Source: a virus. From it: a DNA stretch of 64,000 nucleotides. Of the stretch, positions 1 through 64,000 are shown piece by piece. The notes beneath the pieces are model-generated. The model was not told the DNA's origin, made no database searches, and saw nothing but the letters and a program-made list of their open reading frames with translations. Positions within the stretch are counted from its first letter, which is position 1, and the number at the start of each line of letters is the position of its first letter. The translations under genes were made by a program, and so were the position numbers. The DNA is taken from positions 1-64,000 of the IMG/VR virus record IMGVR_UViG_3300005264_000002, one strand, 5' to 3'.

Positions 1-84
1 AAAGGTGACAATGAAAGGTGGCCCAAGTTGTGTCGATTTCTGCTCTAAATATGAGATGTCGAATTACCATAAAAGGAGGAATAA

Positions 85-366
85 GTGATTAAAGCAATTA
101 AAACCTATTTAAGGTATCGTAAGATTAGAAGATTATTTATTAAGTTTCTTAAGGACAATGATATCTATTATGCTTTCCAACTAGAACTAGATGCTGATCT
201 TGAATATTTTGATTTTAATAGTTATGTAAAAGAAAAAATATCATCAGGATTAGGATATGGCCTAATCTCATCAGCTTTTTCATGGGATCTTTCTCCTCAA
301 GGGCATACTTTTTGGGATAAGTTAAATGATAAATGGCAAGACATCATTATCGGAGTCAATAAATGA
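85..366 (+). CDS. hypothetical phage protein
   Basis: 93-aa ORF, AGGAGG RBS upstream, overlaps next ORF (ATGA coupling). Confidence 0.7.
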   Translation: MIKAIKTYLRYRKIRRLFIKFLKDNDIYYAFQLELDADLEYFDFNSYVKEKISSGLGYGLISSAFSWDLSPQGHTFWDKLNDKWQDIIIGVNK

Positions 367-596
367 GTTATCTAATAACCTTTATTTCAGGACTAATTAT
401 CAGTTTTATTATCTTTTCATATACTGGTAAGCCTGAATGTCCAAAGACTTATAATCTTCGATCTGATCATATGTTTACTGGAATGCCTAAGCACCACATA
501 CAACTAATAGATTATGGTAACAGGATTGAGGCAAGTTATTTTTGTAATAATGAAAGACAGTTCTATTTGATTGATTACAAGGATGAAGAGGAATGA
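363..596 (+). CDS. hypothetical protein with N-terminal TM/signal anchor
   Basis: hydrophobic N-terminus YLITFISGLIISFIIFSY; coupled to neighbours. Confidence 0.65.
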   Translation: MSYLITFISGLIISFIIFSYTGKPECPKTYNLRSDHMFTGMPKHHIQLIDYGNRIEASYFCNNERQFYLIDYKDEEE

Positions 597-868
597 ATTA
601 CTTATTTATTGGTGGACAAGAACACAAGAAGAGAAGATATGTCCCCGTAATGAGTGGAGATCTTGAGCCTGTTCCAATATTTGAGGTCCCCATAAAAGAT
701 TGTTTGACCTCTATTTCAGGCAAACCTCCCTCTCCTCCAGATACTTGGCCAGCTAAGTTAAGATATAGAAGAGTATCTATTAAAGGCAAGAAAGAAACAT
801 TCCATATGTTTATCCTTGCCCATATGGATATTGATGAAGCATTAGAGCTATTACTTAATAAAGATTAA
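593..868 (+). CDS. hypothetical phage protein
   Basis: coupled ORF starting YLFIGG, as in many small phage proteins. Confidence 0.65.
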   Translation: MNYLFIGGQEHKKRRYVPVMSGDLEPVPIFEVPIKDCLTSISGKPPSPPDTWPAKLRYRRVSIKGKKETFHMFILAHMDIDEALELLLNKD

Positions 869-930
869 CTCTCCTATCCCCCTGCAATCATTCAAAAGTA
901 TAAGGATAATTGCTAGGGAGAAATATAAAA

Positions 931-960
931 AAAAGATATCCTTCTCAGATACACGTATAA
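931..960 (+). promoter_or_regulatory. putative middle-class promoter (AAAAGATA-N-CGTATAA)
   Basis: aaaagatatccttctcagatacacgtataa; same motif with fixed spacing recurs upstream of several genes. Confidence 0.7.
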
Positions 961-991
961 CATTCTATCAACAATTAATCAGGAGCAATAA

Positions 992-1462
992 ATGAAAGAT
1001 CAAATCCAAGAAAAACTTAATCAAATCTCTGATCTAATCATAAGAATCAATTTAGAAACAGATCTAGCTGCATGGTGCAGTGTGAATGGCCACGTTAATA
1101 CTATAAATCTATCTATATCTGAAACAAAGGATCGTTTCCAGGATAAGCTTCATAAAGCAGAATTAAGATATCAACCGTTCCTATGGGATTTCCAATCTAA
1201 AGAAGCTCAAGAAGAAATGATTAAGAAATGGTTTGAAGAGTTTAAAAATGATGCTGATCAGATAATTAAAGATCTTTCAGATACACTTGCTAAAAATTGG
1301 GAAGAAATTCACATAGTAAGTGTAAGTCTTAAGGAAACATCTTTTAGCCAGCCATTCTTATCTATAGAAGAAGCTCAAAAATATGAGAAGAAAATGAAGA
1401 GAAAGTATGGGAAAGTAACAGGGGCATTTATTAGTATCAATACAGAATCGAGGGAGAAATGA
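992..1462 (+). CDS. hypothetical protein
   Basis: 156-aa ORF, AGGAG RBS, downstream of promoter motif. Confidence 0.75.
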   Translation: MKDQIQEKLNQISDLIIRINLETDLAAWCSVNGHVNTINLSISETKDRFQDKLHKAELRYQPFLWDFQSKEAQEEMIKKWFEEFKNDADQIIKDLSDTLAKNWEEIHIVSVSLKETSFSQPFLSIEEAQKYEKKMKRKYGKVTGAFISINTESREK

Positions 1463-1644
1463 AATATATTATCCATAAAGCAGATTATAAGAATAAAACT
1501 GAGATCCCAATAGGTTTTGGTCAATATAGAAATTTTCCTGGAGTTGTTTGTGATAAAAAATATCCTTGGAATAGGAGGATGTATCGTACAACTAGAAACT
1601 GGAAAGATGTTACTTGTTTAAAATGTTTAAGTAAGAAGAGATAA
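1459..1644 (+). CDS. small Cys-containing hypothetical protein
   Basis: C...VTCLKC motif; coupled start. Confidence 0.6.
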   Translation: MKYIIHKADYKNKTEIPIGFGQYRNFPGVVCDKKYPWNRRMYRTTRNWKDVTCLKCLSKKR

Positions 1645-1648
1645 TCAT

Positions 1649-1834
1649 ATGAATGTAATACTATTAGCTAAATTCATCTACATGTTAAACATCTCTCCAT
1701 TTGAGAAGAAAGCTTTAACAGCTTGTTTAATGTACAATAGACCTAAACAGGAGATTAATATTCCTCTACTTTGTGGATGTTCTAAGACATTAGAATTAAA
1801 ATCTAAAAAGCTTCTGAATGTTTGTTCAGAATAA
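1649..1834 (+). CDS. hypothetical protein
   Basis: 61-aa ORF in operon orientation. Confidence 0.45.
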   Translation: MNVILLAKFIYMLNISPFEKKALTACLMYNRPKQEINIPLLCGCSKTLELKSKKLLNVCSE

Positions 1835-1894
1835 TTAACTGTATATATTATCCATTGGATAATTAACTGTATATATTATCCATTGGATAATTAA
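1831..1894. repeat. 28-bp tandem duplication containing TGTATATAT and a 17-bp palindrome
   Basis: ataattaactgtatatattatccattgg at 1831-1858 and 1859-1886 plus a partial third copy; dyad ATTATCCA-T-TGGATAAT at 1847-1863 and 1875-1891. Confidence 0.95.
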
Positions 1895-1918
1895 ATTAAC
1901 TTGATCTAGGAGGTCAAA

Positions 1919-2317
1919 ATGAAATCGTTTCTTTGTTTACTTTTATTGATTGGTTGCTTAACCTTTTCCTTTACTAGCTGTGATAAGAATGAAATCAAAT
2001 CAAAGCTATCAGAAAAAATCTCTCACACTGCTTCTAGAATACTCATTAATGAACTTGAATGTTCTAATGGTGATTTAGTTAGATCAGATATGAAAGCAAG
2101 AACTGATAAGCTTTTTAAAGTAGAAGCAACTAAATCTACTCTTGGGGGATCTAAAGTCCTTATCTGCAAGACTCTATCCAGTGCCATGTTGCCTGTTGTC
2201 TTAGACCTGATGAAATCAGGAAAATTATCTAATTGGGGATGTAAAGTAGAGAAAGGTGAAGCCGCTCTATTGTCCTTAATGTATAAAGGTTGTGATGGAC
2301 TTGCCAAACCTGATTAG
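1919..2317 (+). CDS. predicted lipoprotein
   Basis: MK + hydrophobic stretch + lipobox FTSC; four further Cys; AGGAGG RBS. Confidence 0.75.
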   Translation: MKSFLCLLLLIGCLTFSFTSCDKNEIKSKLSEKISHTASRILINELECSNGDLVRSDMKARTDKLFKVEATKSTLGGSKVLICKTLSSAMLPVVLDLMKSGKLSNWGCKVEKGEAALLSLMYKGCDGLAKPD

Positions 2318-2354
2318 TTACTATATAGTTTAAATTCATTCGATATAAAAGTAT

Positions 2355-2395
2355 GCCCCTCTTGACAGCTAGACCAAGCGAAGAGGGGCTTTTTA
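2355..2395 (+). terminator. Rho-independent terminator
   Basis: gcccctctt...aagaggggc followed by ttttt. Confidence 0.7.
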
Positions 2396-2401
2396 TTGCC
2401 C

Positions 2402-2434
2402 AAAAAAGATATATCTCATTCTAATCCGTATAAT
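2402..2434 (+). promoter_or_regulatory. putative middle-class promoter
   Basis: aaaaaagata...ccgtataat; AAGATA to TATAAT spacer 17 bp. Confidence 0.7.
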
Positions 2435-2472
2435 ATTCAATCAATTAATAATCTATCAATATCAAGGAGAAA

Positions 2473-3612
2473 ATGATGGAAAAGAAACGTATAGCCTTAA
2501 TTGTTGGACATACAGCGAAGAGGCCTGGAGCAACTAATTACTTAGGAGAGTCTGAGTATGCTTTTAATTCAAGGATAGCTAGAGATATGGAAGTCATGAT
2601 AGAAGCTGTATCTGAAGACTGTGTATCTAGAATCTTTTATCGAGATGGAGTTGGAAGATCAGGAGTGGCCGATAAAGTTATAGAATGGAAAGCTGATTTA
2701 TCAATTGAATTACATTTTAATTCATTCGCTCAAAAAGCTAAAGGATGTGAGATCTTAGTTTTAAGTGATGATAGAAAATCAATAGATATAGCTGATCAAA
2801 TTACAACTAAATTATCAGAAGAATTTGGAATAGTAGAAAGACATATCAATGGAGTTAAACGGTTAATAGATGGGAACAGAGGATATTATAATCTTAAGCT
2901 CCTCCAAACAATCCCCATTAATATCCTTATTGAACCTTGTTTTGCTAACATGAAGACAAAAGAATCCCAAGCAATCTTTGAGAATGAAAATAGGTATGTA
3001 GATGTATTGGCCAAAGAATTAATCATAGCTGTCAATGGAACTTTTATCCCAAGAACAAAAGAACAAGAAAAAGATAGTGATGAACCTCTAAAAGATGATC
3101 TCTTCAATTTCATGATGGAATTCTATCCAGAAATTCTTCCTAAAGGATCAGCAGGGATAATTCAATTAATCCTAGATCAAGAGAGACGAATAGAGAAACT
3201 TACTCATATCATTGATGGACAAAAAGAAGCTTGGGATGGATTTTGTGGAGAATTAACTGATGCTTTTGGAAAAGCTACAAAAAAATCAGAAGAGGCTTGG
3301 TTTAAAAAGATAGAGGATAAGGAGTTAAGATCTAAAAAATCTGGCAAGATAATGTGTCAAAAATGTGAGAGGAAGGAAGTAGATCTTGAAATTTGTCCAG
3401 TTATCAAACTGAAAGAAGATGATCCAATCTTAGTTTGTTCAGATTGTTTTGATAATCATATTGAGAGAGAAGAGGAAACAATTACAATTCCTGAGGCAAT
3501 AGCTTGCCAGGCATGTAAAAATAAAAAAGCAAATCATAAGATTATGCCAGGATTAGGAACTAAGGAAGAATCTTGGCTTTGTGAAGATTGCCTTGAAGAA
3601 CATCTAGGATAA
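2473..3612 (+). CDS. N-acetylmuramoyl-L-alanine amidase (Amidase_3) with C-terminal coiled-coil and Cys-rich extension
   Basis: IVGH...E (Zn ligands), SIELHFNS, ILIEPCF motifs; C-terminal CxxC pairs. Confidence 0.85.
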   Translation: MMEKKRIALIVGHTAKRPGATNYLGESEYAFNSRIARDMEVMIEAVSEDCVSRIFYRDGVGRSGVADKVIEWKADLSIELHFNSFAQKAKGCEILVLSDDRKSIDIADQITTKLSEEFGIVERHINGVKRLIDGNRGYYNLKLLQTIPINILIEPCFANMKTKESQAIFENENRYVDVLAKELIIAVNGTFIPRTKEQEKDSDEPLKDDLFNFMMEFYPEILPKGSAGIIQLILDQERRIEKLTHIIDGQKEAWDGFCGELTDAFGKATKKSEEAWFKKIEDKELRSKKSGKIMCQKCERKEVDLEICPVIKLKEDDPILVCSDCFDNHIEREEETITIPEAIACQACKNKKANHKIMPGLGTKEESWLCEDCLEEHLG

Positions 3613-3667
3613 TAATATCAGGGGCCTATCTATCTCTAGGATGAGCTCCTATCTTTTATTTAACAAT

Positions 3668-3698
3668 AAAAGATAAAACCTTTTCACAAACGTATAAT
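3668..3698 (+). promoter_or_regulatory. putative middle-class promoter
   Basis: aaaagataaaaccttttcacaaacgtataat. Confidence 0.7.
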
Positions 3699-3733
3699 CA
3701 TAAATAATAAAAAACTTTTCAAAAGGAAGTGAT

Positions 3734-4096
3734 ATGTTAACAACAGAAGAACTTGAACAAAAAATAGAAGATTGGCACAATAGAACATCAGTTGCCCAAA
3801 AGAATACCATAAAGACAGGGCAAATAATAACAGCAGAAGAAGCTAAAAAACTTATGAGAGACAATCAAAAAATATGTATGGAAAGTGTTAACCATATTCT
3901 CAGTTACATTGAAGGAAAGATAAAAGATTCATGTAAAAATGGAGGATGTGCGACTACATTTACCTATGATCCAGACATTAATAATGAAACTAGAGAAGAA
4001 ATTTCTACTCAATTATGCAGCTTAGGGTATAAGTGTCCTCTTAGGTCACTTACAGGAACACCGGAAACTATTCTTATCTCTTGGAAGGAGGATTAA
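3734..4096 (+). CDS. hypothetical phage protein
   Basis: 120-aa ORF ending LGY...ISW, RBS present. Confidence 0.7.
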   Translation: MLTTEELEQKIEDWHNRTSVAQKNTIKTGQIITAEEAKKLMRDNQKICMESVNHILSYIEGKIKDSCKNGGCATTFTYDPDINNETREEISTQLCSLGYKCPLRSLTGTPETILISWKED

Positions 4097-4381
4097 ATGT
4101 TTAAAGATGGAATTATTGTCCCAGATATCCCTAACAATGTTACTAGACCTCATAATCTTACTGAATTAAATTTAAATCTTACTCCAGATCAATCCAGATT
4201 ATTAAAAGCATTTATGATGGATATCAAAGGGAAGCAAGATCCTATCCTTGGATTCCTTAAGATGAAATATTGGTTCCTAAGAATATGGGAAGCTGGAGAG
4301 AGGGATGGAAATGTTGATAAAGAGTTAGTTAATCAGTGGAGAAAGAAAAAAGCAGAGATTCTAAACAAAAAGGAGAGATAG
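4097..4381 (+). CDS. hypothetical protein
   Basis: 94-aa ORF, GGAGG RBS. Confidence 0.7.
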   Translation: MFKDGIIVPDIPNNVTRPHNLTELNLNLTPDQSRLLKAFMMDIKGKQDPILGFLKMKYWFLRIWEAGERDGNVDKELVNQWRKKKAEILNKKER

Positions 4382-4385
4382 AATT

Positions 4386-4565
4386 ATGTCAAAGATAACG
4401 TGGAAAGTTGATTGTGATCAATGTAAAAAGAGGATCGCTGATAGTGAATCAGTTAAATCTTCTTCTTATGATCTTATTACTCAAGCAGGATCTTTTGATG
4501 TTCCTCTCCATTTTTGTAGCGAGAAATGCCAAAATAAATTTAACCAAAATGATGAGGAGGATTAA
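4386..4565 (+). CDS. small zinc-finger protein (CxxC...HFCSxxC), absent from ORF track
   Basis: manual translation MSKITWKVDCDQCKKR...HFCSEKCQNKF, 59 aa; fills the gap; AGGAG upstream. Confidence 0.65.
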   Translation: MSKITWKVDCDQCKKRIADSESVKSSSYDLITQAGSFDVPLHFCSEKCQNKFNQNDEED

Positions 4566-4769
4566 ATGCTTAAATATAAAATAGAAATAATTTCTCACAG
4601 TATGTCAGGATTAATCAATGATATTGAGCAAACACTTCTATCATTAAAAGCTGATCCTGAATCTATTAAAAGAATTGAATCTAAAGGGATGGAATCTATC
4701 TTTTTTACACAAAGATCTAATATCTCAATAATAGATACAGAAAAAGGAGAGATAGAATTATGTCATTAA
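4566..4769 (+). CDS. hypothetical protein
   Basis: 67 aa, GAGGAGG RBS. Confidence 0.65.
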   Translation: MLKYKIEIISHSMSGLINDIEQTLLSLKADPESIKRIESKGMESIFFTQRSNISIIDTEKGEIELCH

Positions 4770-5716
4770 CTTATAGAGATCTATTTACAGGGATAGGAGG
4801 TTTCGCTCAAGCTCTCCATGAATTAGATCCAAATGCTCAATGTTATTCAATGAGCGAAAATGATAAATGGGCCAATAAAATATTAGATAAAAGATTCCCA
4901 GGGATAGTTAACCTAGGAGATATTAATACAATCAATCCTAAAACCCTAGAACCTGTTGATTTAATTATGGGAGGATTCCCCTGTACTGATTTATCAATCC
5001 AAAGAGGCAAAGGAAGAATGGGATTAGGTGGACAAAAATCAGGACTCTTCTTTAAATTTTTAGAGATCATTAAGCAGAGCAAACCTAATTATTTCCTCAT
5101 AGAGAACGTTGCTTCTATGTCTAAGGCCAATAAAAATTTAATTACTGAAATGGTAGGGGTTGAACCAATAGAGATTAACAGTGGCCTTTTATCAGCTCAA
5201 AATAGGCGTAGATTGTATTGGTGCAATTGGGAAGTTCCTCTTCCAGAAGATAAGGGGATTACTCTAATGGATATTAAAGTGGAGGATGATTTTAAATATG
5301 CTTATGCTTGGAGTAAATCATATCGGCCAGCAGTTATTGCTTGTCCAATAACTAAAGAACTTAAACCAGCATCATTTGATGAAAGAATTAGATATGATGG
5401 GAAAGCAAATAGTTTAACTACTAGCATTAATGGAACTGAATCCCTTAACTTCTTTACTAAAGAACCATTAGATTTTAAGCCTAGGAAAGTATTCAATAGA
5501 CACGACATGTTACCCTACAATCTAGGAGTAAAAGGAGAAGATTGGAGGCCCATTAATTTAATTGAATGTGCCAGACTTCAAACTTTCCCTGATGATTGGT
5601 GTAAAGGATTATCTAACCATCAACAATATAAAAGATTTGGTAATGCTGTCACCAAAGAAGTAATTAAATATATATTAAGTTATTGTCCAGGAGTTAGAAA
5701 TGTTAGTAAAGATTAG
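4760..5716 (+). CDS. DNA (cytosine-5)-methyltransferase
   Basis: motif I LFTGIGG, IV GGFPC, VI ENV, VIII QNRRR, IX RLQTFPD, X GNAV. Confidence 0.95.
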   Translation: MSLTYRDLFTGIGGFAQALHELDPNAQCYSMSENDKWANKILDKRFPGIVNLGDINTINPKTLEPVDLIMGGFPCTDLSIQRGKGRMGLGGQKSGLFFKFLEIIKQSKPNYFLIENVASMSKANKNLITEMVGVEPIEINSGLLSAQNRRRLYWCNWEVPLPEDKGITLMDIKVEDDFKYAYAWSKSYRPAVIACPITKELKPASFDERIRYDGKANSLTTSINGTESLNFFTKEPLDFKPRKVFNRHDMLPYNLGVKGEDWRPINLIECARLQTFPDDWCKGLSNHQQYKRFGNAVTKEVIKYILSYCPGVRNVSKD

Positions 5717-5897
5717 TGAAGTCTGTGGAAATTGTAACTGTCAAGATCGAGGAAACATTATTGATGTAGCAATGAATCCTTTAAGCGAGGAAGCTGCTTA
5801 TTATGATTGCGATGGGATAATGTGGCATTTGTACAGTGGAGATTTTGAGCCTCTAAATATATATAAATCAGCAGAAACAATTGGACAAAGTTTTTAA
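5700..5897 (+). CDS. hypothetical protein
   Basis: 65 aa, overlaps MTase end. Confidence 0.55.
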   Translation: MLVKISEVCGNCNCQDRGNIIDVAMNPLSEEAAYYDCDGIMWHLYSGDFEPLNIYKSAETIGQSF

Positions 5898-5921
5898 CCA
5901 ATAATCACAAAGGAGGAAATT

Positions 5922-6236
5922 GTGGAAACAACAAAAAATGTAGAGTATGCAGTAGTATTAATTAAGTCATTAAATGACACTAGACCAACAAAACTGGAAA
6001 ACATTGCAGTGGCCAAAGGATTATCAATGGCCTTCATGGAACAAGTCGCAAGAAAGTTAAGGCAAGCTGGAATAATAGCATCCTTCAGAGGTCCAGGAGG
6101 AGGATATGTCATTTGTGATAGGAAGATAACCTTTTATGATATTGAAAGAGTTATGCATGAAGAAAGGGAGATCTCTCCAGTTATTAAACCTTACATGGAT
6201 CAAGTTAATAGCGTCTTAAAATCTATAGAGATATAG
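5922..6236 (+). CDS. Rrf2-family winged-helix transcription regulator
   Basis: IA...LS..FMEQVARKLRQAGIIASFRGPGGGY signature; AAGGAGGA RBS. Confidence 0.9.
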   Translation: METTKNVEYAVVLIKSLNDTRPTKLENIAVAKGLSMAFMEQVARKLRQAGIIASFRGPGGGYVICDRKITFYDIERVMHEEREISPVIKPYMDQVNSVLKSIEI

Positions 6237-6245
6237 GAGTTAGAA

Positions 6246-6467
6246 GTGGAACAAATTAAAGAAAAGTGTTCATCATGTAAATTCTATAAGATTAGAGGAA
6301 TGGGGGGAGTTTGTAGGTTTAATCCCCCTACTCCTCCTTTAGATCCAAACAAAGCTGTGATAGGAGAGTTTGTCAAAGTTTGTAATAATGATTGGTGCGG
6401 GCAATATAAAAGAAGACCAATCTCAAAGACATTACCTAAACAAGCACCAAGTTTTAATATAGATTAG
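6246..6467 (+). CDS. Cys-rich hypothetical protein
   Basis: CSSC...CRFNPP...DWCGQY pattern typical of small phage proteins. Confidence 0.7.
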   Translation: MEQIKEKCSSCKFYKIRGMGGVCRFNPPTPPLDPNKAVIGEFVKVCNNDWCGQYKRRPISKTLPKQAPSFNID

Positions 6468-6473
6468 GGGGGA

Positions 6474-6719
6474 ATGGTGAGATCTAAAATGTGTAAAGCA
6501 TGTTTTATCGTTAAGAATGTTAATCAATTCTATGAAGGTAGGGCAATTTGTAAAGATTGCAAAAGCTCAGATAATGCTAACTATGAGATAAATAAGAACG
6601 CAGAAAAAAATCCTAAAAATTATATGGTATGCAATGGTTGTGATCGTACCTTTCGCAAGTATAAAGATAATAGGAAAGAATGTAAATTTTGTGGTAGTAA
6701 TGATGTCGAATCGTATTAG
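6474..6719 (+). CDS. zinc-finger protein
   Basis: four CxxC pairs. Confidence 0.7.
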   Translation: MVRSKMCKACFIVKNVNQFYEGRAICKDCKSSDNANYEINKNAEKNPKNYMVCNGCDRTFRKYKDNRKECKFCGSNDVESY

Positions 6720-6728
6720 GAGGAATTA

Positions 6729-7055
6729 ATGAAAGGATCTGAGTTTGTTGAGTTTCATGCTCAAACTGTTAAGAAGATGAATGAAATCTGTAAAGCTAAA
6801 AATCAAGATTATTCTGGAGGAGGAGATTCTTCAGCGTTTAATAATTTTATGGTTGTTGAGCATAAAGGAGTTTGTTCTACTGAAGCTGGATTTTTAGTTA
6901 GAATGGAGGATAAGATGATGAGGATTAACAATCTTATCAAGAATAAGACAGCGGCCGTTAAAGATGAATCTATTGAGGATACATTAATGGACTTGGCCAA
7001 CTACTCTATTTTAATGATGGGATACTTAAAGTCTAAAAGAGAAGGTAAGCTGTGA
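6729..7055 (+). CDS. DUF1599 / nucleotide-modification associated domain 1 protein
   Basis: KNQDY...FNNF...RMEDKMMRI...ESIEDTLMDLANY signature. Confidence 0.85.
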   Translation: MKGSEFVEFHAQTVKKMNEICKAKNQDYSGGGDSSAFNNFMVVEHKGVCSTEAGFLVRMEDKMMRINNLIKNKTAAVKDESIEDTLMDLANYSILMMGYLKSKREGKL

Positions 7056-7231
7056 ATGTTAAAGTAACTAAAGGAAAACATCCTGGGACTGCTTCAATTT
7101 GGGAAGTTGACGAGAATGGAGAAACGATTAATGATTATCCCCTGATTTCTTTTGGGAAAAAGAAGTTTGAGGCAATTATGAAATCAATTACTGAACTAAA
7201 AAAGATATTTGGAGAATGTGATGAAAACTAA
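7052..7231 (+). CDS. small hypothetical protein, absent from ORF track
   Basis: GTG start overlapping previous stop; ...YPLISFGKKKFEAI...; 59 aa. Confidence 0.55.
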   Translation: MNVKVTKGKHPGTASIWEVDENGETINDYPLISFGKKKFEAIMKSITELKKIFGECDEN

Positions 7232-7439
7232 AGGAATAAAAGGATTGCATCAGATAGCTAAAAGTAGAGCTGCAGGGCTATCAATGCCAGATACAACTGC
7301 ACTAGGAGAGGATATTAAAATTGTCCTTTCACTTGATCCTTTGGCCGATAAAGTTAATGTTAGGGAGCTCTTAAAAGTTATTGAAGAGCAAAAGATAATT
7401 ACTGAAGCTGATGTAATTATGTATAAGGGATTAGAATAA
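7221..7439 (+). CDS. hypothetical protein
   Basis: ATG at 7221 with GGAG upstream (track start 7209). Confidence 0.6.
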   Translation: MKTKGIKGLHQIAKSRAAGLSMPDTTALGEDIKIVLSLDPLADKVNVRELLKVIEEQKIITEADVIMYKGLE

Positions 7440-7466
7440 AAATAATCAAATAAAAGTGTTTTTCTT

Positions 7467-7528
7467 GTTGACATATGTTTTAAACGGATATACCTTTAAT
7501 ACATAAACTTAACAAGGGAAACACAATG
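7467..7528 (+). promoter_or_regulatory. host sigma70-type early promoter + RBS, copy 1
   Basis: TTGACA (7468) -17 bp- TACCTT; near-identical to 8306-8367. Confidence 0.8.
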
Positions 7529-7756
7529 TCTAGTAAAACTCAAAAAATTAAAGATCTAATCAATCAAGATGGTGGAAAAGTATCTCAAGTTAATCTCTTT
7601 GGTGATGTTCTTATTATTAGAGCTTCAATGGATTCAAGAGATCAACTAGAAAGATTCCTTAAAGTTGGATTAAAAAACAATCTGTTAATCAATGGTGAGA
7701 TAGAAGAATTGAGAGGAAAGCTAGTTCTTAGCTCTCTTATCGTGGCACAGGAGTAA
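7526..7756 (+). CDS. early hypothetical protein
   Basis: first ORF after sigma70 promoter. Confidence 0.7.
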   Translation: MSSKTQKIKDLINQDGGKVSQVNLFGDVLIIRASMDSRDQLERFLKVGLKNNLLINGEIEELRGKLVLSSLIVAQE

Positions 7757-7781
7757 ATCATGCAAAGGAAAATAGAAGGGA

Positions 7782-8078
7782 ATGGAAATGGAAACAGCAA
7801 AAGTAATTCTTCATCAATTAGGTGGTAATAAATTTATTGCAATGACAGGGGCCAAACATTTAGTAGCTACTGAAAGAGGTCTTCAATTTAGAATAGGAAG
7901 AAACACTTCAACTGCTAATAGCATTACAATTGATTTAAATAATACTGATACCTATACAGTTAAGTTTTGGAACATCAGAGGGGCAAAGATACATCTATTA
8001 GAAGAATATAATATGGTCCATGCTGATTCTCTTCAGGAACTATTTACATCTTATACAGGTTTAGCAACTCATTTCTAG
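7782..8078 (+). CDS. conserved phage hypothetical protein
   Basis: QLGGNKFIAMTGAK...DTYTVKF...LFTSYTGL pattern, which I recall from diverse phage early genes. Confidence 0.75.
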   Translation: MEMETAKVILHQLGGNKFIAMTGAKHLVATERGLQFRIGRNTSTANSITIDLNNTDTYTVKFWNIRGAKIHLLEEYNMVHADSLQELFTSYTGLATHF

Positions 8079-8087
8079 GAGGAAATT

Positions 8088-8303
8088 GTGAAAGTAAAAA
8101 CAAAAGTATTAAAAGAGATTAAGAACGATGATGATTATTGTGATGTCTGGAAAGAAGTCAACAAATTAGATGGGAGAGCAGAGGCATTAATACAAGTCAG
8201 TAATATGGAAATTCATGATCCTTTAAAAGAAGCAAAGAGAGCAGATAAGAGAAGAAACAAATTAATAGATTTAATGGAAAAATATCAAAAAAAGATTAAT
8301 TAA
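8088..8303 (+). CDS. hypothetical protein
   Basis: GTG start, AGGAGG RBS. Confidence 0.65.
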   Translation: MKVKTKVLKEIKNDDDYCDVWKEVNKLDGRAEALIQVSNMEIHDPLKEAKRADKRRNKLIDLMEKYQKKIN

Positions 8304-8305
8304 TA

Positions 8306-8367
8306 GTTGACATACCTTTTAAAGGGATATATCTTTAATACATAAGCTTAACAAAGGAAACGAAATG
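8306..8367 (+). promoter_or_regulatory. host sigma70-type early promoter + RBS, copy 2
   Basis: TTGACA (8307) -17 bp- TATCTT; repeat of 7467-7528. Confidence 0.8.
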
Positions 8368-8505
8368 ATCTTAGAACTAACACCAGCACAAATCAAAGAA
8401 ACTCAAGAAAGATTTGCAATGGCTGCTAAAGCAAATGCAGAAGAATATGAAACTGAAATTGTAGTTGATTGGATAGATGATTCTGTTCAAAGAGTGAGGA
8501 AATAA
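8365..8505 (+). CDS. 46-aa early protein, absent from ORF track
   Basis: MILELTPAQIKETQERF...; directly after promoter/RBS copy 2, stop overlaps next start. Confidence 0.65.
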   Translation: MILELTPAQIKETQERFAMAAKANAEEYETEIVVDWIDDSVQRVRK

Positions 8506-8999
8506 TGAAAAAAATAATTAAAATACCAGAAACTTGTGATTGCTGTAAACTTTATGATGGAGATTTCTGTTACCTATTAAATGAAGATAAATTTGATGCT
8601 GAAGGATGCCATCTTTCAGAAATTTATTTGATTCCTAGGATCACTCCAGAAAAATCTTGTAGCCTTACAGTAGAGAAATTAACAAGTATATATGATGATC
8701 TTAAAAGTAATGTATTAGATGATAAACCTCTTGTTTCTGTAATATTAATAAATCCAGTAGATAGAGAATTCTTTATCCATAATAACGCAATAATGAGAAC
8801 AGGAGATGAGGCAATCAATCCTCTTACTAAATTTAATGGGATTACTCTCTATAATTTTAGATTGCTTGATAGAGGGAAAATCCTCCCTTTTAAAACTATG
8901 ACCGAGGCCCAAGAATTTATGTATTTTGCTTTTGGCCTAAATAAAAAAGGACATTCAATAGATGATATTATTTTGGCGTGGAATATTAGAACACAATAA
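8505..8999 (+). CDS. hypothetical protein
   Basis: 164 aa, Cys-rich N-terminus. Confidence 0.7.
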   Translation: MKKIIKIPETCDCCKLYDGDFCYLLNEDKFDAEGCHLSEIYLIPRITPEKSCSLTVEKLTSIYDDLKSNVLDDKPLVSVILINPVDREFFIHNNAIMRTGDEAINPLTKFNGITLYNFRLLDRGKILPFKTMTEAQEFMYFAFGLNKKGHSIDDIILAWNIRTQ

Positions 9000-9017
9000 A
9001 AAGGGAGAGATAAGGTA

Positions 9018-9491
9018 ATGGGAAGAAGAATTATCGTATCAAATAATATTAAAAGTAATAATAAAAAATATAAAACTAAAAACTTACATCAGGGGGTAAA
9101 AAAGGGATTTTATCGCCACGTTAGAAGACCATGCCCCCATTGTGGGAAGATAGTCTTATTATACCCTATAATAACTGATGGCATGGTTAATACTAGGAAT
9201 GATGATGTTGCTTATGAGACTAATGGAAGTAAACATAATTGTATCCCAAAAGTAAAAATCTTTAAAAAGAAGGGGGCTTACCAAGGAATGACTAAAGAAA
9301 AAGCTCAAAACACTTTAGTAGAAATTGATAAATATAGTAGAAAATCTTTTCGTATTAAAATTGGAGAGATGAAAAATCTACCAACTGAGAAATTTATTAA
9401 AGCTTATACTTATTCCGAAGGAGAGATTCAAAAAGCAATTGAATTTTTATACTTTGAAATATTTGATTTAGAAACAAAAAGACCCCTCTAA
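9018..9491 (+). CDS. hypothetical zinc-binding protein
   Basis: CPHC...HNC motif. Confidence 0.65.
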   Translation: MGRRIIVSNNIKSNNKKYKTKNLHQGVKKGFYRHVRRPCPHCGKIVLLYPIITDGMVNTRNDDVAYETNGSKHNCIPKVKIFKKKGAYQGMTKEKAQNTLVEIDKYSRKSFRIKIGEMKNLPTEKFIKAYTYSEGEIQKAIEFLYFEIFDLETKRPL

Positions 9492-9500
9492 ACGAGGGGC
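9482..9500 (+). terminator. possible hairpin terminator
   Basis: cccctc-taaac-gagggg stem; weak U tract. Confidence 0.4.
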
Positions 9501-9563
9501 CAATTCAACAAACACTTTAACAAAGACTAAAAAGGAATTTTATTTAAACCCAAAGGAATCAAA

Positions 9564-9815
9564 ATGGCAAATAAAAACGCAAAAGGAAGACCAATAGTAT
9601 CAGAAGATCTTAAGAGAAAAGCTAGGTCAATAAAAATTAGAGATAGTGTTTACAGTAAGTTACATGAATTAGGTAGTGGCTCCTATGCAAAAGGGATAGA
9701 GTTTCTCGTATATAACTATACAGAGATAAAAGATCCTGAATGGGATGAAGAGGAGTCAATGGAAGATGAATCATATACAGATGAGAGCGATGGAGAGATT
9801 AGGAGAATCTCTTGA
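9564..9815 (+). CDS. putative ribbon-helix-helix DNA-binding protein (BrnA-antitoxin-like pattern)
   Basis: GRP...KRKARSIKIRDSVY..L..LG.G.Y; acidic C-tail. Confidence 0.55.
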   Translation: MANKNAKGRPIVSEDLKRKARSIKIRDSVYSKLHELGSGSYAKGIEFLVYNYTEIKDPEWDEEESMEDESYTDESDGEIRRIS

Positions 9816-10194
9816 TTTAAGTGAAATTAAAAGACTTACCAAAAGCATTATAGATGGTGAATGTAAAAAATATCTAATGTTAGGAAAAGATATTGGCATT
9901 TATCAGGTATTCCTTAATCAAAGGACTGAAGCTATAGCTATTTTTGATCATGCCTATAGGATAATTAAAACTATTGGAAGATCTTCCTGGATAAAGAGAA
10001 AGGGTAATAGATTTTATTATACTCATAAAAGGCAAAAAGAAGATATAGAATCTCAAAATAATAACTACAAAAGAGATAAGGTATATTATGACAGGACAAA
10101 GCATAAACAAAAAACAAGAGAGCTGCTGCGAGGAGATGAGGAGTTTTTCACAAAAAATGGCCGGCGTAATCTTTCCCGTAGGAGAAGAGGATGA
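9745..10194 (+). CDS. hypothetical basic protein
   Basis: H...RAMER motif near N-terminus; start may be 9766. Confidence 0.55.
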   Translation: MKRSQWKMNHIQMRAMERLGESLDLSEIKRLTKSIIDGECKKYLMLGKDIGIYQVFLNQRTEAIAIFDHAYRIIKTIGRSSWIKRKGNRFYYTHKRQKEDIESQNNNYKRDKVYYDRTKHKQKTRELLRGDEEFFTKNGRRNLSRRRRG

Positions 10195-10315
10195 GATTAA
10201 TGGATCAGTCACAATTCAACATAATATGGAATATATTTACTTTTCAGATGGATATAGAAAATTCCCCTCTTTAATGCTTAATTATTGCCCTTTTTGTGGA
10301 AGGAAACAGAGATAA
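10088..10315 (+). CDS. small Zn-ribbon protein
   Basis: CC...YCPFCG; true start probably downstream (~10137). Confidence 0.55.
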   Translation: MTGQSINKKQESCCEEMRSFSQKMAGVIFPVGEEDEINGSVTIQHNMEYIYFSDGYRKFPSLMLNYCPFCGRKQR

Positions 10316-10366
10316 GATAATCCTTGTATATATCTATAGATAATAAAAAATACATAAGGATTAATC

Positions 10367-10612
10367 ATGACAGGCAAAACAGATTCCCACTTAATGAGAT
10401 TCACTAAAACCGCAAATGATGAATGGACATCTAAGGGGATTAATCGAGGTTATACTGGAGTAATTGTTTTTGTTCCAATCATTCCTCCAGCTCCTCCTGC
10501 TGATAGATACACTTTAACAATAAATCCTGGAGCGATTGTTTCAACTCATGACAATCTTCATAAAGCAAAAAATGAATTCAGAAAATTCCTATTAGATAAG
10601 CCTATAACTTAA
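10367..10612 (+). CDS. hypothetical protein preceded by late-type motif
   Basis: TGTATATAT at 10325-10333, TAAGGA RBS. Confidence 0.65.
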   Translation: MTGKTDSHLMRFTKTANDEWTSKGINRGYTGVIVFVPIIPPAPPADRYTLTINPGAIVSTHDNLHKAKNEFRKFLLDKPIT

Positions 10613-10666
10613 ACAATTAACTTTAAACGTATAATAAGAAAAACTTAAATACTTTAAAGGATTATT

Positions 10667-10945
10667 ATGTTTGAATTTACGCCTCTTGAAATCGCTCTCT
10701 TTATCTGCTTTTCTTTCTTATTGTTTCAATATTTGTTAGGTGTATTTGTTTTCCTTAAAAAAGAGAATGCTATAAGTACAGCTATTAGGACTATGGAGAA
10801 AATGCAGGATTATAATACTGAGCTTTTCCAGAAACTTCTGAAAGAAGAGAAATTAACAATGGCCCTGGCCAATCAGGTAAAAGATTATCGTAAAACTCAT
10901 GGTAGTGGTGGAGTCGATACAATAGCAGGATTAAATAATGAATAA
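10667..10945 (+). CDS. membrane-anchored coiled-coil protein
   Basis: N-terminal TM; CGTATAAT at 10628. Confidence 0.65.
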   Translation: MFEFTPLEIALFICFSFLLFQYLLGVFVFLKKENAISTAIRTMEKMQDYNTELFQKLLKEEKLTMALANQVKDYRKTHGSGGVDTIAGLNNE

Positions 10946-11564
10946 TTTTAAAGAATTTAATATTGAAATGATTAAAGATTTTGGTGGATGTAAACAAGCA
11001 ATGATTTATCTAAGAGATAAATATGGCCATGAAGTTGATGATCTATCCAAAAGAAGAGCAGATGTAATTAATCTAATGGATGAAGGGAAAGAAGATTGGG
11101 TAATTAATTTCTGTTTAAATGTTATGGATAATCCAAATAAAGTTAAATTTCTTGAATTCGTTCTACTAGATTTTTGTTTTCAATTCCCTGTTGATAGAAG
11201 TTTAGGGAAAGTTTCTAAGTTAATTGTTAATCAGATTATTCATGAGCAAGATAACTTTTCTGAATTGATCCCTTGTTTCAATTTCTATAAACATAATCTT
11301 ATGAAATCTTATGATGCAACAGAAGATCAAAATTGGAGATCTTTATTAATAAAAAAATTACGGACAATAGAAACCGTAATCGAATATATGGACAAAGATT
11401 TCATTAAAGCTTGCATTACATGTGCCAAACATGCCTGTGAATCTATTATCCTTAGAGATCATATCGAAGGTAGTGCAGAAAATATTGGTGTTATGCGTAG
11501 AAATAAGATGAAGGAATACGGATTATATGCAATGATGCTAACCGCTATATGGCCAAATGAATAA
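10938..11564 (+). CDS. hypothetical protein
   Basis: 208-aa ORF, overlapping neighbours. Confidence 0.75.
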   Translation: MNNFKEFNIEMIKDFGGCKQAMIYLRDKYGHEVDDLSKRRADVINLMDEGKEDWVINFCLNVMDNPNKVKFLEFVLLDFCFQFPVDRSLGKVSKLIVNQIIHEQDNFSELIPCFNFYKHNLMKSYDATEDQNWRSLLIKKLRTIETVIEYMDKDFIKACITCAKHACESIILRDHIEGSAENIGVMRRNKMKEYGLYAMMLTAIWPNE

Positions 11565-11832
11565 TGAAAATCTCGAACAATTAGCCGAAATCATTCCCTT
11601 TCCAGGAGTTCAAGCTTATGGGACTAAATGTTGCATTTGTGGGAAAGGGGGACAATTTGAAGCCTATAAGATCTACGAACAATCATTAGCAAAAGCTTAT
11701 TTTTATTGCAATAGCTGTAAACATTATCATCCTCAAGGATTTAATATCGATATTAAGGAGTCCCCTGAGTTGGCAGGAGTCAACGCTATACCTAAAGGAG
11801 TAATAACATGGGAACAGGAAAAACAGAGTTAG
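11557..11832 (+). CDS. zinc-ribbon hypothetical protein
   Basis: CCIC...CNSC. Confidence 0.65.
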   Translation: MNNENLEQLAEIIPFPGVQAYGTKCCICGKGGQFEAYKIYEQSLAKAYFYCNSCKHYHPQGFNIDIKESPELAGVNAIPKGVITWEQEKQS

Positions 11833-12014
11833 AAAATTATGTACCGACACAGGTTAGGATTAATGGTCATTGGATATCAAATGATGATTATCTAAAAGAT
11901 CCAATAACATATAATAAAGTTCCTTTCTCTGAAGGATACTTAGAGGAATGTGGAATAGATCCTAAAACTGTAAAAGAAGAATTATTGCCAGAATCATTAA
12001 AAAAGGCCTCATAA
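11808..12014 (+). CDS. hypothetical protein
   Basis: AAGGAG RBS; 68 aa. Confidence 0.65.
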   Translation: MGTGKTELENYVPTQVRINGHWISNDDYLKDPITYNKVPFSEGYLEECGIDPKTVKEELLPESLKKAS

Positions 12015-12025
12015 TCGAGGCCCTT
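12003..12025. terminator. hairpin between convergent genes
   Basis: ggcctc-ataatc-gaggcc. Confidence 0.6.
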
Positions 12026-12052
12026 CTTGTAACTAAAATACATCTAAAAAGG

Positions 12053-13234
12053 TTACAGAGTTTCTTTTCTTTCGTATCGGACACCATGAATTACAGCATG
12101 ATTATAAGGGATGATTATATGTTCAGGTGAAACTCTTTTCTCTTTTGTGTCAATATGAGCAATTAAAAAAGAATTGGTCCATTTATCTCTATGAGGGATA
12201 TATTCAACATTTGTTACTGCCATACATCCAGTTTCTATCCAGGAGCATTTTCCCATAACTAAATTAGTAAAAACTTCTGTTGATGGCCTATGACAATGAC
12301 CACTTGTTCCAGACATTCCATATCCTAGATCTTTAAAGTGGCCAGCAACAAAGCAATCATAATAAACTCTATAATTTTGTTTTAGTTCATTTTTTACATC
12401 ATTTTTAGAGAAAGCAGCTAAATCTAATTTGCATATCATATTGATTTGATACTTATCAAGTCCAAAGACATCCGATAATGATAGGCCCATTACATCAGAT
12501 AATATAACTCTTAGATTAGGAGTCTTTTCAGATAATAGATTTAATATCCTCCATTCATGATTCCCTAATATAAAATCTATTTGAGAATTTGGACATAATT
12601 CCCTTAATGGAGCAAAGATATTTTTCTTAACATAATCAAATCTTTCTACAATTTTCAATTGTCTAACATCTTGAGAGTATCTTGAGCTTTCGTAGCAATC
12701 AAAAACATCACCATTTAAGACAATGACATCAGGTTGAATTCTTGCACAAGTATCAATAAATATAGATAAAACAAATTCATCACAGTCAATGTCATGAAAG
12801 TCTGAAGCAGAGATAATTGTTTTATATCTATTTTTATTCTTATTTAGTTGATCAAACTTATTATGATAAGGAAGGACTTCTGTTTTATAAAAGTTTCTAA
12901 TTTTATCTAAATGAGCTTGTTTAGCAATATCTCTTTCTAGTTGATGTTGTTTTCTTGACAGTTTTAATCCTGCTTGTCTCTTGAATTCTTCAAAAGTTCC
13001 AAAATATCTATTCCAGGTGGAATCTGAATATTTTCCGTTTGCTCTATAAAAGTTTCTTGAGATTGATTGTAGGGGATATTTTTCTTGGATTCTTCTGAGG
13101 TCATTAGTGCATTGTTCTGGAGTAGCTGAGGGGATAAACTTTTTTGTCTTTTCTGATAGTAGGGCTTTTTGTTGAGTTGTTAATTTTTGTTGTTTTTTGA
13201 CTTTCTTCTTTACCTTTTCCTTGGCCTTAGTCAT
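12053..13234 (-). CDS. calcineurin-like metallophosphoesterase with N-terminal homing-endonuclease-associated repeat
   Basis: SDFH, GDVFD, GNHE, GHCH motifs; N-terminal Y...RYFGTFEEFKRQAGL repeat motif. Confidence 0.85.
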   Translation of the reverse strand: MTKAKEKVKKKVKKQQKLTTQQKALLSEKTKKFIPSATPEQCTNDLRRIQEKYPLQSISRNFYRANGKYSDSTWNRYFGTFEEFKRQAGLKLSRKQHQLERDIAKQAHLDKIRNFYKTEVLPYHNKFDQLNKNKNRYKTIISASDFHDIDCDEFVLSIFIDTCARIQPDVIVLNGDVFDCYESSRYSQDVRQLKIVERFDYVKKNIFAPLRELCPNSQIDFILGNHEWRILNLLSEKTPNLRVILSDVMGLSLSDVFGLDKYQINMICKLDLAAFSKNDVKNELKQNYRVYYDCFVAGHFKDLGYGMSGTSGHCHRPSTEVFTNLVMGKCSWIETGCMAVTNVEYIPHRDKWTNSFLIAHIDTKEKRVSPEHIIIPYNHAVIHGVRYERKETL

Positions 13235-13269
13235 TTTTACATCCTTTAAAAATGTTTTGTTGTTATCTA

Positions 13270-13378
13270 ATACTTACAATGACTTCCAAAAAGGCATGGA
13301 GATTGATTCAATTACTCAAGTAAAGGTTGCTGTATATATATCTTACCCATCAGTAGAATCTTCAAGAGTTGTAAATAT
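13270..13378. promoter_or_regulatory. divergent late-type promoter motifs
   Basis: TGTAAGTAT on - strand (13270-13278); TGTATATAT (13331) and TGTAAATAT (13370) on + strand. Confidence 0.6.
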
Positions 13379-13414
13379 TGAATAGATTTAAATTTCATTC
13401 AAAAGAGGATTCAA

Positions 13415-16108
13415 ATGTTTAACAGATTCGTCAAAAAAAATAATGCAGATAAAATTCTTCCTTCTCCAGAATCTCAAGAATTAAAGAAAATGAGGATTGA
13501 AGTTGATGAGCTTCAAATCAAATTAGATGATGAGTATGAAGAGTCATTGGCCCTAGACAATTATTACACTAAGGATACATTATCTAGCTCACATGCTGGA
13601 AGTTCAGCTAATTATGATGTAGTTGATGAGGATATCGATTTAAGGACTCTCCAAGCTTTATATGCTTCTGAAGGATGGTTTTATATTGTTGTTCAGGCAA
13701 TTACTAAAGCTATAATCTCCCTCCCTATGAAAATGGAAAAGAAGAAAATCACCAGTGAAGAGGTTGAATTGCCTAATGGTGATACTGAAGAAGTTAAGAA
13801 TGAAATTTGGGTAGAAGCTAATGGAGAACCTGAATTTGATCTTTTTCAACATCCTAATGATATGCAGGGAGCATTAGAATTCTTTATGTTAGTTATCATT
13901 GATTTTCTTACTCTAGGAAATACCTATATATGGATTGATAGGGGAGAAGGTGGAATTGAAGTTGATAGACCAACGGCAAGACTCCAAGAGGCAATGAGAA
14001 GACATGGACATGGTATAAATGGAATCTATAGAATGAATGCGTCCCTTATAGAACCATTAATAGAAGATAAAGAGTTTGGAATATCTGCTTATGGCCTAAT
14101 GTCAGCAGAGGGATATATAAGATTTGAAGCTAGTGAAATGCTACATATTAAAATGCCTCATCCTGGTAATGCTTTTATTGGATTGTCCCCAATTGTTCCT
14201 GTTCTTAAGAATGTTTTAATAGATAGATTTACCAGTGAGCACATGATTAGATTCTATAAGCAAGGTGCTAGACTTGGTGGAGTAATTAAAACATCTAAGA
14301 AGTTAACTAAAAATCAAATAACCAGATTAACTAGAAATTTTGAATCTAAGTTTTCGGGTAAAAAAAATCACCATAAAACTCTTATCCTTCCTGAGGGTAT
14401 GGAGTATGAAATAATAGAGGCCAATCCAGGTGAAACATCCCTCATTGAATTTAGTAAATTTAATAAAGAACCTATTCTTAGCACTTATTCTGTGCCTCCT
14501 GTTCGAGTTGGTCTTTTAGATGGGGCAACTTATGCAAATGCACTGATTCAAGATAAGTCCTTTTGGGAAAATGCTGTTAAACCTGTAACTATGCTTTTAC
14601 AGGATGGCTTTAGTAATTCAGGCAAGATAATTAAAAGAGAGAGAAGATTAAGAATTCGTTGGGATCTTTCAGATGTTGAAGCTCTCCAAGAGAATCTAAA
14701 AGATAAAGTTGAAATAGGTAAAGGATTAGGCGAAAGTGGTTGGTCAATTGATGAAATTAGAGAAAAACATTGGAAGCTAACTAAATTAGGAGGAGATAGA
14801 GGAGGAAATCTTATCCCATTAGTTGAGAGGACTAAAAGGCCAGAAGGATTTAGGAATTTACAATTATCTGCTCCTGGGACTGAAGAAAAAACTCAGCCGG
14901 CCAATGCTCAACCAGATCAAGAAACGGTTAGTGATGTAACTCCTACAGATCAGACTTTTGAACAAAGAGTTGGAGAGTTAACATCAATTAATATTGCTTC
15001 TGGGCTTTCTCCTGCAATAGCTGCTCAAGAAGCTGTTACTAGAACATTAGCAGAAGGATTATTACCAGGAGTCTCTCCAGAAGTCTCTACTGTTGAAAAT
15101 AATGAAGATCCTCAAAATGATACATCAACTAATGAATCGGAAAATGATTCCGAAGCAGAAGAAAATGAGGATGGAGAAGATAAAACTGATGGAGAAGATG
15201 AACCAAATAAAATTCTTTCTCTTCCTGGTATGGATCAAGACACTCTCCAAAATACAGTTAAGGCCCTAACTGGTGAAGGTGTTGATGGATTAATTAAAGA
15301 TAAATTTGAAGAGACTAAAAGCACTTTTGGTAGAATGGAGAAAATCTTTCAAGAAGCTGCGAAATCTATTGTAACTGATAAGAGTGGAAGGATAAATAAG
15401 CGTAAACATCTAATAAAAAGCTTAAGAAATAAAGCTGATGGAGATGATGGACTCCCAACAGGGAAAGATATTGCTAAATTTGCTGAAAAAGAAGCTTCTG
15501 ATCATCCAAGTTCAGTTGACATTAAAGCAATGGAAGTCGGCCATTCAAATACAATAACAACTCATTCTTTGACTTTTCCTAATGAAGAGGCTTTAGAATC
15601 CATAGAATCAGAAGCAGCTAAGAAAATTGTAGGGATAACTGACACAACTAAAGATCAAATAAGAAGTGTTATTGCTGATGCTTTTAGTCAACAGGCCACT
15701 CCTCAACAATTGGCCGATATGATTTCAGATAAGTTTTCTCAGATAATGACTTATAAGGGTCGAGCAATGACAATTGCTAGGACTGAAACTCTTTCAGCAG
15801 TTAGTGAAGGTCAAGAGATAAAAAAGAACCAATTTCTTGAAGAACTTCCAGAATTATCAGATGAGTTAATGAAGGCCTGGATGAATGCAAATGATTCCGA
15901 TGTTAGGGATAGCCATATCAAAACAGGAGATGAGGGGCCGATTCCTCATGATGAAAAATTCTCTAATGGTCTTATGCATCCAAGAGAAAGAGGGGCCAAG
16001 GCCAAAGAAGTAGTTAATTGTCGATGTACAGTTATTTATTTCCATAAAGCAGAACAAGAAGAAATTGAGGAAACTTTAGCTGATGATTTAATTCCATCAA
16101 TAATTTAA
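13415..16108 (+). CDS. HK97-family portal protein fused to MuF/SPP1 gp7-like minor head protein
   Basis: portal motifs (HPN..., GNTY, GLSP, F..GA..GGVI, VPPV.VG); C-terminal RAMTIARTE...W....D..VR.SH...NCRC. Confidence 0.9.
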   Translation: MFNRFVKKNNADKILPSPESQELKKMRIEVDELQIKLDDEYEESLALDNYYTKDTLSSSHAGSSANYDVVDEDIDLRTLQALYASEGWFYIVVQAITKAIISLPMKMEKKKITSEEVELPNGDTEEVKNEIWVEANGEPEFDLFQHPNDMQGALEFFMLVIIDFLTLGNTYIWIDRGEGGIEVDRPTARLQEAMRRHGHGINGIYRMNASLIEPLIEDKEFGISAYGLMSAEGYIRFEASEMLHIKMPHPGNAFIGLSPIVPVLKNVLIDRFTSEHMIRFYKQGARLGGVIKTSKKLTKNQITRLTRNFESKFSGKKNHHKTLILPEGMEYEIIEANPGETSLIEFSKFNKEPILSTYSVPPVRVGLLDGATYANALIQDKSFWENAVKPVTMLLQDGFSNSGKIIKRERRLRIRWDLSDVEALQENLKDKVEIGKGLGESGWSIDEIREKHWKLTKLGGDRGGNLIPLVERTKRPEGFRNLQLSAPGTEEKTQPANAQPDQETVSDVTPTDQTFEQRVGELTSINIASGLSPAIAAQEAVTRTLAEGLLPGVSPEVSTVENNEDPQNDTSTNESENDSEAEENEDGEDKTDGEDEPNKILSLPGMDQDTLQNTVKALTGEGVDGLIKDKFEETKSTFGRMEKIFQEAAKSIVTDKSGRINKRKHLIKSLRNKADGDDGLPTGKDIAKFAEKEASDHPSSVDIKAMEVGHSNTITTHSLTFPNEEALESIESEAAKKIVGITDTTKDQIRSVIADAFSQQATPQQLADMISDKFSQIMTYKGRAMTIARTETLSAVSEGQEIKKNQFLEELPELSDELMKAWMNANDSDVRDSHIKTGDEGPIPHDEKFSNGLMHPRERGAKAKEVVNCRCTVIYFHKAEQEEIEETLADDLIPSII

Positions 16109-16128
16109 AAATATATGAAAATCAAAGT

Positions 16129-16148
16129 TGTAAATATGTTGTAAGTAT
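16129..16148 (+). promoter_or_regulatory. tandem late-type motifs
   Basis: TGTAAATAT then TGTAAGTAT upstream of protease. Confidence 0.55.
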
Positions 16149-16164
16149 CAATTAAGAGGAATTT

Positions 16165-17055
16165 ATGTTTAAAAAAAATAAATCGTTTATCCGTAAAAAT
16201 ACTAATCCCCAAAACATGAAGCGTTTGGATTGTCCTATCGTTTGGGATGCTAAAAGCATTAAGAAAAATGCTAGTGGCAAATTAACAATTAAAGGATATG
16301 CCAATACAAAAGATCGTGATCGTGTTGGTGATGTAGTTCTTCCTGAAGCATTTGCCAAACAATTGTCTGAATTTATGGAGAATCCCATTCTTCTCTATAT
16401 GCATGATTGGGATCGTCCTTGTGGGAAGGTCATTAAAGCTGAGATTGATGAGAAAGGATTATTGATTGAAGCAGAAATAACCAATGCAAAATCAGCAGAA
16501 GACATTCGAGAAATGGTTAAAGATGGAACTCTTAAAACTTTTTCTATCGGATATAATGAACTTGATGCAGATTGGGACAAAGAAACTGCAACAAATTATG
16601 TTAAAGAATTAGAATTATTAGAGATATCAATTGTAACCATTCCTTGTAATACCCAAGCAAAATTTGAAGTTAAACCAGATGATAATGAAGAAGAAGCGGA
16701 AGATGATAGCGAAGGGAAATCTGCACCTAAAAAAGTTAAAACTTCTGATGATGTGATTGTTGAGCTTAATGATACAGCTTATGATTTTATTGTTGAAAAA
16801 ATCAATAATTCGATTAATGAAGGGAAAACCATTACTAAAAATCTTATGAAAGAATTTGAGATGGAATTTTGCTCAACAAAAAAAGGAAAAGTGGCCCAAA
16901 CAAAAGCTGTTATCACTGAAGATCAAGCTGAGTTTATGTCCCAAATGCTTAACATGATGGAATCAAATGAAGAAGTCGATTCTGAATTAATAATAGATAT
17001 TTCAAAAGCTTATGATCATTTGAAAGATAATGAATCAGACTTAATAGAAAAATAA
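16165..17055 (+). CDS. HK97-family prohead protease
   Basis: IKGYA...DR.GD, LYMHD, FSIGY, LLEISIVTIPCN. Confidence 0.95.
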   Translation: MFKKNKSFIRKNTNPQNMKRLDCPIVWDAKSIKKNASGKLTIKGYANTKDRDRVGDVVLPEAFAKQLSEFMENPILLYMHDWDRPCGKVIKAEIDEKGLLIEAEITNAKSAEDIREMVKDGTLKTFSIGYNELDADWDKETATNYVKELELLEISIVTIPCNTQAKFEVKPDDNEEEAEDDSEGKSAPKKVKTSDDVIVELNDTAYDFIVEKINNSINEGKTITKNLMKEFEMEFCSTKKGKVAQTKAVITEDQAEFMSQMLNMMESNEEVDSELIIDISKAYDHLKDNESDLIEK

Positions 17056-17085
17056 TTAACAATATTTTCATAGGAGAAAATTATT

Positions 17086-17595
17086 ATGAAACTAAAAAAG
17101 AAGGCCCTAAAAGATCTAGTTCTTAAATTACGTGGAAAATCTGTTGATCCAACTCCAGAAGATGAAACCAAAACTCCAGAAGAAATTGCTGCTGAAGAGG
17201 CTGCAAAAGCTTGTGATGAAGATGATAAAGAAGAAGACGATAAATCTGTTGATTCAACTGAAGAAAATACAGAAGACAAAGTTGATGTTGAAGGAGATGA
17301 AGAAGATCCTGCAATGGGAGCTTTAAAAGTTCTTACTGAAAAAGTTGATTTGATGATGGATGGCCTGGCAACTGTTTTAGAAATGCTTGAAGGCTCTAAG
17401 GCTGAAGATTCTGAAGAAGAGGATTCTGAAGAAGATGACATGGATTCAGAAGATGAAGATAAAACTGATGATGAAGATTCTAAAGATGAGGATGAAGAAG
17501 ATAAAACTTTGGATGAATTATCTGATGAAGAAGCTTTAAAAGTTCTTGAAGATCTTGATGAGCAACTTGAAGAAATAGAGGAAGGAGCCGTTTAG
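17086..17595 (+). CDS. acidic scaffold-like protein
   Basis: very D/E-rich, lies between protease and capsid. Confidence 0.65.
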   Translation: MKLKKKALKDLVLKLRGKSVDPTPEDETKTPEEIAAEEAAKACDEDDKEEDDKSVDSTEENTEDKVDVEGDEEDPAMGALKVLTEKVDLMMDGLATVLEMLEGSKAEDSEEEDSEEDDMDSEDEDKTDDEDSKDEDEEDKTLDELSDEEALKVLEDLDEQLEEIEEGAV

Positions 17596-17631
17596 GCTCC
17601 TCTCTTAGTTATAAATTGTTGGTGTATATAT
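17583..17631 (+). promoter_or_regulatory. hairpin followed by late-type promoter motif
   Basis: ggagcc-gttta-ggctcc; GGTGTATATAT at 17621-17631. Confidence 0.6.
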
Positions 17632-17689
17632 ATCCTGTGAAGTGAATATGCTAAAAATTGTTGAATAAATATCTAAGGAGAAAAGACAA

Positions 17690-19105
17690 ATGAAACCTGA
17701 ATTAAAAAAAGCTATCCTTGAAGCTAGAAAAACTCTTAAAACAGCTAAAGCTAACGCTGCTTTCGCAACTAAAAAGCCAGGGCAAACTGGAACTAAAGGT
17801 TCAATGCCAGAAGTTGCCAAGAAATTTCTTGGAAAATTTTCTTGTAAATCTTTCCAAGAATTGATGAAAGTTGATACTTCATCTAAGAAGTTTTCTTATC
17901 TAGGTGATGAAGAAATAGAGAGAGTAAAAGGTCTTAAAGAAAGCGTAGATACTTGTGTTATCGCTGCTGAACTAATTAAATTTGTTGAGAGTGACGGTAA
18001 AGATCGTTCAGTAGCAAAGAGCGATGTTAAAAACTCAAAATATTATCAAGAAGAGCTACTTCCTCAGCTTAAAGCTTTTGGTATCGATTCAGGTGATGAT
18101 GGTTATGAGTGGATTCCTGAAATGGTATCAACTTCTTATATCGATGAATTTAATTTGGATAGAAAAGTTTCTGGACTTTTCCAAGAAATCCGTATGCCAT
18201 CAAATCCTTATCGTTTTCCTGTTTTAACTCAAGGTGCAATTGCTCGTAGAGTTGGAACTGTTACAGCTTTAAGTCCTTCACAAGCTTTCAAAACTGATAA
18301 GACAATCCTTTTTGAAGCTGTGAAATTGACTAATCAATATGAGCTACCAGAAGAGTTGAATGAAGATTCTGCTCCTGATATCGTAAAAGTAATCAGACAA
18401 GAGCTTATTGAAGGTCAAGAAAAAGCAATTGAAATTGCAATCCTTGAAGGGGATACTTCTGATCCTCATCAACATTCTTTTTCTCAATTGGCTGATCTTC
18501 CTGCTGGTACAGCTCTTGGAGCACTTCCAAATCAAGATGATTCTCCAGAGCGTGTTTTCGATGGTCTAAGAGTTAGAGCTTTGGCCGCTGGTGCTACTGC
18601 AATTGTTGACGCTGGTGCAAACACTCTTTCAGAAACAGAAATGAGTGAAGCAAGAGCTAAAATGGGCAAATTTGGAGTAGATCCTTCTCAACTTGTTTGG
18701 CTTTTTGGTCCAAAAGGATACAATCAAGCTCTACAACTTGATGATGTAAGAACTCTTGAGCAGTATGGGCCAAAAGCTCCTGTTCTTACTGGAGAGCTTG
18801 CAAAATATGAAGGTGCTCCAGTAGTTGTTTCTGAGTATCTAAGAGAAGACACAGACGCAACAGGTGTTAATGGTGCAGTTCCTGCTAACAACATTAAATT
18901 ATCTGTTATCTGCGTAAATAGAAAGAGATTCTTTGTTGGATTGAGAAGAGGACTTCAAGTTAAAGTTGAGAATAACAGAACTCAATATGATGTACTTGAC
19001 ATGGTATCTTTCCAAAGAAAAGCTTTCCAAGCTGTTCTTAAGGCCGATGGATCAAATTATGCTGCAGAAAGTTCAGTATCTTTGATCTACAATATCGGAG
19101 CTTAA
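17690..19105 (+). CDS. major capsid protein (HK97 fold) with N-terminal delta-like region
   Basis: G.EWIPE, ELNEDS, AILEGD, FDGL, G.PVVVSE motifs; position; strong codon bias; followed by terminator. Confidence 0.92.
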   Translation: MKPELKKAILEARKTLKTAKANAAFATKKPGQTGTKGSMPEVAKKFLGKFSCKSFQELMKVDTSSKKFSYLGDEEIERVKGLKESVDTCVIAAELIKFVESDGKDRSVAKSDVKNSKYYQEELLPQLKAFGIDSGDDGYEWIPEMVSTSYIDEFNLDRKVSGLFQEIRMPSNPYRFPVLTQGAIARRVGTVTALSPSQAFKTDKTILFEAVKLTNQYELPEELNEDSAPDIVKVIRQELIEGQEKAIEIAILEGDTSDPHQHSFSQLADLPAGTALGALPNQDDSPERVFDGLRVRALAAGATAIVDAGANTLSETEMSEARAKMGKFGVDPSQLVWLFGPKGYNQALQLDDVRTLEQYGPKAPVLTGELAKYEGAPVVVSEYLREDTDATGVNGAVPANNIKLSVICVNRKRFFVGLRRGLQVKVENNRTQYDVLDMVSFQRKAFQAVLKADGSNYAAESSVSLIYNIGA

Positions 19106-19135
19106 TAAAAAAGCTGGGCGATTGTGTTAAACCTA

Positions 19136-19167
19136 AAAGGGGAGGGGTCAAATCCTTCCCTTTTTTT
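19136..19167 (+). terminator. Rho-independent terminator after capsid gene
   Basis: aaaaggggagg...ccttccctttttt. Confidence 0.8.
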
Positions 19168-19179
19168 GTATAGGAGAGA

Positions 19180-19416
19180 ATGATGATTAAAATAATTGGT
19201 GATTTAAATAAAGCAAAAAAAGCTCTTGGAACTAATGTAGAACTTTATAATGGTCAATTACTTAAAGGTAATGAAAAAAAGATGAAAGCTCTTTGTCAAA
19301 AATATCCTAATTTATTTTCTTGGGAAGGAGATGATTGGTCGGCCAATATGAAGAAAGCTCCATCTAAAAATAAAATGATGGATAAATCTAAAGCAAAATC
19401 TAAAAAAGTTAAATAA
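19180..19416 (+). CDS. small basic head-associated protein
   Basis: post-capsid position; ends in K-rich KKAPSKNKMM tail. Confidence 0.65.
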   Translation: MMIKIIGDLNKAKKALGTNVELYNGQLLKGNEKKMKALCQKYPNLFSWEGDDWSANMKKAPSKNKMMDKSKAKSKKVK

Positions 19417-19447
19417 AGGGGCCGGCCCTTTACCATAAGGGGTTAAT

Positions 19448-20302
19448 ATGGCCGTAAAATATGCTAAAAAATTGCAGATGTTTAACTCTCATGTTCTCCA
19501 AACCAGGGAGAATTTTGGGGGTCAAGCTTTTTCTGATTTTGAATTAGTTACCGGATCTCGTTTAGTCTGGGCCTTATCAATTAAAACTATTGATCCTGGA
19601 GCTTCAATAGTTGTTAACATTAAGAATGGATTTACTAGAGATTTTCCTTTTGAAACTATTTTAAATATTACAGGAAATGCTGCTGGATTCTATAAAAAAG
19701 TTTTAACAGATACACATAATTTATTTGATGTAGATGTAACAGTTGTTGGAGGAAATGCTACCTATGCTTTAGGCGTTTCTATTTCAGACAATGCTCTAAC
19801 TACCAGGATTGAAAACGCTGAAATTGCTGTTGATTTGAATCATATCCTTCAATCAAATGGAGAGTATGATTCTGTTAGAATTGGAGATGGGGTTGAAGAA
19901 TTAGAAATTAATCCTGATGGATCTATTAATGTAAATATTGTTAATACTTCCGTTGTTCCAGAGATAGTAAGGCCAGTTTTCAATAAAATTACTAGCGTAG
20001 TAGATTCAATAAGAAGTTCCATTGTTTCTCATACTGCAAGTTTAACTAAACAGACTTATCTTCAATTTATATCTGTTAGCGGAAATAATATTGCTGATTA
20101 TGAGCTGGAAATTAATAGCAGTGTAATTGATGAGAGGAATACTTATTTTGGTGGCCCATTATCTGAGCAATTTGAATTTAACGCTTATTCTGAAAATGGG
20201 ATGCTAATTACTCCAGGTCAGAAAATAGAAGTATTTTCTACTCATTATCGATCAGATTTAGGTGATTTTAGCTCTAGGATACAAATATTGGAAGTTGGAT
20301 AA
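19448..20302 (+). CDS. putative virion structural protein
   Basis: beta-rich, DSVRIGDG...INPDGSINV motif; late operon. Confidence 0.65.
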   Translation: MAVKYAKKLQMFNSHVLQTRENFGGQAFSDFELVTGSRLVWALSIKTIDPGASIVVNIKNGFTRDFPFETILNITGNAAGFYKKVLTDTHNLFDVDVTVVGGNATYALGVSISDNALTTRIENAEIAVDLNHILQSNGEYDSVRIGDGVEELEINPDGSINVNIVNTSVVPEIVRPVFNKITSVVDSIRSSIVSHTASLTKQTYLQFISVSGNNIADYELEINSSVIDERNTYFGGPLSEQFEFNAYSENGMLITPGQKIEVFSTHYRSDLGDFSSRIQILEVG

Positions 20303-20330
20303 AATTGTATATATAGAACAGGAGGGGATT

Positions 20331-20507
20331 ATGAGTTTAGAGAAAAAGAAAAAAGAAGCTGAGATAATGCGTATGAGATCCAATATCTTAGATGCAGAAG
20401 TTCAGATTGAAGAGAGAAAAGAAGAAATCCAAAGAATTGGAAATAAAATAGAAACTTTTAACAATAGAATAGAAGTTCTTGAAAAAGAACTTATAAAGGG
20501 GAAGTAA
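20331..20507 (+). CDS. coiled-coil protein
   Basis: ATG at 20331 with GGAGG RBS and TGTATATAT at 20306. Confidence 0.65.
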   Translation: MSLEKKKKEAEIMRMRSNILDAEVQIEERKEEIQRIGNKIETFNNRIEVLEKELIKGK

Positions 20508-20508
20508 A

Positions 20509-21318
20509 ATGAGTGATAATAAAAGAGGCCTACCTGTTAGAACCCAAGAAGATCCTGACTTAAAAGTCCAGGTGAAACTTGTTGATTATGATACTCCATC
20601 TCAAGGGATGGAAGTCGATACTGATAAAAATGCACATGTTGAAGTTCATGGAAATCAGCCAACAACAAATAATGATATAGCTCTTCAATTATCTGAAGAG
20701 GGAAGAGTAAATGGTAATGGTGACTATGATGTGTCCACCAACACAAAGCCTGCCTCTTGTGCTCCAATTATGCATGATAGGAAGGATACCGCTGAGACTC
20801 CTTCAGAGACAGATCAAAATTTGCGTCCTACTGGTGTAACTTATGATAATGGTGTTGATGAAACTATTGTCGCTCAAGATGTTGCCATTAGAGATGAAGA
20901 TGGTGTCCCATATTCTAAAGATAATCCAATGCCTGTTGCCCTTGAAGAGTCTGAAGGTGAAGAGATCCATGATTATTTCGAGCATGTAGATGTTGTTAAA
21001 AATGGTGCAACATCTACTCATACATTTTCAGTAGTAAATGGTAAAACATTATCATTAGATCAAGTTCTTTGTGACGGTTCATTAGCTCATTCAATGAAGT
21101 TAGAAATTGGCGATGGTGGAGCTACTGAAACATTTGTCTCAAAAGCAAATAGATTCGCTTCAGAAGCCAATGATAATGCTGATGTTGAATTTAAAAGATC
21201 ATTAAAAGTTATTGGAACTGTAAATAATACAACAGTAAAAGTGACAGTAACAAATAGAGATAAACATGATGATGTCTCTATTTACACGACTATTGTTGGA
21301 TTGCTACATAATACTTAA
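20509..21318 (+). CDS. putative virion structural protein
   Basis: beta-rich C-terminal domain, NPMPV motif; late operon. Confidence 0.65.
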   Translation: MSDNKRGLPVRTQEDPDLKVQVKLVDYDTPSQGMEVDTDKNAHVEVHGNQPTTNNDIALQLSEEGRVNGNGDYDVSTNTKPASCAPIMHDRKDTAETPSETDQNLRPTGVTYDNGVDETIVAQDVAIRDEDGVPYSKDNPMPVALEESEGEEIHDYFEHVDVVKNGATSTHTFSVVNGKTLSLDQVLCDGSLAHSMKLEIGDGGATETFVSKANRFASEANDNADVEFKRSLKVIGTVNNTTVKVTVTNRDKHDDVSIYTTIVGLLHNT

Positions 21319-21329
21319 GAGGCCTTAAA

Positions 21330-21704
21330 ATGGGTGATGCAACTAGAGAAAAGGCCAGTACCACTAATAGGATTATTGGCCCCAATGAAGATAATGAAGC
21401 TCTTGTTAGTGATAATCAGGAGCTTCATATTCGTGACACTCATGACAATGGTGGTTTAGATGCTATTATTGATCTAACAACTACTCCAATTGAAGGGAAA
21501 GTTGGAGCTACTACAAAAACAGAAAGAAAGTATGTAATAATGGAGGCCCTAGACACAAATGTCGTTTGGGGCTTTTCTAATACTACGCAATCTTTCGATT
21601 TATTTAAAAATCAATTGATTATGGTTCCAGTAGGACCAAATACAGAAGTTTGGTTTAAAATGAAATCTAGTACAGGTCAAGTTGCTTTTGGGGAGTTAAG
21701 TTAA
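21330..21704 (+). CDS. putative virion structural protein
   Basis: beta-sandwich-like composition; late operon. Confidence 0.6.
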   Translation: MGDATREKASTTNRIIGPNEDNEALVSDNQELHIRDTHDNGGLDAIIDLTTTPIEGKVGATTKTERKYVIMEALDTNVVWGFSNTTQSFDLFKNQLIMVPVGPNTEVWFKMKSSTGQVAFGELS

Positions 21705-22210
21705 TGGCCGGTCCTTTTACAACTCCTGTTGCATTTTCTACTCCATTCCTTTCTGAGCCTGAAAGAAGCAATGGTTTTGTATCTAAAAATGTTCAAGAAG
21801 CAATTGAAGAATGTTTAGCTTTGGCCTTAGCTAATGATAGATTCTTGGTATTGGCAAAATATAATGGTAAGGCAAATATAGGAAGACACCTTGAATTTTA
21901 TAGTAGGATCAGTAGCGATGATGCACCATTATATATGAATGGTGGTGCTAATATTTTGGCCATAATAGGAGCAACTACCGCAGCTAATGCAACATGTAAA
22001 ATTGGTTTTTTTGATAAAAATGTGAGTGAAACTGTACCACTTTATGAGATTGAATTTAGTAATGAAAAGAAGGTTGAATACTTAGGTTCTGTCTTAGTGC
22101 CGTTATTCACAATTGATGCATCTGGAGAATTAGTCGTAAGAGTGACTTCAGGCTCAATAAATAAACCACACTTACAAGTGACATTTAGTTCAAATGTTAG
22201 TTCTCCATAA
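21704..22210 (+). CDS. putative virion structural protein
   Basis: NVQEAIEE motif typical of fibre/decoration proteins. Confidence 0.6.
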   Translation: MAGPFTTPVAFSTPFLSEPERSNGFVSKNVQEAIEECLALALANDRFLVLAKYNGKANIGRHLEFYSRISSDDAPLYMNGGANILAIIGATTAANATCKIGFFDKNVSETVPLYEIEFSNEKKVEYLGSVLVPLFTIDASGELVVRVTSGSINKPHLQVTFSSNVSSP

Positions 22211-22224
22211 TAAAGGATTTTTAA

Positions 22225-22911
22225 ATGAGTAAAATAATTCATAATCTATTAGAAGAATCAAAAACCTATGGAGGAATGATTATTCCAGCTAGTGAAAGTT
22301 ATCTAATATCTGAAGAAGAGCTTAGAGGTTTTCAAAATGATATTAATCTTCATAATGCTATTAATGCAGAAATAGCTGAAGTAGTTTTAGAGGACTCAAA
22401 TGCTCCAGGTATTTTTCTTTCTGGAGTAAATGGTATCCGATTTTTGTTATCAAATATGGTTATAATTACAGAGACTCCAGCAGCCTATCCTTTTAAGAAA
22501 AAATGTTTAGAGTCTGGAAATAAACTTTTTAGAAGAAAACATGGAATTAAAGAAACTATTCCAGCAAATAGCTCAGAAACCCTTTCCATTATTGTTCCTT
22601 ATAATAATTGTAAGATTGATGAATTAGAAATCGTTAATGGGAAAATTGGGGATACTGTTGATTTAAAAGTTTATGATACTCCTGAAGGACTTATCCAAAT
22701 GAGCATGGGAGTCCCTCCAGAACAGATTATTCCTTCAAAAATGCTTAATCAATTTGGATTTGGAGCAAATATCTGCGAAGGTTACTATAAAGATAAGTCT
22801 GACTATGATGCGGATTTAATTAAAGACTTAAAAGTTGAAGTAACTTATTATAATAATGGTGATTCAGATTTAGTAATTGGAGCTAACTTTATACTCCATC
22901 AAATAGTATAG
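22225..22911 (+). CDS. hypothetical late protein
   Basis: 228 aa in structural operon. Confidence 0.65.
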   Translation: MSKIIHNLLEESKTYGGMIIPASESYLISEEELRGFQNDINLHNAINAEIAEVVLEDSNAPGIFLSGVNGIRFLLSNMVIITETPAAYPFKKKCLESGNKLFRRKHGIKETIPANSSETLSIIVPYNNCKIDELEIVNGKIGDTVDLKVYDTPEGLIQMSMGVPPEQIIPSKMLNQFGFGANICEGYYKDKSDYDADLIKDLKVEVTYYNNGDSDLVIGANFILHQIV

Positions 22912-22912
22912 G

Positions 22913-23626
22913 TTGATAATGAAAGTATTAAATTTTATCATAAATATTTTAAGTAAAACTATTGGAGAATGGCATTTTCCTTGGGTTGATAAAAAATTTA
23001 ACCTTAAAGATTATTTTCTGATTGAGGGCCAAATTAGAAAATTATCTTCTCCTTTTGTTGTAGGAGTAGTTAAGACTAATGGTCATGGATCAAATTTGTT
23101 AATTAGATTCGCTCAATTATTTTCTAAAGATGCAAGAAAAAGAAAAGGTGAAATTACTCATGCATTAGCTCATATTGGAATCTATGATGGGTATAAGCAT
23201 AGAGTTGTTGAATCTTTAGGTGATGGGATAAGAGAACATTCTCTATTGGAATCTATTGGTCAAAGAGATACTGTAATTTTAAGGCGGCCAAATCCAAAAT
23301 TTTTAAATCCAACATTATGCAATCATGCCATTGATTATATTAAAGAGGTGGCCAAAAGAGATGCTTTCAATAATATCGAGTATGATAATGATCATGACTA
23401 TAAAACTATCCCAATAGAAGATATTATGGATTACACTAATACTAAGAATCTAAAATTAGATTGTAGCGAGACAGTAATGCAAGCTCTTGAGCATGGTTTT
23501 AGAATGACTGGCCAAGTTAGTATAATCAAAATGGTTAAGAGAGGAGGAAAGCTTACCTGGATACCAGCAGATATACTTTTTTCTGATCTTTTTATTACTA
23601 TGTATGATTCAAGAAAGGAAAAGTAA
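22913..23626 (+). CDS. permuted papain-like (NlpC/P60, YiiX/YaeF-type) amidase
   Basis: His before Cys: THALAHIG...VVES...YD...DCSE.V...IPADI. Confidence 0.7.
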   Translation: MIMKVLNFIINILSKTIGEWHFPWVDKKFNLKDYFLIEGQIRKLSSPFVVGVVKTNGHGSNLLIRFAQLFSKDARKRKGEITHALAHIGIYDGYKHRVVESLGDGIREHSLLESIGQRDTVILRRPNPKFLNPTLCNHAIDYIKEVAKRDAFNNIEYDNDHDYKTIPIEDIMDYTNTKNLKLDCSETVMQALEHGFRMTGQVSIIKMVKRGGKLTWIPADILFSDLFITMYDSRKEK

Positions 23627-24780
23627 TGGCAGAATATCAAACACTCCTTAAACCTAATGCTTGGATAGATCCTCTTTCGTTAGCGGATCATTTAGATATT
23701 AAGCATATAAAAATTGACGTAATAGCAAATAAAGCTGAGGTTAATATCCAGGATATTTTATGGCAAGCAATTCTTGGGGGAATTGAGGGAAATGATTATT
23801 CTGTTGAATATACAATTGGAGCTGTTGCAGGATCGGAGGTTGTTTCAACCGTTGCTAATAAGATAGTTATTCAAATTGAAGATGGAGTTTCTTTAAATAG
23901 TCAGATAAAAATAGCATTTGATGCTTTTGTTGTCGCTAATCCTTTAAGTATCGCTTCAAATATTTCTGCTAGTATCGTATCAGACCTCTCTCCTAATGGG
24001 GTTGTTGCTACGCCTTTAATTGGAGGAACTAATCCGGATTCAGAACATGCATCAACTCTTAGAAAATTAGAAAGATTTATTAATAGAGCTTGTTCCAGAA
24101 TTGAGCAATATATTGATACATCAGCAATGGCCAAATGTTTCCAGGAAGATCTAGACGCAAATAATTCTAATGTTATTGTCCCTACTCATTGGCCAGTTAA
24201 AAGAATTCATGAAATTAAAATAGATTTTAATCGTCAATTTTCATCTTTTACAAAGCTTCTTCCAGAAAATTATTTCTTAAGAGGAACTCCCGATAGAAAT
24301 AGAAATGACCAGGAAGGAGAAATTTCTGAAGTAGATATGTGTACTCAAATCCTTAATGGAAGTGTTGATATAAATTTAATCGGGAATGATATTGTTCTTA
24401 GAGATGATAATGAAAGATTTATTGTTGGAAGGATATTTGCAGGATCTTCTTTAGGTTCGATTAGAGTAACTTATGACGCTGGTTGGATTGTTGGAAAAGA
24501 ATCATCTATTGATGAGGATACTGGAACAACTGTTTTTAATTTTTCTTTTATCCCTGATGATTTGGAATATGCAGCAACTCTTCTTTGTGAATGGTGGTAT
24601 TTCCAAAGAGATAGGAAAGATCTTGGGATTACTTCCAAAGGTGTTAGGGGAGAAAATTATTCCAAAATCGAAACTGGAATGCCAAGTGAAATCCAAGATA
24701 TCTTAGAAGCTTATAGAGATTTTTCTTTTGGTCAACACAATACACCTCAAAGAAATATAATGCTGGATATTGATTCATGA
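23626..24780 (+). CDS. head-tail adaptor (gp6/gp15-like) with inserted module
   Basis: L..FI.RA...IE.YI, RVTYDAGW, IPDDL..A..L motifs; insertion at ~23731-24027. Confidence 0.75.
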   Translation: MAEYQTLLKPNAWIDPLSLADHLDIKHIKIDVIANKAEVNIQDILWQAILGGIEGNDYSVEYTIGAVAGSEVVSTVANKIVIQIEDGVSLNSQIKIAFDAFVVANPLSIASNISASIVSDLSPNGVVATPLIGGTNPDSEHASTLRKLERFINRACSRIEQYIDTSAMAKCFQEDLDANNSNVIVPTHWPVKRIHEIKIDFNRQFSSFTKLLPENYFLRGTPDRNRNDQEGEISEVDMCTQILNGSVDINLIGNDIVLRDDNERFIVGRIFAGSSLGSIRVTYDAGWIVGKESSIDEDTGTTVFNFSFIPDDLEYAATLLCEWWYFQRDRKDLGITSKGVRGENYSKIETGMPSEIQDILEAYRDFSFGQHNTPQRNIMLDIDS

Positions 24781-25271
24781 AATTAAGCCTTTATACAAAT
24801 GCAGATTTAGTTGTCCGTCAAATGGACAAAGATGCAGCGGCCATTAATAAGGCCATGCAATTTGCTATGTTTAGGGCCGTATCTATTTTAGAAGCTGAGA
24901 TTAAACAAAATATTAGATCAAGATCTGGTTTGCGTGTTAGGACAGGAACTCTTCTAAATTCGATTCAACATCACATATTTATCGGGAATGGGAGAGTTGA
25001 AGCAGAAATAGGTCCAAGAAATGTCCCTTATGCTGCGATTCATGAATTTGGGGGAACTATTCCTTCCAGATTTGTTAGTCCAGTAAGGAAAAAGGCCTTA
25101 AGATTTTTTGATAAAAGTGGAGTCCCAAGATTTTCAAAAGGTCATACCATTCCAGCAATTACTATTAGACCTAGACCATATATCGCTCCTGCTGTTGAAG
25201 CTACTCAAGATAAAATAGCTGAGACTTTTGGAGTATTTATTGAAGAAGCTTTAAAAATGAATGTAGGATAA
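24777..25271 (+). CDS. neck/tail-completion protein (HK97 gp10 / Mu gpG-like)
   Basis: RTGTLLNSI, YAAIHEFGG, PRPYIAPA. Confidence 0.85.
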   Translation: MKLSLYTNADLVVRQMDKDAAAINKAMQFAMFRAVSILEAEIKQNIRSRSGLRVRTGTLLNSIQHHIFIGNGRVEAEIGPRNVPYAAIHEFGGTIPSRFVSPVRKKALRFFDKSGVPRFSKGHTIPAITIRPRPYIAPAVEATQDKIAETFGVFIEEALKMNVG

Positions 25272-25274
25272 AAT

Positions 25275-25784
25275 ATGACAAGCTTAACACAACCAGAAGT
25301 ACAAGAAATCGATAGTCAAATCTCAGGCATTAGATCTAAGCGTGGTCGAATAATGGAGGGGTTAAGATTAATTTTTGAACAATCAATTAAAAGATCAAAT
25401 GGATATACTGTTGATTTAGATGAGGCAACTTTTATAATTAGAGGTTGGCAAGATAGAACAAAAGAAACTACTCCTGTTATTTATATTGTTGATGATAACC
25501 AGAATCGTTCAAGAAATGCTGGATGTTTAAGGAATTATGATTGGGTGATTCAGCTATATGTTCATTATCATGGTGACAATTTAATTGAATTTGAAGAATT
25601 TATTGCTGATGTTGAAGAATGTATTGATGATAATAATACTATTGCTCAACAAATTAATAAAATGGAAGTTGAAAATATTATTTCAGATGGACAATTATTT
25701 GCTTCTGAAGATACGGCAGAACATCATTTGGCCCAAATTACTCTTGGGATAATTTACACTCGTAAAGCAAGGAATCCACGTTAA
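25275..25784 (+). CDS. tail terminator protein
   Basis: size, position, GYT motif, acidic/beta pattern. Confidence 0.65.
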   Translation: MTSLTQPEVQEIDSQISGIRSKRGRIMEGLRLIFEQSIKRSNGYTVDLDEATFIIRGWQDRTKETTPVIYIVDDNQNRSRNAGCLRNYDWVIQLYVHYHGDNLIEFEEFIADVEECIDDNNTIAQQINKMEVENIISDGQLFASEDTAEHHLAQITLGIIYTRKARNPR

Positions 25785-25790
25785 AAATCA

Positions 25791-25803
25791 TTGGTGTATA
25801 TAT
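25791..25803 (+). promoter_or_regulatory. late-type promoter motif
   Basis: TTGGTGTATATAT. Confidence 0.6.
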
Positions 25804-25846
25804 ATTCTGTAAACCTCATATCACTACAAAATGGGAAGGAACAGAT

Positions 25847-26458
25847 ATGTCACATTATAGATCAAATTCACACATACAAAATCGACTACTTAAAATTGAA
25901 GATATTTTTCCTGTAAGAGTCTCTGAAGTTCTTGCCTCATTAATTGAGCAAGATTTAACTTTTACAGCAAAAGCTGGAACTGGAGAGCAAGGTAATTTAA
26001 TAAATATCATTTATGTAGCTGGAGCCGTAGCTGGAGCTGAAGTTGTTACTGTTGTTGGGAATAATATCGAAGTTCAAATAGAAGATGGTGTTTCTGATGC
26101 AACTCAAATTAAAGCTGCTCTTGATGGAGAGCCTCTTGCACTTGCTACAATCACAACTTCAATAAGTGGAGTTGGAGCAAATCCTCAGTCTGTTTTTACT
26201 CCTGCTAAGTTTCTTGCTGGTGGAGTTACAGAAATACCTGGTAAGCAAAGATCTTTTGTTTTTCGGCACTTAGCAACTGATGTAAGAGTTGATGGAAGAG
26301 AAATGACCAGTGTTGATTTTCAAGCAAATGGTGGTTTAGATATTACTTTTGATGCTGGTGGATCATCTTTTACTGTCGTTAAAGCAGATATAACAATTAT
26401 TAATCGTTTAAGAACTAAGAGATATCTCGTAGATGCCTCTGCAGTTACAATAGTTTAA
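25847..26458 (+). CDS. virion protein carrying one copy of the shared ~100-aa module
   Basis: LIEQDLTF.AK...GN.I.I.Y..G..AG.EVVTV...IEDGVS...LAGG. Confidence 0.75.
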   Translation: MSHYRSNSHIQNRLLKIEDIFPVRVSEVLASLIEQDLTFTAKAGTGEQGNLINIIYVAGAVAGAEVVTVVGNNIEVQIEDGVSDATQIKAALDGEPLALATITTSISGVGANPQSVFTPAKFLAGGVTEIPGKQRSFVFRHLATDVRVDGREMTSVDFQANGGLDITFDAGGSSFTVVKADITIINRLRTKRYLVDASAVTIV

Positions 26459-26467
26459 GGATAAGTC

Positions 26468-26782
26468 ATGAGTAAAGGTAAATATTTCTTAAAAACTTTA
26501 GAGAAAGCAATTTATGCAAATGAAGCTTTTCTTAATGATGAGAAAATTGAGCTTGTAAGTCCATGTTGTGATGGGAATCGAGTCGCTCATGCTGATGGGG
26601 ATTTTGTTTGTGATAAAATTAAAGTAGTTCTTAAAGGCAAAAAAAGAATCGCTTATTTTTTTACAGCACCTATTCTTGATGAAGCTCCTGCTAAGGAAAA
26701 ACCTGTTAAGAAAAAAACAGCTAAAAAAGTAACCAAAAAAACAGCTAAAAAAGTAACCAAAAAAACAGCTAAAAAAGTATAA
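26468..26782 (+). CDS. protein with histone H1-like Lys-rich C-terminal repeat
   Basis: (KKTAKKVT)x3 tail. Confidence 0.7.
   Translation: MSKGKYFLKTLEKAIYANEAFLNDEKIELVSPCCDGNRVAHADGDFVCDKIKVVLKGKKRIAYFFTAPILDEAPAKEKPVKKKTAKKVTKKTAKKVTKKTAKKV
26711..26780 (+). repeat. 24-bp tandem repeat x3
   Basis: aaaaaaacagctaaaaaagtaacc. Confidence 0.95.
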
Positions 26783-26794
26783 GGAAGGATAATT

Positions 26795-28372
26795 ATGAGA
26801 AATCTTAATTCACGTTCATTTGAAGTTTTAGGAGTTGACCAAAAAATTTGGTTGTCTCAAGAAACTGGAGGATATGGAGAGGCTGCGACAGGGGGCCTAA
26901 TCCCTGATGAGACAGGAGCAATCGAACACATAACTGCTGATGTCAAATTTGATATTCCTAGAGAGGATTCTGCAGCAAGATCAGGTAGATCTTTAGTTAC
27001 TCGATTGAGTGGAAAGATCAATGTAGAATTTTCTTTTGAAAGCTATATTATTCCTGGTACTCCTGATGCACTTGGGAATCCAACTTTTCCTCCTACTCAT
27101 GCTTTTATTCTTTCAGCTTTTGGAGATGTTGATACGTCTAATCCTGCTGAAATCGTTTATAAGCTTTCTAGGTTAAATGATAAATCTTTCAGACTTATTG
27201 AAGAAGCAACTCATTACGCTAGGCTTACTACTGGTTGCGTAATTGATACGGTGACTTTTTCTCTCCCTGGAGATGGGAAAGCTCAATTTAAGGCTGATGG
27301 ATTTGCTCAGAATTCTTTTATAGCTGGTGAAGGTAATTTGTCTCAAGCTATAACTGGTGTTGAGCAATTGGCCCAATTAATAGAGCAAGATTTAACTTTT
27401 GATGCCAAGCCAGGTTCAGGAATTAATGGAAATCTTATCAATATTATTTATATTGCTGGTGGTGTTGCTGGATCTGAGGTTGTTACTGTTGTTGATAATG
27501 ATATTGAAGTGCAAATTGATGATGGTGTTTCCAGTGCTCTTGAAGTTAAAACTGCTTTAGATGGGAATATTGATGCAGCAGCCTTAATTACCACAACTAT
27601 AAGTGGTGTCCCTGGTGGTTCACAGTCAATATTTACTCCTGCTAAATATCTAGTAGGTGGGCTTGGAACTAATGATATCAAAGTTGGAGATGGTGAAGGC
27701 AACAGATATGAAGTTGGAGCTTTAATTGATATTATCCAAGGTGTTGATGGCAACACAATCATAGAATCTCAAAGAGAAATCACTGTTGTTTATGATATCA
27801 CGAGTCCTAATGCTGATATCATAACAGTTGGTGGAGCTGCTCTTGCTGCTTCTGTAATTGGAGATTTTGTTATTGGCCATGCTCCAGAAAATTATGATCC
27901 AATAACTTCTGAAAATGCTCTTTTAGGTTTAAAGGGATCTTTTTCAGTAGCAGGATATCAACTTTCTGAATGTGAAATGATTACTGCTGAAATAGCAATA
28001 GCAAATAATTATACTAAGAAAGATTTCATTTATGGAACTAATAAAATTTGTGGATATATCCCTGATAAAAGACGTTCTGTAACTTTGAAAGTAGATGTTC
28101 TTTTGAATAAAAATAACTTCTCTTTCTATATGAGAAATAAGAAGTTTGTTGCTGAGAATGTGACTTTGACTCTTGAGCCAAATGATATTCCTGCTCCATC
28201 TTTCGCAAGTTCTGTGGGAAGGACTTTTGAATTTAATCTTCCAAAAGTAGAGTTTAATATTCCGTCTATTGAGAATCCTGGTGATTCTTATGTGACTCTA
28301 AGCCTTGAAGGTGTAGCTTTGGCAACATCTACAAATAGCTTAGATGATGAAATGACTCTTACCATTAAGTAA
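26795..28372 (+). CDS. major tail (tube) protein with internal insertion domains
   Basis: QETGGYG N-terminus, TGCVIDTVTFS, FNLPKVEF; followed by terminator and chaperones. Confidence 0.8.
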   Translation: MRNLNSRSFEVLGVDQKIWLSQETGGYGEAATGGLIPDETGAIEHITADVKFDIPREDSAARSGRSLVTRLSGKINVEFSFESYIIPGTPDALGNPTFPPTHAFILSAFGDVDTSNPAEIVYKLSRLNDKSFRLIEEATHYARLTTGCVIDTVTFSLPGDGKAQFKADGFAQNSFIAGEGNLSQAITGVEQLAQLIEQDLTFDAKPGSGINGNLINIIYIAGGVAGSEVVTVVDNDIEVQIDDGVSSALEVKTALDGNIDAAALITTTISGVPGGSQSIFTPAKYLVGGLGTNDIKVGDGEGNRYEVGALIDIIQGVDGNTIIESQREITVVYDITSPNADIITVGGAALAASVIGDFVIGHAPENYDPITSENALLGLKGSFSVAGYQLSECEMITAEIAIANNYTKKDFIYGTNKICGYIPDKRRSVTLKVDVLLNKNNFSFYMRNKKFVAENVTLTLEPNDIPAPSFASSVGRTFEFNLPKVEFNIPSIENPGDSYVTLSLEGVALATSTNSLDDEMTLTIK

Positions 28373-28380
28373 TTTTCTAT

Positions 28381-28409
28381 AAAAGGGGTCTAGTTTTAGG
28401 CCCCTTTTT
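28381..28409 (+). terminator. Rho-independent terminator
   Basis: aaaaggggtcta-gttt-taggccccttttt. Confidence 0.85.
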
Positions 28410-28489
28410 ATCTGTGACTCCCCGAAGTGGTATATATGTTATGAGATGGCGAACCAAAAACATATTAATCATAACTTAAGGAGTTAAAA

Positions 28490-28957
28490 ATGTCTTTGAA
28501 ACGCTTAAACCCTAATTCTATTTTTAAAATTTGTTCTACTCAAGATCCTGCTATTGATAAAGAGGCAACAGGAGAAGAGAATTTAACGAAATATTCTGAA
28601 ACTCACGATATAGCTTTGCTTAAATTCGTTGAAGGGAAACTTCCTACAATTTTTCATGTAAAAAATATTTCTCCAGAAGATGAAGCTGAAATCCAAGAGG
28701 ATCATTATGTTATCCAAATGCCAGATCTCGACAAATTAGAAGGCGAAAAACTTAAAAAAGCAAAACCATCAGTAAAACAGGTTAAACAACAACAAATGTT
28801 TATGAAATATTTTAAAGCTGGAGTTAAGCATATTGAAGATGATGGGAAGATTGAACCAACATTCACTCCAGGAGAATGGCCATTGTCAATTCAACAAGAG
28901 ATCGGTGGATATATTATGATCAAATCTGCTTTAGGAGCAGAAGAAAAAAAGTCTTAA
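28490..28957 (+). CDS. tail assembly chaperone (G-like)
   Basis: lies between tail tube and tape measure; ends EEKKS at slippery site. Confidence 0.8.
   Translation: MSLKRLNPNSIFKICSTQDPAIDKEATGEENLTKYSETHDIALLKFVEGKLPTIFHVKNISPEDEAEIQEDHYVIQMPDLDKLEGEKLKKAKPSVKQVKQQQMFMKYFKAGVKHIEDDGKIEPTFTPGEWPLSIQQEIGGYIMIKSALGAEEKKS
28945..28951 (+). other. programmed -1 frameshift site A AAA AAG
   Basis: XXXYYYZ heptamer just before the G stop; the -1 frame is open to 29334. Confidence 0.85.
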
Positions 28958-29334
28958 CTGTCATGATGGGGCTGGCATTAGATCAAAATCAAAATGTCAA
29001 ATTAGATTGCTCCAATTGTGACTTGGGACTTCAAAATTTAAGGAATTGCGGTGGGAGGTTTAGAGAGAAGTCTAGATCTCCTATTAGAGTAAATGAAGAA
29101 ATTTATTGGATATGTCCAAGATCTTTGATTTTTAATAGGAAGGTAGAAAGTCAACTCTTCAATCTCTATATGACTTGTAAGGACAATAATGTTTTTCCTT
29201 ATGGAGCAGAGCCGCTTAAACAAACGTCCTTTTGTTTAGATGTGTTTAAGTTTTTAGATGGAATTTTAAGTGAATATCACGCCAGAAAAGACAAAGAACA
29301 CAAAGCTAAAATGGAGAAGGCCAATAAGATTTAA
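28945..29334 (+). CDS. tail chaperone frameshift extension (GT-like)
   Basis: -1 frame ORF (track 28876..29334), CSNC...C...CP motif. Confidence 0.75.
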   Translation, partial: KKVLTVMMGLALDQNQNVKLDCSNCDLGLQNLRNCGGRFREKSRSPIRVNEEIYWICPRSLIFNRKVESQLFNLYMTCKDNNVFPYGAEPLKQTSFCLDVFKFLDGILSEYHARKDKEHKAKMEKANKI

Positions 29335-29346
29335 TAGGGAAATGAG

Positions 29347-32300
29347 ATGGCAATTGAAAGGGAAATAAGTGTAAATGTTGTTGGTACGGATGAGAATACC
29401 AGCAAAACGATACAAAAAGTATCTCAGGCTATAGCTAATCAGCTTGTTAAGGCCACTGCAGCGGCTAATGCTCAATTCAAGCAGATGGAAACCAATACAG
29501 ATAAGACTAATCAGGTTCTCCAGCAAAATCACAAAGCGGCTCAAAAAGTATCAGAACAAAATCAAATGATTGCAGAAAGTCTTGAAGAAATTAAAGGCAA
29601 AGAAGGCATCATTGCCACTATTACATCATCTATGGAAGGTCTTGTTAAAACTGGACTAGGTATAGCTGGAGCTTTTGCTGGGGTAGTCGCAATTGATAAA
29701 ACCTTTATTCCTCTTAATGCAATCATGGGGAGCTTAACCAATACTATGATTGGTGCTCAAAATAGAGCTGCTGCAATGTCCACAATGTTTAGGCAAACAG
29801 CCTCCAAGACATCAATCTTAACTCAAAAATTCAATCAACTAAAATCAAATGGCATTGATGTTATGATCAAGGGATTGAATGTTGGGAAGACAGCTCTTAC
29901 CAATACAAGGGCAGTACTTCAAAATTTTACATTCTCTGCTAAAGCATCTGGAGTTATCTTAGCTGGAACCTCTAAAGCCTTTCTATCTGCGTCTAAACAT
30001 ACAGAATTATTTGAAAAAGGATTGGCTGGGACTGTAGTAAGAGCATCATTGGCCGGTGCTGCTTTTAATATGTTGGGGATCAACTTATTAAGATCAGATA
30101 GTATTTTAGGAAAAATGGCAGGAGTAACTCTAATAGCATTAGCAGCCTCTTTGGCCGGTGCTGTCTTTGTCGTTAAACAATTATTGGCCGCAGTCGGTGG
30201 ATTGATTCAAAGTATCGGTGACAATTTAACCGCTGCAACTGAAAAGCAGATTGAATTATTTGCTAAGGCCGAAAAGAATACTTTTGCTTTTACTCAAACT
30301 GTTACCAGTTATGCTGAATCGGCGGAAGATGCGGCTGCTCAAACAAATATGTGGAATAGCTTTATTGCTGATACGAGTGCGGCAACAGGAGAAACAACAG
30401 ACTCTCTTCAAGCGTTAGTAGCTGAGACAGTTGCGGCGACAGAAGCAGCTCATCTTAATGAAATTCAAATGAAAGAATTAATTAATAGAACAATTGATCT
30501 TTCAGAAAGAGCTCATAAACCAGCAATGGATACATTAGTCGCATTGATTAATGGAATGAACGGAGCTGGTCAGTCTGTTATCTCTCTTGGATTGCATATG
30601 AGCGAATCTGCTATCCAACATTCTAAGTTAAATGCAGAAGTAAAAAAGAACTTCAAAAATCTAAGCGATTCTGAAAAGGCTCAAGCTCGATTTGCTGTAC
30701 TTATGGAGCAAGCAGGGAAGGCTGCTGGATTTGCTTCTAATAATGCAGATCTTTATAGTAAGTCAGTTAAGCTTCAAGAAAATGCTCAAAAAGAGCTTAA
30801 TGCTGAACTTGGTAGGGGTGCAGCGATCATTAATGGCCAATATAGATTTGGTCTGGCCACAGTCACTAGAATGATGACAAATTTTATCAAACCTATTCTT
30901 CCTGCTATTGGATTCTTAGAAGCATTAGGAGGACGGTTCCTTCAGGTTACAGGATTTATCACTAAAAATATTTTGATAGTTGGATTTGCAATTAGTACAT
31001 GGAAAGCTTTCAATATTTTATTGGCCAAAGGTGTTGCTGGTGGAGTATTTGCTCAACAATTACCATTTCTAAATAAATCTATACTCCAAATTGTGGCCAG
31101 TCTTGGAGCAACTAATGCAAATTTAGGAAGTCTCAAAGGTGTTGCACAAACAACTTTTCAAATCCTTAAATCTCAATCTCTAAATGCAGTCAAATCAATG
31201 CTTGGACTTGAAGCTACTGCTAAATTAACAGCAAAAACTTTTTCTACTCAATTAGTTAAAGGATTAAAGGCTGCAGGAAAAGGTGTATTGCAATTTGGAA
31301 AAAGACTTTTAGTATTATTAGCGAATCCTATTGTCATTAAGTTTGCCCTTATTTCTGCAGCAATCTTTTTAGTAGTTAAAGCTCTTCAGAAGATTGAAGA
31401 AAGAACAGGCATATTTTCAAAGGTATGGGAAAAATTCTCTGCTCAATTCGCTGGGTCTTCTGAGATGTTTCAACCTGTTTTAGATATTTTGAAAAAGATA
31501 GGAGACATCTTAACGACTGTTATTGGAGCTGCAGTTAAGTTTGTCGCTGCTGCTTTATCTGTTTTTATTGGAAATATATTAAGAACTGTTAAAGGTCTTA
31601 TGTTGCTCTCAAATGTACTATCATTTATGTTGCCTGATGCAATGGTGGCCAGTGCTGAAAGTTTAGAGTCAATTAATAAGCAAATAGATGTTTTAAATAA
31701 AACAGCGAAAGATTTTGCAAAAGAAGGAGCCGCTGATCTATTAGGAATCTTTGTTTCTTCAGCAGAAGCAGCAGATGGTGCAATCCCAATGGTAAAAGAT
31801 TGGACTAAAGAATTAGCCAGTGCAGCAGCCGGTGTTGGAAAAATGGAGGAAAAAGCTAAAAAGGCTTTTGAGGCAGTTAAAGATTTTACTCCTAAAATCA
31901 ATATGGCCCAATTCCAAAAAGAAACAGCTCAATTTGATACCGCTCTAAAAGGATTAAAGAAAAAACTTGAAGCTCAAAAAATTGTCTTAATCAAAGCAGG
32001 AGCAAATGAAGAAGAGATTAAAACAGTAGAAACTAGGATTTCCCAGACAACAGAAGCAATTAAAGGACTTCAACTAAGATCTGCTAAAGAAATTCGATCT
32101 GCAAGACTTAAAATTGTAGAAACTGAATTAACATCTAGAAAAAATAAAATTTTTACTGTTGAGCAAGAAATTAAACAAATGAGACTTGATTTTGCTAATG
32201 AAACTAGATCACAAGCTATCGAAATTGAGACTCAAAGGATATTAGAGCAAAGGAATCTCGCAACAGATGCAGCCAAGGAAGGGATAAGCGTTCGTCAAGC

Positions 32301-33492
32301 TGCGATTCTTGAAGCAAATAATGTTGAGTTAGAAGCTTTTAGAAGCGGTCTTCAAGCACAAAGTGACTTAGCAATCAATATGGAGACTCAAAAGGCCTTA
32401 GAATTGGCAAATATTAGAGCTGGAGCTTTAGCTGGAACTCCTGCAGGAGCAGGGGCCAGTGAAGATGTTGAGACATTACAAGCTAAAGTAAAACAGGAGC
32501 AATTGGCCCAATTAAGGGAAAATGATCGAATCTCTGAGCAAGAACATCAGCAAGCATTAACTCAGATTAAAATAAGTCAAATGCAGGCAAGAACTGAAAG
32601 AGAAATTGAGCTGCAAAACAAAAGATCTGAAGCACTAGGATTAACTGAAGCAGGGTTAGAATCTCGTTTAGCTCAAAATGACATAGTTTTCCAGATGGAA
32701 ATGGAGCAAATGAGACTCCAGAAAGAAACTATATTTGAAAATGAAGTCCAATTTCAAGAATCAATGAAAGAAATGGAAATTCAGAATCAAATAAGCAAAT
32801 CTGAAACTAGACAGAGATTTATTCAAGAAGAGATTGATCAAAATATTAAGAAAAAAGATAGTTTCGCTGTTTCTTTAGCTCAAATTCGATTAGCTCAGGC
32901 CAAACATGGCCAAGTAATGGGAACATTATTAGGAGTTCAGCAAACAGCAGAATTTAAAGGAGTTCAAGGAGCACTTAGCAATCTAGCTACTTTAAGAAAT
33001 TCTAAAGGGAGAAAAGAATTTGAAATTGGAAGAGCTGCTGCTTTGGCAGGAGCCGGTGTAAATATCGCCCAGGGAATAATTGCTTCATTAGCTCCTCCTC
33101 CAATTGGTGCTGGGCCATTAATGGGGCCAATTTTAGCTGGAACAATTGCCGCTGCTGGTGCTGTTCAGATGGCCCAGATTAGTGCTCAAAAATATCCTGG
33201 TGGACAGGCCGATCAAGGTATGGATTCAATTCCAAAATCATTAAATGGTAAATCTTTTATCTTATCTGCAGGAGAAAGAGTTGTTCAGCCTGAAGCAAAT
33301 AAGAAATTAACTTCTTTCTTAGATCAACAAGAGAAATCTGGTGGAGGAGGGAATATTTTCCATATTCATATTGGATCTGTTGATAGTGATGATAGAGTTG
33401 AGCAAGTTGCTCAAAGAGTTAAGAGTATCATTAGAGAAGACTCTGAGAGAGGTGAACCAATTATAAGTGCTAGGGGAGTCGTTAATGAGTAA
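29347..33492 (+). CDS. tape measure protein
   Basis: 1381 aa, Ala-rich helical, TM-like segments, GERVV motif near C-terminus; follows chaperones. Confidence 0.92.
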   Translation: MAIEREISVNVVGTDENTSKTIQKVSQAIANQLVKATAAANAQFKQMETNTDKTNQVLQQNHKAAQKVSEQNQMIAESLEEIKGKEGIIATITSSMEGLVKTGLGIAGAFAGVVAIDKTFIPLNAIMGSLTNTMIGAQNRAAAMSTMFRQTASKTSILTQKFNQLKSNGIDVMIKGLNVGKTALTNTRAVLQNFTFSAKASGVILAGTSKAFLSASKHTELFEKGLAGTVVRASLAGAAFNMLGINLLRSDSILGKMAGVTLIALAASLAGAVFVVKQLLAAVGGLIQSIGDNLTAATEKQIELFAKAEKNTFAFTQTVTSYAESAEDAAAQTNMWNSFIADTSAATGETTDSLQALVAETVAATEAAHLNEIQMKELINRTIDLSERAHKPAMDTLVALINGMNGAGQSVISLGLHMSESAIQHSKLNAEVKKNFKNLSDSEKAQARFAVLMEQAGKAAGFASNNADLYSKSVKLQENAQKELNAELGRGAAIINGQYRFGLATVTRMMTNFIKPILPAIGFLEALGGRFLQVTGFITKNILIVGFAISTWKAFNILLAKGVAGGVFAQQLPFLNKSILQIVASLGATNANLGSLKGVAQTTFQILKSQSLNAVKSMLGLEATAKLTAKTFSTQLVKGLKAAGKGVLQFGKRLLVLLANPIVIKFALISAAIFLVVKALQKIEERTGIFSKVWEKFSAQFAGSSEMFQPVLDILKKIGDILTTVIGAAVKFVAAALSVFIGNILRTVKGLMLLSNVLSFMLPDAMVASAESLESINKQIDVLNKTAKDFAKEGAADLLGIFVSSAEAADGAIPMVKDWTKELASAAAGVGKMEEKAKKAFEAVKDFTPKINMAQFQKETAQFDTALKGLKKKLEAQKIVLIKAGANEEEIKTVETRISQTTEAIKGLQLRSAKEIRSARLKIVETELTSRKNKIFTVEQEIKQMRLDFANETRSQAIEIETQRILEQRNLATDAAKEGISVRQAAILEANNVELEAFRSGLQAQSDLAINMETQKALELANIRAGALAGTPAGAGASEDVETLQAKVKQEQLAQLRENDRISEQEHQQALTQIKISQMQARTEREIELQNKRSEALGLTEAGLESRLAQNDIVFQMEMEQMRLQKETIFENEVQFQESMKEMEIQNQISKSETRQRFIQEEIDQNIKKKDSFAVSLAQIRLAQAKHGQVMGTLLGVQQTAEFKGVQGALSNLATLRNSKGRKEFEIGRAAALAGAGVNIAQGIIASLAPPPIGAGPLMGPILAGTIAAAGAVQMAQISAQKYPGGQADQGMDSIPKSLNGKSFILSAGERVVQPEANKKLTSFLDQQEKSGGGGNIFHIHIGSVDSDDRVEQVAQRVKSIIREDSERGEPIISARGVVNE

Positions 33493-34297
33493 TACGCAAG
33501 GAATAAGCTTTTTATATGAATTTGATTTGGGAAACAAGCATGTTGATGATCCTGCTCAAAATATTTTATCAGTAACCTCTACGGCTCCAGGTGATTTTGA
33601 TCCTGCGAACATGACAAGTGAAGCAACAAGAGAAAGATGGCGATCTTCAGGGGTATTGGTAACTCAAGAAATTGTATGGAAAGCAGAACAAGCATCTAAT
33701 ATTGATACCTTTGCTATCTTAGGACATAATTTTTCTGAGGATGCTGTTATCCAATTACAAGCGAATATTTCTAATAATTTTGCTGCTCCTCCAGTTACAA
33801 TAAATATCCCTTGGAGAAAAGAAAATATTGTTTGGTTAAATGAGCTTGGTGGAGAATATGAATATTATAAGATCTCTATTCTTGATCCAACAAATCCATG
33901 TGGATATATTGAAATTGGAAGAGTTATTGGAGGAAGAGCATTTACCATAACTAATAATGAAGATATTAAAGATGCATTTAATATTGGCAAAAAAGATATG
34001 GCCGATCAAATGAAGACAGAGGGATTTTTTAGACAGTCAAATCAAAGGATAAAGGTTAGAACTTTATCAGCTTCATTTGCAAAATTAGAAACCAAATTAG
34101 GACTATCTAACGAAAATTTCTTAGGACTCAGGGAAATGTTCGATTATGTTGGTGAGACTGTTCCGTTACTAACAATCCTTGATCGAAATAATCCTGATCT
34201 TTTTACTGCTTGGGGACAATTCGATTCGATCCCTTCAGAATCGTTTACAACTAACGAATTTATGACATCTTCTTTTAAATTTAGTGAAGTTTTCTAA
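33485..34297 (+). CDS. distal tail / tail-tip protein
   Basis: follows TMP; ILGHNF and YIEIGRV motifs. Confidence 0.7.
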   Translation: MSNTQGISFLYEFDLGNKHVDDPAQNILSVTSTAPGDFDPANMTSEATRERWRSSGVLVTQEIVWKAEQASNIDTFAILGHNFSEDAVIQLQANISNNFAAPPVTINIPWRKENIVWLNELGGEYEYYKISILDPTNPCGYIEIGRVIGGRAFTITNNEDIKDAFNIGKKDMADQMKTEGFFRQSNQRIKVRTLSASFAKLETKLGLSNENFLGLREMFDYVGETVPLLTILDRNNPDLFTAWGQFDSIPSESFTTNEFMTSSFKFSEVF

Positions 34298-34310
34298 TTG
34301 GTGTATATAT
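34298..34310 (+). promoter_or_regulatory. late-type promoter motif
   Basis: TTGGTGTATATAT, identical to 25791 and 17619. Confidence 0.6.
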
Positions 34311-34358
34311 TAAATAAGCCAATCAAAACTATCCCAATATTAGAAGAGAGAATATAGT

Positions 34359-36797
34359 ATGTCACAGAACATATTCAAAAATCCATTTGTATCATCTCCT
34401 CCAACTTTAACAGGAGCATCAGTTGGAAATGGGACATTAACGATAGATCGTTTGACTCATTTCACAATAAACCAAGATTATACTGCTGTTTGTACAGCGA
34501 TAACTCCTTTTACTGTTTTTAAAATTATTGGAAGTTTAGATGGATCTGTTGGAGTTGCTGTTGTTGGGACTCAATTCTATGATCAAGATCTTAAGGTTTT
34601 CTTAACTATTAATCAAGGTCCAACTACTTTTCAAATTGGTGATACTTTTGAATTTACTCTTGATCAAGGGACAGATCTAAATAGAGAAAATATTGATTTA
34701 TATGATGAATTACCTCAAAAGAATTTTGGGGTAGGTGTTCCAGGCTCAATATCTGGTGATTATAATATCAGATTAAATACTACTGGAATTGATGCTTTTA
34801 GAATTATCCAAGACTTAAAATTCACTTCTAAAATCTCAGGTGCAGAAGGGAATGAAATTTCTATAGAATATCTTGCTGGATCTGTTTTGAGTCCTGCATC
34901 ATTAATTATCCAAGATTTAACTTATACTGCTTCACCAGGTGAAGCTGGGAATGGAATATCAATTCTATATACTCAATTCACTCCTGGAGTTGCGGCCACT
35001 AGAGATGTTCAAGATATTAATTGGACAGCAGATAATATTGGGGTAAATGGAAATTATATTTCAATGGTTTATATTGGTGGAGGAACTGCTGGTTCTGAAA
35101 TTGTTAATGTAACAGGGACAGGAACAGGCGGCGATCCATATATAATCACAGTCACTATTGAGGATGGAGTTTCTTCCGCTGATCAAATTAGATTGGCCGT
35201 TGGACTTCATGGAGTGGCTGGACCGCTAGTTGATGGGATTGCTCTTGGGACAGGATTAGAGCCTCAAAGTATTCAAGCTCAGATCTTTCTTTTAGGTGGA
35301 TTAGATCCAATTGGTGACGCTGGAAATGAAGTTGTCAATGTAGTTGCTCTTCAGATTGAAGTTATTTTAGAAAGTGGAGTTTCAACTGCTCAAAATGTTT
35401 ATGATGCTGTTTTTGCCTCTCCTGCTGCTTTAGCATTAGTTACCCCTACAATTTCAGGGACTCCAGCTACAACTCAAACTGCCCCTGTTGCTGAGGCAAA
35501 TTTAACAGGTGGAGCAGATGATGTTGGATTACCAGGATCAGAAGTTGTCAATGTATCTGACAAGGCCATTGAGGTCACTTTTAATGATGGATTATCTACT
35601 GCTGATCAAATTAAAACAGCAATTGAAGGAGATATTGATGCTAATGCCCTGGTTACAGTAACTATTGAAGGTGTTGGGGCCAATTTCCAAGACTCTCCTG
35701 TTGTTAGAACATTTCTTAGATCGGGACAATTGGCCGGGACTTTTGCTTTTAACTCTGAAGAGTTAACCGTTCCTGGTTCTTTTTTTGAAGGTAATGCCAA
35801 TATTTTAGCAAACAATCTTAACCTTCAAAATGAATTAAATGTTGAAGGAGAGTCCGAATTTAGAGGAAAAGTTAAATTCGATGATGCTATTCCAGCAAAT
35901 AATTCAGGTCCATTAATCGAAAATAATCAAAAAACAATTAATAATCTTATCCAAAATGGAAAAGTTTTTCTTCATACAGTAAATGATGAAAAAATGGAGT
36001 GGTCAGATCCTGCTGGGACATTAACGCTTTTAGATGACATTAATATTGTATTTTGTGAAACTAATATTGTTAATACAATTCTAGCTACTGATGGGCCATT
36101 TGTTATTGCTGATGGTGAGCATTTATATGTGACAGTTGATAGAGAGAATAATGTTAATCTTACGACTACAATAGCTTCTACTGTTCCAAATAGTCCTAAT
36201 GGAGAAAATATTTTTAGATTAGTTTCTAGGGTAGGTGATTCATTAGTCTGGTTTGATAATACTCTTCAAACTGAAGGCAAGAATATTAGAATAGGTGAAG
36301 GTGGAGCTGGTGGAGTTGGCTATCAAGAAAAGTTAGGAAATGGCGATGGAGCAGTTACAGCTTTTGGCCCTTTAACTTTTATTCCATCTTCTGAAAAATC
36401 CATTCTTGTTTTTTCAAATGTTATTAATTTTGTAACAACTGATTGGACATATAATGTAGTCCAAAATCAAATTGACTTTATAACACCACCTCCTTTGGGA
36501 GCAGAAATTTATGTCTTTTATTTAACAGAAGGTGAAACTTTATCAGTTCCTACTCCAAGTGGAGTAGAACGTGTTGAATATAGAGATATAACTTTAGCTG
36601 AAGAAACTGCCAAACAATTGACATTAGCAAATCTTCCTGCTGAACCAACTAAAGTTAAATTAGATATTATTGGTGGATCAGCTCAAAGATATACGGTTGA
36701 TTTTATTGTTACAGGAAGCATTTTGTCATGGAGTGGTTTAAGACTTGATGGAGTCTTAGTTGAAAATAGTGAAGTAAGGATAAATTATTATTCTTAA
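34359..36797 (+). CDS. multidomain tail/appendage protein with three nested copies of the shared module
   Basis: GNGTL..., TI.QG...F..GD.F.F domain; triple QDL/GN/EVV/GVS/GG pattern; C-terminal GDG...F adaptor domains. Confidence 0.8.
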   Translation: MSQNIFKNPFVSSPPTLTGASVGNGTLTIDRLTHFTINQDYTAVCTAITPFTVFKIIGSLDGSVGVAVVGTQFYDQDLKVFLTINQGPTTFQIGDTFEFTLDQGTDLNRENIDLYDELPQKNFGVGVPGSISGDYNIRLNTTGIDAFRIIQDLKFTSKISGAEGNEISIEYLAGSVLSPASLIIQDLTYTASPGEAGNGISILYTQFTPGVAATRDVQDINWTADNIGVNGNYISMVYIGGGTAGSEIVNVTGTGTGGDPYIITVTIEDGVSSADQIRLAVGLHGVAGPLVDGIALGTGLEPQSIQAQIFLLGGLDPIGDAGNEVVNVVALQIEVILESGVSTAQNVYDAVFASPAALALVTPTISGTPATTQTAPVAEANLTGGADDVGLPGSEVVNVSDKAIEVTFNDGLSTADQIKTAIEGDIDANALVTVTIEGVGANFQDSPVVRTFLRSGQLAGTFAFNSEELTVPGSFFEGNANILANNLNLQNELNVEGESEFRGKVKFDDAIPANNSGPLIENNQKTINNLIQNGKVFLHTVNDEKMEWSDPAGTLTLLDDINIVFCETNIVNTILATDGPFVIADGEHLYVTVDRENNVNLTTTIASTVPNSPNGENIFRLVSRVGDSLVWFDNTLQTEGKNIRIGEGGAGGVGYQEKLGNGDGAVTAFGPLTFIPSSEKSILVFSNVINFVTTDWTYNVVQNQIDFITPPPLGAEIYVFYLTEGETLSVPTPSGVERVEYRDITLAEETAKQLTLANLPAEPTKVKLDIIGGSAQRYTVDFIVTGSILSWSGLRLDGVLVENSEVRINYYS

Positions 36798-36831
36798 TAT
36801 TGTAAGTATAATCTAAAAGGAGATTATAGAA

Positions 36832-37890
36832 ATGGCCAAAATATTAAAAGAGTGGATTGCTGATGATGCTGTCGATGGAACTAAATTTAAACTATTAAAT
36901 GATCAGAGCCTTAAAGCAAGGAATAATACTGATACTGATGATGTAAATCTATTTAAATTAAATACATCTAATGAATTAGAATTAGCTTTACAGCCAAAAT
37001 TTGCTTCAGATCCTACAGTAGATAATGATTTAGCAAGAAAAAAATATGTTGATGATGGTCTTGACCTCAAAGAGACAGCATCAAATAAAGGTGCAGCTAA
37101 TGGATATTGTTCTCTTGATGCAAATTCATTAGTCCCTCTTACAAATATTCCTCCAGCAGCTCTAGAGAGATTAGCAGTTGTTGCTGATGAAGCTGCTAGG
37201 TTCGCTTTGACAACCGCAACAGTTCAAAATGGAGATACTGTTAAACAAACAGATACTGGATTAATGTATTTTATTAAAGATGATACAAATCTAGATAATG
37301 CTTCAGGATATGAAGTATATACAGCAGGAGCAGCTTCTTCTGTTGCTTGGTCTGGAGTAACTGGAACGCCAACAACTGTTGCTGGTTATGGGATTACAGA
37401 CGTTGATGATGTTGCGAAAGCTGCAGCCGTTGCTGATTCAATTACTGAGGATGTTACTGATGTTGCACCTTCTCAAAATGCTGTTTTTGATGCGTTAGCT
37501 CTTCAGGCCAAAATTGCGGATTTAGCTTCTACTGATAATGGTAAAGGAGCCTCTACTGTTGGTGTTGAAGATTCTGGAGCAAAGTTTACTGCTACTGATG
37601 TTGAGGGAGTTTTAGCAGAACTTCAAGATAATATTGATGGGGCCGTCGGCTCAACTAATGGCAATGAAGTTAAAACATTATCTGCTGGTGATATTTCTAA
37701 CGGATATGTTGATTTAGCTCAAGAAGCAATTGCTGCTTCTGTTATGGTTCAACCTGTTGGTGGGATTATGCAAGAGCCAGGAGTTGATTTTACTCTATCA
37801 GTTGTATCAACAAAAACTAGAGTAACTTTTGCTGGTGATTTATTAGAGCTAGTTGAGAATAATAAAGTAATTTTTTATTACGAATATTAA
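36832..37890 (+). CDS. tail fibre-like protein
   Basis: ARKKYVD, KGAANGYCSLD, AWSGVTGTPTTVAGYGITD, DVEGVLAEL fibre motifs. Confidence 0.8.
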   Translation: MAKILKEWIADDAVDGTKFKLLNDQSLKARNNTDTDDVNLFKLNTSNELELALQPKFASDPTVDNDLARKKYVDDGLDLKETASNKGAANGYCSLDANSLVPLTNIPPAALERLAVVADEAARFALTTATVQNGDTVKQTDTGLMYFIKDDTNLDNASGYEVYTAGAASSVAWSGVTGTPTTVAGYGITDVDDVAKAAAVADSITEDVTDVAPSQNAVFDALALQAKIADLASTDNGKGASTVGVEDSGAKFTATDVEGVLAELQDNIDGAVGSTNGNEVKTLSAGDISNGYVDLAQEAIAASVMVQPVGGIMQEPGVDFTLSVVSTKTRVTFAGDLLELVENNKVIFYYEY

Positions 37891-37902
37891 TAAGAGTTTT
37901 AT

Positions 37903-38148
37903 ATGAAACTGAATGGTTTATTTATTGATCCTGATATCTTTAAAATAAACACCGCTGATGGTGATGGGGTAACGGTTATTTACACTTTAACCAATACCCC
38001 TATTGGCGTTGGAGCTTTATGGGTATATGTAGATGGGATTAAAAGAACTTGGACACAAGATTATACCATCTCAGGTAAGGATGTAACTTTTGTTACTGCT
38101 CCAGCTTTAGGGCAAAAAATTGAATTTAATTATATAAAGAAGGATTAA
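37903..38148 (+). CDS. small fibre adaptor-domain protein
   Basis: GDGVT..YTL...V.VDG....DYTISG..VTF..AP. Confidence 0.7.
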   Translation: MKLNGLFIDPDIFKINTADGDGVTVIYTLTNTPIGVGALWVYVDGIKRTWTQDYTISGKDVTFVTAPALGQKIEFNYIKKD

Positions 38149-38151
38149 GAC

Positions 38152-40293
38152 GTGGCCGGGAAACTTCAAAATCAAGATCATAAAAGTGAAGCTGAATTAA
38201 TAGCTCTTGGTGCTACTAAGACATCTTTATTAAATACCGATAAAATATATTCTCCAAAAAACGCAGATGTTTTGGAGACTGTAATTCGTAAGAATAATTA
38301 TTTGGCCATTGTTGATCCTACTGTTGATAACGATATTGATGAGAATTATGAGGTTGGATCGAAATGGGTCAATACTGTTTCTGGAAAGATTTTTACTTGT
38401 GTTGATAATGCTGATGGAGCTGCTGTTTGGTCAGAAGGTGGATCTGGTGGTGGTGGAAGTTTAGATATATTCTATTCTGAGGACTTTGAAGGTTCTGTTG
38501 ATGCCTCTAGCTTTACTAAAGGAAATAATTCTACCTTTTTAGGCGGTGGAGTTTTTGATGGGGATTTAGAAGATGAAGAAACTTCTCCTTTATCGAAAAC
38601 GAAATCATTGAAATATACGATGGGATCAAGTTCTACAGGTGACTATTGGGCCTCTCCTGTAATTGATATTGATGAAAAACAAACAAATAATGAAACTGGT
38701 TGGCACTTATATTTTACTTCAAATATTACTGATGGAGATATAAAATTTGTAGTTTATGATGTAACTAATAGTAAAATCTTAAGCTCAACCTTAGATATAT
38801 TTAAAACAAGATCTGGAGCAACTAGATTCTCATTGAAAGCTTATATTCCAGATGGAGTTACTCAAATTCGTTGGGGTTGTCATGTTGTCACTGGAAATAG
38901 TGGAAAAGTTCTTTTAATTGATGATGTTGAAGGGACAATGAATCCTTTTATTTATAAAGATTTAATTAATACTCAAACTCTTTGGTTAGATACTCGGGCA
39001 GGAGATGGATCTGCGACATCTAGAGTCCCTTATTATACAAATATTAGAGAGGAATCTGGTGGTGGACTATATACATTTGTCAATAATTCAACAGATGGTT
39101 TTATTTTAACTGCAATTAAAGATATCCCATTTTTTTCTATTTCAGCAAACTTTAAAACAACAACTGCAGGACAAGCTGGTTGGATTTCTAGAGATGGAAA
39201 CCCTGCTTCTGCATCTCAAACAGATGATAAAATAGCTGCTTATTCTAATAATAATTCATCTAACACAACATTAACTCATACATATAATGGGAAATTAAAT
39301 GCTGGAGAAACTATCTTTATTCAATATACTGGAACTGCTTCTAGTAACAATAACTGGAATATTTCTGTTTCAGCAGTAGCTGAAACTGCATCGGTTATTT
39401 CTTCTTCTATAGGAGCATCTCAATATATCACACATGATGGAGCGTTTAACTCTCTAATAAATAATGCAGGAGAGATTGAATTTAACACTTCTAACTTATC
39501 TTATATTGGGGATGATATCCTTACAATTGAGGATGATTCTGGGAACACTCGAACAAAATTTATAAATAATAATGGGTATAAAGTAATTGTAAACGTAGAT
39601 TTATCCGGTGTTACATTTAATAACAACCAAAACCCTGTTACTTTTTATATAAACGGATCTGAAATATCCAGAGGATCTGCTGTAAATTCGGGTACGTATA
39701 ATAAAAGTCACTCTGCTACTCTAATTCTTGAAACTGGTGATTATCTAACGGTAGGTACTACTGGAACTACGGTTTCTACCTCCGACGCATTATTTCTTAA
39801 TTTAACGGCCCAAGCTGACAAAGCTACTCCAATTATAGCTCCTCTGACTAGAACTTGCTATATTAAGGATGTGAAGTCTTCTGGAACAAATGGCGGAACT
39901 TTTACTGCAGGAGCATGGCAAACAAGAGATTTCAATGACCTTTCAGGCGATACTAGTTTTATTACATTAGATTCAAATCAGATTACTATATATCCTGGAA
40001 AATATCTTATTAGAGGATCTGCACCAGCGCACCAAACATCTAGGCATAAGGCAAAATTGAGAAATATCACAGATAGTACAGATGATATAATAGGATCTAC
40101 TGAGTATATTAATCCAACTTACTCTATCCAAACACCTAGTTTTATTTGTGGAATGCTTGAATTAACTGAAAAGAAAGTATTTGAATTACAGCATAAAACC
40201 GAAACAACCTCAACAACTTTCGGTTTTGGTGTAGCTTCTGGTTTTACGGTAGATGAGATTTATGCTCAATTAGCAATAACAAAATTACTATAA
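38152..40293 (+). CDS. tail fibre / receptor-binding protein
   Basis: DPT...D...Y.VGS.W N-terminus; C-terminal KDVKSSGTNGGTFTAGAWQTRD domain. Confidence 0.8.
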   Translation: MAGKLQNQDHKSEAELIALGATKTSLLNTDKIYSPKNADVLETVIRKNNYLAIVDPTVDNDIDENYEVGSKWVNTVSGKIFTCVDNADGAAVWSEGGSGGGGSLDIFYSEDFEGSVDASSFTKGNNSTFLGGGVFDGDLEDEETSPLSKTKSLKYTMGSSSTGDYWASPVIDIDEKQTNNETGWHLYFTSNITDGDIKFVVYDVTNSKILSSTLDIFKTRSGATRFSLKAYIPDGVTQIRWGCHVVTGNSGKVLLIDDVEGTMNPFIYKDLINTQTLWLDTRAGDGSATSRVPYYTNIREESGGGLYTFVNNSTDGFILTAIKDIPFFSISANFKTTTAGQAGWISRDGNPASASQTDDKIAAYSNNNSSNTTLTHTYNGKLNAGETIFIQYTGTASSNNNWNISVSAVAETASVISSSIGASQYITHDGAFNSLINNAGEIEFNTSNLSYIGDDILTIEDDSGNTRTKFINNNGYKVIVNVDLSGVTFNNNQNPVTFYINGSEISRGSAVNSGTYNKSHSATLILETGDYLTVGTTGTTVSTSDALFLNLTAQADKATPIIAPLTRTCYIKDVKSSGTNGGTFTAGAWQTRDFNDLSGDTSFITLDSNQITIYPGKYLIRGSAPAHQTSRHKAKLRNITDSTDDIIGSTEYINPTYSIQTPSFICGMLELTEKKVFELQHKTETTSTTFGFGVASGFTVDEIYAQLAITKLL

Positions 40294-40303
40294 AGGAAAT
40301 ATA

Positions 40304-41065
40304 ATGAGCCATTACGATAATGAACGAAATAATGAAATAGCTGCAATTAATGAATTATTAATTGATGATTGTTTCTTTTCATTGCTTGATAGATTAGTTG
40401 ATTTTTCAAATATTCCCCAAAATGAAGCTCCTTATCTTTTAAGTGAAGATGAAGAGCTATCTTATTATGAAAGAATAACTCTTCATGAATCTTTAACTTT
40501 ACCTAGTTCTGATGATTTTGATGCTGAATTTATAATTTATAAGAATGAATTAATTCAAGAAATCAATAATCGTTATGATGAATTAGAACGAATTTATAGT
40601 ATTACTGAAAGATATAATGCTATTGAAGATATTAGGGGAGCTATTAATGAAGCTGGTTTAGATGAATCTATTCCAAATGTTAAAATAGAATTAAAAAGAA
40701 TTATTAAAGAAAATGATATAACACAATTAGAATTACTTGAAAATTCAGGAGCAGCTTTTATAGGTAAAGAAGCAATTAAAGCTCAAAAAATAGTAAGAAA
40801 AGAAAAAGGTAAAAAAGCAAGAATGCTTTGCACTGACATATTAGATTTAATGGCCGGTTTTAATTTAGAAAGAGAGCTTACTTCTGAACAAATTAACGAA
40901 CTAAAAACTACTTTCGCAGCAATAAACGGATACTTAATGAGTAATCAACCTTGGGCCGCAAAAGTTCTTATTGATGCCATTGAACCAGATGATGTCTTAG
41001 TTACTGCTGAGATTAAGCAAGCTATATTGAATGAATTTACTGAATCTGGATTACCAGGATTTTAA
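40304..41065 (+). CDS. putative fibre assembly chaperone
   Basis: acidic helical protein directly after fibre. Confidence 0.5.
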   Translation: MSHYDNERNNEIAAINELLIDDCFFSLLDRLVDFSNIPQNEAPYLLSEDEELSYYERITLHESLTLPSSDDFDAEFIIYKNELIQEINNRYDELERIYSITERYNAIEDIRGAINEAGLDESIPNVKIELKRIIKENDITQLELLENSGAAFIGKEAIKAQKIVRKEKGKKARMLCTDILDLMAGFNLERELTSEQINELKTTFAAINGYLMSNQPWAAKVLIDAIEPDDVLVTAEIKQAILNEFTESGLPGF

Positions 41066-41089
41066 TTGATAAAACTATAGGATATAAAG

Positions 41090-41428
41090 ATGGAGAAGCA
41101 GGCCTTTCAATTGTTGATGAACAAACTCCAGGGAATTGATCGCAGATTAGAAGAGGGAGATAAAAAATTCCATGAATTCCATCTTACTCTTCAGGAAAAT
41201 ACAAAAGAATTAGCTGAACATGTTAAAGGATCAATTGCGACGAACAAAAGATTAGAGATTGTAGAAAATAAAATGCCAAATATTGAAAAGCATGTTTCAT
41301 TTATGCAAAAATTTGGCAAAATAATTGGCCCATCTAAAAGAAAAATCGCAGGGGTATTAGCAGCAATCTCTTTATTTTTTGGAATCGTTAAAGTTATCGA
41401 TTATTTAAAAATGAAGAATATATTATGA
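41090..41428 (+). CDS. coiled-coil + C-terminal TM protein (holin-like candidate)
   Basis: heptads then IAGVLAAISLFFGIV. Confidence 0.5.
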   Translation: MEKQAFQLLMNKLQGIDRRLEEGDKKFHEFHLTLQENTKELAEHVKGSIATNKRLEIVENKMPNIEKHVSFMQKFGKIIGPSKRKIAGVLAAISLFFGIVKVIDYLKMKNIL

Positions 41429-44400
41429 GCTGTAATCAAAATGGAACTTTCAGATATTTTTATACAGGGAATCAAGTTGGGAATCTCAATTTTGTAGGAG
41501 ATTTTAATTTTGTTGCTGGTGGGATTTTAGGCTCAAATATTTCTGCTGGTGTTATTGCTCCCGTTTTCTTCCCCGGTCGTCCATCAAGATTCCCTTGGAA
41601 AGAGTCCAATGCTACTTTAAGTCAAGAATTATTAGATGCTTGCCATTATTTTATCGATTTACAATGGATAGCGGATATTCATTTAACTGATGATGTTATC
41701 TTAAGAGCATCAAATAGGAATATCTATGTCGAAGATATTGATGGATTGCCCAGATTTTATGAAGCAAGAGCATCTAGGGCACCAAAATTAAATGTTACTT
41801 CTGGAGAATGGCTTAATCCTAATTTTGAAATAGGGGATATGAAGATCACTCTGAACAATAGGGATGGATTTTTCAACCAATATATGCCCCAAGGTGAAAA
41901 TTATGTCCAATGGATAGGGGCAAGAGTCGTTATTAAGATAGGATTTGGAGAAAAGCTATCTAATTACCATGATGTTTTTGAAGGATTCATTCCAGAAAAA
42001 AAGGGACTCGTAACATCAGATCAAGATATAACTGTTAGAGCATATGATAGATTTGATAGGGATGAGATTCCTATTCCTGCAAGAAATTATGATGAGACTA
42101 ATTATCCTTTTATCCAGCAAGATTTTAAGGGAAAGAAAATCCCTCTTGTTTATGGAGATTGGTCAACAGATGTAAATGATACAGGAGAAATTCCTGCTGC
42201 ATGTACAAATGCAATTGATCCTGATGCTTTAGTTTATAATTTTAAAATTTCTGATACTTCTCTGAGGGAAATTGGGGATGTTTATTTAAACAGAGGGAAT
42301 AGGAAAGCTGGAGATGAAGGCCCAATTAAATTCATTGAACCAGCAGTTTTTAAAGATGCTCCTAATGGAGAGTTTGAAATTGATTCAAGGATTCCTTCAT
42401 TAAGCGAAAACTATACAATTCTAAAAGACAAAAAAGCTGGAACAGGATCTGGATTAAATCTAATTATCTCTGAAACTTCTGAACTTAATTTTATTGAAGC
42501 AGGAGTTAGTGTTGGTGATTTGGTTTATAAGGATGCTGATAATATCCCTGCTATTGTTGATGATGTTCAAACAGGACAATTAACTCTTACTGGAGGTAAA
42601 ACTTTTAATCCAGAAGATAATTTTAATATCCTTACAGACAAATACAAATATAAGAAAGGAGATAAAATTGTTGTTCTTTGTAAAGGGAAAGATATTAGAA
42701 CCATCTCAACTTTCAGGATTTCAGACTCAGGATTAACATCTTCTACTCCAAGGGCCTTGACTGTAACTTTAAGAAATAGTTTTTGGACAGCAGATAACAC
42801 TCTCCAAAAATTATATGAGATATCATTTGAGGGTAGAATCCTTAAAGAATATAATTTTACAGATATTTCTCCAGACATTACAGAAATAACAGGATTATCA
42901 GAACAAACAGACAATACTCTTTATATTTTTGATCGTCCTTTATCAAAAATTTATCGCTTTTTATTAGAAGATGAAATAGTTGGACTTGAATTTGATACCA
43001 GTTTTGTTTCTGGCCTAGGAAGTCTTTTAGTAGATGGAAGAGATATCTCTATTGATGATGGTAATTTATTGACCGTTTATGATAATGACAATGGGCAATT
43101 TTATAGAATCAATATCTTTTTTGGTGGTGGTCCAACTTTAGACGCAACATTTAATAAAAATGTATTTGAAGTAAATGCAACAGATATTCTTGGAATATCA
43201 ATAGACAATAATAATAATGAAATGGTTGTTGTTGATAGGAGCACTTTAAAATTTTATCGAGTAGATCCTGCAATTGGAACTTTTATTTCTTCTGTTGATC
43301 TAAGTAATATTGCAACAACATTAGATTATCCTGTTGGGATATCTTCTTTCCAAGATGGGACAATTTTTGTTTTAAATAGATCAGATCGAAGTGTTTATAA
43401 TTATAATGAATTCTCTGATGCTAATGAAAATCCAGGCTTTATTTCCAGAGATCTATTACAAAATTATGCTGGGAGAACTTCTTTTGATTTTGATTTAAGA
43501 TGGAATGAGACTTCAAGAGAGAGCTTAACATATTTTTCCAGAGTTTATATTGATTCTAAAGTTAATGTAGTAAGTTATCTAAATAAATTTCTTCAAGAAT
43601 ACAATGCAATGGTTCATAATAGATTTCAAAAGTATTCTCTTTTCCATATCGAATTTAATAATTTTAAAACTGATGGGAAAGCAATAAAAGAAAAGGATAT
43701 TAAATTAGGAAGCTTTAAGCCATCAAAAGAATTTAATCAATACTTTAATTCCTGTATCTCTGAATATTCAGAGTTTCCATACTCTTCTAGTAAATTAGAG
43801 AGTGACACTTACATCTCTCCATTAGGAATTCAATTAGCAGGGAAAGAGGTATCTAAAATATTAAAGTTTCCATCAGTATATAGGAGAGAAGATCTTGATA
43901 AATTGATTCCTCTCTTTGTTCGTTTGGCCGCTGCAGAACCAGAATTCATAGAATTAACTGTAGGATTTAGATTCTTATTCGCTCAGTTAGCAACTTTTTA
44001 TAATATAAATTATCATGATTTTGATTGTCAGCTTGGAAAAACAGTTAGTGGAAGAAGGTTCGATAATATCCCTGCCTTTGTCAGAAAAGCAACTTTTGAT
44101 CTTGATACTTTAGCTGTTGGATTAAAGTTGTGGTCATTAGGAACAACTACTTTTGGAGACTTTACACCGGAAGGAGTTACAGCAGGAGGCCAATTTGATG
44201 ATATTGTTTTAACCAATCTAGGTACTCCAGGATATATTTCACCAGTTGGAGAAATTACAGGAGATGGAGCGAATTTTGTAAACCTGGCCGATGTTGATGG
44301 TGATGATGCTGAAAGTAGGCAAAATGTTGTAACAGGATTGGCATGGCCAGCAACGGCCATTATTGACATTATCGATAATTCTACTCAATTAGTTGTTGAA

Positions 44401-44703
44401 ACTAAAACAATTGAATCTGTATCAGGTAGTTCAGTTTTTTTTACGGAGCCGATAGTAACGGCCATTGTCCTTCCTTCTAAAAATGCAGCAGGATTTTATA
44501 ATACTGGTCATACAATAAAATATTCAACATTTGACAAGGTGAATAGTGATCAGCAGACAAAACATGTTTATTTTTGTTCACCAGATGAAGGATATCCATC
44601 TACAACAACAGAAGAAATTGAAGAGCAAAGAGCAGGAAAGCATGATTTTTCTAATGGAAGAGTCCCCTATTTGCTTCACCCTGTTGATTTTGTTCAGAAC
44701 TAA
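41425..44703 (+). CDS. tail hub / central tail-tip protein with inserted beta-propeller
   Basis: L.N.DGFF, GK.IPLVYGD hub motifs; YWTD/NHL-like repeats at ~42745-43410. Confidence 0.7.
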   Translation: MSCNQNGTFRYFYTGNQVGNLNFVGDFNFVAGGILGSNISAGVIAPVFFPGRPSRFPWKESNATLSQELLDACHYFIDLQWIADIHLTDDVILRASNRNIYVEDIDGLPRFYEARASRAPKLNVTSGEWLNPNFEIGDMKITLNNRDGFFNQYMPQGENYVQWIGARVVIKIGFGEKLSNYHDVFEGFIPEKKGLVTSDQDITVRAYDRFDRDEIPIPARNYDETNYPFIQQDFKGKKIPLVYGDWSTDVNDTGEIPAACTNAIDPDALVYNFKISDTSLREIGDVYLNRGNRKAGDEGPIKFIEPAVFKDAPNGEFEIDSRIPSLSENYTILKDKKAGTGSGLNLIISETSELNFIEAGVSVGDLVYKDADNIPAIVDDVQTGQLTLTGGKTFNPEDNFNILTDKYKYKKGDKIVVLCKGKDIRTISTFRISDSGLTSSTPRALTVTLRNSFWTADNTLQKLYEISFEGRILKEYNFTDISPDITEITGLSEQTDNTLYIFDRPLSKIYRFLLEDEIVGLEFDTSFVSGLGSLLVDGRDISIDDGNLLTVYDNDNGQFYRINIFFGGGPTLDATFNKNVFEVNATDILGISIDNNNNEMVVVDRSTLKFYRVDPAIGTFISSVDLSNIATTLDYPVGISSFQDGTIFVLNRSDRSVYNYNEFSDANENPGFISRDLLQNYAGRTSFDFDLRWNETSRESLTYFSRVYIDSKVNVVSYLNKFLQEYNAMVHNRFQKYSLFHIEFNNFKTDGKAIKEKDIKLGSFKPSKEFNQYFNSCISEYSEFPYSSSKLESDTYISPLGIQLAGKEVSKILKFPSVYRREDLDKLIPLFVRLAAAEPEFIELTVGFRFLFAQLATFYNINYHDFDCQLGKTVSGRRFDNIPAFVRKATFDLDTLAVGLKLWSLGTTTFGDFTPEGVTAGGQFDDIVLTNLGTPGYISPVGEITGDGANFVNLADVDGDDAESRQNVVTGLAWPATAIIDIIDNSTQLVVETKTIESVSGSSVFFTEPIVTAIVLPSKNAAGFYNTGHTIKYSTFDKVNSDQQTKHVYFCSPDEGYPSTTTEEIEEQRAGKHDFSNGRVPYLLHPVDFVQN

Positions 44704-44718
44704 AACGGATAATAACTT

Positions 44719-45822
44719 ATGACAATATCAACTCCAGTTTTAAAGCCTAATATTATCCAAAAAATTGAATCAGATTTTGGATCAACAATTTCTGCTTTTA
44801 TTTGGAAAAAAGTTTTACAACATCAAATGTGGACCAATAGGTCCATTCCTGTTGGATCAATATTATCATTTTTTGGATCTCAATTACTTGCTAGGACTGG
44901 CCCATTTGATGAATTAATCCCTCAACCAGATTCATCATTTTGGCAATGGTGTGATGGGGCGGCCATTATCAATCCAAATTCTCCTTTATTGGGGCAAAAT
45001 ACACCAGATTTTAAAGAAAAATTTCTTAAAGGATATGGAACGTTAGGAATCCTTGGGGGTCAATCTACAATCAATTTGCAGCATAATCATAGTGGAATTA
45101 CTCAACTTGAAACAGATAGATCTAATGAAGAAAATGTTGATGATGGAGGTGATCATACAAGTGGGAGTCATCATACACATCCTATTAGTAATAATTGGTC
45201 AACGTCAGAATCAATCATTCCTCCATATACAGAAATCCAATATTATATAAGAATTGATGGAGGTCCAGGAAGTTCAACTCCATCTTTAGATGATACTATT
45301 CCAACAACTTTTGGAAGTCTTATTAATGATCAAATCACTGAATATGCAAAAATTCTTTCTCAAGAGCTTGCGACAACAATTCATTATAATTCTTTACTCT
45401 TAAACACAATAATCCCAATTGGTTCAGTAATCCCAATTATGACAAACATTCCTGGTGTTCCTGCACCAGATCTTAATATTTTTCAAGAATGTGATGGATC
45501 AGAAATTACTAATGAAAACTCTCCATTAAGATCTATTGGAGGAGAAAATAGATATGTTCCTAATTTAATTGAACATTATCTTAGAGTACCTTCTACTTTT
45601 GGATTATCAGGACAGAATGGAGGAGTAAATGATTCGACTCTTTTTGCTCATAATCATGGGGGAGTTACAGGATATCAAGAAAATGATGAAGATGGAGATC
45701 CTTCAGGGGATGAATTTATGGCCGCAAGAAGACATAGGCATGGTATCAATTCAGATTTAGTTAATCCATTAAATGTTGAGCCTCCATATTTTACAGTAAG
45801 ATTTTTTATGAGGATTCAATAA
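44719..45822 (+). CDS. protein with two tandem tail-collar-like domains
   Basis: IP.GS...CDG...P...GG...HNH...H.H...PPY twice. Confidence 0.75.
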   Translation: MTISTPVLKPNIIQKIESDFGSTISAFIWKKVLQHQMWTNRSIPVGSILSFFGSQLLARTGPFDELIPQPDSSFWQWCDGAAIINPNSPLLGQNTPDFKEKFLKGYGTLGILGGQSTINLQHNHSGITQLETDRSNEENVDDGGDHTSGSHHTHPISNNWSTSESIIPPYTEIQYYIRIDGGPGSSTPSLDDTIPTTFGSLINDQITEYAKILSQELATTIHYNSLLLNTIIPIGSVIPIMTNIPGVPAPDLNIFQECDGSEITNENSPLRSIGGENRYVPNLIEHYLRVPSTFGLSGQNGGVNDSTLFAHNHGGVTGYQENDEDGDPSGDEFMAARRHRHGINSDLVNPLNVEPPYFTVRFFMRIQ

Positions 45823-46358
45823 TGAGCAATATTATTATTCCCCCAATTTTTACAGAATATCATGAAGAAGAATTAGATCTTTTATCTCCTGGGAATGAAG
45901 AATTGATTCGGAAAATTGCAATCAATAATAATTTCTTAATGAATTTATTACCATTAGGATCAATCCTTTGGATTGATATTAATAAACCAGGAGGAATTGG
46001 TATTCCAAATACTAATGTATTTCAAGAATGTGATGGATCTGAAATCACTAATCCCAATTCTCCACTAAGAACTATTGGAATATTTCCAAGATTTACTCCA
46101 GATCTCAAAAATAAATACCCAAGAGGGGCCAATAGTATTGATGCAAATAGTTCAGGTGGAACTCATAATCATAATCTAACTCATAATCATGGAGGATATA
46201 CTGGTGGAGGCGGTGGCGGTGGAGCTGGCATTGAGAAAAAGGGCGATAGAAGATATGCTGTATTTCATGAACATACCATTTCTGGCCAATATGCTAATCC
46301 TACCTTTATCGAGGCACCTAAATTTGTTTATTTTATAGCTTACATAAAAATTATATGA
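45822..46358 (+). CDS. tail-collar-like domain protein (paralog)
   Basis: LPLGS...ECDGSEI...TPDL...HNH...HEH. Confidence 0.75.
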   Translation: MSNIIIPPIFTEYHEEELDLLSPGNEELIRKIAINNNFLMNLLPLGSILWIDINKPGGIGIPNTNVFQECDGSEITNPNSPLRTIGIFPRFTPDLKNKYPRGANSIDANSSGGTHNHNLTHNHGGYTGGGGGGGAGIEKKGDRRYAVFHEHTISGQYANPTFIEAPKFVYFIAYIKII

Positions 46359-46359
46359 G

Positions 46360-46740
46360 GTGAATATGTCTAAGACAGAAACAGAGAAACCAGTAAAAAC
46401 TCCTAAAAAAATAATGAATAGTGAAGTCAGTATAACTCATGCGATTATCTTGTCTCATGATCCATATTATATTATGGCCCACAATGAAGAATCGGCGATA
46501 GAAGTTTCTGAAAAGTATGGTAGTTCTTGTATTGGAATTATCGTTGCTCCAAAAGGCTTATCAATGAAATCTATTCAAAAGAAAACGATATTAGCAGATA
46601 TAGAGATTAAAGCACTTCCTCTTTATTCTGTCTCTGATGATGGAATGACTGTTGAAGAAGTCATTGGCTCAGAAGATGAAGTAGATTTTGATGAAGAAGA
46701 ATTAGACATTTTAAATATCAACAAACCACTTGGAGAGTAA
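46360..46740 (+). CDS. hypothetical protein
   Basis: 126 aa, GAGG RBS. Confidence 0.65.
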   Translation: MNMSKTETEKPVKTPKKIMNSEVSITHAIILSHDPYYIMAHNEESAIEVSEKYGSSCIGIIVAPKGLSMKSIQKKTILADIEIKALPLYSVSDDGMTVEEVIGSEDEVDFDEEELDILNINKPLGE

Positions 46741-46892
46741 AATGAGCAACATTAAATTATATGAATTCTTTTTTAAACGACATTTAAAAGTAAAAGAAAA
46801 ATATGAAAGAATGATATCAAATGATCATCCTGATTCATTCTTAACAAAAAAAACTATGGAATTAAATGAAAGATTGATGCTTTTATTTAAAC

Positions 46893-48338
46893 CTACACTT
46901 TAGAAATCTTTACTCCAAACTCTTTTTGATAAATTCTCTTTCTTGCATTAGAATGTTTTTTTGTTGTCTTATGTCCATCATCAAATGCATCAACAACAAA
47001 TCCAACTTCTTGATGGAATCTTTGAGGTTTTCTGACTACTCTTCCAGTATTTTGCATAACCCTAGTTTTAGATTTCTCTCCAGAACCCAGGACAATTGCT
47101 CCAGCTTCTTTAGTATCTATCCCCTCACCAATAACAGAAGTCCCAATTAAATTTGGAATCTCTCCTCTGTTAAAAGCTTCTACTGTTTCAAAATTATGTT
47201 TTTGTCCAAGTTCACCATGAATAAAAGTAGAGCCTGGGATAATATCATTAAAAATATGTCCATGCTCTATGTTCTTAACTAAGACTAAAGTTGGGATTTT
47301 TTGTTTATGAGACATTAAAATGGCAGATTTTCCAAGTTTTTCATTTCTTTCATCATGATGGACAATCCAATTAGGATAAATATCTTTAGTATAATCTAAT
47401 CCTTTTTTATATTCATCCCATGGATCATTATCTTCAGGCTCACCCCATGGGACATCCCCATGCTGATATTCTTTAGGGACAGGAATGTCTCCAATATTAT
47501 GAAAAATAGGTTGAATAGGTAAAATATATCCCTTTTTTATTGCATCAACTACAGAAAGAGAATAAGTTTGATTGGCCATGATGCAATCTAATAAAATCTG
47601 TTCATTTTTTGAATTTCTAAAGTTAGTGGCCGTTTGAGCAAATTTATAATATATATCCCCAAAAAGCTTTTTATCAATCATTCTTGCAGTTTCACAAGCT
47701 TCATGATGCCATTCATCAAAATAAACACAATCAAAAAAAGAAAACATTTCTGGTGAACAATTTTCTAATGCATCTAAATTTGCAATAGAAACAGGCTTAT
47801 TATTCCCTAATTTATCAAATATCCCTACATTATCTTCTCCAAAACATGCACATAAATACAAATATATTTGTAATTTAAGAGTTAAAGATGGAACAACAAC
47901 CAAAGTATTAACCCCTAATTGTTGGATAGTATCTTTCATTGATCTTGTCTTCCCAACTCCTGTCGGCAACACAATTATTCCTCTTCCAGCAGGGGAGTTT
48001 AATAGAGATTTTGTTGCTAATATTTGATCATCATAAGCAACTGGTTCACTTATTAACTGAGATAATTTTAAATATCCTAGATCTGGAATTATTCTTGGAT
48101 CAATAATATTAACTGGAACACCATGAGTTTGACATGAAATAAAGACTCTTTTGGCCAAACCTGTTGAGAAACTGCCATCAGACTCTATAAGTGAAGTCCT
48201 GGCATAATCCCAATTTTTTGATCTAAAATATTTTTGCATATCATAAAATGAAACATCTTTCCTTATTTTCTGAAAAACAAAATGTGGAATATTCTGAAGA
48301 TATGATACTGAGTTTCCGATTATAATTTTAGAATTCAT
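46893..48338 (-). CDS. SF2 DExH helicase (UvsW/XPB-like)
   Basis: PTGVGKT, DEWHH, TAT, GEGID, QNTGRVVR. Confidence 0.92.
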   Translation of the reverse strand: MNSKIIIGNSVSYLQNIPHFVFQKIRKDVSFYDMQKYFRSKNWDYARTSLIESDGSFSTGLAKRVFISCQTHGVPVNIIDPRIIPDLGYLKLSQLISEPVAYDDQILATKSLLNSPAGRGIIVLPTGVGKTRSMKDTIQQLGVNTLVVVPSLTLKLQIYLYLCACFGEDNVGIFDKLGNNKPVSIANLDALENCSPEMFSFFDCVYFDEWHHEACETARMIDKKLFGDIYYKFAQTATNFRNSKNEQILLDCIMANQTYSLSVVDAIKKGYILPIQPIFHNIGDIPVPKEYQHGDVPWGEPEDNDPWDEYKKGLDYTKDIYPNWIVHHDERNEKLGKSAILMSHKQKIPTLVLVKNIEHGHIFNDIIPGSTFIHGELGQKHNFETVEAFNRGEIPNLIGTSVIGEGIDTKEAGAIVLGSGEKSKTRVMQNTGRVVRKPQRFHQEVGFVVDAFDDGHKTTKKHSNARKRIYQKEFGVKISKV

Positions 48339-48343
48339 AAGAC

Positions 48344-48377
48344 ATTATACGTTTCTGAAAGAAGAATATCTTTTTTT
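48344..48377 (-). promoter_or_regulatory. middle-class promoter for SF2 helicase
   Basis: - strand reads aaaaaaagatattcttctttcagaaacgtataat, 5 nt before ATG. Confidence 0.75.
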
Positions 48378-48424
48378 ATTTTTAGGCTATGCGTTAAGAA
48401 GATTTTGGGTATAGTATGGCCTTT

Positions 48425-48700
48425 TTGGTAGGAGTTGAGCGAAGCGAACGACAAATACTATTAATATTTATTCAAATTTATATAATAATTAATGAAAATC
48501 CGAGCGGTAACACCCGAGAGATTTTCGGTCTAACCCTAGGGGATATTTGGGTTAGCCTAACTCGCTTAACGCCCCTGATTGGGGCTACTCGTTATCACGT
48601 AGTGGAGTTGAGGGAGGTAACGACCGAACGACTAAGACTATTAAAAGAATCCGATTATATCGAGCGGCCGCGATTTGTCAAGTTTACCGCCGAGAAAATT
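48425..48700. other. structured GC-rich intergenic element (candidate replication origin or ncRNA)
   Basis: bipartite direct repeat, several stems, AT-rich spacer; lies between divergent helicases. Confidence 0.55.
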
Positions 48701-48710
48701 AAAATAATAA

Positions 48711-48744
48711 AAAAAAAGATATTTCCTCCAGATTACACGTATAA
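48711..48744 (+). promoter_or_regulatory. middle-class promoter for DnaB operon
   Basis: aaaaaaagatatttcctccagattacacgtataa (spacer +1). Confidence 0.7.
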
Positions 48745-48773
48745 GATATCAAAACAACCAAGGAAGCATAAAA

Positions 48774-50180
48774 ATGGAATTAAGATTTAATTTTGATGAT
48801 AATTTTCAGCAAGGGATTCTCCAGTTAATAATTCAAGATCCTCATTTTTGTCAAAAGGCATTAATGTATGTTCGTCCAGAATATTTTAAAAACTCTTATT
48901 ATGGATATTTTTTTAAAACCTTTAAATTTCTTTCAGAAAAATATGACCGGATAGATGATCTTCATATTCAGAATGAGCTCTTAAAATTTGATGAAGAAGA
49001 TCAAGAAAAATATAACAGGATATATGCTGATATAAAAAATCTTAATGGTGTTCCTAGAGATTTTCAATATATTAGGAATAACCTTAAAAAGTTTATTCAA
49101 AAAGCAACTACTTGGCATATTAACCAAAAATTAGTCAAGGCCCAACATAAAGATCCTGATGAATTATTCAAAATGATCCAAAAAGATATCACAGCATCAG
49201 CTATGGTAAATTTTGAAGAAGATGATTCAATGAGTTTCAACGATTTAAGAAAGGTCATGAAAGAATCAGCGGAATCAGTTGGGGTATTATTGCCACTAGG
49301 GATTCCTATTATTGATGCTGCACTAGGAGGAGGAGTTGAAAGGGAAACTTTGACTCTTGCTTTAGGTGGAACGAATGTTGGGAAGTCAATTTTTCTTATT
49401 AATGTTTGTTATCATTGGTTAACTCAAGGATTTAAAGTCCTATATCTTAATCTTGAGGGGAGAAAAATACAGCCTCTATTAAGACTTGGGGCCAGGGCGT
49501 TACATGTTCCTTATGGAAGAGTCAGGAATCATGATCTTACAGATGAGGAATGGGAGCGTTTTAATAATTTTAAAAAACAATATGGTGAAAATTTAAGAAT
49601 TAAACATGTCGCAGAGTTTGGATATACTGTTGAAGAATTTACTGCATATTGTAAAGATTTATATAAAGAATTTCCTTTTGACGGAATTGTTGTCGATTAT
49701 GGCCAGCTACTTCAAACAAAAGAAAAGTTTAGGGATCTAAGACATAGACAAGCTCACGTTCATCAATGCCTTGATGGACTTGCTGGGATGTTCAAAGCAG
49801 CATGTTTAACCGTTGCCCAAGGAAACAGAGAGGCCCAAGGTAAAAATGATCAAGGTTTTAGATTACTTAAGAAAGAAGACATTTCTGAATGCTTTGAGAT
49901 CACTCGTAAGGCTGCAACAATCTTTACTCTTAATCGTTCAGAGCAAGATGAACAAGCAGAAAGAGTTAGAATCTTATTAGATAAACAAAGGGATGGAGAG
50001 AAAGGCGTTATTGCTAACTGCAAAACAAACATGGCCTACATTGCTTATTATGGATCTGAAGAAGAAGGATTAGGATTTTTATCTCATGAGGAATATGAAA
50101 GCAATCAAACGAATATTCCTGCTTATATTCCTGAAGAATCGAATCCAACATCTACTCCAGAGATAACTAATGGTAATTGA
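48774..50180 (+). CDS. replicative DnaB-like (SF4) helicase
   Basis: GGTNVGKS Walker A, YLNLE, VVDYGQLL, TVAQGNR, DKQRDG. Confidence 0.92.
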   Translation: MELRFNFDDNFQQGILQLIIQDPHFCQKALMYVRPEYFKNSYYGYFFKTFKFLSEKYDRIDDLHIQNELLKFDEEDQEKYNRIYADIKNLNGVPRDFQYIRNNLKKFIQKATTWHINQKLVKAQHKDPDELFKMIQKDITASAMVNFEEDDSMSFNDLRKVMKESAESVGVLLPLGIPIIDAALGGGVERETLTLALGGTNVGKSIFLINVCYHWLTQGFKVLYLNLEGRKIQPLLRLGARALHVPYGRVRNHDLTDEEWERFNNFKKQYGENLRIKHVAEFGYTVEEFTAYCKDLYKEFPFDGIVVDYGQLLQTKEKFRDLRHRQAHVHQCLDGLAGMFKAACLTVAQGNREAQGKNDQGFRLLKKEDISECFEITRKAATIFTLNRSEQDEQAERVRILLDKQRDGEKGVIANCKTNMAYIAYYGSEEEGLGFLSHEEYESNQTNIPAYIPEESNPTSTPEITNGN

Positions 50181-51288
50181 TATTAAAGCGATCCTTCAAG
50201 ATAAGGGTATTGGTTTTATCGAAAATTCTGACAACTATATTTTAAATAGTTGCCCTGCTTGTAATGGAACACATAAACTTTATTTATCTAAAAAAGATTA
50301 TCGATGGATCTGTTTTAAATGTATGGGGTCAGCAGAGGGAGATGGTGTTGATCTTGATAAAAATGAAGGGAAAGGAAATCTTTATGCTATTTTAAGATTA
50401 ATTGGATTTTCTCATCATGAAGTAATTGAGATTATAGGTGGAAGCAATTTTTCTTATATTGATGATTTTGAATTTCAATCAATTGAAAGCAATAATTCTC
50501 AAGACAAAACCAATGAAGTCCCTGAGATTATGCTCCCTTGGTATTTTTTTAAGCTAGATGGGACAGAAAGTAATATCTTAGAATATGAGGAAGCATATAA
50601 ATATCTTCTTTCCAGGAATGTGAATAATATTAATCTAATTAAGAAGTTTGATCTTCATTATTCCCCGATGAATAAAAGAATCTTTTTCCCTATTAGGAAA
50701 AATTACCATACGATCATTGGATATCAAGGAAGAGATATTACCAATCGACATAAATCAAAGCATTACAAATGTATGAATCAAGATTGTTCAATGAGACATA
50801 ACCCTTATTTTTCAGGAGAGCATGAGGCTCCAGAATTTTGTCATAAGTGTGGCAATAAATTAGAGCTTTGGCATTACCCTAAAATGCTAAACAGTAATAA
50901 CTTTCCTAAAAAACATATTTTTATGAATGAGCACCTTATTAATTGGGAGAAACCAGTTACTTTAGTTGAAGGCCCATTTGATTCAATTAATACTCCAAAC
51001 TCTTTGCCTTTACTTGGGAAGTTTTTAAGTAAATATCAATCGGATCTACTTTATAAAAATTGCAAAGAATTAATTTTATATCTTGATGGTGATGAATATG
51101 GAGTAACGGCCAGTCAGCAAATTTATCATGAGTTATCACCATTTATCCATAATATCAGAGTCGTTCTTTCCAATGATATAGAAGATCCAGGGCAATTTTC
51201 TTATCAAGATAATCAAGAAAAAATCAATTCTTCTCTTTCTTTTCCGGAATGGGCTCAAAAAAAAGATATTTTTTCTCTTTACATTTAG
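50170..51288 (+). CDS. DNA primase (Zn finger + TOPRIM)
   Basis: CPAC...CFKC, RIFFP, YQGR, LVEGPFD, LDGD, DPG. Confidence 0.9.
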   Translation: MVIDIKAILQDKGIGFIENSDNYILNSCPACNGTHKLYLSKKDYRWICFKCMGSAEGDGVDLDKNEGKGNLYAILRLIGFSHHEVIEIIGGSNFSYIDDFEFQSIESNNSQDKTNEVPEIMLPWYFFKLDGTESNILEYEEAYKYLLSRNVNNINLIKKFDLHYSPMNKRIFFPIRKNYHTIIGYQGRDITNRHKSKHYKCMNQDCSMRHNPYFSGEHEAPEFCHKCGNKLELWHYPKMLNSNNFPKKHIFMNEHLINWEKPVTLVEGPFDSINTPNSLPLLGKFLSKYQSDLLYKNCKELILYLDGDEYGVTASQQIYHELSPFIHNIRVVLSNDIEDPGQFSYQDNQEKINSSLSFPEWAQKKDIFSLYI

Positions 51289-51342
51289 TATTGTTCAATC
51301 AACAATTTTATTAAATCAATAATTAATTGCCTTAAACATGGA

Positions 51343-51927
51343 GTGTGTATGGGAGCATTAGCTAATGAAGCTGAATTTTTTAAGCATGATGGAATGATCA
51401 AAAATTTTTACTATTCAAACCAAACCCTTTTTAACCATCCGGCCCTTTCTCTTGATTTGGATGATGTCCTGCAAGAGATGAGAGTTTTAATCATTAATGC
51501 TATTCCTAAGTATGATGCATCAAAAGGAGCTGCACTATCTACATATTTATATATGCATTTGAGTGATAGACTTAAAGATCTTAAGGCAAAAATAATAAGA
51601 AGATCCAAATTTCATGCTGGATATACTGAGGATTTAATTTTAAGCAATAGACAAGATAAGCAATCGGATGTTGACTATAAAATAAATTATTTATCCTTTA
51701 AAAATATTCAAGGTGAACATACAAAACAAGATACATTAGCTGATTGCATTGATGTTAAAATAATTTTAGAGCACTTAAAAGAAGATGATCGAAAACTTTT
51801 TGTAGATCGATATCTATATGGGTATTCTTTCTCAGAACTACAAGAGCGTCACAATAAATCTAATACATATATTAATAAGAAATTAAGAAGAATCGATACA
51901 ATTTTTGAAACTTTGAGATTTCAATAA
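51343..51927 (+). CDS. sigma-70 family RNA polymerase sigma factor
   Basis: region 2 DDVLQE...KYDASKGAALSTY; region 4 HTH YLYGYSFSEL. Confidence 0.85.
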   Translation: MCMGALANEAEFFKHDGMIKNFYYSNQTLFNHPALSLDLDDVLQEMRVLIINAIPKYDASKGAALSTYLYMHLSDRLKDLKAKIIRRSKFHAGYTEDLILSNRQDKQSDVDYKINYLSFKNIQGEHTKQDTLADCIDVKIILEHLKEDDRKLFVDRYLYGYSFSELQERHNKSNTYINKKLRRIDTIFETLRFQ

Positions 51928-51929
51928 GA

Positions 51930-51963
51930 AAAAAAAGATAAAAACAATTCTAACACGTATAAT
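51930..51963 (+). promoter_or_regulatory. middle-class promoter
   Basis: aaaaaaagataaaaacaattctaacacgtataat, 5 nt before ATG. Confidence 0.75.
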
Positions 51964-51968
51964 ACTTT

Positions 51969-52325
51969 ATGAGAAAAATTAAAAACTATATTACTAGAGA
52001 TGTTTTTTTAACTAAGATTTATAATGAAGGTGTTGCTGATTTTGAGGAACTGCATCATTTTGCTTGTAATATTAATGAACCTGTTAGAGATTTTTCTTTG
52101 ATTGTTGATCTTGTTAAGGAAGCGGAAAAACAAGGTATTCTCTATAAAAAGCATACTAAAAGCATGAAATTATCTAGCTACTATAAAAACTTGAGATGGT
52201 ATATGGGGCGGTTAGAAAGAAAAGGTAAAATAAAAGGATTTACTGGTGTTGTGGGAAGACCAAAGGGAGCTAAGAGTCTCGATAGAGGACTTTTAGAATC
52301 TATACAGAACTTATTAGGTAGTTAG
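51969..52325 (+). CDS. basic hypothetical protein, possibly DNA-binding
   Basis: 118 aa, GRPKG motif. Confidence 0.65.
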   Translation: MRKIKNYITRDVFLTKIYNEGVADFEELHHFACNINEPVRDFSLIVDLVKEAEKQGILYKKHTKSMKLSSYYKNLRWYMGRLERKGKIKGFTGVVGRPKGAKSLDRGLLESIQNLLGS

Positions 52326-52362
52326 CGATCTTTCGCTAATTTGTTTTCTTGGGATTGGTCTT

Positions 52363-52405
52363 GATTGGCCCTGAGTTTGATCTCTCAGGGTCGATCTTTT
52401 TTCTT
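52363..52405 (+). terminator. Rho-independent terminator
   Basis: ggccctgag...ctcagggtc stem followed by T tract. Confidence 0.65.
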
Positions 52406-52435
52406 CTCTCATCCACTTCATCCGTATAATAAGGT

Positions 52436-55400
52436 ATGGAAAACTTTAAATACGCAAATTTACATCATAAAACGCATTATTCTTGTGGAATTGCCATAGG
52501 AACTTGTGAAGATTCGATTCTTGCAGCAAAAAACAATGAATTATCTGCTTTGGCCATTACTGATTATTGCTCAATATCTGGTGCATTAGAATTTCTTAAA
52601 GAAGGACAGAAGCAAGAATTCCCTGTCATTGTCGGATCAGAAATTAATTATGTTGATGAATGGAATCAAATATTTAATATCGTTTTATTGATTAAAAATA
52701 ATGTCGGGTATCATAATTTATGTAGGTTGATTACTTACGCTCATCAAAATGCACAAAAATATAATAAACCAGCTTGCCTTCTTTCAGATCTAAGAGATTT
52801 TTCAGATGGGTTAGTTTGTTTAGCTGGTGGAGCATTAGGCCCATGGTCCCAATATTGGATTAAAAAAGATATGATCGACTCTCCCAAGGCTAAAATAGAG
52901 GAGCTCTTAAATATTTTTAAGGATGATTTTTATCTTGAATTTAATCAGTCTAATCAAATGTATCAATGGGATTCAAAACATAATGAGTATATCCAAAAAT
53001 ATGATGATAATCCTCATAAGTTTGCAAATAAAGCATTAATTAAATTTTCTGATGAGACAGGGATAAAATGCATAATAACATCAGATTCTTATATCCCAAA
53101 TGAAGAAGATAAAATCCTTCAAGATGTTGTTGTTAGGACTTCTCCAAAAGGAAAACAAGGATTTTATTTTAGGGAGACACGCCCAATTTTAAGATCTGAA
53201 GAATTAGAAGCTAGAATTGCTGTTGAGCACATTGGAATTAGTCATAAGCGACTAGGAAGATATTTTTCAAATACATTAGAAATTGCTGAGAAATGTCAAA
53301 ATCCTATAATCAAATTTAAAGATCAGGTTGTTCAGTTCCCGATAACCACACACACAATGCATCAAAATGGGATGGATAAAAATGATCTTTTATGGGAGAT
53401 CATACGTTCAAATGGGCGTATTGATCTCTCTAATAAAGAACAAATGGACAGACTTTCTTACGAGATCAAGGCCATTAAAGATAATGGAAGGATAGATTTA
53501 TTAGATTATTTTTTAGTTGTTGAAGATTTAGTTCGAGCATGTAGAGATAATGGAGTAGTTGTTGGGCCAGGAAGAGGATCAGGAGCAGGATCTTTATTAA
53601 ATTATGCTTTAAAAATCACTCATTTAGATCCATTAAAATATGGGTTACTGTTCGAGAGATTTATTTCAGAGGGTAGAATCCAAAAAGGATCACTTCCAGA
53701 TATTGATTTGGATTTCTCAGATCAAAAATGGGCAAAGAATTATCTTGGTGAAAAGTATGGATGGGATAGAGTCATGCCTATAGGTACTTTCCAGACGATG
53801 CAAACAAAATCTTCAATAAAAGATGCTTTTAAATTATTCTATCCTCATATTGAATTCAAAGTAGTTAATAAAATTACAAATAAATTTGGTAAAAAAGATG
53901 AATCTGAAACAGAAGTAGAATTTTTTCAAAGATCTCTTGAATCTGATGAATCTATTAAGATTGATCTATTTAAAACTTTTCCTAAAGCTGGAGAGTGTGT
54001 TGAAAGATTAATTGGATTCAATCGCCAAACTGGAATTCATCCATGTGGAATAGCCATTACTCAAGATAAGCTTGAAGGTATCGCACCAGGGAGAAGCTAT
54101 AAAGATAAAATGTCTTTAGATTTTGATGGGAATACTTGCGAACAGGCAGGAGTTATAAAATATGACATTTTATCATTATCAACTCTTAAGTATATTGGAA
54201 CAGCAGTAAAATTAATAAAAGATAGACATGATATTGATATAGATATTTATGAACTCCCAACAGAAGATCCTAAAGTCTGGAAAGCTTTTGATCGTGGACA
54301 GACTGATGGAGTATTTCAATTTGGAAGTAATATTGCTAAAGGGATCTTAACAAAAGTTAAGAGTAAAAATCTTGAAGATGGGTCCATGGTTACTTCAGTG
54401 GGAAGGCCAGGACCAATGGCCAACGATCAACACTTAGAATTTATAAAAAGATCAAATGGAGAACATGATTCAATCCCTCCTCATCCTAAACTTGCTGAAG
54501 TCCTCAAGGAAACTTATGGGATTATGATCTATCAGGAGTCAGTTATGAAGGCCTCTCAAATTCTTGGAGGATTCTCATTAGCTGAGGCCGATGATATTAG
54601 AAAGGCAATGGGGAAGAAGAAAAGAAAAATTCTAATCCCTTATAAGAAGAGATTTATTGAGAATTGTGTTCGATATTATGATCCTGATGGGGGAAAGTAT
54701 CGAGATTTTGAATTAGATCAGATTGCTGATGAGGGAGGGCACACAGATATTTCTCCAGAGCGTGCAGAATATCTTTGGCATTTAATGGAAACCTTCTCAG
54801 GTTATGGATTTAATAAGTCTCATGCGGTATGTTACGCTTATATTGGATATATCTGTCAATATTTAAAGGTATATTATCCTCTTGAATGGTGGTGCTCTTG
54901 TCTCCATCATTCAGTAAGCAAACCAGATAAGTTTTCAGAATATTTTCAAGCAGCTCAAGATCTTATTCTTCTCCCTGATATTAATCATTCAACTAATAAT
55001 TTTTATATTCGAGGTGATAAGATTCAATTCCCATTCAATTCTATCAAAGGTGTTGGAGTTGTAGCTAATGCTGAAATTGAAAAGAATAGACCTTATACAT
55101 CTATAGATGATTTTTATAAAAGAGTTTATAAAAGGGTGATCAACAAAGGTGTTTTTGAAAAACTAATATTTGCAGATTGTTTTCAGTCTTGGGGTAATTT
55201 CCAAGATATCCTTAAACATTATTATGAAGAATTGAGAGGTGAAAAAATCCCTGAAAAATATTTGCATTTAAATAAAGAGCAAAAACTTAACTTAAGGGCC
55301 AAGGCTTTGGATTTTATTGTCTTGGATTATTATGATATTTATCCTGATGTTTTCAATGATCCGGATTTTTTAATTAGACTGGAAGATTTGAAAAATACTG

Positions 55401-55693
55401 ATCAAGGGCAAAAAGTCAAAATTGGCGGTAAGGTTACAGAAAGAAAAATCATTACAACTAAAAGAAAAAAAGAAAAAATGGCCAAGATAGTTATCCAAAA
55501 CGGAAGGGATACCGCAAGAGTTACAATCTGGCCCAAAGAATTTGCTCATTATGATTCTAAAATACAAATTGAAAATGTTGTCAAAATTGAAGGAACGATT
55601 GATTATTTTAATAATCAACCTCAAATTTTATCAACTCATATATTAACCTTAGAAGAGGCCCTAAGACAAAAGGCCCAATGGAGTTACAAGTGA
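52436..55693 (+). CDS. dnaE: DNA polymerase III alpha subunit (family C)
   Basis: PHP domain, GPGRGSGAGS, FERF, PDIDLDF, GIHPCG, KYDIL.L, RPGP, GYGFNKSH, C-terminal OB fold. Confidence 0.97.
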   Translation: MENFKYANLHHKTHYSCGIAIGTCEDSILAAKNNELSALAITDYCSISGALEFLKEGQKQEFPVIVGSEINYVDEWNQIFNIVLLIKNNVGYHNLCRLITYAHQNAQKYNKPACLLSDLRDFSDGLVCLAGGALGPWSQYWIKKDMIDSPKAKIEELLNIFKDDFYLEFNQSNQMYQWDSKHNEYIQKYDDNPHKFANKALIKFSDETGIKCIITSDSYIPNEEDKILQDVVVRTSPKGKQGFYFRETRPILRSEELEARIAVEHIGISHKRLGRYFSNTLEIAEKCQNPIIKFKDQVVQFPITTHTMHQNGMDKNDLLWEIIRSNGRIDLSNKEQMDRLSYEIKAIKDNGRIDLLDYFLVVEDLVRACRDNGVVVGPGRGSGAGSLLNYALKITHLDPLKYGLLFERFISEGRIQKGSLPDIDLDFSDQKWAKNYLGEKYGWDRVMPIGTFQTMQTKSSIKDAFKLFYPHIEFKVVNKITNKFGKKDESETEVEFFQRSLESDESIKIDLFKTFPKAGECVERLIGFNRQTGIHPCGIAITQDKLEGIAPGRSYKDKMSLDFDGNTCEQAGVIKYDILSLSTLKYIGTAVKLIKDRHDIDIDIYELPTEDPKVWKAFDRGQTDGVFQFGSNIAKGILTKVKSKNLEDGSMVTSVGRPGPMANDQHLEFIKRSNGEHDSIPPHPKLAEVLKETYGIMIYQESVMKASQILGGFSLAEADDIRKAMGKKKRKILIPYKKRFIENCVRYYDPDGGKYRDFELDQIADEGGHTDISPERAEYLWHLMETFSGYGFNKSHAVCYAYIGYICQYLKVYYPLEWWCSCLHHSVSKPDKFSEYFQAAQDLILLPDINHSTNNFYIRGDKIQFPFNSIKGVGVVANAEIEKNRPYTSIDDFYKRVYKRVINKGVFEKLIFADCFQSWGNFQDILKHYYEELRGEKIPEKYLHLNKEQKLNLRAKALDFIVLDYYDIYPDVFNDPDFLIRLEDLKNTDQGQKVKIGGKVTERKIITTKRKKEKMAKIVIQNGRDTARVTIWPKEFAHYDSKIQIENVVKIEGTIDYFNNQPQILSTHILTLEEALRQKAQWSYK

Positions 55694-56265
55694 AAGATAC
55701 AGTTCAAAAAGATAAGCAACCATTTGAAAATTTTGAAGAATTGCCATGTGATATTATTGATCAAAAAGCTTATGATCAAGAGATTGATGGAGAAACAAGG
55801 TGTTCTTTAAGTATTCATGTTGAAGTTTTGATAGGGAAAAATCTTGGAGAAGACTTTCAAGAAGCAGTCAATAAATTAGGTAAAGCTATTGTTGCGAGAA
55901 CAACAAAAAGAGGGACAAGATTTTATGCTGGAGATATTGAATATAATCCTACTACTGGGATAATTAGTTTTGATGCTGGGACTGTGATTCCTGATTATAT
56001 TGTAGATGGATTCAAGCATTATTCTAAAAATAAACTTGGAACAACTTTTGCAGATTTTTGTTTTTTAAATTCTGAAGGGACTAAGTTTTTTACGAAAGAT
56101 CAGTGCTCAACTCCTTTCAGAGATGATGCTACTCCAGGAGATTTGACTTGGGTTCTTCCAGCTAAATTTGTTGATGATATGGTTGAAATGATGAGCATAA
56201 TGAATAATCTTATATTGGCCGGAACAATGGAAGAATCAATTTTATATGGTCCATTTTTAAATTAA
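55678..56265 (+). CDS. hypothetical protein
   Basis: 195 aa, overlaps dnaE end. Confidence 0.7.
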   Translation: MELQVKDTVQKDKQPFENFEELPCDIIDQKAYDQEIDGETRCSLSIHVEVLIGKNLGEDFQEAVNKLGKAIVARTTKRGTRFYAGDIEYNPTTGIISFDAGTVIPDYIVDGFKHYSKNKLGTTFADFCFLNSEGTKFFTKDQCSTPFRDDATPGDLTWVLPAKFVDDMVEMMSIMNNLILAGTMEESILYGPFLN

Positions 56266-56296
56266 AAAAGATAAAAAAAGATCATACACGTATAAT
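56264..56296 (+). promoter_or_regulatory. middle-class promoter
   Basis: aaaaaagataaaaaaagatcatacacgtataat. Confidence 0.75.
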
Positions 56297-56339
56297 GTAA
56301 TTACCAAGAAAATAAAGACTGATTACCAAGGAGAATTAA

Positions 56340-57521
56340 ATGGAAGAGCAACAGAATTATTTTGGTTTTGATGATGATATGTTTCAAGGAAACTTCGAGA
56401 AACTAGAGAAGTATAAATTTAGTAATGGGATTCATAAAATACGTTTTTTACCTCCATATGAAAAAGGGACACTTTATTTTAAGGTAGATCTTCATTGGGG
56501 ATACACTGATCAAAATGGTCAAACCTATCCTGTAAAATGTGTTGGCGAAAATATTTGTCCTATCTGTCAAGAGTCTAAGAGAATCAAAGCTCAGTCTGAT
56601 GAAATGATGGCACATAGTCAGGGAGATCCACAAAAAATAGATGAAGCTAAAATTGTTGCTAAAAGAGCAAATGATATAAAAAGGAAGCCAACTTATATTT
56701 ATCAAATCTTAGATTTTAATGGATCACATAAACAAATTAATTTTTCTTATAAACAGCATATGTCAGTATATGGAAAGATTAGATTTTTTTGGAATGAGAG
56801 AAAAATCAATGTGACTGATCCAAATAGGAACATGATTGTTTATGTTGATCGTCAAGGTAAAGGTAACCAAAGCACGTATAACGTTGAAATTTTAGAGGAA
56901 AGTATTAAAAAAATTGATATGCCTAAACTTGCTCAACTTCATGAATTACATAAAGATCAAACAGTTGAGTCTCTTGCAGAGATTGTTAAAACAGGATTCC
57001 TCCCTACCAACAAAAAGAAGGATGATCAGGCCACTAATAATTTTCATGGCTCTAGCAATCCAGTTGGAGAGCCTCCTTCATATATGACTGATGTTCCTCC
57101 TCAAGAAAATTCTTATCCTCCACATAATTCTCATCAACAGAATAGTCAGAATTATAATTATCCTCCTAATAATTCTCATCAACAGAATAATCAGAATTAT
57201 AATTATCCTCCTGGTGATTCTCATCAACAGAATAGTCAGAATTATAATTATCCTCCTAATAATTCCCAACAACAGAATAATCAAGGGAATCAGAACCAGG
57301 GGGTTAATTTCCAGAATAGAATGCAAAATCAAGTTGGTACGCCATCTCATAGTACCACTGAGGGAGTTGCAGGAACATCCCAACCTTCCCATGGGAATCC
57401 TGCTTCTTCCTCTCCTCATACTACTCAGACTCCAGCAAACAATGTTCAGATGAATAACAATCAACAACAAGCTATCAATGAAACTGTTGGAGCTTTTAAT
57501 GTTGATGACATCCCATTTTAG
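56340..57521 (+). CDS. ssDNA-binding protein (T4 gp32-like core, Q/N-rich linker, DDIPF tail)
   Basis: IRFLPP, H...C...CPIC, TDP..G motifs; C-terminal DDIPF. Confidence 0.85.
   Translation: MEEQQNYFGFDDDMFQGNFEKLEKYKFSNGIHKIRFLPPYEKGTLYFKVDLHWGYTDQNGQTYPVKCVGENICPICQESKRIKAQSDEMMAHSQGDPQKIDEAKIVAKRANDIKRKPTYIYQILDFNGSHKQINFSYKQHMSVYGKIRFFWNERKINVTDPNRNMIVYVDRQGKGNQSTYNVEILEESIKKIDMPKLAQLHELHKDQTVESLAEIVKTGFLPTNKKKDDQATNNFHGSSNPVGEPPSYMTDVPPQENSYPPHNSHQQNSQNYNYPPNNSHQQNNQNYNYPPGDSHQQNSQNYNYPPNNSQQQNNQGNQNQGVNFQNRMQNQVGTPSHSTTEGVAGTSQPSHGNPASSSPHTTQTPANNVQMNNNQQQAINETVGAFNVDDIPF
57114..57283 (+). repeat. 45-bp in-frame tandem repeat x~3.8 (YPPNNSHQQNSQNYN)
   Basis: units start at 57114, 57159, 57204, 57249. 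Confidence 0.95.
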
Positions 57522-57530
57522 GAGGTTACC

Positions 57531-57968
57531 GTGGAATCTATGAAAAAATATTTTAATAAAGAAGAATTTCTCGCTGTTAATAATGAAAACTTTTCTTATG
57601 TCAGGAGTGGAGCATCATTACTTAAAAGGCCAGAACAAATGGGGATGGGGGGCATTCCCTTTGCTGAAGCGGAACAGCTCTCCTATACCTTTTTGGATCT
57701 TATTAATAAATGTTCTGATCTAATGTTAGGATTGGCGGCCTCTGCTGCTGATGCAAAAAGTCGTTATAAAAAGGCTCATGCTTTAGCATTTTATCGAGCA
57801 GATGGAAGAGTCAAAGATAAAGAGTTTGCTGCTGATATGGATGATACTTATCAAAGAGAACATACTAATCATAATGATTTAAGTGATCTTTTTGAATATC
57901 TAAAAATGAAGCGTGAAGATTTTGATAAGTCACATTATTACTATAAACAAATGTTAAAAAGGGATTAG
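57531..57968 (+). CDS. UvsY-like recombination mediator candidate
   Basis: helical protein between SSB and RecA; VKDKE..A..D..Y pattern. Confidence 0.55.
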   Translation: MESMKKYFNKEEFLAVNNENFSYVRSGASLLKRPEQMGMGGIPFAEAEQLSYTFLDLINKCSDLMLGLAASAADAKSRYKKAHALAFYRADGRVKDKEFAADMDDTYQREHTNHNDLSDLFEYLKMKREDFDKSHYYYKQMLKRD

Positions 57969-57970
57969 AT

Positions 57971-59104
57971 ATGGCAAAGAAAAAAGAAACACCAGAACAA
58001 ATTAAAAGGAATCGGCTTTTTGGAGATCTTTGTAATAGTGAAAATACATATCAAGCATCTACTATTTGTAACGACTTAGCGTCGATAGTACCCCAAAGAA
58101 AACCTTTTCTTTCATCATCCCCTTCTCTTAGTTGGGGATCTGCTGTTGGGATGGAATTTGGGACAATGGAACTCTTAATCGGAACAAAATCATCTGGTAA
58201 AACTATGATTGCGTTAGATCGAATTAAAAACATTCAAGCAACCGATCCAGAGATAGTTTGTGCTTTTGTTGATGCTGAAATGGATTTTGAATTTCAATCA
58301 ACTATTAGATGGCTAGAATCTAATGGAGTTGATACAGATCGCTTGCTAATTAAGCGTGAAGTTAATATTGAAAAAATTTGGGACTGGTTCTTAAACGATG
58401 TTCAAACAGCTTGCCGTGATAATGGGGTTAAACTTGGCGGTATTGTTATGGATTCTATTGCAGCTATGGGAGTTAAAGAACTTCCTTCTGACCTTAAGAA
58501 GATTGGAAGCAAAGGTAAGGGTGGATTCCAAATGAATAAGCAGGATTATGGAGCAAAAGCTAATTTTCTCTCCAGGAATCTATCCTTCTTTAGACAGTTT
58601 GTCAGGCAGTATAGGCCATTTGTGACATTCATCAATCAAGCTAGAATTAAAGGCCAAGATCAAGTTGGGAATGATATCTATACAACCAACGGAGGAGAAG
58701 CCTTTTATCATGAACAACAATATAGATGGTTCATTGAAAAGCTAGATGGTAAAAATAGTGTCATAACAGCAAATGGGACAGCAGATCAATTTGGTAATGA
58801 AGTTCCAATTGGACATAAAATTCGTTGGATCTGTGAAAAGAATAAGATGGGAGAAGGGCTTGGCCGCAGGGGTGTAGCTGATATCATTTATATGAAAGGT
58901 CTTGTTAATCGAGAGAAAGAGATCGTTGACCTTGGAGCTAAATTGGGAATTATTGAACAAGGTGGTGCTTGGTACACTTACAATGGAGAGAAGTTCCAGG
59001 GGGCTGAAGCATTGGCCAAAGTTTTTAAAGAAGATGCTAATGAGTACAATGGTCTTTTCGCTAAAGTTATGATGGATGCAAGCAATTCTCAAAGGTATTC
59101 ATAA
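57971..59104 (+). CDS. RecA/UvsX-like recombinase
   Basis: GTKSSGKT, FVDAE, DSIAAM, FINQAR, GGEA, KNK, GAWY.Y.GEK.QG. Confidence 0.93.
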   Translation: MAKKKETPEQIKRNRLFGDLCNSENTYQASTICNDLASIVPQRKPFLSSSPSLSWGSAVGMEFGTMELLIGTKSSGKTMIALDRIKNIQATDPEIVCAFVDAEMDFEFQSTIRWLESNGVDTDRLLIKREVNIEKIWDWFLNDVQTACRDNGVKLGGIVMDSIAAMGVKELPSDLKKIGSKGKGGFQMNKQDYGAKANFLSRNLSFFRQFVRQYRPFVTFINQARIKGQDQVGNDIYTTNGGEAFYHEQQYRWFIEKLDGKNSVITANGTADQFGNEVPIGHKIRWICEKNKMGEGLGRRGVADIIYMKGLVNREKEIVDLGAKLGIIEQGGAWYTYNGEKFQGAEALAKVFKEDANEYNGLFAKVMMDASNSQRYS

Positions 59105-60099
59105 TGATTAAGTTTATTGCTACCAGTGATCTTCATGGTAATTTAAAAAATCTTGAACCTTTTAAGATAGTTGTTAGAAGGGCATTGACTGAGGCTAGAA
59201 AACATCAATGTCCATTCTTTATTGGAGGGGATCTTAACGATACCAAAGCCATTTTGCGGGCCGAGTTTGTCCAGTTCCTAATAGAAAGTTTTTTAGAATA
59301 TTCTGATGTGCAGATTATTGTTTTAGTTGGCAACCATGATCTTGTTAATCATCATAGCAATATTGAACATTCATTAGAATTTCTTAAGAACCTTCCCAAC
59401 GTTAAAGTTATTGATACCTCTCAGGAAGTTTTTTCTGGATGGTATGCAATACCCTATCATCATAGAAATGAGGATATCTTGGAACAACTCCAGATTGCAA
59501 AAGACAAAGGATATCGTAAGATCCTCTTTCACCAAGGGATAATGGGAGCAAAACAATCTGAATATATTCTAGATAAATCTTCAATATCATTAGAAGATCT
59601 AAAAGGTTTTGATAAAGTCCTAACTGGCCATTATCATTCTTATCAAACATTAGGAAATGCTGTTTACCTTGGCTCCCCATTCAGTGTGTCATTTGCTGAA
59701 GCGAATCAAGATAAATTTATTTGGTTAGTTGAAGACAATGAAGATTTTAAAATGACTCCGATTCGTCCAGGAGCAAGAAGTCATATCCAAATTGTTTGGA
59801 ACGAAGGTCAAGAAAATGTTATCCCTCAAATAAATAAGGATGATATTTTAAAGATTGTCGCAAGAGGAACTAAAGAATTCTGTTTATCTATCAATAAAGA
59901 AGATATTAAAAAACAATATAATATTGAGAACTTACAGATTGTTACTGAGATTGCTCAGACACGAAAGAAAAGAGTTGATGCTTCTAGTATTCATAAACCA
60001 ATAGAAGTTATTGATGGATATTTAGAATCAGCAGAGACTTCGCTAAACAAGATTGAACTAAAAGAATACTTGGGGAAGGTGTGTAATGCAATTACTTGA
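59104..60099 (+). CDS. SbcD/Mre11-like (gp47) nuclease
   Basis: SDLH, GGDL, GNHD, HQ, GHYH, YLGSP. Confidence 0.9.
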   Translation: MIKFIATSDLHGNLKNLEPFKIVVRRALTEARKHQCPFFIGGDLNDTKAILRAEFVQFLIESFLEYSDVQIIVLVGNHDLVNHHSNIEHSLEFLKNLPNVKVIDTSQEVFSGWYAIPYHHRNEDILEQLQIAKDKGYRKILFHQGIMGAKQSEYILDKSSISLEDLKGFDKVLTGHYHSYQTLGNAVYLGSPFSVSFAEANQDKFIWLVEDNEDFKMTPIRPGARSHIQIVWNEGQENVIPQINKDDILKIVARGTKEFCLSINKEDIKKQYNIENLQIVTEIAQTRKKRVDASSIHKPIEVIDGYLESAETSLNKIELKEYLGKVCNAIT

Positions 60100-62314
60100 T
60101 GCTAAAGCAAAAAACTTCTTATCATTTTTGGATTTTTCTTATAATTATTCGGCCCAAGGCTTAACAAATATTGATGGTGAAACAGGAGAAGGGAAATCTA
60201 CTTTTATGGATATTCCTTGCTATGCTTTTTTTGGGAAAACATCTAAAGATCTTAAGGCCGACGAAGTTATTAATTGGGATACTAAAAAGAATTTAGAAGT
60301 CCATTTCAGATTCAAAAAGGAAGATGGAATATATGAAATCCATCGTTATCGAAAACATAAAGATCATGAGAATGATTTCTATCTAGTCAATCCTTCAGGC
60401 GAAATGGTTCGGGGAAAAGATTCCAGAGAAACTCAAAAAATCTTAGAGCATCTTCTTGGATTTGATTATGAAATCTTTAAGAAGGCCATTTACTTTGGCC
60501 AATTTGATAATACAGATAAATTTCTTTCTTCTACTGATAAAGAGAAAAAAGATCTAATATCTACTATTTGTGATTTATCTGCTTATGATGAAAAGTTAGA
60601 TCTAGTTAAAGCTGAGATCAAAGAAAATGCAGAATACTTATATGACATTCAACAAAAGCATAACATCCTTGAGCACTCTCATGAGGCCATTGATAAACAT
60701 CTTTGTTCTACTGGTGAATCATTAGATAGATGGAATGAACAACAGAAAGAAAAGTGTGACAATTTAAAGCAGCAGTTACTTGATGCTGATCTTTCTATCC
60801 AACAAGAGATCGGAGATCTTGGAGACAAAATAGTAGAATGGGAATCTGAGAAAGACAAACGATTAGCTCAGATAGATGCTGAGATTAAAACTTGGGATGA
60901 TGTTCAAAAGGAGAAGATTCATTCATTAGAACAAGAATCTCAAAGATGGATTGATAACCAAGAATCTTTAATCCGTACAATGTCCCAGGATATTCCTAAA
61001 CTAGAAGATGATTTAAAAATAGCAAAAGATGAATATACTCAAGCTTGTTCTGAACCTGAGCAGGATCTTTCAGAAAAAATTAAGGAGATCGAACAAAAAA
61101 TATCTGATCTTAAGCTTAAAGAAAGAGAGGGAGATAAGATTTATGCTCATCAACAACATTTAGAAGGATTAAATGTCAATCTTAAGCAAATTATTATTCA
61201 AGAGAACAATAAGAAAAATGAAGGGATTGGATCAGAATGTCCTCATTGCTATCAAGAGATCACTGGTGAGGCAATTGATAAAAAAATCCAAGGACTTTAT
61301 GAAGAAGGTAAAAACCGTAAGACTGAAATTGATAATTGCCAGACTCAAATCAATCAAATCAATGAAGATATGCTAATCATAAAAGAATATACTGCTGAAC
61401 TTAAAGATATCAATGAGCAACAAAGTCAGCAAAGAATGAGATCCATGAATCTTAGAACCTTAAAAGATCGAATGGATGGACTGAAGAGAAGCCTTGATAC
61501 TAAAATTGATAGCGTGGAGCGTGAGAGAGAGCGTGGAAATCCAATGAGGTTATCTATTGAGACAGCTAACAATGAAACAAATCCTAATAAAGCTCAAAAA
61601 GGATTCATTGAATCAGAAATGAATCCCCATATTGCAGAATTAAATGTCGCAAAGAAACGGACGAATCCTTATCCAGAAATGCTATCAGCAGCAACTAAAG
61701 AACAAAATCCTTATAGAGATCAAGTAATTAATCTTGAGAATGATTTAAAAGAAAAAGGATTAAAGCTTAGAGGATATCAATCTGATATTAAAAAGATTGA
61801 CCATCAGATTCAACTAGGAGAGTTTTGGAAAGCTGGCCTTGGAACTTATATTAAATCAATGTTAATGGATTCTTTCCTTGAACAATTAAATATTCAGGCC
61901 AATGATTATTTAGAAACTCTTTTTGATGGAGTCTTAAAGATTCAATTAACTTCTGTTACCGAAGGGAAAAAGGGAGTTAAAGAAAAGATTGACCAAAAGA
62001 TCTTCAATGGTAATCATGAATGTTCTTACGATGCTCTTTCAGGTGGGGAAAGGTGTAGGATATGTTTAGCCGTGAACTTGGCCATAAGTGACATTACATG
62101 TAAATCTCTAGGTGCTTCATTCTCTCTATTAATGCTTGATGAAATCTTTACAGGGTTAGATAATGCTGGGAAGACTCAGACAATGAAACTGTTAAAAGAA
62201 CTAGAGCCAAGATTTGAAACAATATTAGTTATTGATCATACAGAAGAATTTAAATCATTATTCACTAATGTTATTACTGTCAAAAAAAGAGGCGGTATTT
62301 CAATAATTGTATAA
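60086..62314 (+). CDS. SbcC/Rad50-like (gp46) ATPase
   Basis: NFLS, GEGKS, CPHC zinc hook, LSGGE, LDE, IDH. Confidence 0.93.
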   Translation: MQLLDAKAKNFLSFLDFSYNYSAQGLTNIDGETGEGKSTFMDIPCYAFFGKTSKDLKADEVINWDTKKNLEVHFRFKKEDGIYEIHRYRKHKDHENDFYLVNPSGEMVRGKDSRETQKILEHLLGFDYEIFKKAIYFGQFDNTDKFLSSTDKEKKDLISTICDLSAYDEKLDLVKAEIKENAEYLYDIQQKHNILEHSHEAIDKHLCSTGESLDRWNEQQKEKCDNLKQQLLDADLSIQQEIGDLGDKIVEWESEKDKRLAQIDAEIKTWDDVQKEKIHSLEQESQRWIDNQESLIRTMSQDIPKLEDDLKIAKDEYTQACSEPEQDLSEKIKEIEQKISDLKLKEREGDKIYAHQQHLEGLNVNLKQIIIQENNKKNEGIGSECPHCYQEITGEAIDKKIQGLYEEGKNRKTEIDNCQTQINQINEDMLIIKEYTAELKDINEQQSQQRMRSMNLRTLKDRMDGLKRSLDTKIDSVERERERGNPMRLSIETANNETNPNKAQKGFIESEMNPHIAELNVAKKRTNPYPEMLSAATKEQNPYRDQVINLENDLKEKGLKLRGYQSDIKKIDHQIQLGEFWKAGLGTYIKSMLMDSFLEQLNIQANDYLETLFDGVLKIQLTSVTEGKKGVKEKIDQKIFNGNHECSYDALSGGERCRICLAVNLAISDITCKSLGASFSLLMLDEIFTGLDNAGKTQTMKLLKELEPRFETILVIDHTEEFKSLFTNVITVKKRGGISIIV

Positions 62315-62333
62315 CTATATCATGGAGGACACT

Positions 62334-62723
62334 ATGAAATTTAAAAAACTTATTCTTATTTTCTTATTGCTTACTTTCCCTCTCGTAGTATTTGCGAATG
62401 CTGCTGTTCAAGTTCTTTCTTATGAAGAATTTTTTGCCTTTGTTTTCAATAATATAGGAGAGTTTAAGGGGGCGACATCTCTTGGAGTAACTTTTTTAAT
62501 TGTCCAAATCTTAGTTAAGTTATTTGAAACTAAAGTCGGGGCTTTGATTGGTAAATGGAAACTTACAATAGTTGCCTTTCTTACTTTGATAGTTGGGACA
62601 TTAGGAATGTCAATCTCAACTAATGTTAGTATCGTGACAGCTATCTTTTCTTCTGCTAATCTAGTTTTATTACAGGCCTTTGGCCATCAAGTTTATAAGC
62701 AATTTTTCATTAAGGAAGACTAA
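62334..62723 (+). CDS. multi-pass membrane protein (holin candidate)
   Basis: GGAGG RBS before ATG 62334; about 4 hydrophobic segments. Confidence 0.6.
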   Translation: MKFKKLILIFLLLTFPLVVFANAAVQVLSYEEFFAFVFNNIGEFKGATSLGVTFLIVQILVKLFETKVGALIGKWKLTIVAFLTLIVGTLGMSISTNVSIVTAIFSSANLVLLQAFGHQVYKQFFIKED

Positions 62724-63673
62724 TGAATCATTTTAATACTTTGTTCTGCTTTTTTATCCTCCTAATATTAGCTTCATGTGGAAGTAAACTTAGAAGAGAT
62801 CATGGGGCCATTGCTTTTAATTCAAACTTTTATAGTGCTGAGTTTAAAGCATGTGGAGAAATTCATCATGGGGTTGCATCTTGTCCAGTAGAAGAAGGGA
62901 TGCTCTTTAATGATGTAAAATTACAGATCCAAGGTTACAGTTCAGGGACGATCAAGATTAGTTCTGAGGGTTGTGATCTGTCTCAAGACGTATTCAGATA
63001 TGAAAATAATGATCTGATTGGTATCGAGATCTTGGGGAAAGTAGAGCAAAGTTGTTTCATCCAGTTTGTTGTCCAGCCTGAGTATTCTGAACGGCAGACG
63101 CAGGATTTGGTCCTAGAGGATTTCAAAGGGGCCATTTATCTGAAGAAAACCAAGCAGTCATGGACTGCACTTACTAAGGGAGTAAGGGTCAAACAGTTTA
63201 ATACATCTAAGTGGGCCATTCCTTTTCAGGATGGCCCTGATGTTAGAGCAGTATTTATTTCAGATAGATGCGATATCAATTATGATCAAAGACTAAAGGT
63301 TATAGATAATAAAGTAGAATTAGATTTGAAACAATTATTCCCCAAAATAACTGATGATGTTCAAACATGTATTTTATCAGGAGCATTAATAGGAGAATCT
63401 AAGAAAGTTAGATTATCTTGGCTCATTTCAGTATATGATGAAAAGTATCAAAGACTTCCTATTCCTAAGGTCAGATTTAAAAGAAAGAAGATCCGTATTA
63501 GTGGAGATCTAAATACATCTATTATTTCATTAAATCGTAAATATAAAATTGACAAGAAAGCTAAATTCAAATTTAATAAGAGTAAGAAAAATATTGTAAG
63601 ATTACTTACAGTTAAAGGAAGATCTCGAATAGGGATCTGGAATCCAAAAGAGCGAAGATTTTTATGGAAGTAA
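62723..63673 (+). CDS. predicted lipoprotein, Cys-containing, basic C-terminus
   Basis: lipobox LASC after hydrophobic signal. Confidence 0.7.
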   Translation: MNHFNTLFCFFILLILASCGSKLRRDHGAIAFNSNFYSAEFKACGEIHHGVASCPVEEGMLFNDVKLQIQGYSSGTIKISSEGCDLSQDVFRYENNDLIGIEILGKVEQSCFIQFVVQPEYSERQTQDLVLEDFKGAIYLKKTKQSWTALTKGVRVKQFNTSKWAIPFQDGPDVRAVFISDRCDINYDQRLKVIDNKVELDLKQLFPKITDDVQTCILSGALIGESKKVRLSWLISVYDEKYQRLPIPKVRFKRKKIRISGDLNTSIISLNRKYKIDKKAKFKFNKSKKNIVRLLTVKGRSRIGIWNPKERRFLWK

Positions 63674-63939
63674 ACCCCGATTGGATTAAGATGATTGAAG
63701 GGATTCTTAGTGGAGGATCTACTGCTAATATCATTAAGGGAATATTACTTCTTCTTCTTGGTGTAGGCTTTTTCTTTATTAAAAGCTGGATCAAAAAGCA
63801 AAAAATTAAAGTTGCACGAGCAAAAACTCAACAACAAAGACAAGACCATCAAACTCAATTAGATCAAGAAACCAGAGTTATTTCCCAAGATACTCAAAAC
63901 TCAGAAGAGAGGATAGAAGATATTATTAATGGGGAATGA
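63664..63939 (+). CDS. TM + coiled-coil protein (i-spanin/holin-like candidate)
   Basis: ILLLLLGVGFFFI followed by Q-rich heptads. Confidence 0.55.
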   Translation: MEVNPDWIKMIEGILSGGSTANIIKGILLLLLGVGFFFIKSWIKKQKIKVARAKTQQQRQDHQTQLDQETRVISQDTQNSEERIEDIINGE

Positions 63940-63942
63940 TGT

Positions 63943-64000
63943 ATGGGTAAAATTGTAGTAGGATTAGATCTGTCAACCAAGACAGGTTATTCAGTTTTTG
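63943..64000 (+). CDS. RuvC-like Holliday junction resolvase (partial, runs off window)
   Basis: MGKIVVGLDLSTKTGYSVF, RNase H-fold first strand. Confidence 0.65.
   Translation, partial: MGKIVVGLDLSTKTGYSVF

What the first reader, a model, noticed from the sequence alone, without database searches (positions are those of the whole stretch)
23731..27661. Same module plugged into four unrelated virion proteins: a shared decoration system
Seen: single copies sit as in-frame insertions in the head-tail adaptor (~23731-24027), in ORF 25847 (~25931-26224) and in the major tail tube (~27368-27661), plus three in ORF 34359, giving six copies. The 25847 and tube copies are similar even at DNA level (ttaat.gagcaagatttaactttt, gttgttactgttgtt, tttactcctgctaa), which implies recent duplication or gene conversion. 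In the tube it appears inserted inside another insertion domain. There are no intein termini. Inference: the neck, the whole tail tube and the tip are coated with one module, functionally analogous to phage Ig-like domains (adhesion, or a docking site for a partner) but apparently from a different family. This is the best candidate for an undescribed system in this window.
Basis: partly seen in the sequence, partly recalled or inferred. Interest (0 to 1): 0.78.

Follow-up and report, generated by a model that had tools for sequence, protein, structure and literature searches.

The report
Sheath-type plug-in domain decorating siphophage tail
An uncultured long-tailed phage carries the same ~95-residue, self-folding surface domain in its neck adaptor, a small protein next to the tube gene, its tail tube and a distal tail protein. 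The domain is a distant relative of the outer add-on domain of contractile tail sheaths, so it is a new family of a known kind of virion ornament, not a new system.

Summary
A ~98-aa module lies in frame at the stated coordinates in the adaptor, ORF 25847 and the tail tube. ORF 34359 holds three more module-equivalents, arranged as three N-halves followed by three C-halves.

Homologues of all three single-copy hosts exist without the module, with clean boundaries, so it is a true insertion and not part of their folds. It is dispensable and mobile:
- Its presence in the tube gene needs at least 3, and most parsimoniously 8, gains or losses.
- The small protein carries it at two different sites in different phages.
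- The copies in the small protein branch with tube copies.

The module is not Ig-like. AlphaFold2 gives a confident alpha/beta domain (pLDDT 94). Its best structural matches are the external extension domain of tail sheaths (phiCD508 Z 7.2, DSY3957 Z 5.5). Pfam Phage_sheath_domII matches related copies collinearly but below its threshold; the window's own copies gave no match.

The family is large: 1393 protein clusters, including sheaths, adaptors, fibres and giant proteins. No match came from the cultured-phage collection (tblastn, two queries).

The tube protein is a T5 pb6 / P74-26-type tandem tube.

Function is inferred only: accessory adhesion or docking.

The scan has noted the same kind of module on other DNA (e1-3272389, e1-3778141, e1-5376946).

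The parts
23626..24780 (+). Head-tail adaptor gene (384 aa), gp6/HCP-like
   Evidence: Pfam HCP 3.3e-6 and phrog_442 head-tail adaptor 2.4e-9, both on the C-terminal part.
23731..24027 (+). Module copy in the adaptor (aa 36-134), in the loop after the N-terminal helix
   Evidence: Module-less adaptors of 234-271 aa in L014 and L016-L018 align only from aa ~146 onward.
25847..26458 (+). Small protein upstream of the tube gene (203 aa); its bare homologues are about 95-105 aa
   Evidence: Bare homologues in L011, L013 and L015-L018. No Pfam or PHROG match. Virion role inferred from synteny only.
25931..26224 (+). Module copy in the small protein (aa 29-126), at insertion site A
   Evidence: L009, L010 and L012 carry the module about 40 residues further downstream, at site B.
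26795..28372 (+). Major tail tube protein (525 aa), tandem tube-domain type
   Evidence: Pfam Phage_tube_2. AF2 pLDDT 90.3. VIA matches: SH-Ab15497 Z 26.4, P74-26 Z 25.8, T5 pb6 Z 22.8.
27368..27661 (+). Module copy in the tube (aa 192-289)
   Evidence: Clean ~105-aa indel against ~414-aa homologues. AF2 of the module alone gives pLDDT 94.2.
27326..27880 (+). Small beta domain between the two tube domains (aa 178-191 plus 292-362), interrupted by the module
   Evidence: VIA aligns 74-77 residues spanning 178..362 to small beta domains: 9in6_M Z 9.1, 7w1c_A Z 8.7. The domain is present in module-less homologues.
34359..36797 (+). 812-aa distal-tail protein, two genes after the tape measure
   Evidence: Assigned by gene order only. 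No Pfam, PHROG or PDB sequence match.
34800..34973 (+). Two N-half hairpins of the module (aa 148-174 and 181-205)
34998..35306 (+). Contiguous full module (aa 214-316), the innermost unit of the array
35319..35726 (+). Two C-halves of the module (aa 321-387 and 393-456)

Best explanation
The module is an autonomous alpha/beta domain of about 95 residues. It has an N-terminal hairpin part of ~28 aa and a C-terminal beta-beta-alpha-beta-beta part of ~65 aa. It is a divergent relative of the external 'sheath extension domain' of contractile tails (Pfam Phage_sheath_domII).

Here it serves as a plug-in decoration on a non-contractile, T5 pb6 / P74-26-type tail. It is spliced into loops of the adaptor, of a small protein encoded next to the tube gene, and of the tube protein (inside a small beta domain between the two tube domains). 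It also forms a three-unit array in the 812-aa distal-tail protein.

Shown:
- It is an insertion.
- It is dispensable.
- It has been gained, lost and moved repeatedly, including copying or conversion between genes.
- It belongs to a large family of mostly uncultured-phage virion proteins.

Inferred:
- It projects from the virion surface.
- It acts as a multivalent, low-affinity adhesion or docking domain, as proposed for Ig-like domains and for extra sheath domains.
- Expected dose, if the adaptor forms the 12-mer usual for gp6-like adaptors: 12 copies at the neck. With three copies per trimeric tube ring and roughly 50 rings, the tube would carry about 150 copies. The ring number is estimated from the 1381-aa tape measure at about 1.5 A per residue.
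For: Repeat is real:
- An HMM from three copies finds the others at 1e-10 to 1e-14.

It is an insertion:
- Tube homologues split into ~520-aa and ~414-aa forms with a clean gap at aa 188-291.
- Adaptors and small proteins without the module exist.

It is mobile and dispensable:
- On a tube-core tree the insert needs 8 changes, at least 3 of them forced by well-supported branches.
- There are two insertion sites in the small protein.
- The window's small-protein copy is sister to the window's tube copy (99/95).
- With closer relatives added, the small-protein copies fall into three separate groups, two of them each paired with a tube copy. P0243 and P0007 are 83% identical (96/97).
- The distal-tail protein keeps the array even in phages whose tube and adaptor lack the module (L016-L018).

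Fold:
- AF2 pLDDT 94.2, pTM 0.86.
- The three best of 48,161 chains are sheath proteins, matched at residues ~95-205: 9gb1_1 Z 7.2, rmsd 3.0 A, 91 aa; 3hxl_A Z 5.5; 9ezm_A Z 5.3. Five further sheaths appear lower in the list.
- That range is the external sheath extension domain, residues 91-203 in Milano gp20 (PMC10811340).

Sequence link to PF17481:
- It hits module copies over profile positions 5-98 of 98, at 4.5e-5, 1.3e-4 and 2.9e-4 in related phages.
- P0231 residues 276-374 score 1.9e-5.
- 10 of 27 copies match at E<=1; the next most frequent family matches 2.

Family size and hosts:
- 1393 clusters at E<=1e-3.
- Hosts include tail sheaths, adaptors, baseplate wedge proteins and fibres.

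Evolutionary rate:
- The module averages 49% identity against 65-67% for the tube cores, as expected of a peripheral domain.
Against: - The window's own copies do not hit PF17481 even at E<=10. All hits in relatives lie below the curated cut-off of 31.4 bits.
- The structural Z of 7.2 is in the range the tool calls possibly 'a common arrangement'. Foldseek found nothing in the PDB.
- No coordinates were available, so surface exposure and closeness of the module's termini are not measured.
- No binding partner or ligand is identified.
- The small protein and the 812-aa protein are not proven to be virion components.
Confidence: 0.7

Rival explanations
1. The module is a docking site. A separate phage protein, for example a side fibre or a neck or whisker protein, binds the same module wherever it is displayed, so one partner coats the neck, tube and distal tail.
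For: The same module at several stations would suit a single partner. In phiCD508 the sheath's outer domain III is ordered only where it contacts a baseplate wing domain (PMC11948020).
Against: No candidate partner gene co-varies with module presence in the loci examined. Module content differs freely between genes and phages, which does not fit a fixed partner. Not tested directly.
Confidence: 0.15
2. The module is a structural cement. Neighbouring modules contact each other or the host proteins and stiffen or stabilise the tail, as YSD1 domain2 does in its tube ring.
For: Extra tube or sheath domains can add ring interfaces (PMC8718954; PMC9230969).
Against: Closely related tubes work without it, with repeated gain and loss. 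The homologous sheath domain is flexible and makes no neighbour contacts in phiCD508 (PMC13324602). It evolves faster than the cores.
Confidence: 0.1
3. The segment is an integral part of each host protein's fold, or a chance compositional similarity.
For: None beyond the in-frame position.
Against: Clean presence/absence in homologues of three hosts. It folds confidently on its own. HMM E-values reach 1e-14 for copies not used to build the model.
Confidence: 0.01
4. It is an ordinary Ig-like (Big_2, FN3, I-set) tail decoration that Pfam merely misses.
For: It has the same positions and the same gain-and-loss behaviour as Ig-like domains on lambda gpV and T5 pb6 (PMC8718954).
Against: The predicted fold contains a helix pair of ~17 residues plus a short helix. 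No Ig-type Pfam family recurs among the copies: one of 27 gave a single weak hit to an Ig-like domain at E 0.043, against 10 for PF17481. The structural neighbours that rank first are sheath external domains.
Confidence: 0.03

Closest known systems
External sheath extension domain of contractile tails (Pfam PF17481 Phage_sheath_domII). Examples: phiCD508 gp55 domain III, DSY3957 residues ~97-181, Milano gp20 SED residues 91-203.
   Same: - About 100 residues, inserted in a loop of a structural protein.
- Best structural matches (Z 7.2, 5.5, 5.3).
- Collinear weak HMM matches.
- Some family members sit at that same position in real sheath proteins, e.g. P0237 (DUF3383, module at 133-229).
- Reported as flexible and dispensable, with unknown function (PMC13324602, PMC9230969).
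   Different: - This phage has no sheath. The hosts are a tube, an adaptor, a small neck-region protein and a distal-tail protein.
- Scores lie below Pfam's threshold, and the window's copies are not detected at all.
- Arrays with several N-halves followed by several C-halves have, to my knowledge, not been described for sheath domains.
Ig-like accessory domains on phage virion proteins: Big_2 on lambda gpV and T5 pb6, FN3 on SPP1 gp17.1*, T4 Hoc.
   Same: - The same behaviour: dispensable, surface-type modules exchanged among unrelated structural proteins.
- Proposed to bind cell-surface carbohydrates weakly (PMC8718954; PMC9230969).
   Different: - A different fold, alpha/beta rather than an all-beta sandwich.
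- Internal loop insertions rather than mostly C-terminal appendages.
T5 pb6 / P74-26 / SH-Ab15497 tandem tail tube proteins (the host protein, not the module).
   Same: Two fused tube domains: Z 22.8-26.4 over 281-305 residues. This implies trimeric rings.
   Different: The window's protein carries a small beta domain plus the module between the two tube domains. pb6 instead has a C-terminal Ig-like domain.

Membership tests
Pfam PF17481 Phage_sheath_domII | HMM score at or above the curated cut-off (31.4 bits) | tested here: not met
   Window copies give no hit at E<=1 or E<=10. Related copies score 15.6-25.5 bits at E 1.9e-5 to 2.9e-4, full-length and collinear. 10 of 27 copies match at E<=1.
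Pfam PF17481 Phage_sheath_domII | Fold of the external domain of solved sheath proteins | tested here: met
   VIA-wide ranks 1-3 are sheath proteins matched at residues ~95-205: Z 7.2 (rmsd 3.0 A, 91 of 99 aa), 5.5 and 5.3. Five more sheaths appear lower. The Z values are moderate, and Foldseek found nothing in the PDB.
Pfam PF17481 Phage_sheath_domII | Sits as an insertion in the body domain of a tail sheath protein | tested here: not met
   None of the four host proteins here is a sheath: adaptor, T5 pb6/P74-26-type tandem tube, and two proteins without Pfam or PHROG matches. No sheath family matched any protein examined in the tail module. PF17481 itself found nothing in the record, a weak test because the window's own copies escape that model. 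Other family members do sit in sheaths (phrog_205 and phrog_279; DUF3383 protein P0237).
Ig-like virion decoration domains (Big_2, FN3, I-set) | All-beta Greek-key sandwich and a match to an Ig-type profile | tested here: not met
   The AF2 model has a helix pair of ~17 residues plus a short helix. No recurrent Ig-type Pfam hit: one of 27 copies gave a single weak Ig-like hit at E 0.043.
Inteins | N-terminal Cys/Ser, C-terminal His-Asn followed by Cys/Ser/Thr, and a Hint fold | tested here: not met
   The boundaries read LAQLIEQ... to ...LVGG/LGT and equivalents. No Hint match in Pfam.
Tandem (pb6-type) tail tube proteins, as the class of the host protein | Two tube domains in one chain, superposable on pb6, P74-26 or SH-Ab15497 | tested here: met
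   Z 26.4, 25.8 and 22.8. Single tube domains align separately to aa 8-180 and to aa 370-525. Foldseek E 3e-13 to T5.

The most novel reading that the evidence does not exclude
The module family is an insertion-prone domain that also inserts into its own N/C junction loop. This would build 'out-and-back' nested rods (N^k C^k, with k up to 7 in database proteins). The family would be the same lineage as the sheath extension domain, moving freely between contractile and non-contractile tails, necks, fibres and giant adhesin-like proteins. That would be a second, Ig-independent universal decoration currency of tailed phages, seen so far almost only in uncultured viruses.
Probability: 0.35. Interest if true: 0.7.

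Novelty: new variant of a known kind. Interest (0 to 1): 0.52.

Why it matters
Accessory surface domains on phage particles are thought to tune adsorption and host range. Nearly all of that discussion rests on Ig-like folds.

This work shows that a different fold, that of the sheath's outer add-on domain, behaves in the same promiscuous way. It sits on a non-contractile tail and forms a family of well over a thousand protein clusters that no curated database names.

The result gives annotators a handle on many 'hypothetical' stretches in virion proteins. It gives a natural series of with/without variants at defined sites for testing what such domains do. It also suggests that the unexplained outer domain of many sheaths is a general-purpose module and is not specific to contraction.

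Tried and rejected
- **Cultured phages:** tblastn and blastn against INPHARED found nothing with the tube protein, the 6-kb region, or a four-module protein.
- **Locus search with the module:** The search for related loci failed with both the module alignment and the single module. The tube alignment worked.
- The contigs of the closest relatives could not be fetched. I therefore could not confirm that P0243 and P0007 share a contig, nor examine gene conversion at the DNA level.
- **PDB by sequence profile:** only noise.
- **Foldseek:** nothing in the PDB. BFVD gave only uncharacterised viral proteins.
- **ESM Atlas:** only 'hypothetical protein' clusters.
- **Flagellin_IN lead:** from memory, I suspected that the alternative insert in P0116 and the module's beta-alpha-beta core resemble the Flagellin_IN motif. 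Pfam gave no such hit at E<=1, so I dropped it.
- **DUF7290 and DUF7243:** only sporadic weak hits.
- **Origin of the module:** the tree of 27 module copies is mostly unresolved at depth. 'Ancestral in the distal-tail protein' therefore rests on distribution, not on phylogeny.
Full report
**Setting**

The window is part of a 76-kb IMG/VR virus record, estimated 91% complete and about 33% GC. It has no nucleotide or protein match among 50,697 deposited phage genomes.

Positions 20-45 kb hold a neck and tail module of the long non-contractile type, in this order:
- adaptor (23626)
- a Neck1/tail-completion protein (24777)
- a 169-aa protein
- ORF 25847
- a 104-aa protein
- tube (26795)
- two overlapping small ORFs
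- a 1381-aa tape measure
- a 276-aa protein
- ORF 34359
- minor tail and fibre proteins

No sheath family matched any protein examined.

Yes.

An HMM built from those three alone finds the ORF 34359 units independently, at 3.6e-14, 6.4e-10 and 1.1e-13. It finds nothing else in the six frames of the window.

The ORF 25847 and tube copies are 69% identical in protein and 70% in DNA without gaps. The three quoted DNA strings occur in both.

The module has two parts:
- an N-half of ~28 aa (IQDLTFTA..G..GN.I.I.Y)
- a C-half of ~65 aa (GSEVV.V....I.VQIE.GVS.A.QIK.A.....A.L.......G......L.GG)

In ORF 34359 the order is N, N, N+C, C, C. So there are three module-equivalents, but only the innermost one is contiguous.

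**Is it an insertion?**

Yes, in every host that could be tested.

- **Tube.** Tube homologues fall into forms of about 520 aa and about 414 aa. The alignment shows one clean gap at aa 188-291 of the window protein.
- **Adaptor.** In eleven related viral contigs (L009-L019), adaptors with the module are 341-365 aa. Adaptors without it are 234-271 aa and align only from aa ~146 onward. The module sits in the loop after the N-terminal helix.
- **ORF 25847.** It has bare homologues of roughly 95-105 aa in L011, L013 and L015-L018.

**Tube architecture**

AlphaFold2 of the whole tube protein gave pLDDT 90.3. The model superposes on the tandem tube proteins of SH-Ab15497 (Z 26.4), P74-26 (Z 25.8) and T5 pb6 (Z 22.8). 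Single tube domains align separately to aa 8-180 and to aa 370-525.

Between the two tube domains lies a small beta domain, aa 178-191 plus 292-362. It matches small beta domains in a VP1 capsid protein (Z 9.1) and in a K1 lyase (Z 8.7). The module interrupts this domain.

The tube should form trimeric rings, as pb6 does (PMC8718954).

**Mobility**

- The ORF 34359 homologue carries the N-N-NC-C-C array in L009, L010, L012 and L015-L018. In L014 only a full module plus one C-half were detected. L013 is cut off by the contig end, and L011 does not reach the gene.
- L016-L018 have bare tubes, adaptors and small proteins, yet keep the array.
- The more distant L019 has no copy.
- On a tree of 73 tube cores, built with the insert columns removed, presence of an insert needs 8 changes. 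At least 3 are forced by strongly supported branches.
- The small protein carries the module at two different places. Site A, after aa ~28, is used in the window, P0274 and P0243. Site B, about 40 residues further on, is used in L009, L010 and L012.
- In the tree of 27 module copies, the window's small-protein copy is sister to the window's tube copy (99/95), inside a group of tube copies.
- With closer relatives added, the small-protein copies do not form one clade. Three origins or conversions are forced.
- P0243 groups with the tube copy of P0007 (96/97). The two are 83% identical, against 68% to its positional orthologue in the window.
- P0243 and P0007 come from contigs of identical length (14,520 nt) and the same source.

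At 69-70% identity, however, the window's own pair is not recent in absolute terms.

**What is the module?**

- Pfam and PHROGs do not cover the window's copies.
- A PDB sequence-profile search gives only noise.
- AlphaFold2 on an alignment of 27 copies gives a confident compact domain: pLDDT 94.2, pTM 0.86. Its elements are strand, strand, short helix, strand, then strand, strand, a helix pair of ~17 residues, strand, strand.
- Foldseek finds nothing in the PDB.
- The exhaustive VIA-align search puts three sheath proteins on top, all matched over residues ~95-205:
  - phiCD508 gp55: Z 7.2, rmsd 3.0 A, 91 of 99 residues
  - DSY3957: Z 5.5
  - a Halogeometricum sheath: Z 5.3
- phiKZ, P1, A-1(L), phi-kp24 and T4 gp18 follow lower in the list.

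That range is the external 'sheath extension domain', residues 91-203 in Milano gp20 (PMC10811340). In phiCD508 the corresponding outer domain III is described as flexible, without neighbour contacts, and of unknown role (PMC11948020, PMC13324602).

Sequence evidence agrees:
- Pfam PF17481 (Phage_sheath_domII) matches module copies in related phages over profile positions 5-98 of 98, at per-genome E-values of 4.5e-5, 1.3e-4 and 2.9e-4.
- It matches residues 276-374 of the module-bearing protein P0231 at 1.9e-5.
- It is by far the most frequent weak hit among the 27 copies: 10 copies, against 2 for the next family.

All of these scores lie under Pfam's cut-off, and the window's own copies are missed altogether. 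I therefore file the module as a divergent relative with the same fold. It is not a member by Pfam's criterion.

**How widespread is it?**

- A profile of the window's copies finds 1393 cluster representatives at E<=1e-3 and 618 at E<=1e-10, among 1.84 billion. The proteins range from 200 to 5977 aa, with up to 22 matched stretches.
- A sample of 67 includes tail sheaths (phrog_205, phrog_279, DUF3383), adaptors (HCP, SU10_adaptor), baseplate wedge proteins, tail fibre proteins, an ice-binding-like protein and others.
- The sheath protein P0237 has the module at aa 133-229. Its cultured relatives match only the rest of the protein.
- A four-module protein has no tblastn match in cultured phages at E<=1e-3.
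- ESM Atlas neighbours are all 'hypothetical'.

I scanned the 150 best hits plus the four window proteins with separate N-half and C-half models. This shows both tandem (NCNC...) and bracket-like arrays: NNNCCC in 29 proteins, NNCC in 19, and also NNNNCCCC, N5C5, NNCCNNCC and N7C8.

Tandem duplication cannot produce such balanced patterns. Repeated insertion of a module into the N/C junction loop of another would. The result would be an out-and-back chain with both ends at the base. This supports the nested reading of note e1-6094458, but the physical pairing of halves was not verified.

**Function**

Nothing here measures function. Three observations bear on it:
- The module evolves faster than the tube cores: 49% against 65-67% mean identity to the window protein. 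Its rate is similar to that of the small beta domain, at 52%.
- It is dispensable in three hosts.
- Its solved relatives sit on the outside of sheaths.

The literature proposes adhesion or stabilisation for extra sheath domains, and weak carbohydrate binding for Ig-like domains (PMC9230969; PMC8718954).

I therefore favour a multivalent accessory adhesion or scanning role. A docking platform and a cementing role are rivals. Which of these applies is the least secure part of the account.

**Comparison and novelty**

The behaviour is that of the well-known Ig-like decorations. The fold and probable ancestry are those of the sheath extension domain.

As far as I could find, the following are new:
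- the use of this fold on a non-contractile tube, an adaptor and other non-sheath proteins
- the size of the unnamed family
- the two-part, self-nesting architecture

Two literature searches found no description.

Earlier notes of this scan report the same kind of module on other DNA (e1-3272389, e1-3778141, e1-5376946). Within the scan it is therefore a recurrent theme and not a singular find.

Noticed in passing
window 26468-26782 (+): A 104-aa ORF lies between ORF 25847 and the tube gene. It ends in a lysine-rich tandem repeat (KKTAKKVT, about three units). An ORF with a similarly basic C-terminus lies at the same place in L015; the other related loci showed no such ORF there.
   Followed up: no
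proteins P0116, P0059, P0060, P0070, P0074 (tube homologues): These tube proteins carry a different insert of ~110-120 aa at exactly the same site as the module. The inserts are 18-35% identical to the module and have no Pfam match. The site looks like a hotspot where different ornaments are exchanged.
   Followed up: partly
L014:3244-4335 (+): The small-protein homologue of this high-GC relative is 364 aa. It carries a ~270-aa Ala/Gly/Thr-rich insert of another kind at site B, with no Pfam match.
   Followed up: partly
proteins P0125, P0126, P0132, P0128: Database proteins with extreme arrays. P0125 has seven N-halves followed by eight C-halves. P0128 reads NNCCNNCC. The giant proteins of 3886 and 5977 aa have 20-22 matched stretches.
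   Followed up: partly
window 28490-28957 and 28876-29334 (+): Two overlapping ORFs lie between the tube and tape-measure genes, in the usual place of tail assembly chaperones made by programmed frameshifting. The slippery site was not examined.
   Followed up: no
window 34359-34780 (+), aa 1-140 of ORF 34359: The N-terminal ~140 aa is the only part conserved in the distant relative L019 (52% identity). L019 lacks the module array altogether. This is probably the part that anchors the protein in the tail.
   Followed up: no

Follow-up and report, generated by a model that had tools for sequence, protein, structure and literature searches.

In flagellin and the hook-associated proteins (FliC, FlgK, and FlgL), the chain follows a hairpin order, D0-D1-D2-D3-D2-D1-D0, in which the outer domains are nested in the inner ones. 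The domains of T4 gp18 are likewise said to stand in a "Russian doll" order, as reportedly described by Aksyuk et al. in 2009. In multi-domain tail sheaths, domains are built from outgoing and returning segments of the chain, and a surface role has been proposed for the additional domains (PMC9230969). The Si3 insertion of cyanobacterial RNA polymerase beta', for which the structure has been solved, contains eight SBHM motifs; SBHM-2 to -5 are assembled from distant parts of the chain, and a fold-back, elongated body of 150 A is held in a loop of the host (PMC10895346). The principle of nesting is already known from sheath proteins and from Si3, and the case examined in this paper extends a known kind. 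What is new is a self-nested module whose host protein is not a sheath and whose phage lacks one, along with a series of variable depth, up to 8, and two split points. No specific report of self-nested domains in phage proteins emerged from a search of the literature.

Like Si3, the predicted nest is a homotypic out-and-back insertion that keeps the chain ends of its host together. Unlike the module, Si3 has a sandwich-barrel hybrid fold, is hosted by the trigger loop of RNA polymerase, and has an unrelated function. Its arrangement is also mixed, with motifs 1, 6, 7, and 8 continuous, rather than a clean array of k N-terminal halves followed by k C-terminal halves (N^kC^k), and no variable-depth family is described in PMC10895346.

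The window analyzed is a stretch of 64,000 nt, the 64-kb part of an IMG/VR viral record of 76,086 nt that is estimated to be 91% complete and has a G+C content of about 33%. The virion genes of the window are displayed in Table 1, along with the halves of the nest and the other copies of the module. Two small ORFs are located between the tube gene and the tape measure gene, and fibre-like genes follow downstream of ORF 34359-36797, which encodes the 812-aa host protein of the nest. At E<=1, neither of the sheath core families PF04984 and PF17482 was found in the 76,086-nt record (91% complete), and the tube is of the siphovirus type (PF18906). The initial annotation had described a phage without a sheath gene, and this description is supported for the record. 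The tail looks like a long, non-contractile one. With the core absent from the 812-aa protein as well as from the record, this protein does not belong to the sheath proteins of contractile tails. It had also been called a tail-tip protein, a name that follows from the position of the gene; no gp27-like hub fold was seen among the structure matches listed for the full-length model, and the protein has no match in Pfam, PHROG, or PDB sequences.

Table 1. Virion genes, halves of the predicted nest, and single module copies in the 64,000-nt window
Feature	Position (nt)	Residues (aa)	Strand	Evidence or remark
Portal	13415-16108			
Major head protein	17690-19105			
Head-tail adaptor-like ORF	23626-24780		+	phrog_442 adaptor match
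Single, more divergent module copy in the adaptor-like ORF	23734..24027		+	HMM N 4.6e-5, C 2.8e-7; alignment
203-aa virion-module protein	25847-26455		+	
Single contiguous module copy in the 203-aa ORF	25925..26236		+	HMM N 3.3e-9, C 1.6e-18; alignment
Tail tube protein, 525 aa	26795-28372		+	family PF18906
Single module copy inside the tube protein	27362..27670		+	HMM matches; alignment
Tape measure, 1381 aa	29347-33492			
276-aa protein	33467-34297			between tape measure and 812-aa ORF
812-aa distal-tail protein (P0001), host gene of the nest	34359-36797		+	AF2 full length, mean pLDDT 88.7
N-half 1, outgoing part of the predicted outermost module	34794-34883	146-175	+	repeat alignment; sheath domain alignment spanning aa 143..457
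N-half 2, outgoing part of the predicted middle module	34896-34985	180-209	+	repeat alignment; covarying pair aa 205-336
N-half 3, first part of the predicted innermost contiguous module	34995-35084	213-242	+	aa 210-317 superpose on 3lml_C, 3hxl, 9gb1_1
C-half 1, second part of the predicted innermost module	35091-35306	245-316	+	repeat alignment; sheath superposition
C-half 2, returning part of the predicted middle module	35322-35519	322-387	+	repeat alignment; covariation
C-half 3, returning part of the predicted outermost module	35535-35732	393-458	+	repeat alignment; 9ezm_A over whole fragment; covariation

The gene is real, since it has 91 homologues, mostly full length. The 812-aa protein has no match in Pfam or PHROGs, and none was obtained with tblastn against 50,697 GenBank phage records. 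PDB sequence searches with the nest, a 4-module profile, a full-family profile, and the 276-aa neighbour gave nothing useful. Three N-halves of about 30 aa (N1 to N3) are followed by three C-halves of about 65-70 aa (C1 to C3), in the order N N N C C C. This is the order first proposed from the letters of the DNA, and the coordinates agree within a few bases. When pairwise local alignment scores were compared with those of 500 shuffles, N-N pairs reached z 6.1-12.2 and C-C pairs z 7.2-16.9, with none of the 500 shuffles scoring as high, and all 9 N-C pairs remained at chance (z -1.4 to 0.5). At the DNA level the copies share little similarity (60-84% over 19-40 nt), which indicates that they are old. 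The protein is not a simple tandem domain repeat, in which complete units stand head to tail. The linkers leading to the next level comprise 2-6 residues on the outgoing and returning sides alike, and the N3-C1 junction comprises 2 residues.

The AF2 model of the full-length protein was based on 64 homologues, and its pLDDT is above 90 across aa 140-460. For the fragment aa 140-462, modeled with 69 sequences, the pLDDT is 96.6 and the pTM 0.82; the relative placement of its parts is thus confidently predicted. All AF2 models are monomers, and pairing was read out through structure alignments. The N-half is predicted to consist of strand, strand, short helix, and strand, and the C-half of strand, strand, helix, strand, and strand. 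Residues 98-203 of the phiCD508 sheath (9g8s_e) align to model residues 143..457 over 94 residues, with rmsd 2.7 and Z 8.4. Since this span aligns to a contiguous sheath domain of about 100 residues, residues 143 and 457 should lie in one compact domain. The segment aa 209-317 is matched by Lin1278 (3lml_C 95-186), DSY3957 (3hxl 93-180), the phage 812 sheath, and 9gb1_1, with 87-96 residues aligned and Z 7.1-7.9. Another sheath, 9ezm_A, spans the whole fragment (1..323, 93 residues aligned, Z 6.3). By these alignments, discontinuous outer domains surround a contiguous inner one in the model, with 94 residues aligned for 143..457 and 90 for 210..317. According to the model, the outermost copy is one discontinuous domain, and N3 together with C1 is another, contiguous domain. 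The middle level, N2 with C2, is assigned by elimination, high pLDDT, and covariation. The preferred reading is therefore written N1[N2[N3-C1]C2]C3, in which three copies of a beta-sandwich-plus-helix module of about 100 residues probably occupy about aa 143-458.

The fold of the module is supported by these models as the outer (domain II type) beta-sandwich domain of contractile-tail sheath proteins. In a scan of 48,161 representative chains with the fragment, independent of Foldseek, Z>=5 was reached by three chains only, all tail sheaths, and the best non-sheath match reached Z 2.6. All 12 entries of the re-examined Foldseek list are sheaths as well, and sheath proteins were also matched in the ESM Atlas, which uses its own model. 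Overall, the superpositions of sheath domains on the predicted models cover the whole domain (87-100 residues, rmsd 2.7-3.3) at Z 7.1-8.4; scores of Z 7-8 are middling. These comparisons support the resemblance to the outer beta-sandwich domains of sheaths that was stated in the initial annotation. In a BFVD fold search, the whole triple nest was covered by no viral model (best TMq 0.30). The ESM Atlas structure neighbours of aa 185-389 also include the FlgK, FlgL, and flagellin families; the flagellar similarity of the nest is weak (TM 0.32-0.37), and the nested domains of flagellin are of different folds.

The sheath outer domains (phiCD508 9g8s/9gb1, Lin1278 3lml, DSY3957 3hxl, and phage 812) share further properties with the module besides the predicted fold. 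The sheath outer domain, too, is an inserted domain with its termini side by side, and in the sheaths of phage 812 and H. borinquense the equivalent domain hosts an insertion (94..313 and 86..293, about 95 residues aligned). In contrast to the sheaths, the host of the nest is not a sheath protein; this record has no match to the PF04984/PF17482 core and a tube of the siphovirus type. Moreover, the nested units in this protein are recognizable by sequence as copies of one module, and the depth reaches 8 in relatives.

In sequence, the module falls short of membership in the sheath family PF17481 (Phage_sheath_domII), for which the Pfam gathering score is 31.4 bits. No match to this family was found for the window protein at E<=0.1 or for the four modules of the window at E<=10. 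Sub-threshold matches were present in 15 of 63 relatives (best E 2e-4), including P0028 at 25.7 bits and P0080 at 17 bits; the match in P0092 covers the whole profile and is still below the gathering score. By sequence, the module appears to be at best a distant relative of PF17481, and it is covered by no Pfam family. Modules of this kind are overlooked or broken up by domain callers, and no copy in the window matches Pfam. With a profile made for the module, many virion proteins of uncultured phages that are listed as "hypothetical" would gain an annotation.

In a profile search of 1.84 billion representatives, 964 clusters matched at E<=1e-3. Half-module HMMs were run over 213 related proteins, comprising the 91 homologues and 122 proteins from the profile search. 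In this set, 162 contiguous N-C modules were found, and 60 proteins have tandem NCNC arrays. Balanced N^kC^k blocks number 107, with 24 at k=2, 79 at k=3, and one each at k=4, 5, 6, and 8; in the protein P0077, the HMMs count 7+8 units, and inspection by eye gives 8+8. The same relatives contain 39 unbalanced blocks, mostly 1+2, and in the 1+2 blocks a short, divergent N-half was likely missed by the HMM. P0037 is truly without N2 and has two N-halves and three C-halves. The copy-number variants that had been predicted, with 1, 2, and 4 or more copies, therefore exist among relatives. Depth-2 (P0069, P0072, and P0075) and depth-1 (P0074) orthologues of the 812-aa protein are located inside a well-supported depth-3 clade, in at least 2 places. 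Relatives of the 203-aa protein, which share its C-terminal motif, have lengths of about 200 aa at depth 1, 307-313 aa at depth 2, and 407 aa at depth 3. In at least 2 families of host proteins, the steps in depth are whole modules.

In a second class of nests, comprising P0080 (depth 6), P0116 (depth 8), P0210 (depth 5), and P0180 (depth 3), the same module is divided at a different loop. In this class the split is located about 20 positions into the C-half. The outgoing units are 56 aa long and consist of the N-half and C-half HMM positions 5-21; the returning units, of about 45 aa, match C-half HMM positions 20-64, and the innermost alone matches 1-64. In the nests of P0001 and P0077, the match of each returning unit extends over essentially the whole C-half. 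Since one domain is cut in two complementary ways, the insertion of domain in domain is favoured over independent tandem repeats.

Besides the nest, three single copies of the module are found in other virion proteins of this phage (Table 1). Among relatives, the contexts of the module are head-completion, connector, and BppU-like proteins, and not sheaths. The module thus behaves as an insertable surface module with adjacent termini, and this adjacency also makes self-insertion possible. In these respects it resembles the decoration arrays of Ig-like, FN3, and BIG2 domains, since a small beta-rich module is distributed across several virion proteins of one phage, stands head to tail in the 60 relatives with tandem arrays, and may have an accessory surface role (cf. 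PMC9230969). Unlike in those arrays, which are of another fold, the copies here are nested, with both ends of the array at the base.

Two routes are open for the origin of the nest, either the insertion of whole copies at the centre or unequal recombination within the N array and the C array separately, with selection then restoring the balance. The initial annotation had proposed successive insertions, each copy entering the same loop of the one before it; this history does not stand as established, and is retained as one of the two routes. The separate route concerns origin only and has somewhat less than an even chance of being correct. It proposes that the N and C arrays were expanded and contracted separately by unequal recombination and that selection restored equal numbers. 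The N units are indeed tandem to each other, as are the C units, and P0037, with N1 N3 C1 C2 C3, resembles an unbalanced intermediate, although such an intermediate should be partly misfolded. The depth-2 orthologues show two separate gaps, of 34 aa in N and 72 aa in the C-equivalent, that fall in mid-unit as for a hybrid repeat; however, the placement of gaps by MAFFT within repeats is arbitrary. Position-specific HMMs for the missing level in depth-2 and depth-1 orthologues gave mostly tied scores, as hybrids would.

The deeper nests provide evidence on both sides of this question. In P0080, the outer four units of the outgoing array (N') and the outer four of the returning array (C') are each most alike among themselves, whereas central insertion predicts that the newest are innermost. 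In the same protein, the fifth N' unit and the first returning C' unit are both divergent and match each other, as halves inherited together would. In a mirror test over all permutations, the nested arrangement of P0080 reached r 0.87 and rank 15/120, with the signal coming from one divergent pair. The same comparison of N and C similarity matrices over all permutations gave no signal in P0077 and P0116, and this absence of mirror symmetry is on the side of separate arrays. On the other side, the copies that stand singly in other proteins show that the module clearly moves as a complete insertion. Several results point to the route of separate arrays, and one, the divergent pair of P0080, points to the insertion of whole copies.

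The question of origin is distinct from that of which halves pair. Covariation was calculated as APC-corrected mutual information in an alignment of 64 sequences, and the strongest block in every row is the nested one: N1-C3, N2-C2, and N3-C1. Among the top 100 inter-segment pairs, 54 fall in nested blocks versus 28 for sequential pairing, and the top pair of columns, aa 205-336, joins N2 with C2. The coupling of N1 with C3 is not explained by adjacency, because these are the most distant segments in the sequence. AF2 uses the same coevolution signal, so that the model and the covariation are only partly independent. Sequential pairing of the halves (N1-C1, N2-C2, and N3-C3), or their exchange between the subunits of an oligomer so that the monomer model is misleading, is improbable. 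Proteins of tails and baseplates usually assemble as trimers or hexamers, the models are of monomers only, and the N1-C1 and N3-C3 blocks of covariation are above zero, but the nested blocks are stronger than the sequential ones. In addition, N3-C1 is fixed by the 2-residue junction and by the contiguous sheath domain that aligns with aa 210-317, the 143..457 alignment puts N1 and C3 in one compact domain, and the pTM of the fragment also counts against this reading.

That the protein contains two independent tandem arrays, with three N-units forming beta units or a sheet of their own and then three separate, unpaired alpha/beta C-domains, is very improbable: the linear order alone permits it, N and C units have no sequence similarity, ordinary unequal crossing-over could expand each array, and in P0037 two N units stand beside three C units, but N+C is one contiguous module of about 100 aa in the 162 blocks and in three other proteins of the phage, N and C counts are equal in the 107 blocks up to 8+8, the second class cuts the same module elsewhere (56+46 vs 33+68 residues), and both N3+C1 and the N1...C3 span can be superposed on a single sheath domain. 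The halves are predicted to be neither independent tandem domains nor sequentially paired, since one contiguous sheath domain can be superposed (about 90-96 residues) on the inner segment aa 210-317 and likewise on the span 143-457, and covariation agrees; the nested pairing first read from the order of the halves is supported. The nested architecture is well supported as a prediction, rather than an experiment, by the predicted structure, the comparison with solved structures, the covariation of columns, and the comparative architecture.

Under the nested architecture, the three copies would form a stiff out-and-back arm of three beads that are doubly connected through short linkers. Because the linkers comprise 2-6 residues on both sides, the beads should form a stiff, double-stranded connection. 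Both chain ends would be at the base of the arm, so that the flanking parts, aa 1-140 and 460-812, would stay together, and the innermost copy would be at the tip. The length of the arm would be set by the depth of nesting, which is 1 to 8 in relatives. A "telescoping" stalk had been suggested at first and is rejected as unsupported; the model is a fixed stack (pTM 0.82), and nothing in the model or sequence suggests layers that slide. By analogy, the module may perhaps serve in surface decoration, weak adhesion, spacing, or stabilizing. An accessory surface role would be the most likely, since the module also sits singly in the tube protein, the adaptor-like protein, and the 203-aa protein.

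Nesting would allow a projection of adjustable length to arise in mid-chain without separating the flanking domains, which a tandem array cannot do. In a broader view, the module may be a self-nesting block that occurs in many unrelated virion proteins of phages, forming N^kC^k "balanced bracket" arrays that are 1 to 8 or more levels deep and have two alternative split points; this view has close to an even chance of being correct. If it is true, these arrays represent a distinct class of repeats, a rigid arm of tunable length with both chain ends at the base. Growth would then need matched changes in two arrays of repeats, a mode of elongation that is undescribed as a family-wide phenomenon. 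The depths from 1 to 8, the two split points, and the tandem and nested forms make up a natural series, which is usable for studying the origin of domain insertions, the folding of discontinuous domains, and the manner in which two arrays are kept in step. Protein design might also use the out-and-back rod as a scaffold.

Outside the nest, several parts of the 812-aa protein resemble other known folds. The top Foldseek matches of the full-length model, FlgL and CBA120 TSP4, were rejected as relatives of the nest, as they concern the N- and C-terminal domains. In contrast to the nest, aa 10-102 resemble a domain of FlgK/FlgL strongly (Z 8.9). The segment aa 650-724 resembles the T7 gp17 N-terminal domain or a fibre-anchor fold, and chain 8gtc_G of the R4C baseplate-tail complex. 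Additionally, aa 649-812 match residues 181-332 of CBA120 TSP4 loosely (rmsd 11-12).

Besides the three nested copies in the 812-aa distal-tail protein (ORF 34359), the module occurs as a single copy in three other proteins of the window. Among these single copies, the closest likeness is seen between those of the 203-aa ORF and the tube. The relatives of the 203-aa protein, which have its C-terminal motif in common, come in forms of about 200, 310, and 407 aa, containing 1, 2, and 3 nested module copies, respectively.

Single module copies in other proteins of the window
Feature	Positions	Protein
Module, one copy	23734-24027	Adaptor-like ORF
Module, one copy	25925-26236	203-aa ORF
Module, one copy	27362-27670	Tail tube protein

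Five orthologues of the distal-tail protein, 930-960 aa long (P0037, P0006, P0010, P0011, and P0019), possess an extra segment of about 125 aa of a different kind, located within the last C-half, ahead of its final strand. One of them, P0037, additionally lacks the second N-half, leaving 2 N and 3 C units. Inspection by eye of the 816-aa relative P0076 indicates a mixed nest, in which the outer level is cut at the first split site, between the N-half and C-half, and two levels are cut at the second, within the C-half. By the same inspection, a further unit of about 75 aa with the conserved motif HG(F/L)V...TG(T/S)(L/V)P...DY(W/Y)V follows C-type units three times in P0076, twice within the nest and once past the last C-unit; in the relative P0080, it likewise comes after the nest.

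In the solved sheath of phage 812 (PDB 9euf_T / 8q1i_O, residues 92-317), the equivalent domain spans 220 residues, of which about 96 align to the module. One alignment of this sheath placed 159 residues onto two modules of the nest, but with an rmsd of 33.7 A. This hints that the phage 812 sheath may already include a two-level nest of similar folds.

Outside the nest, aa 10-102 of the predicted model of ORF 34359 (window 34386-34664) superpose on a domain found in FlgK/FlgL, the hook-junction proteins of the flagellum, with 81-88 residues aligned at Z 8.2-8.9; the superposition on a periplasmic domain of Wzc is weaker. At the other end, the fold of aa 650-724 in the model resembles that of the T7 gp17 N-terminal domain or of a neck-fibre anchor. 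The same residues also match 8gtc_G, which belongs to the baseplate-tail complex of roseophage R4C, at Z 8.9 and with 26% identity across 73 residues. Residues 181-332 of CBA120 TSP4 loosely match aa 649-812 (window 36303-36797). These fold matches suggest that the C-terminal part may serve in fibre docking or branching.

Two overlapping ORFs of about 150 aa (28490-28957 and 28876-29334) separate the tube gene from the tape measure. They occupy the position at which a pair of tail assembly chaperones, with its programmed frameshift, is usually encoded.
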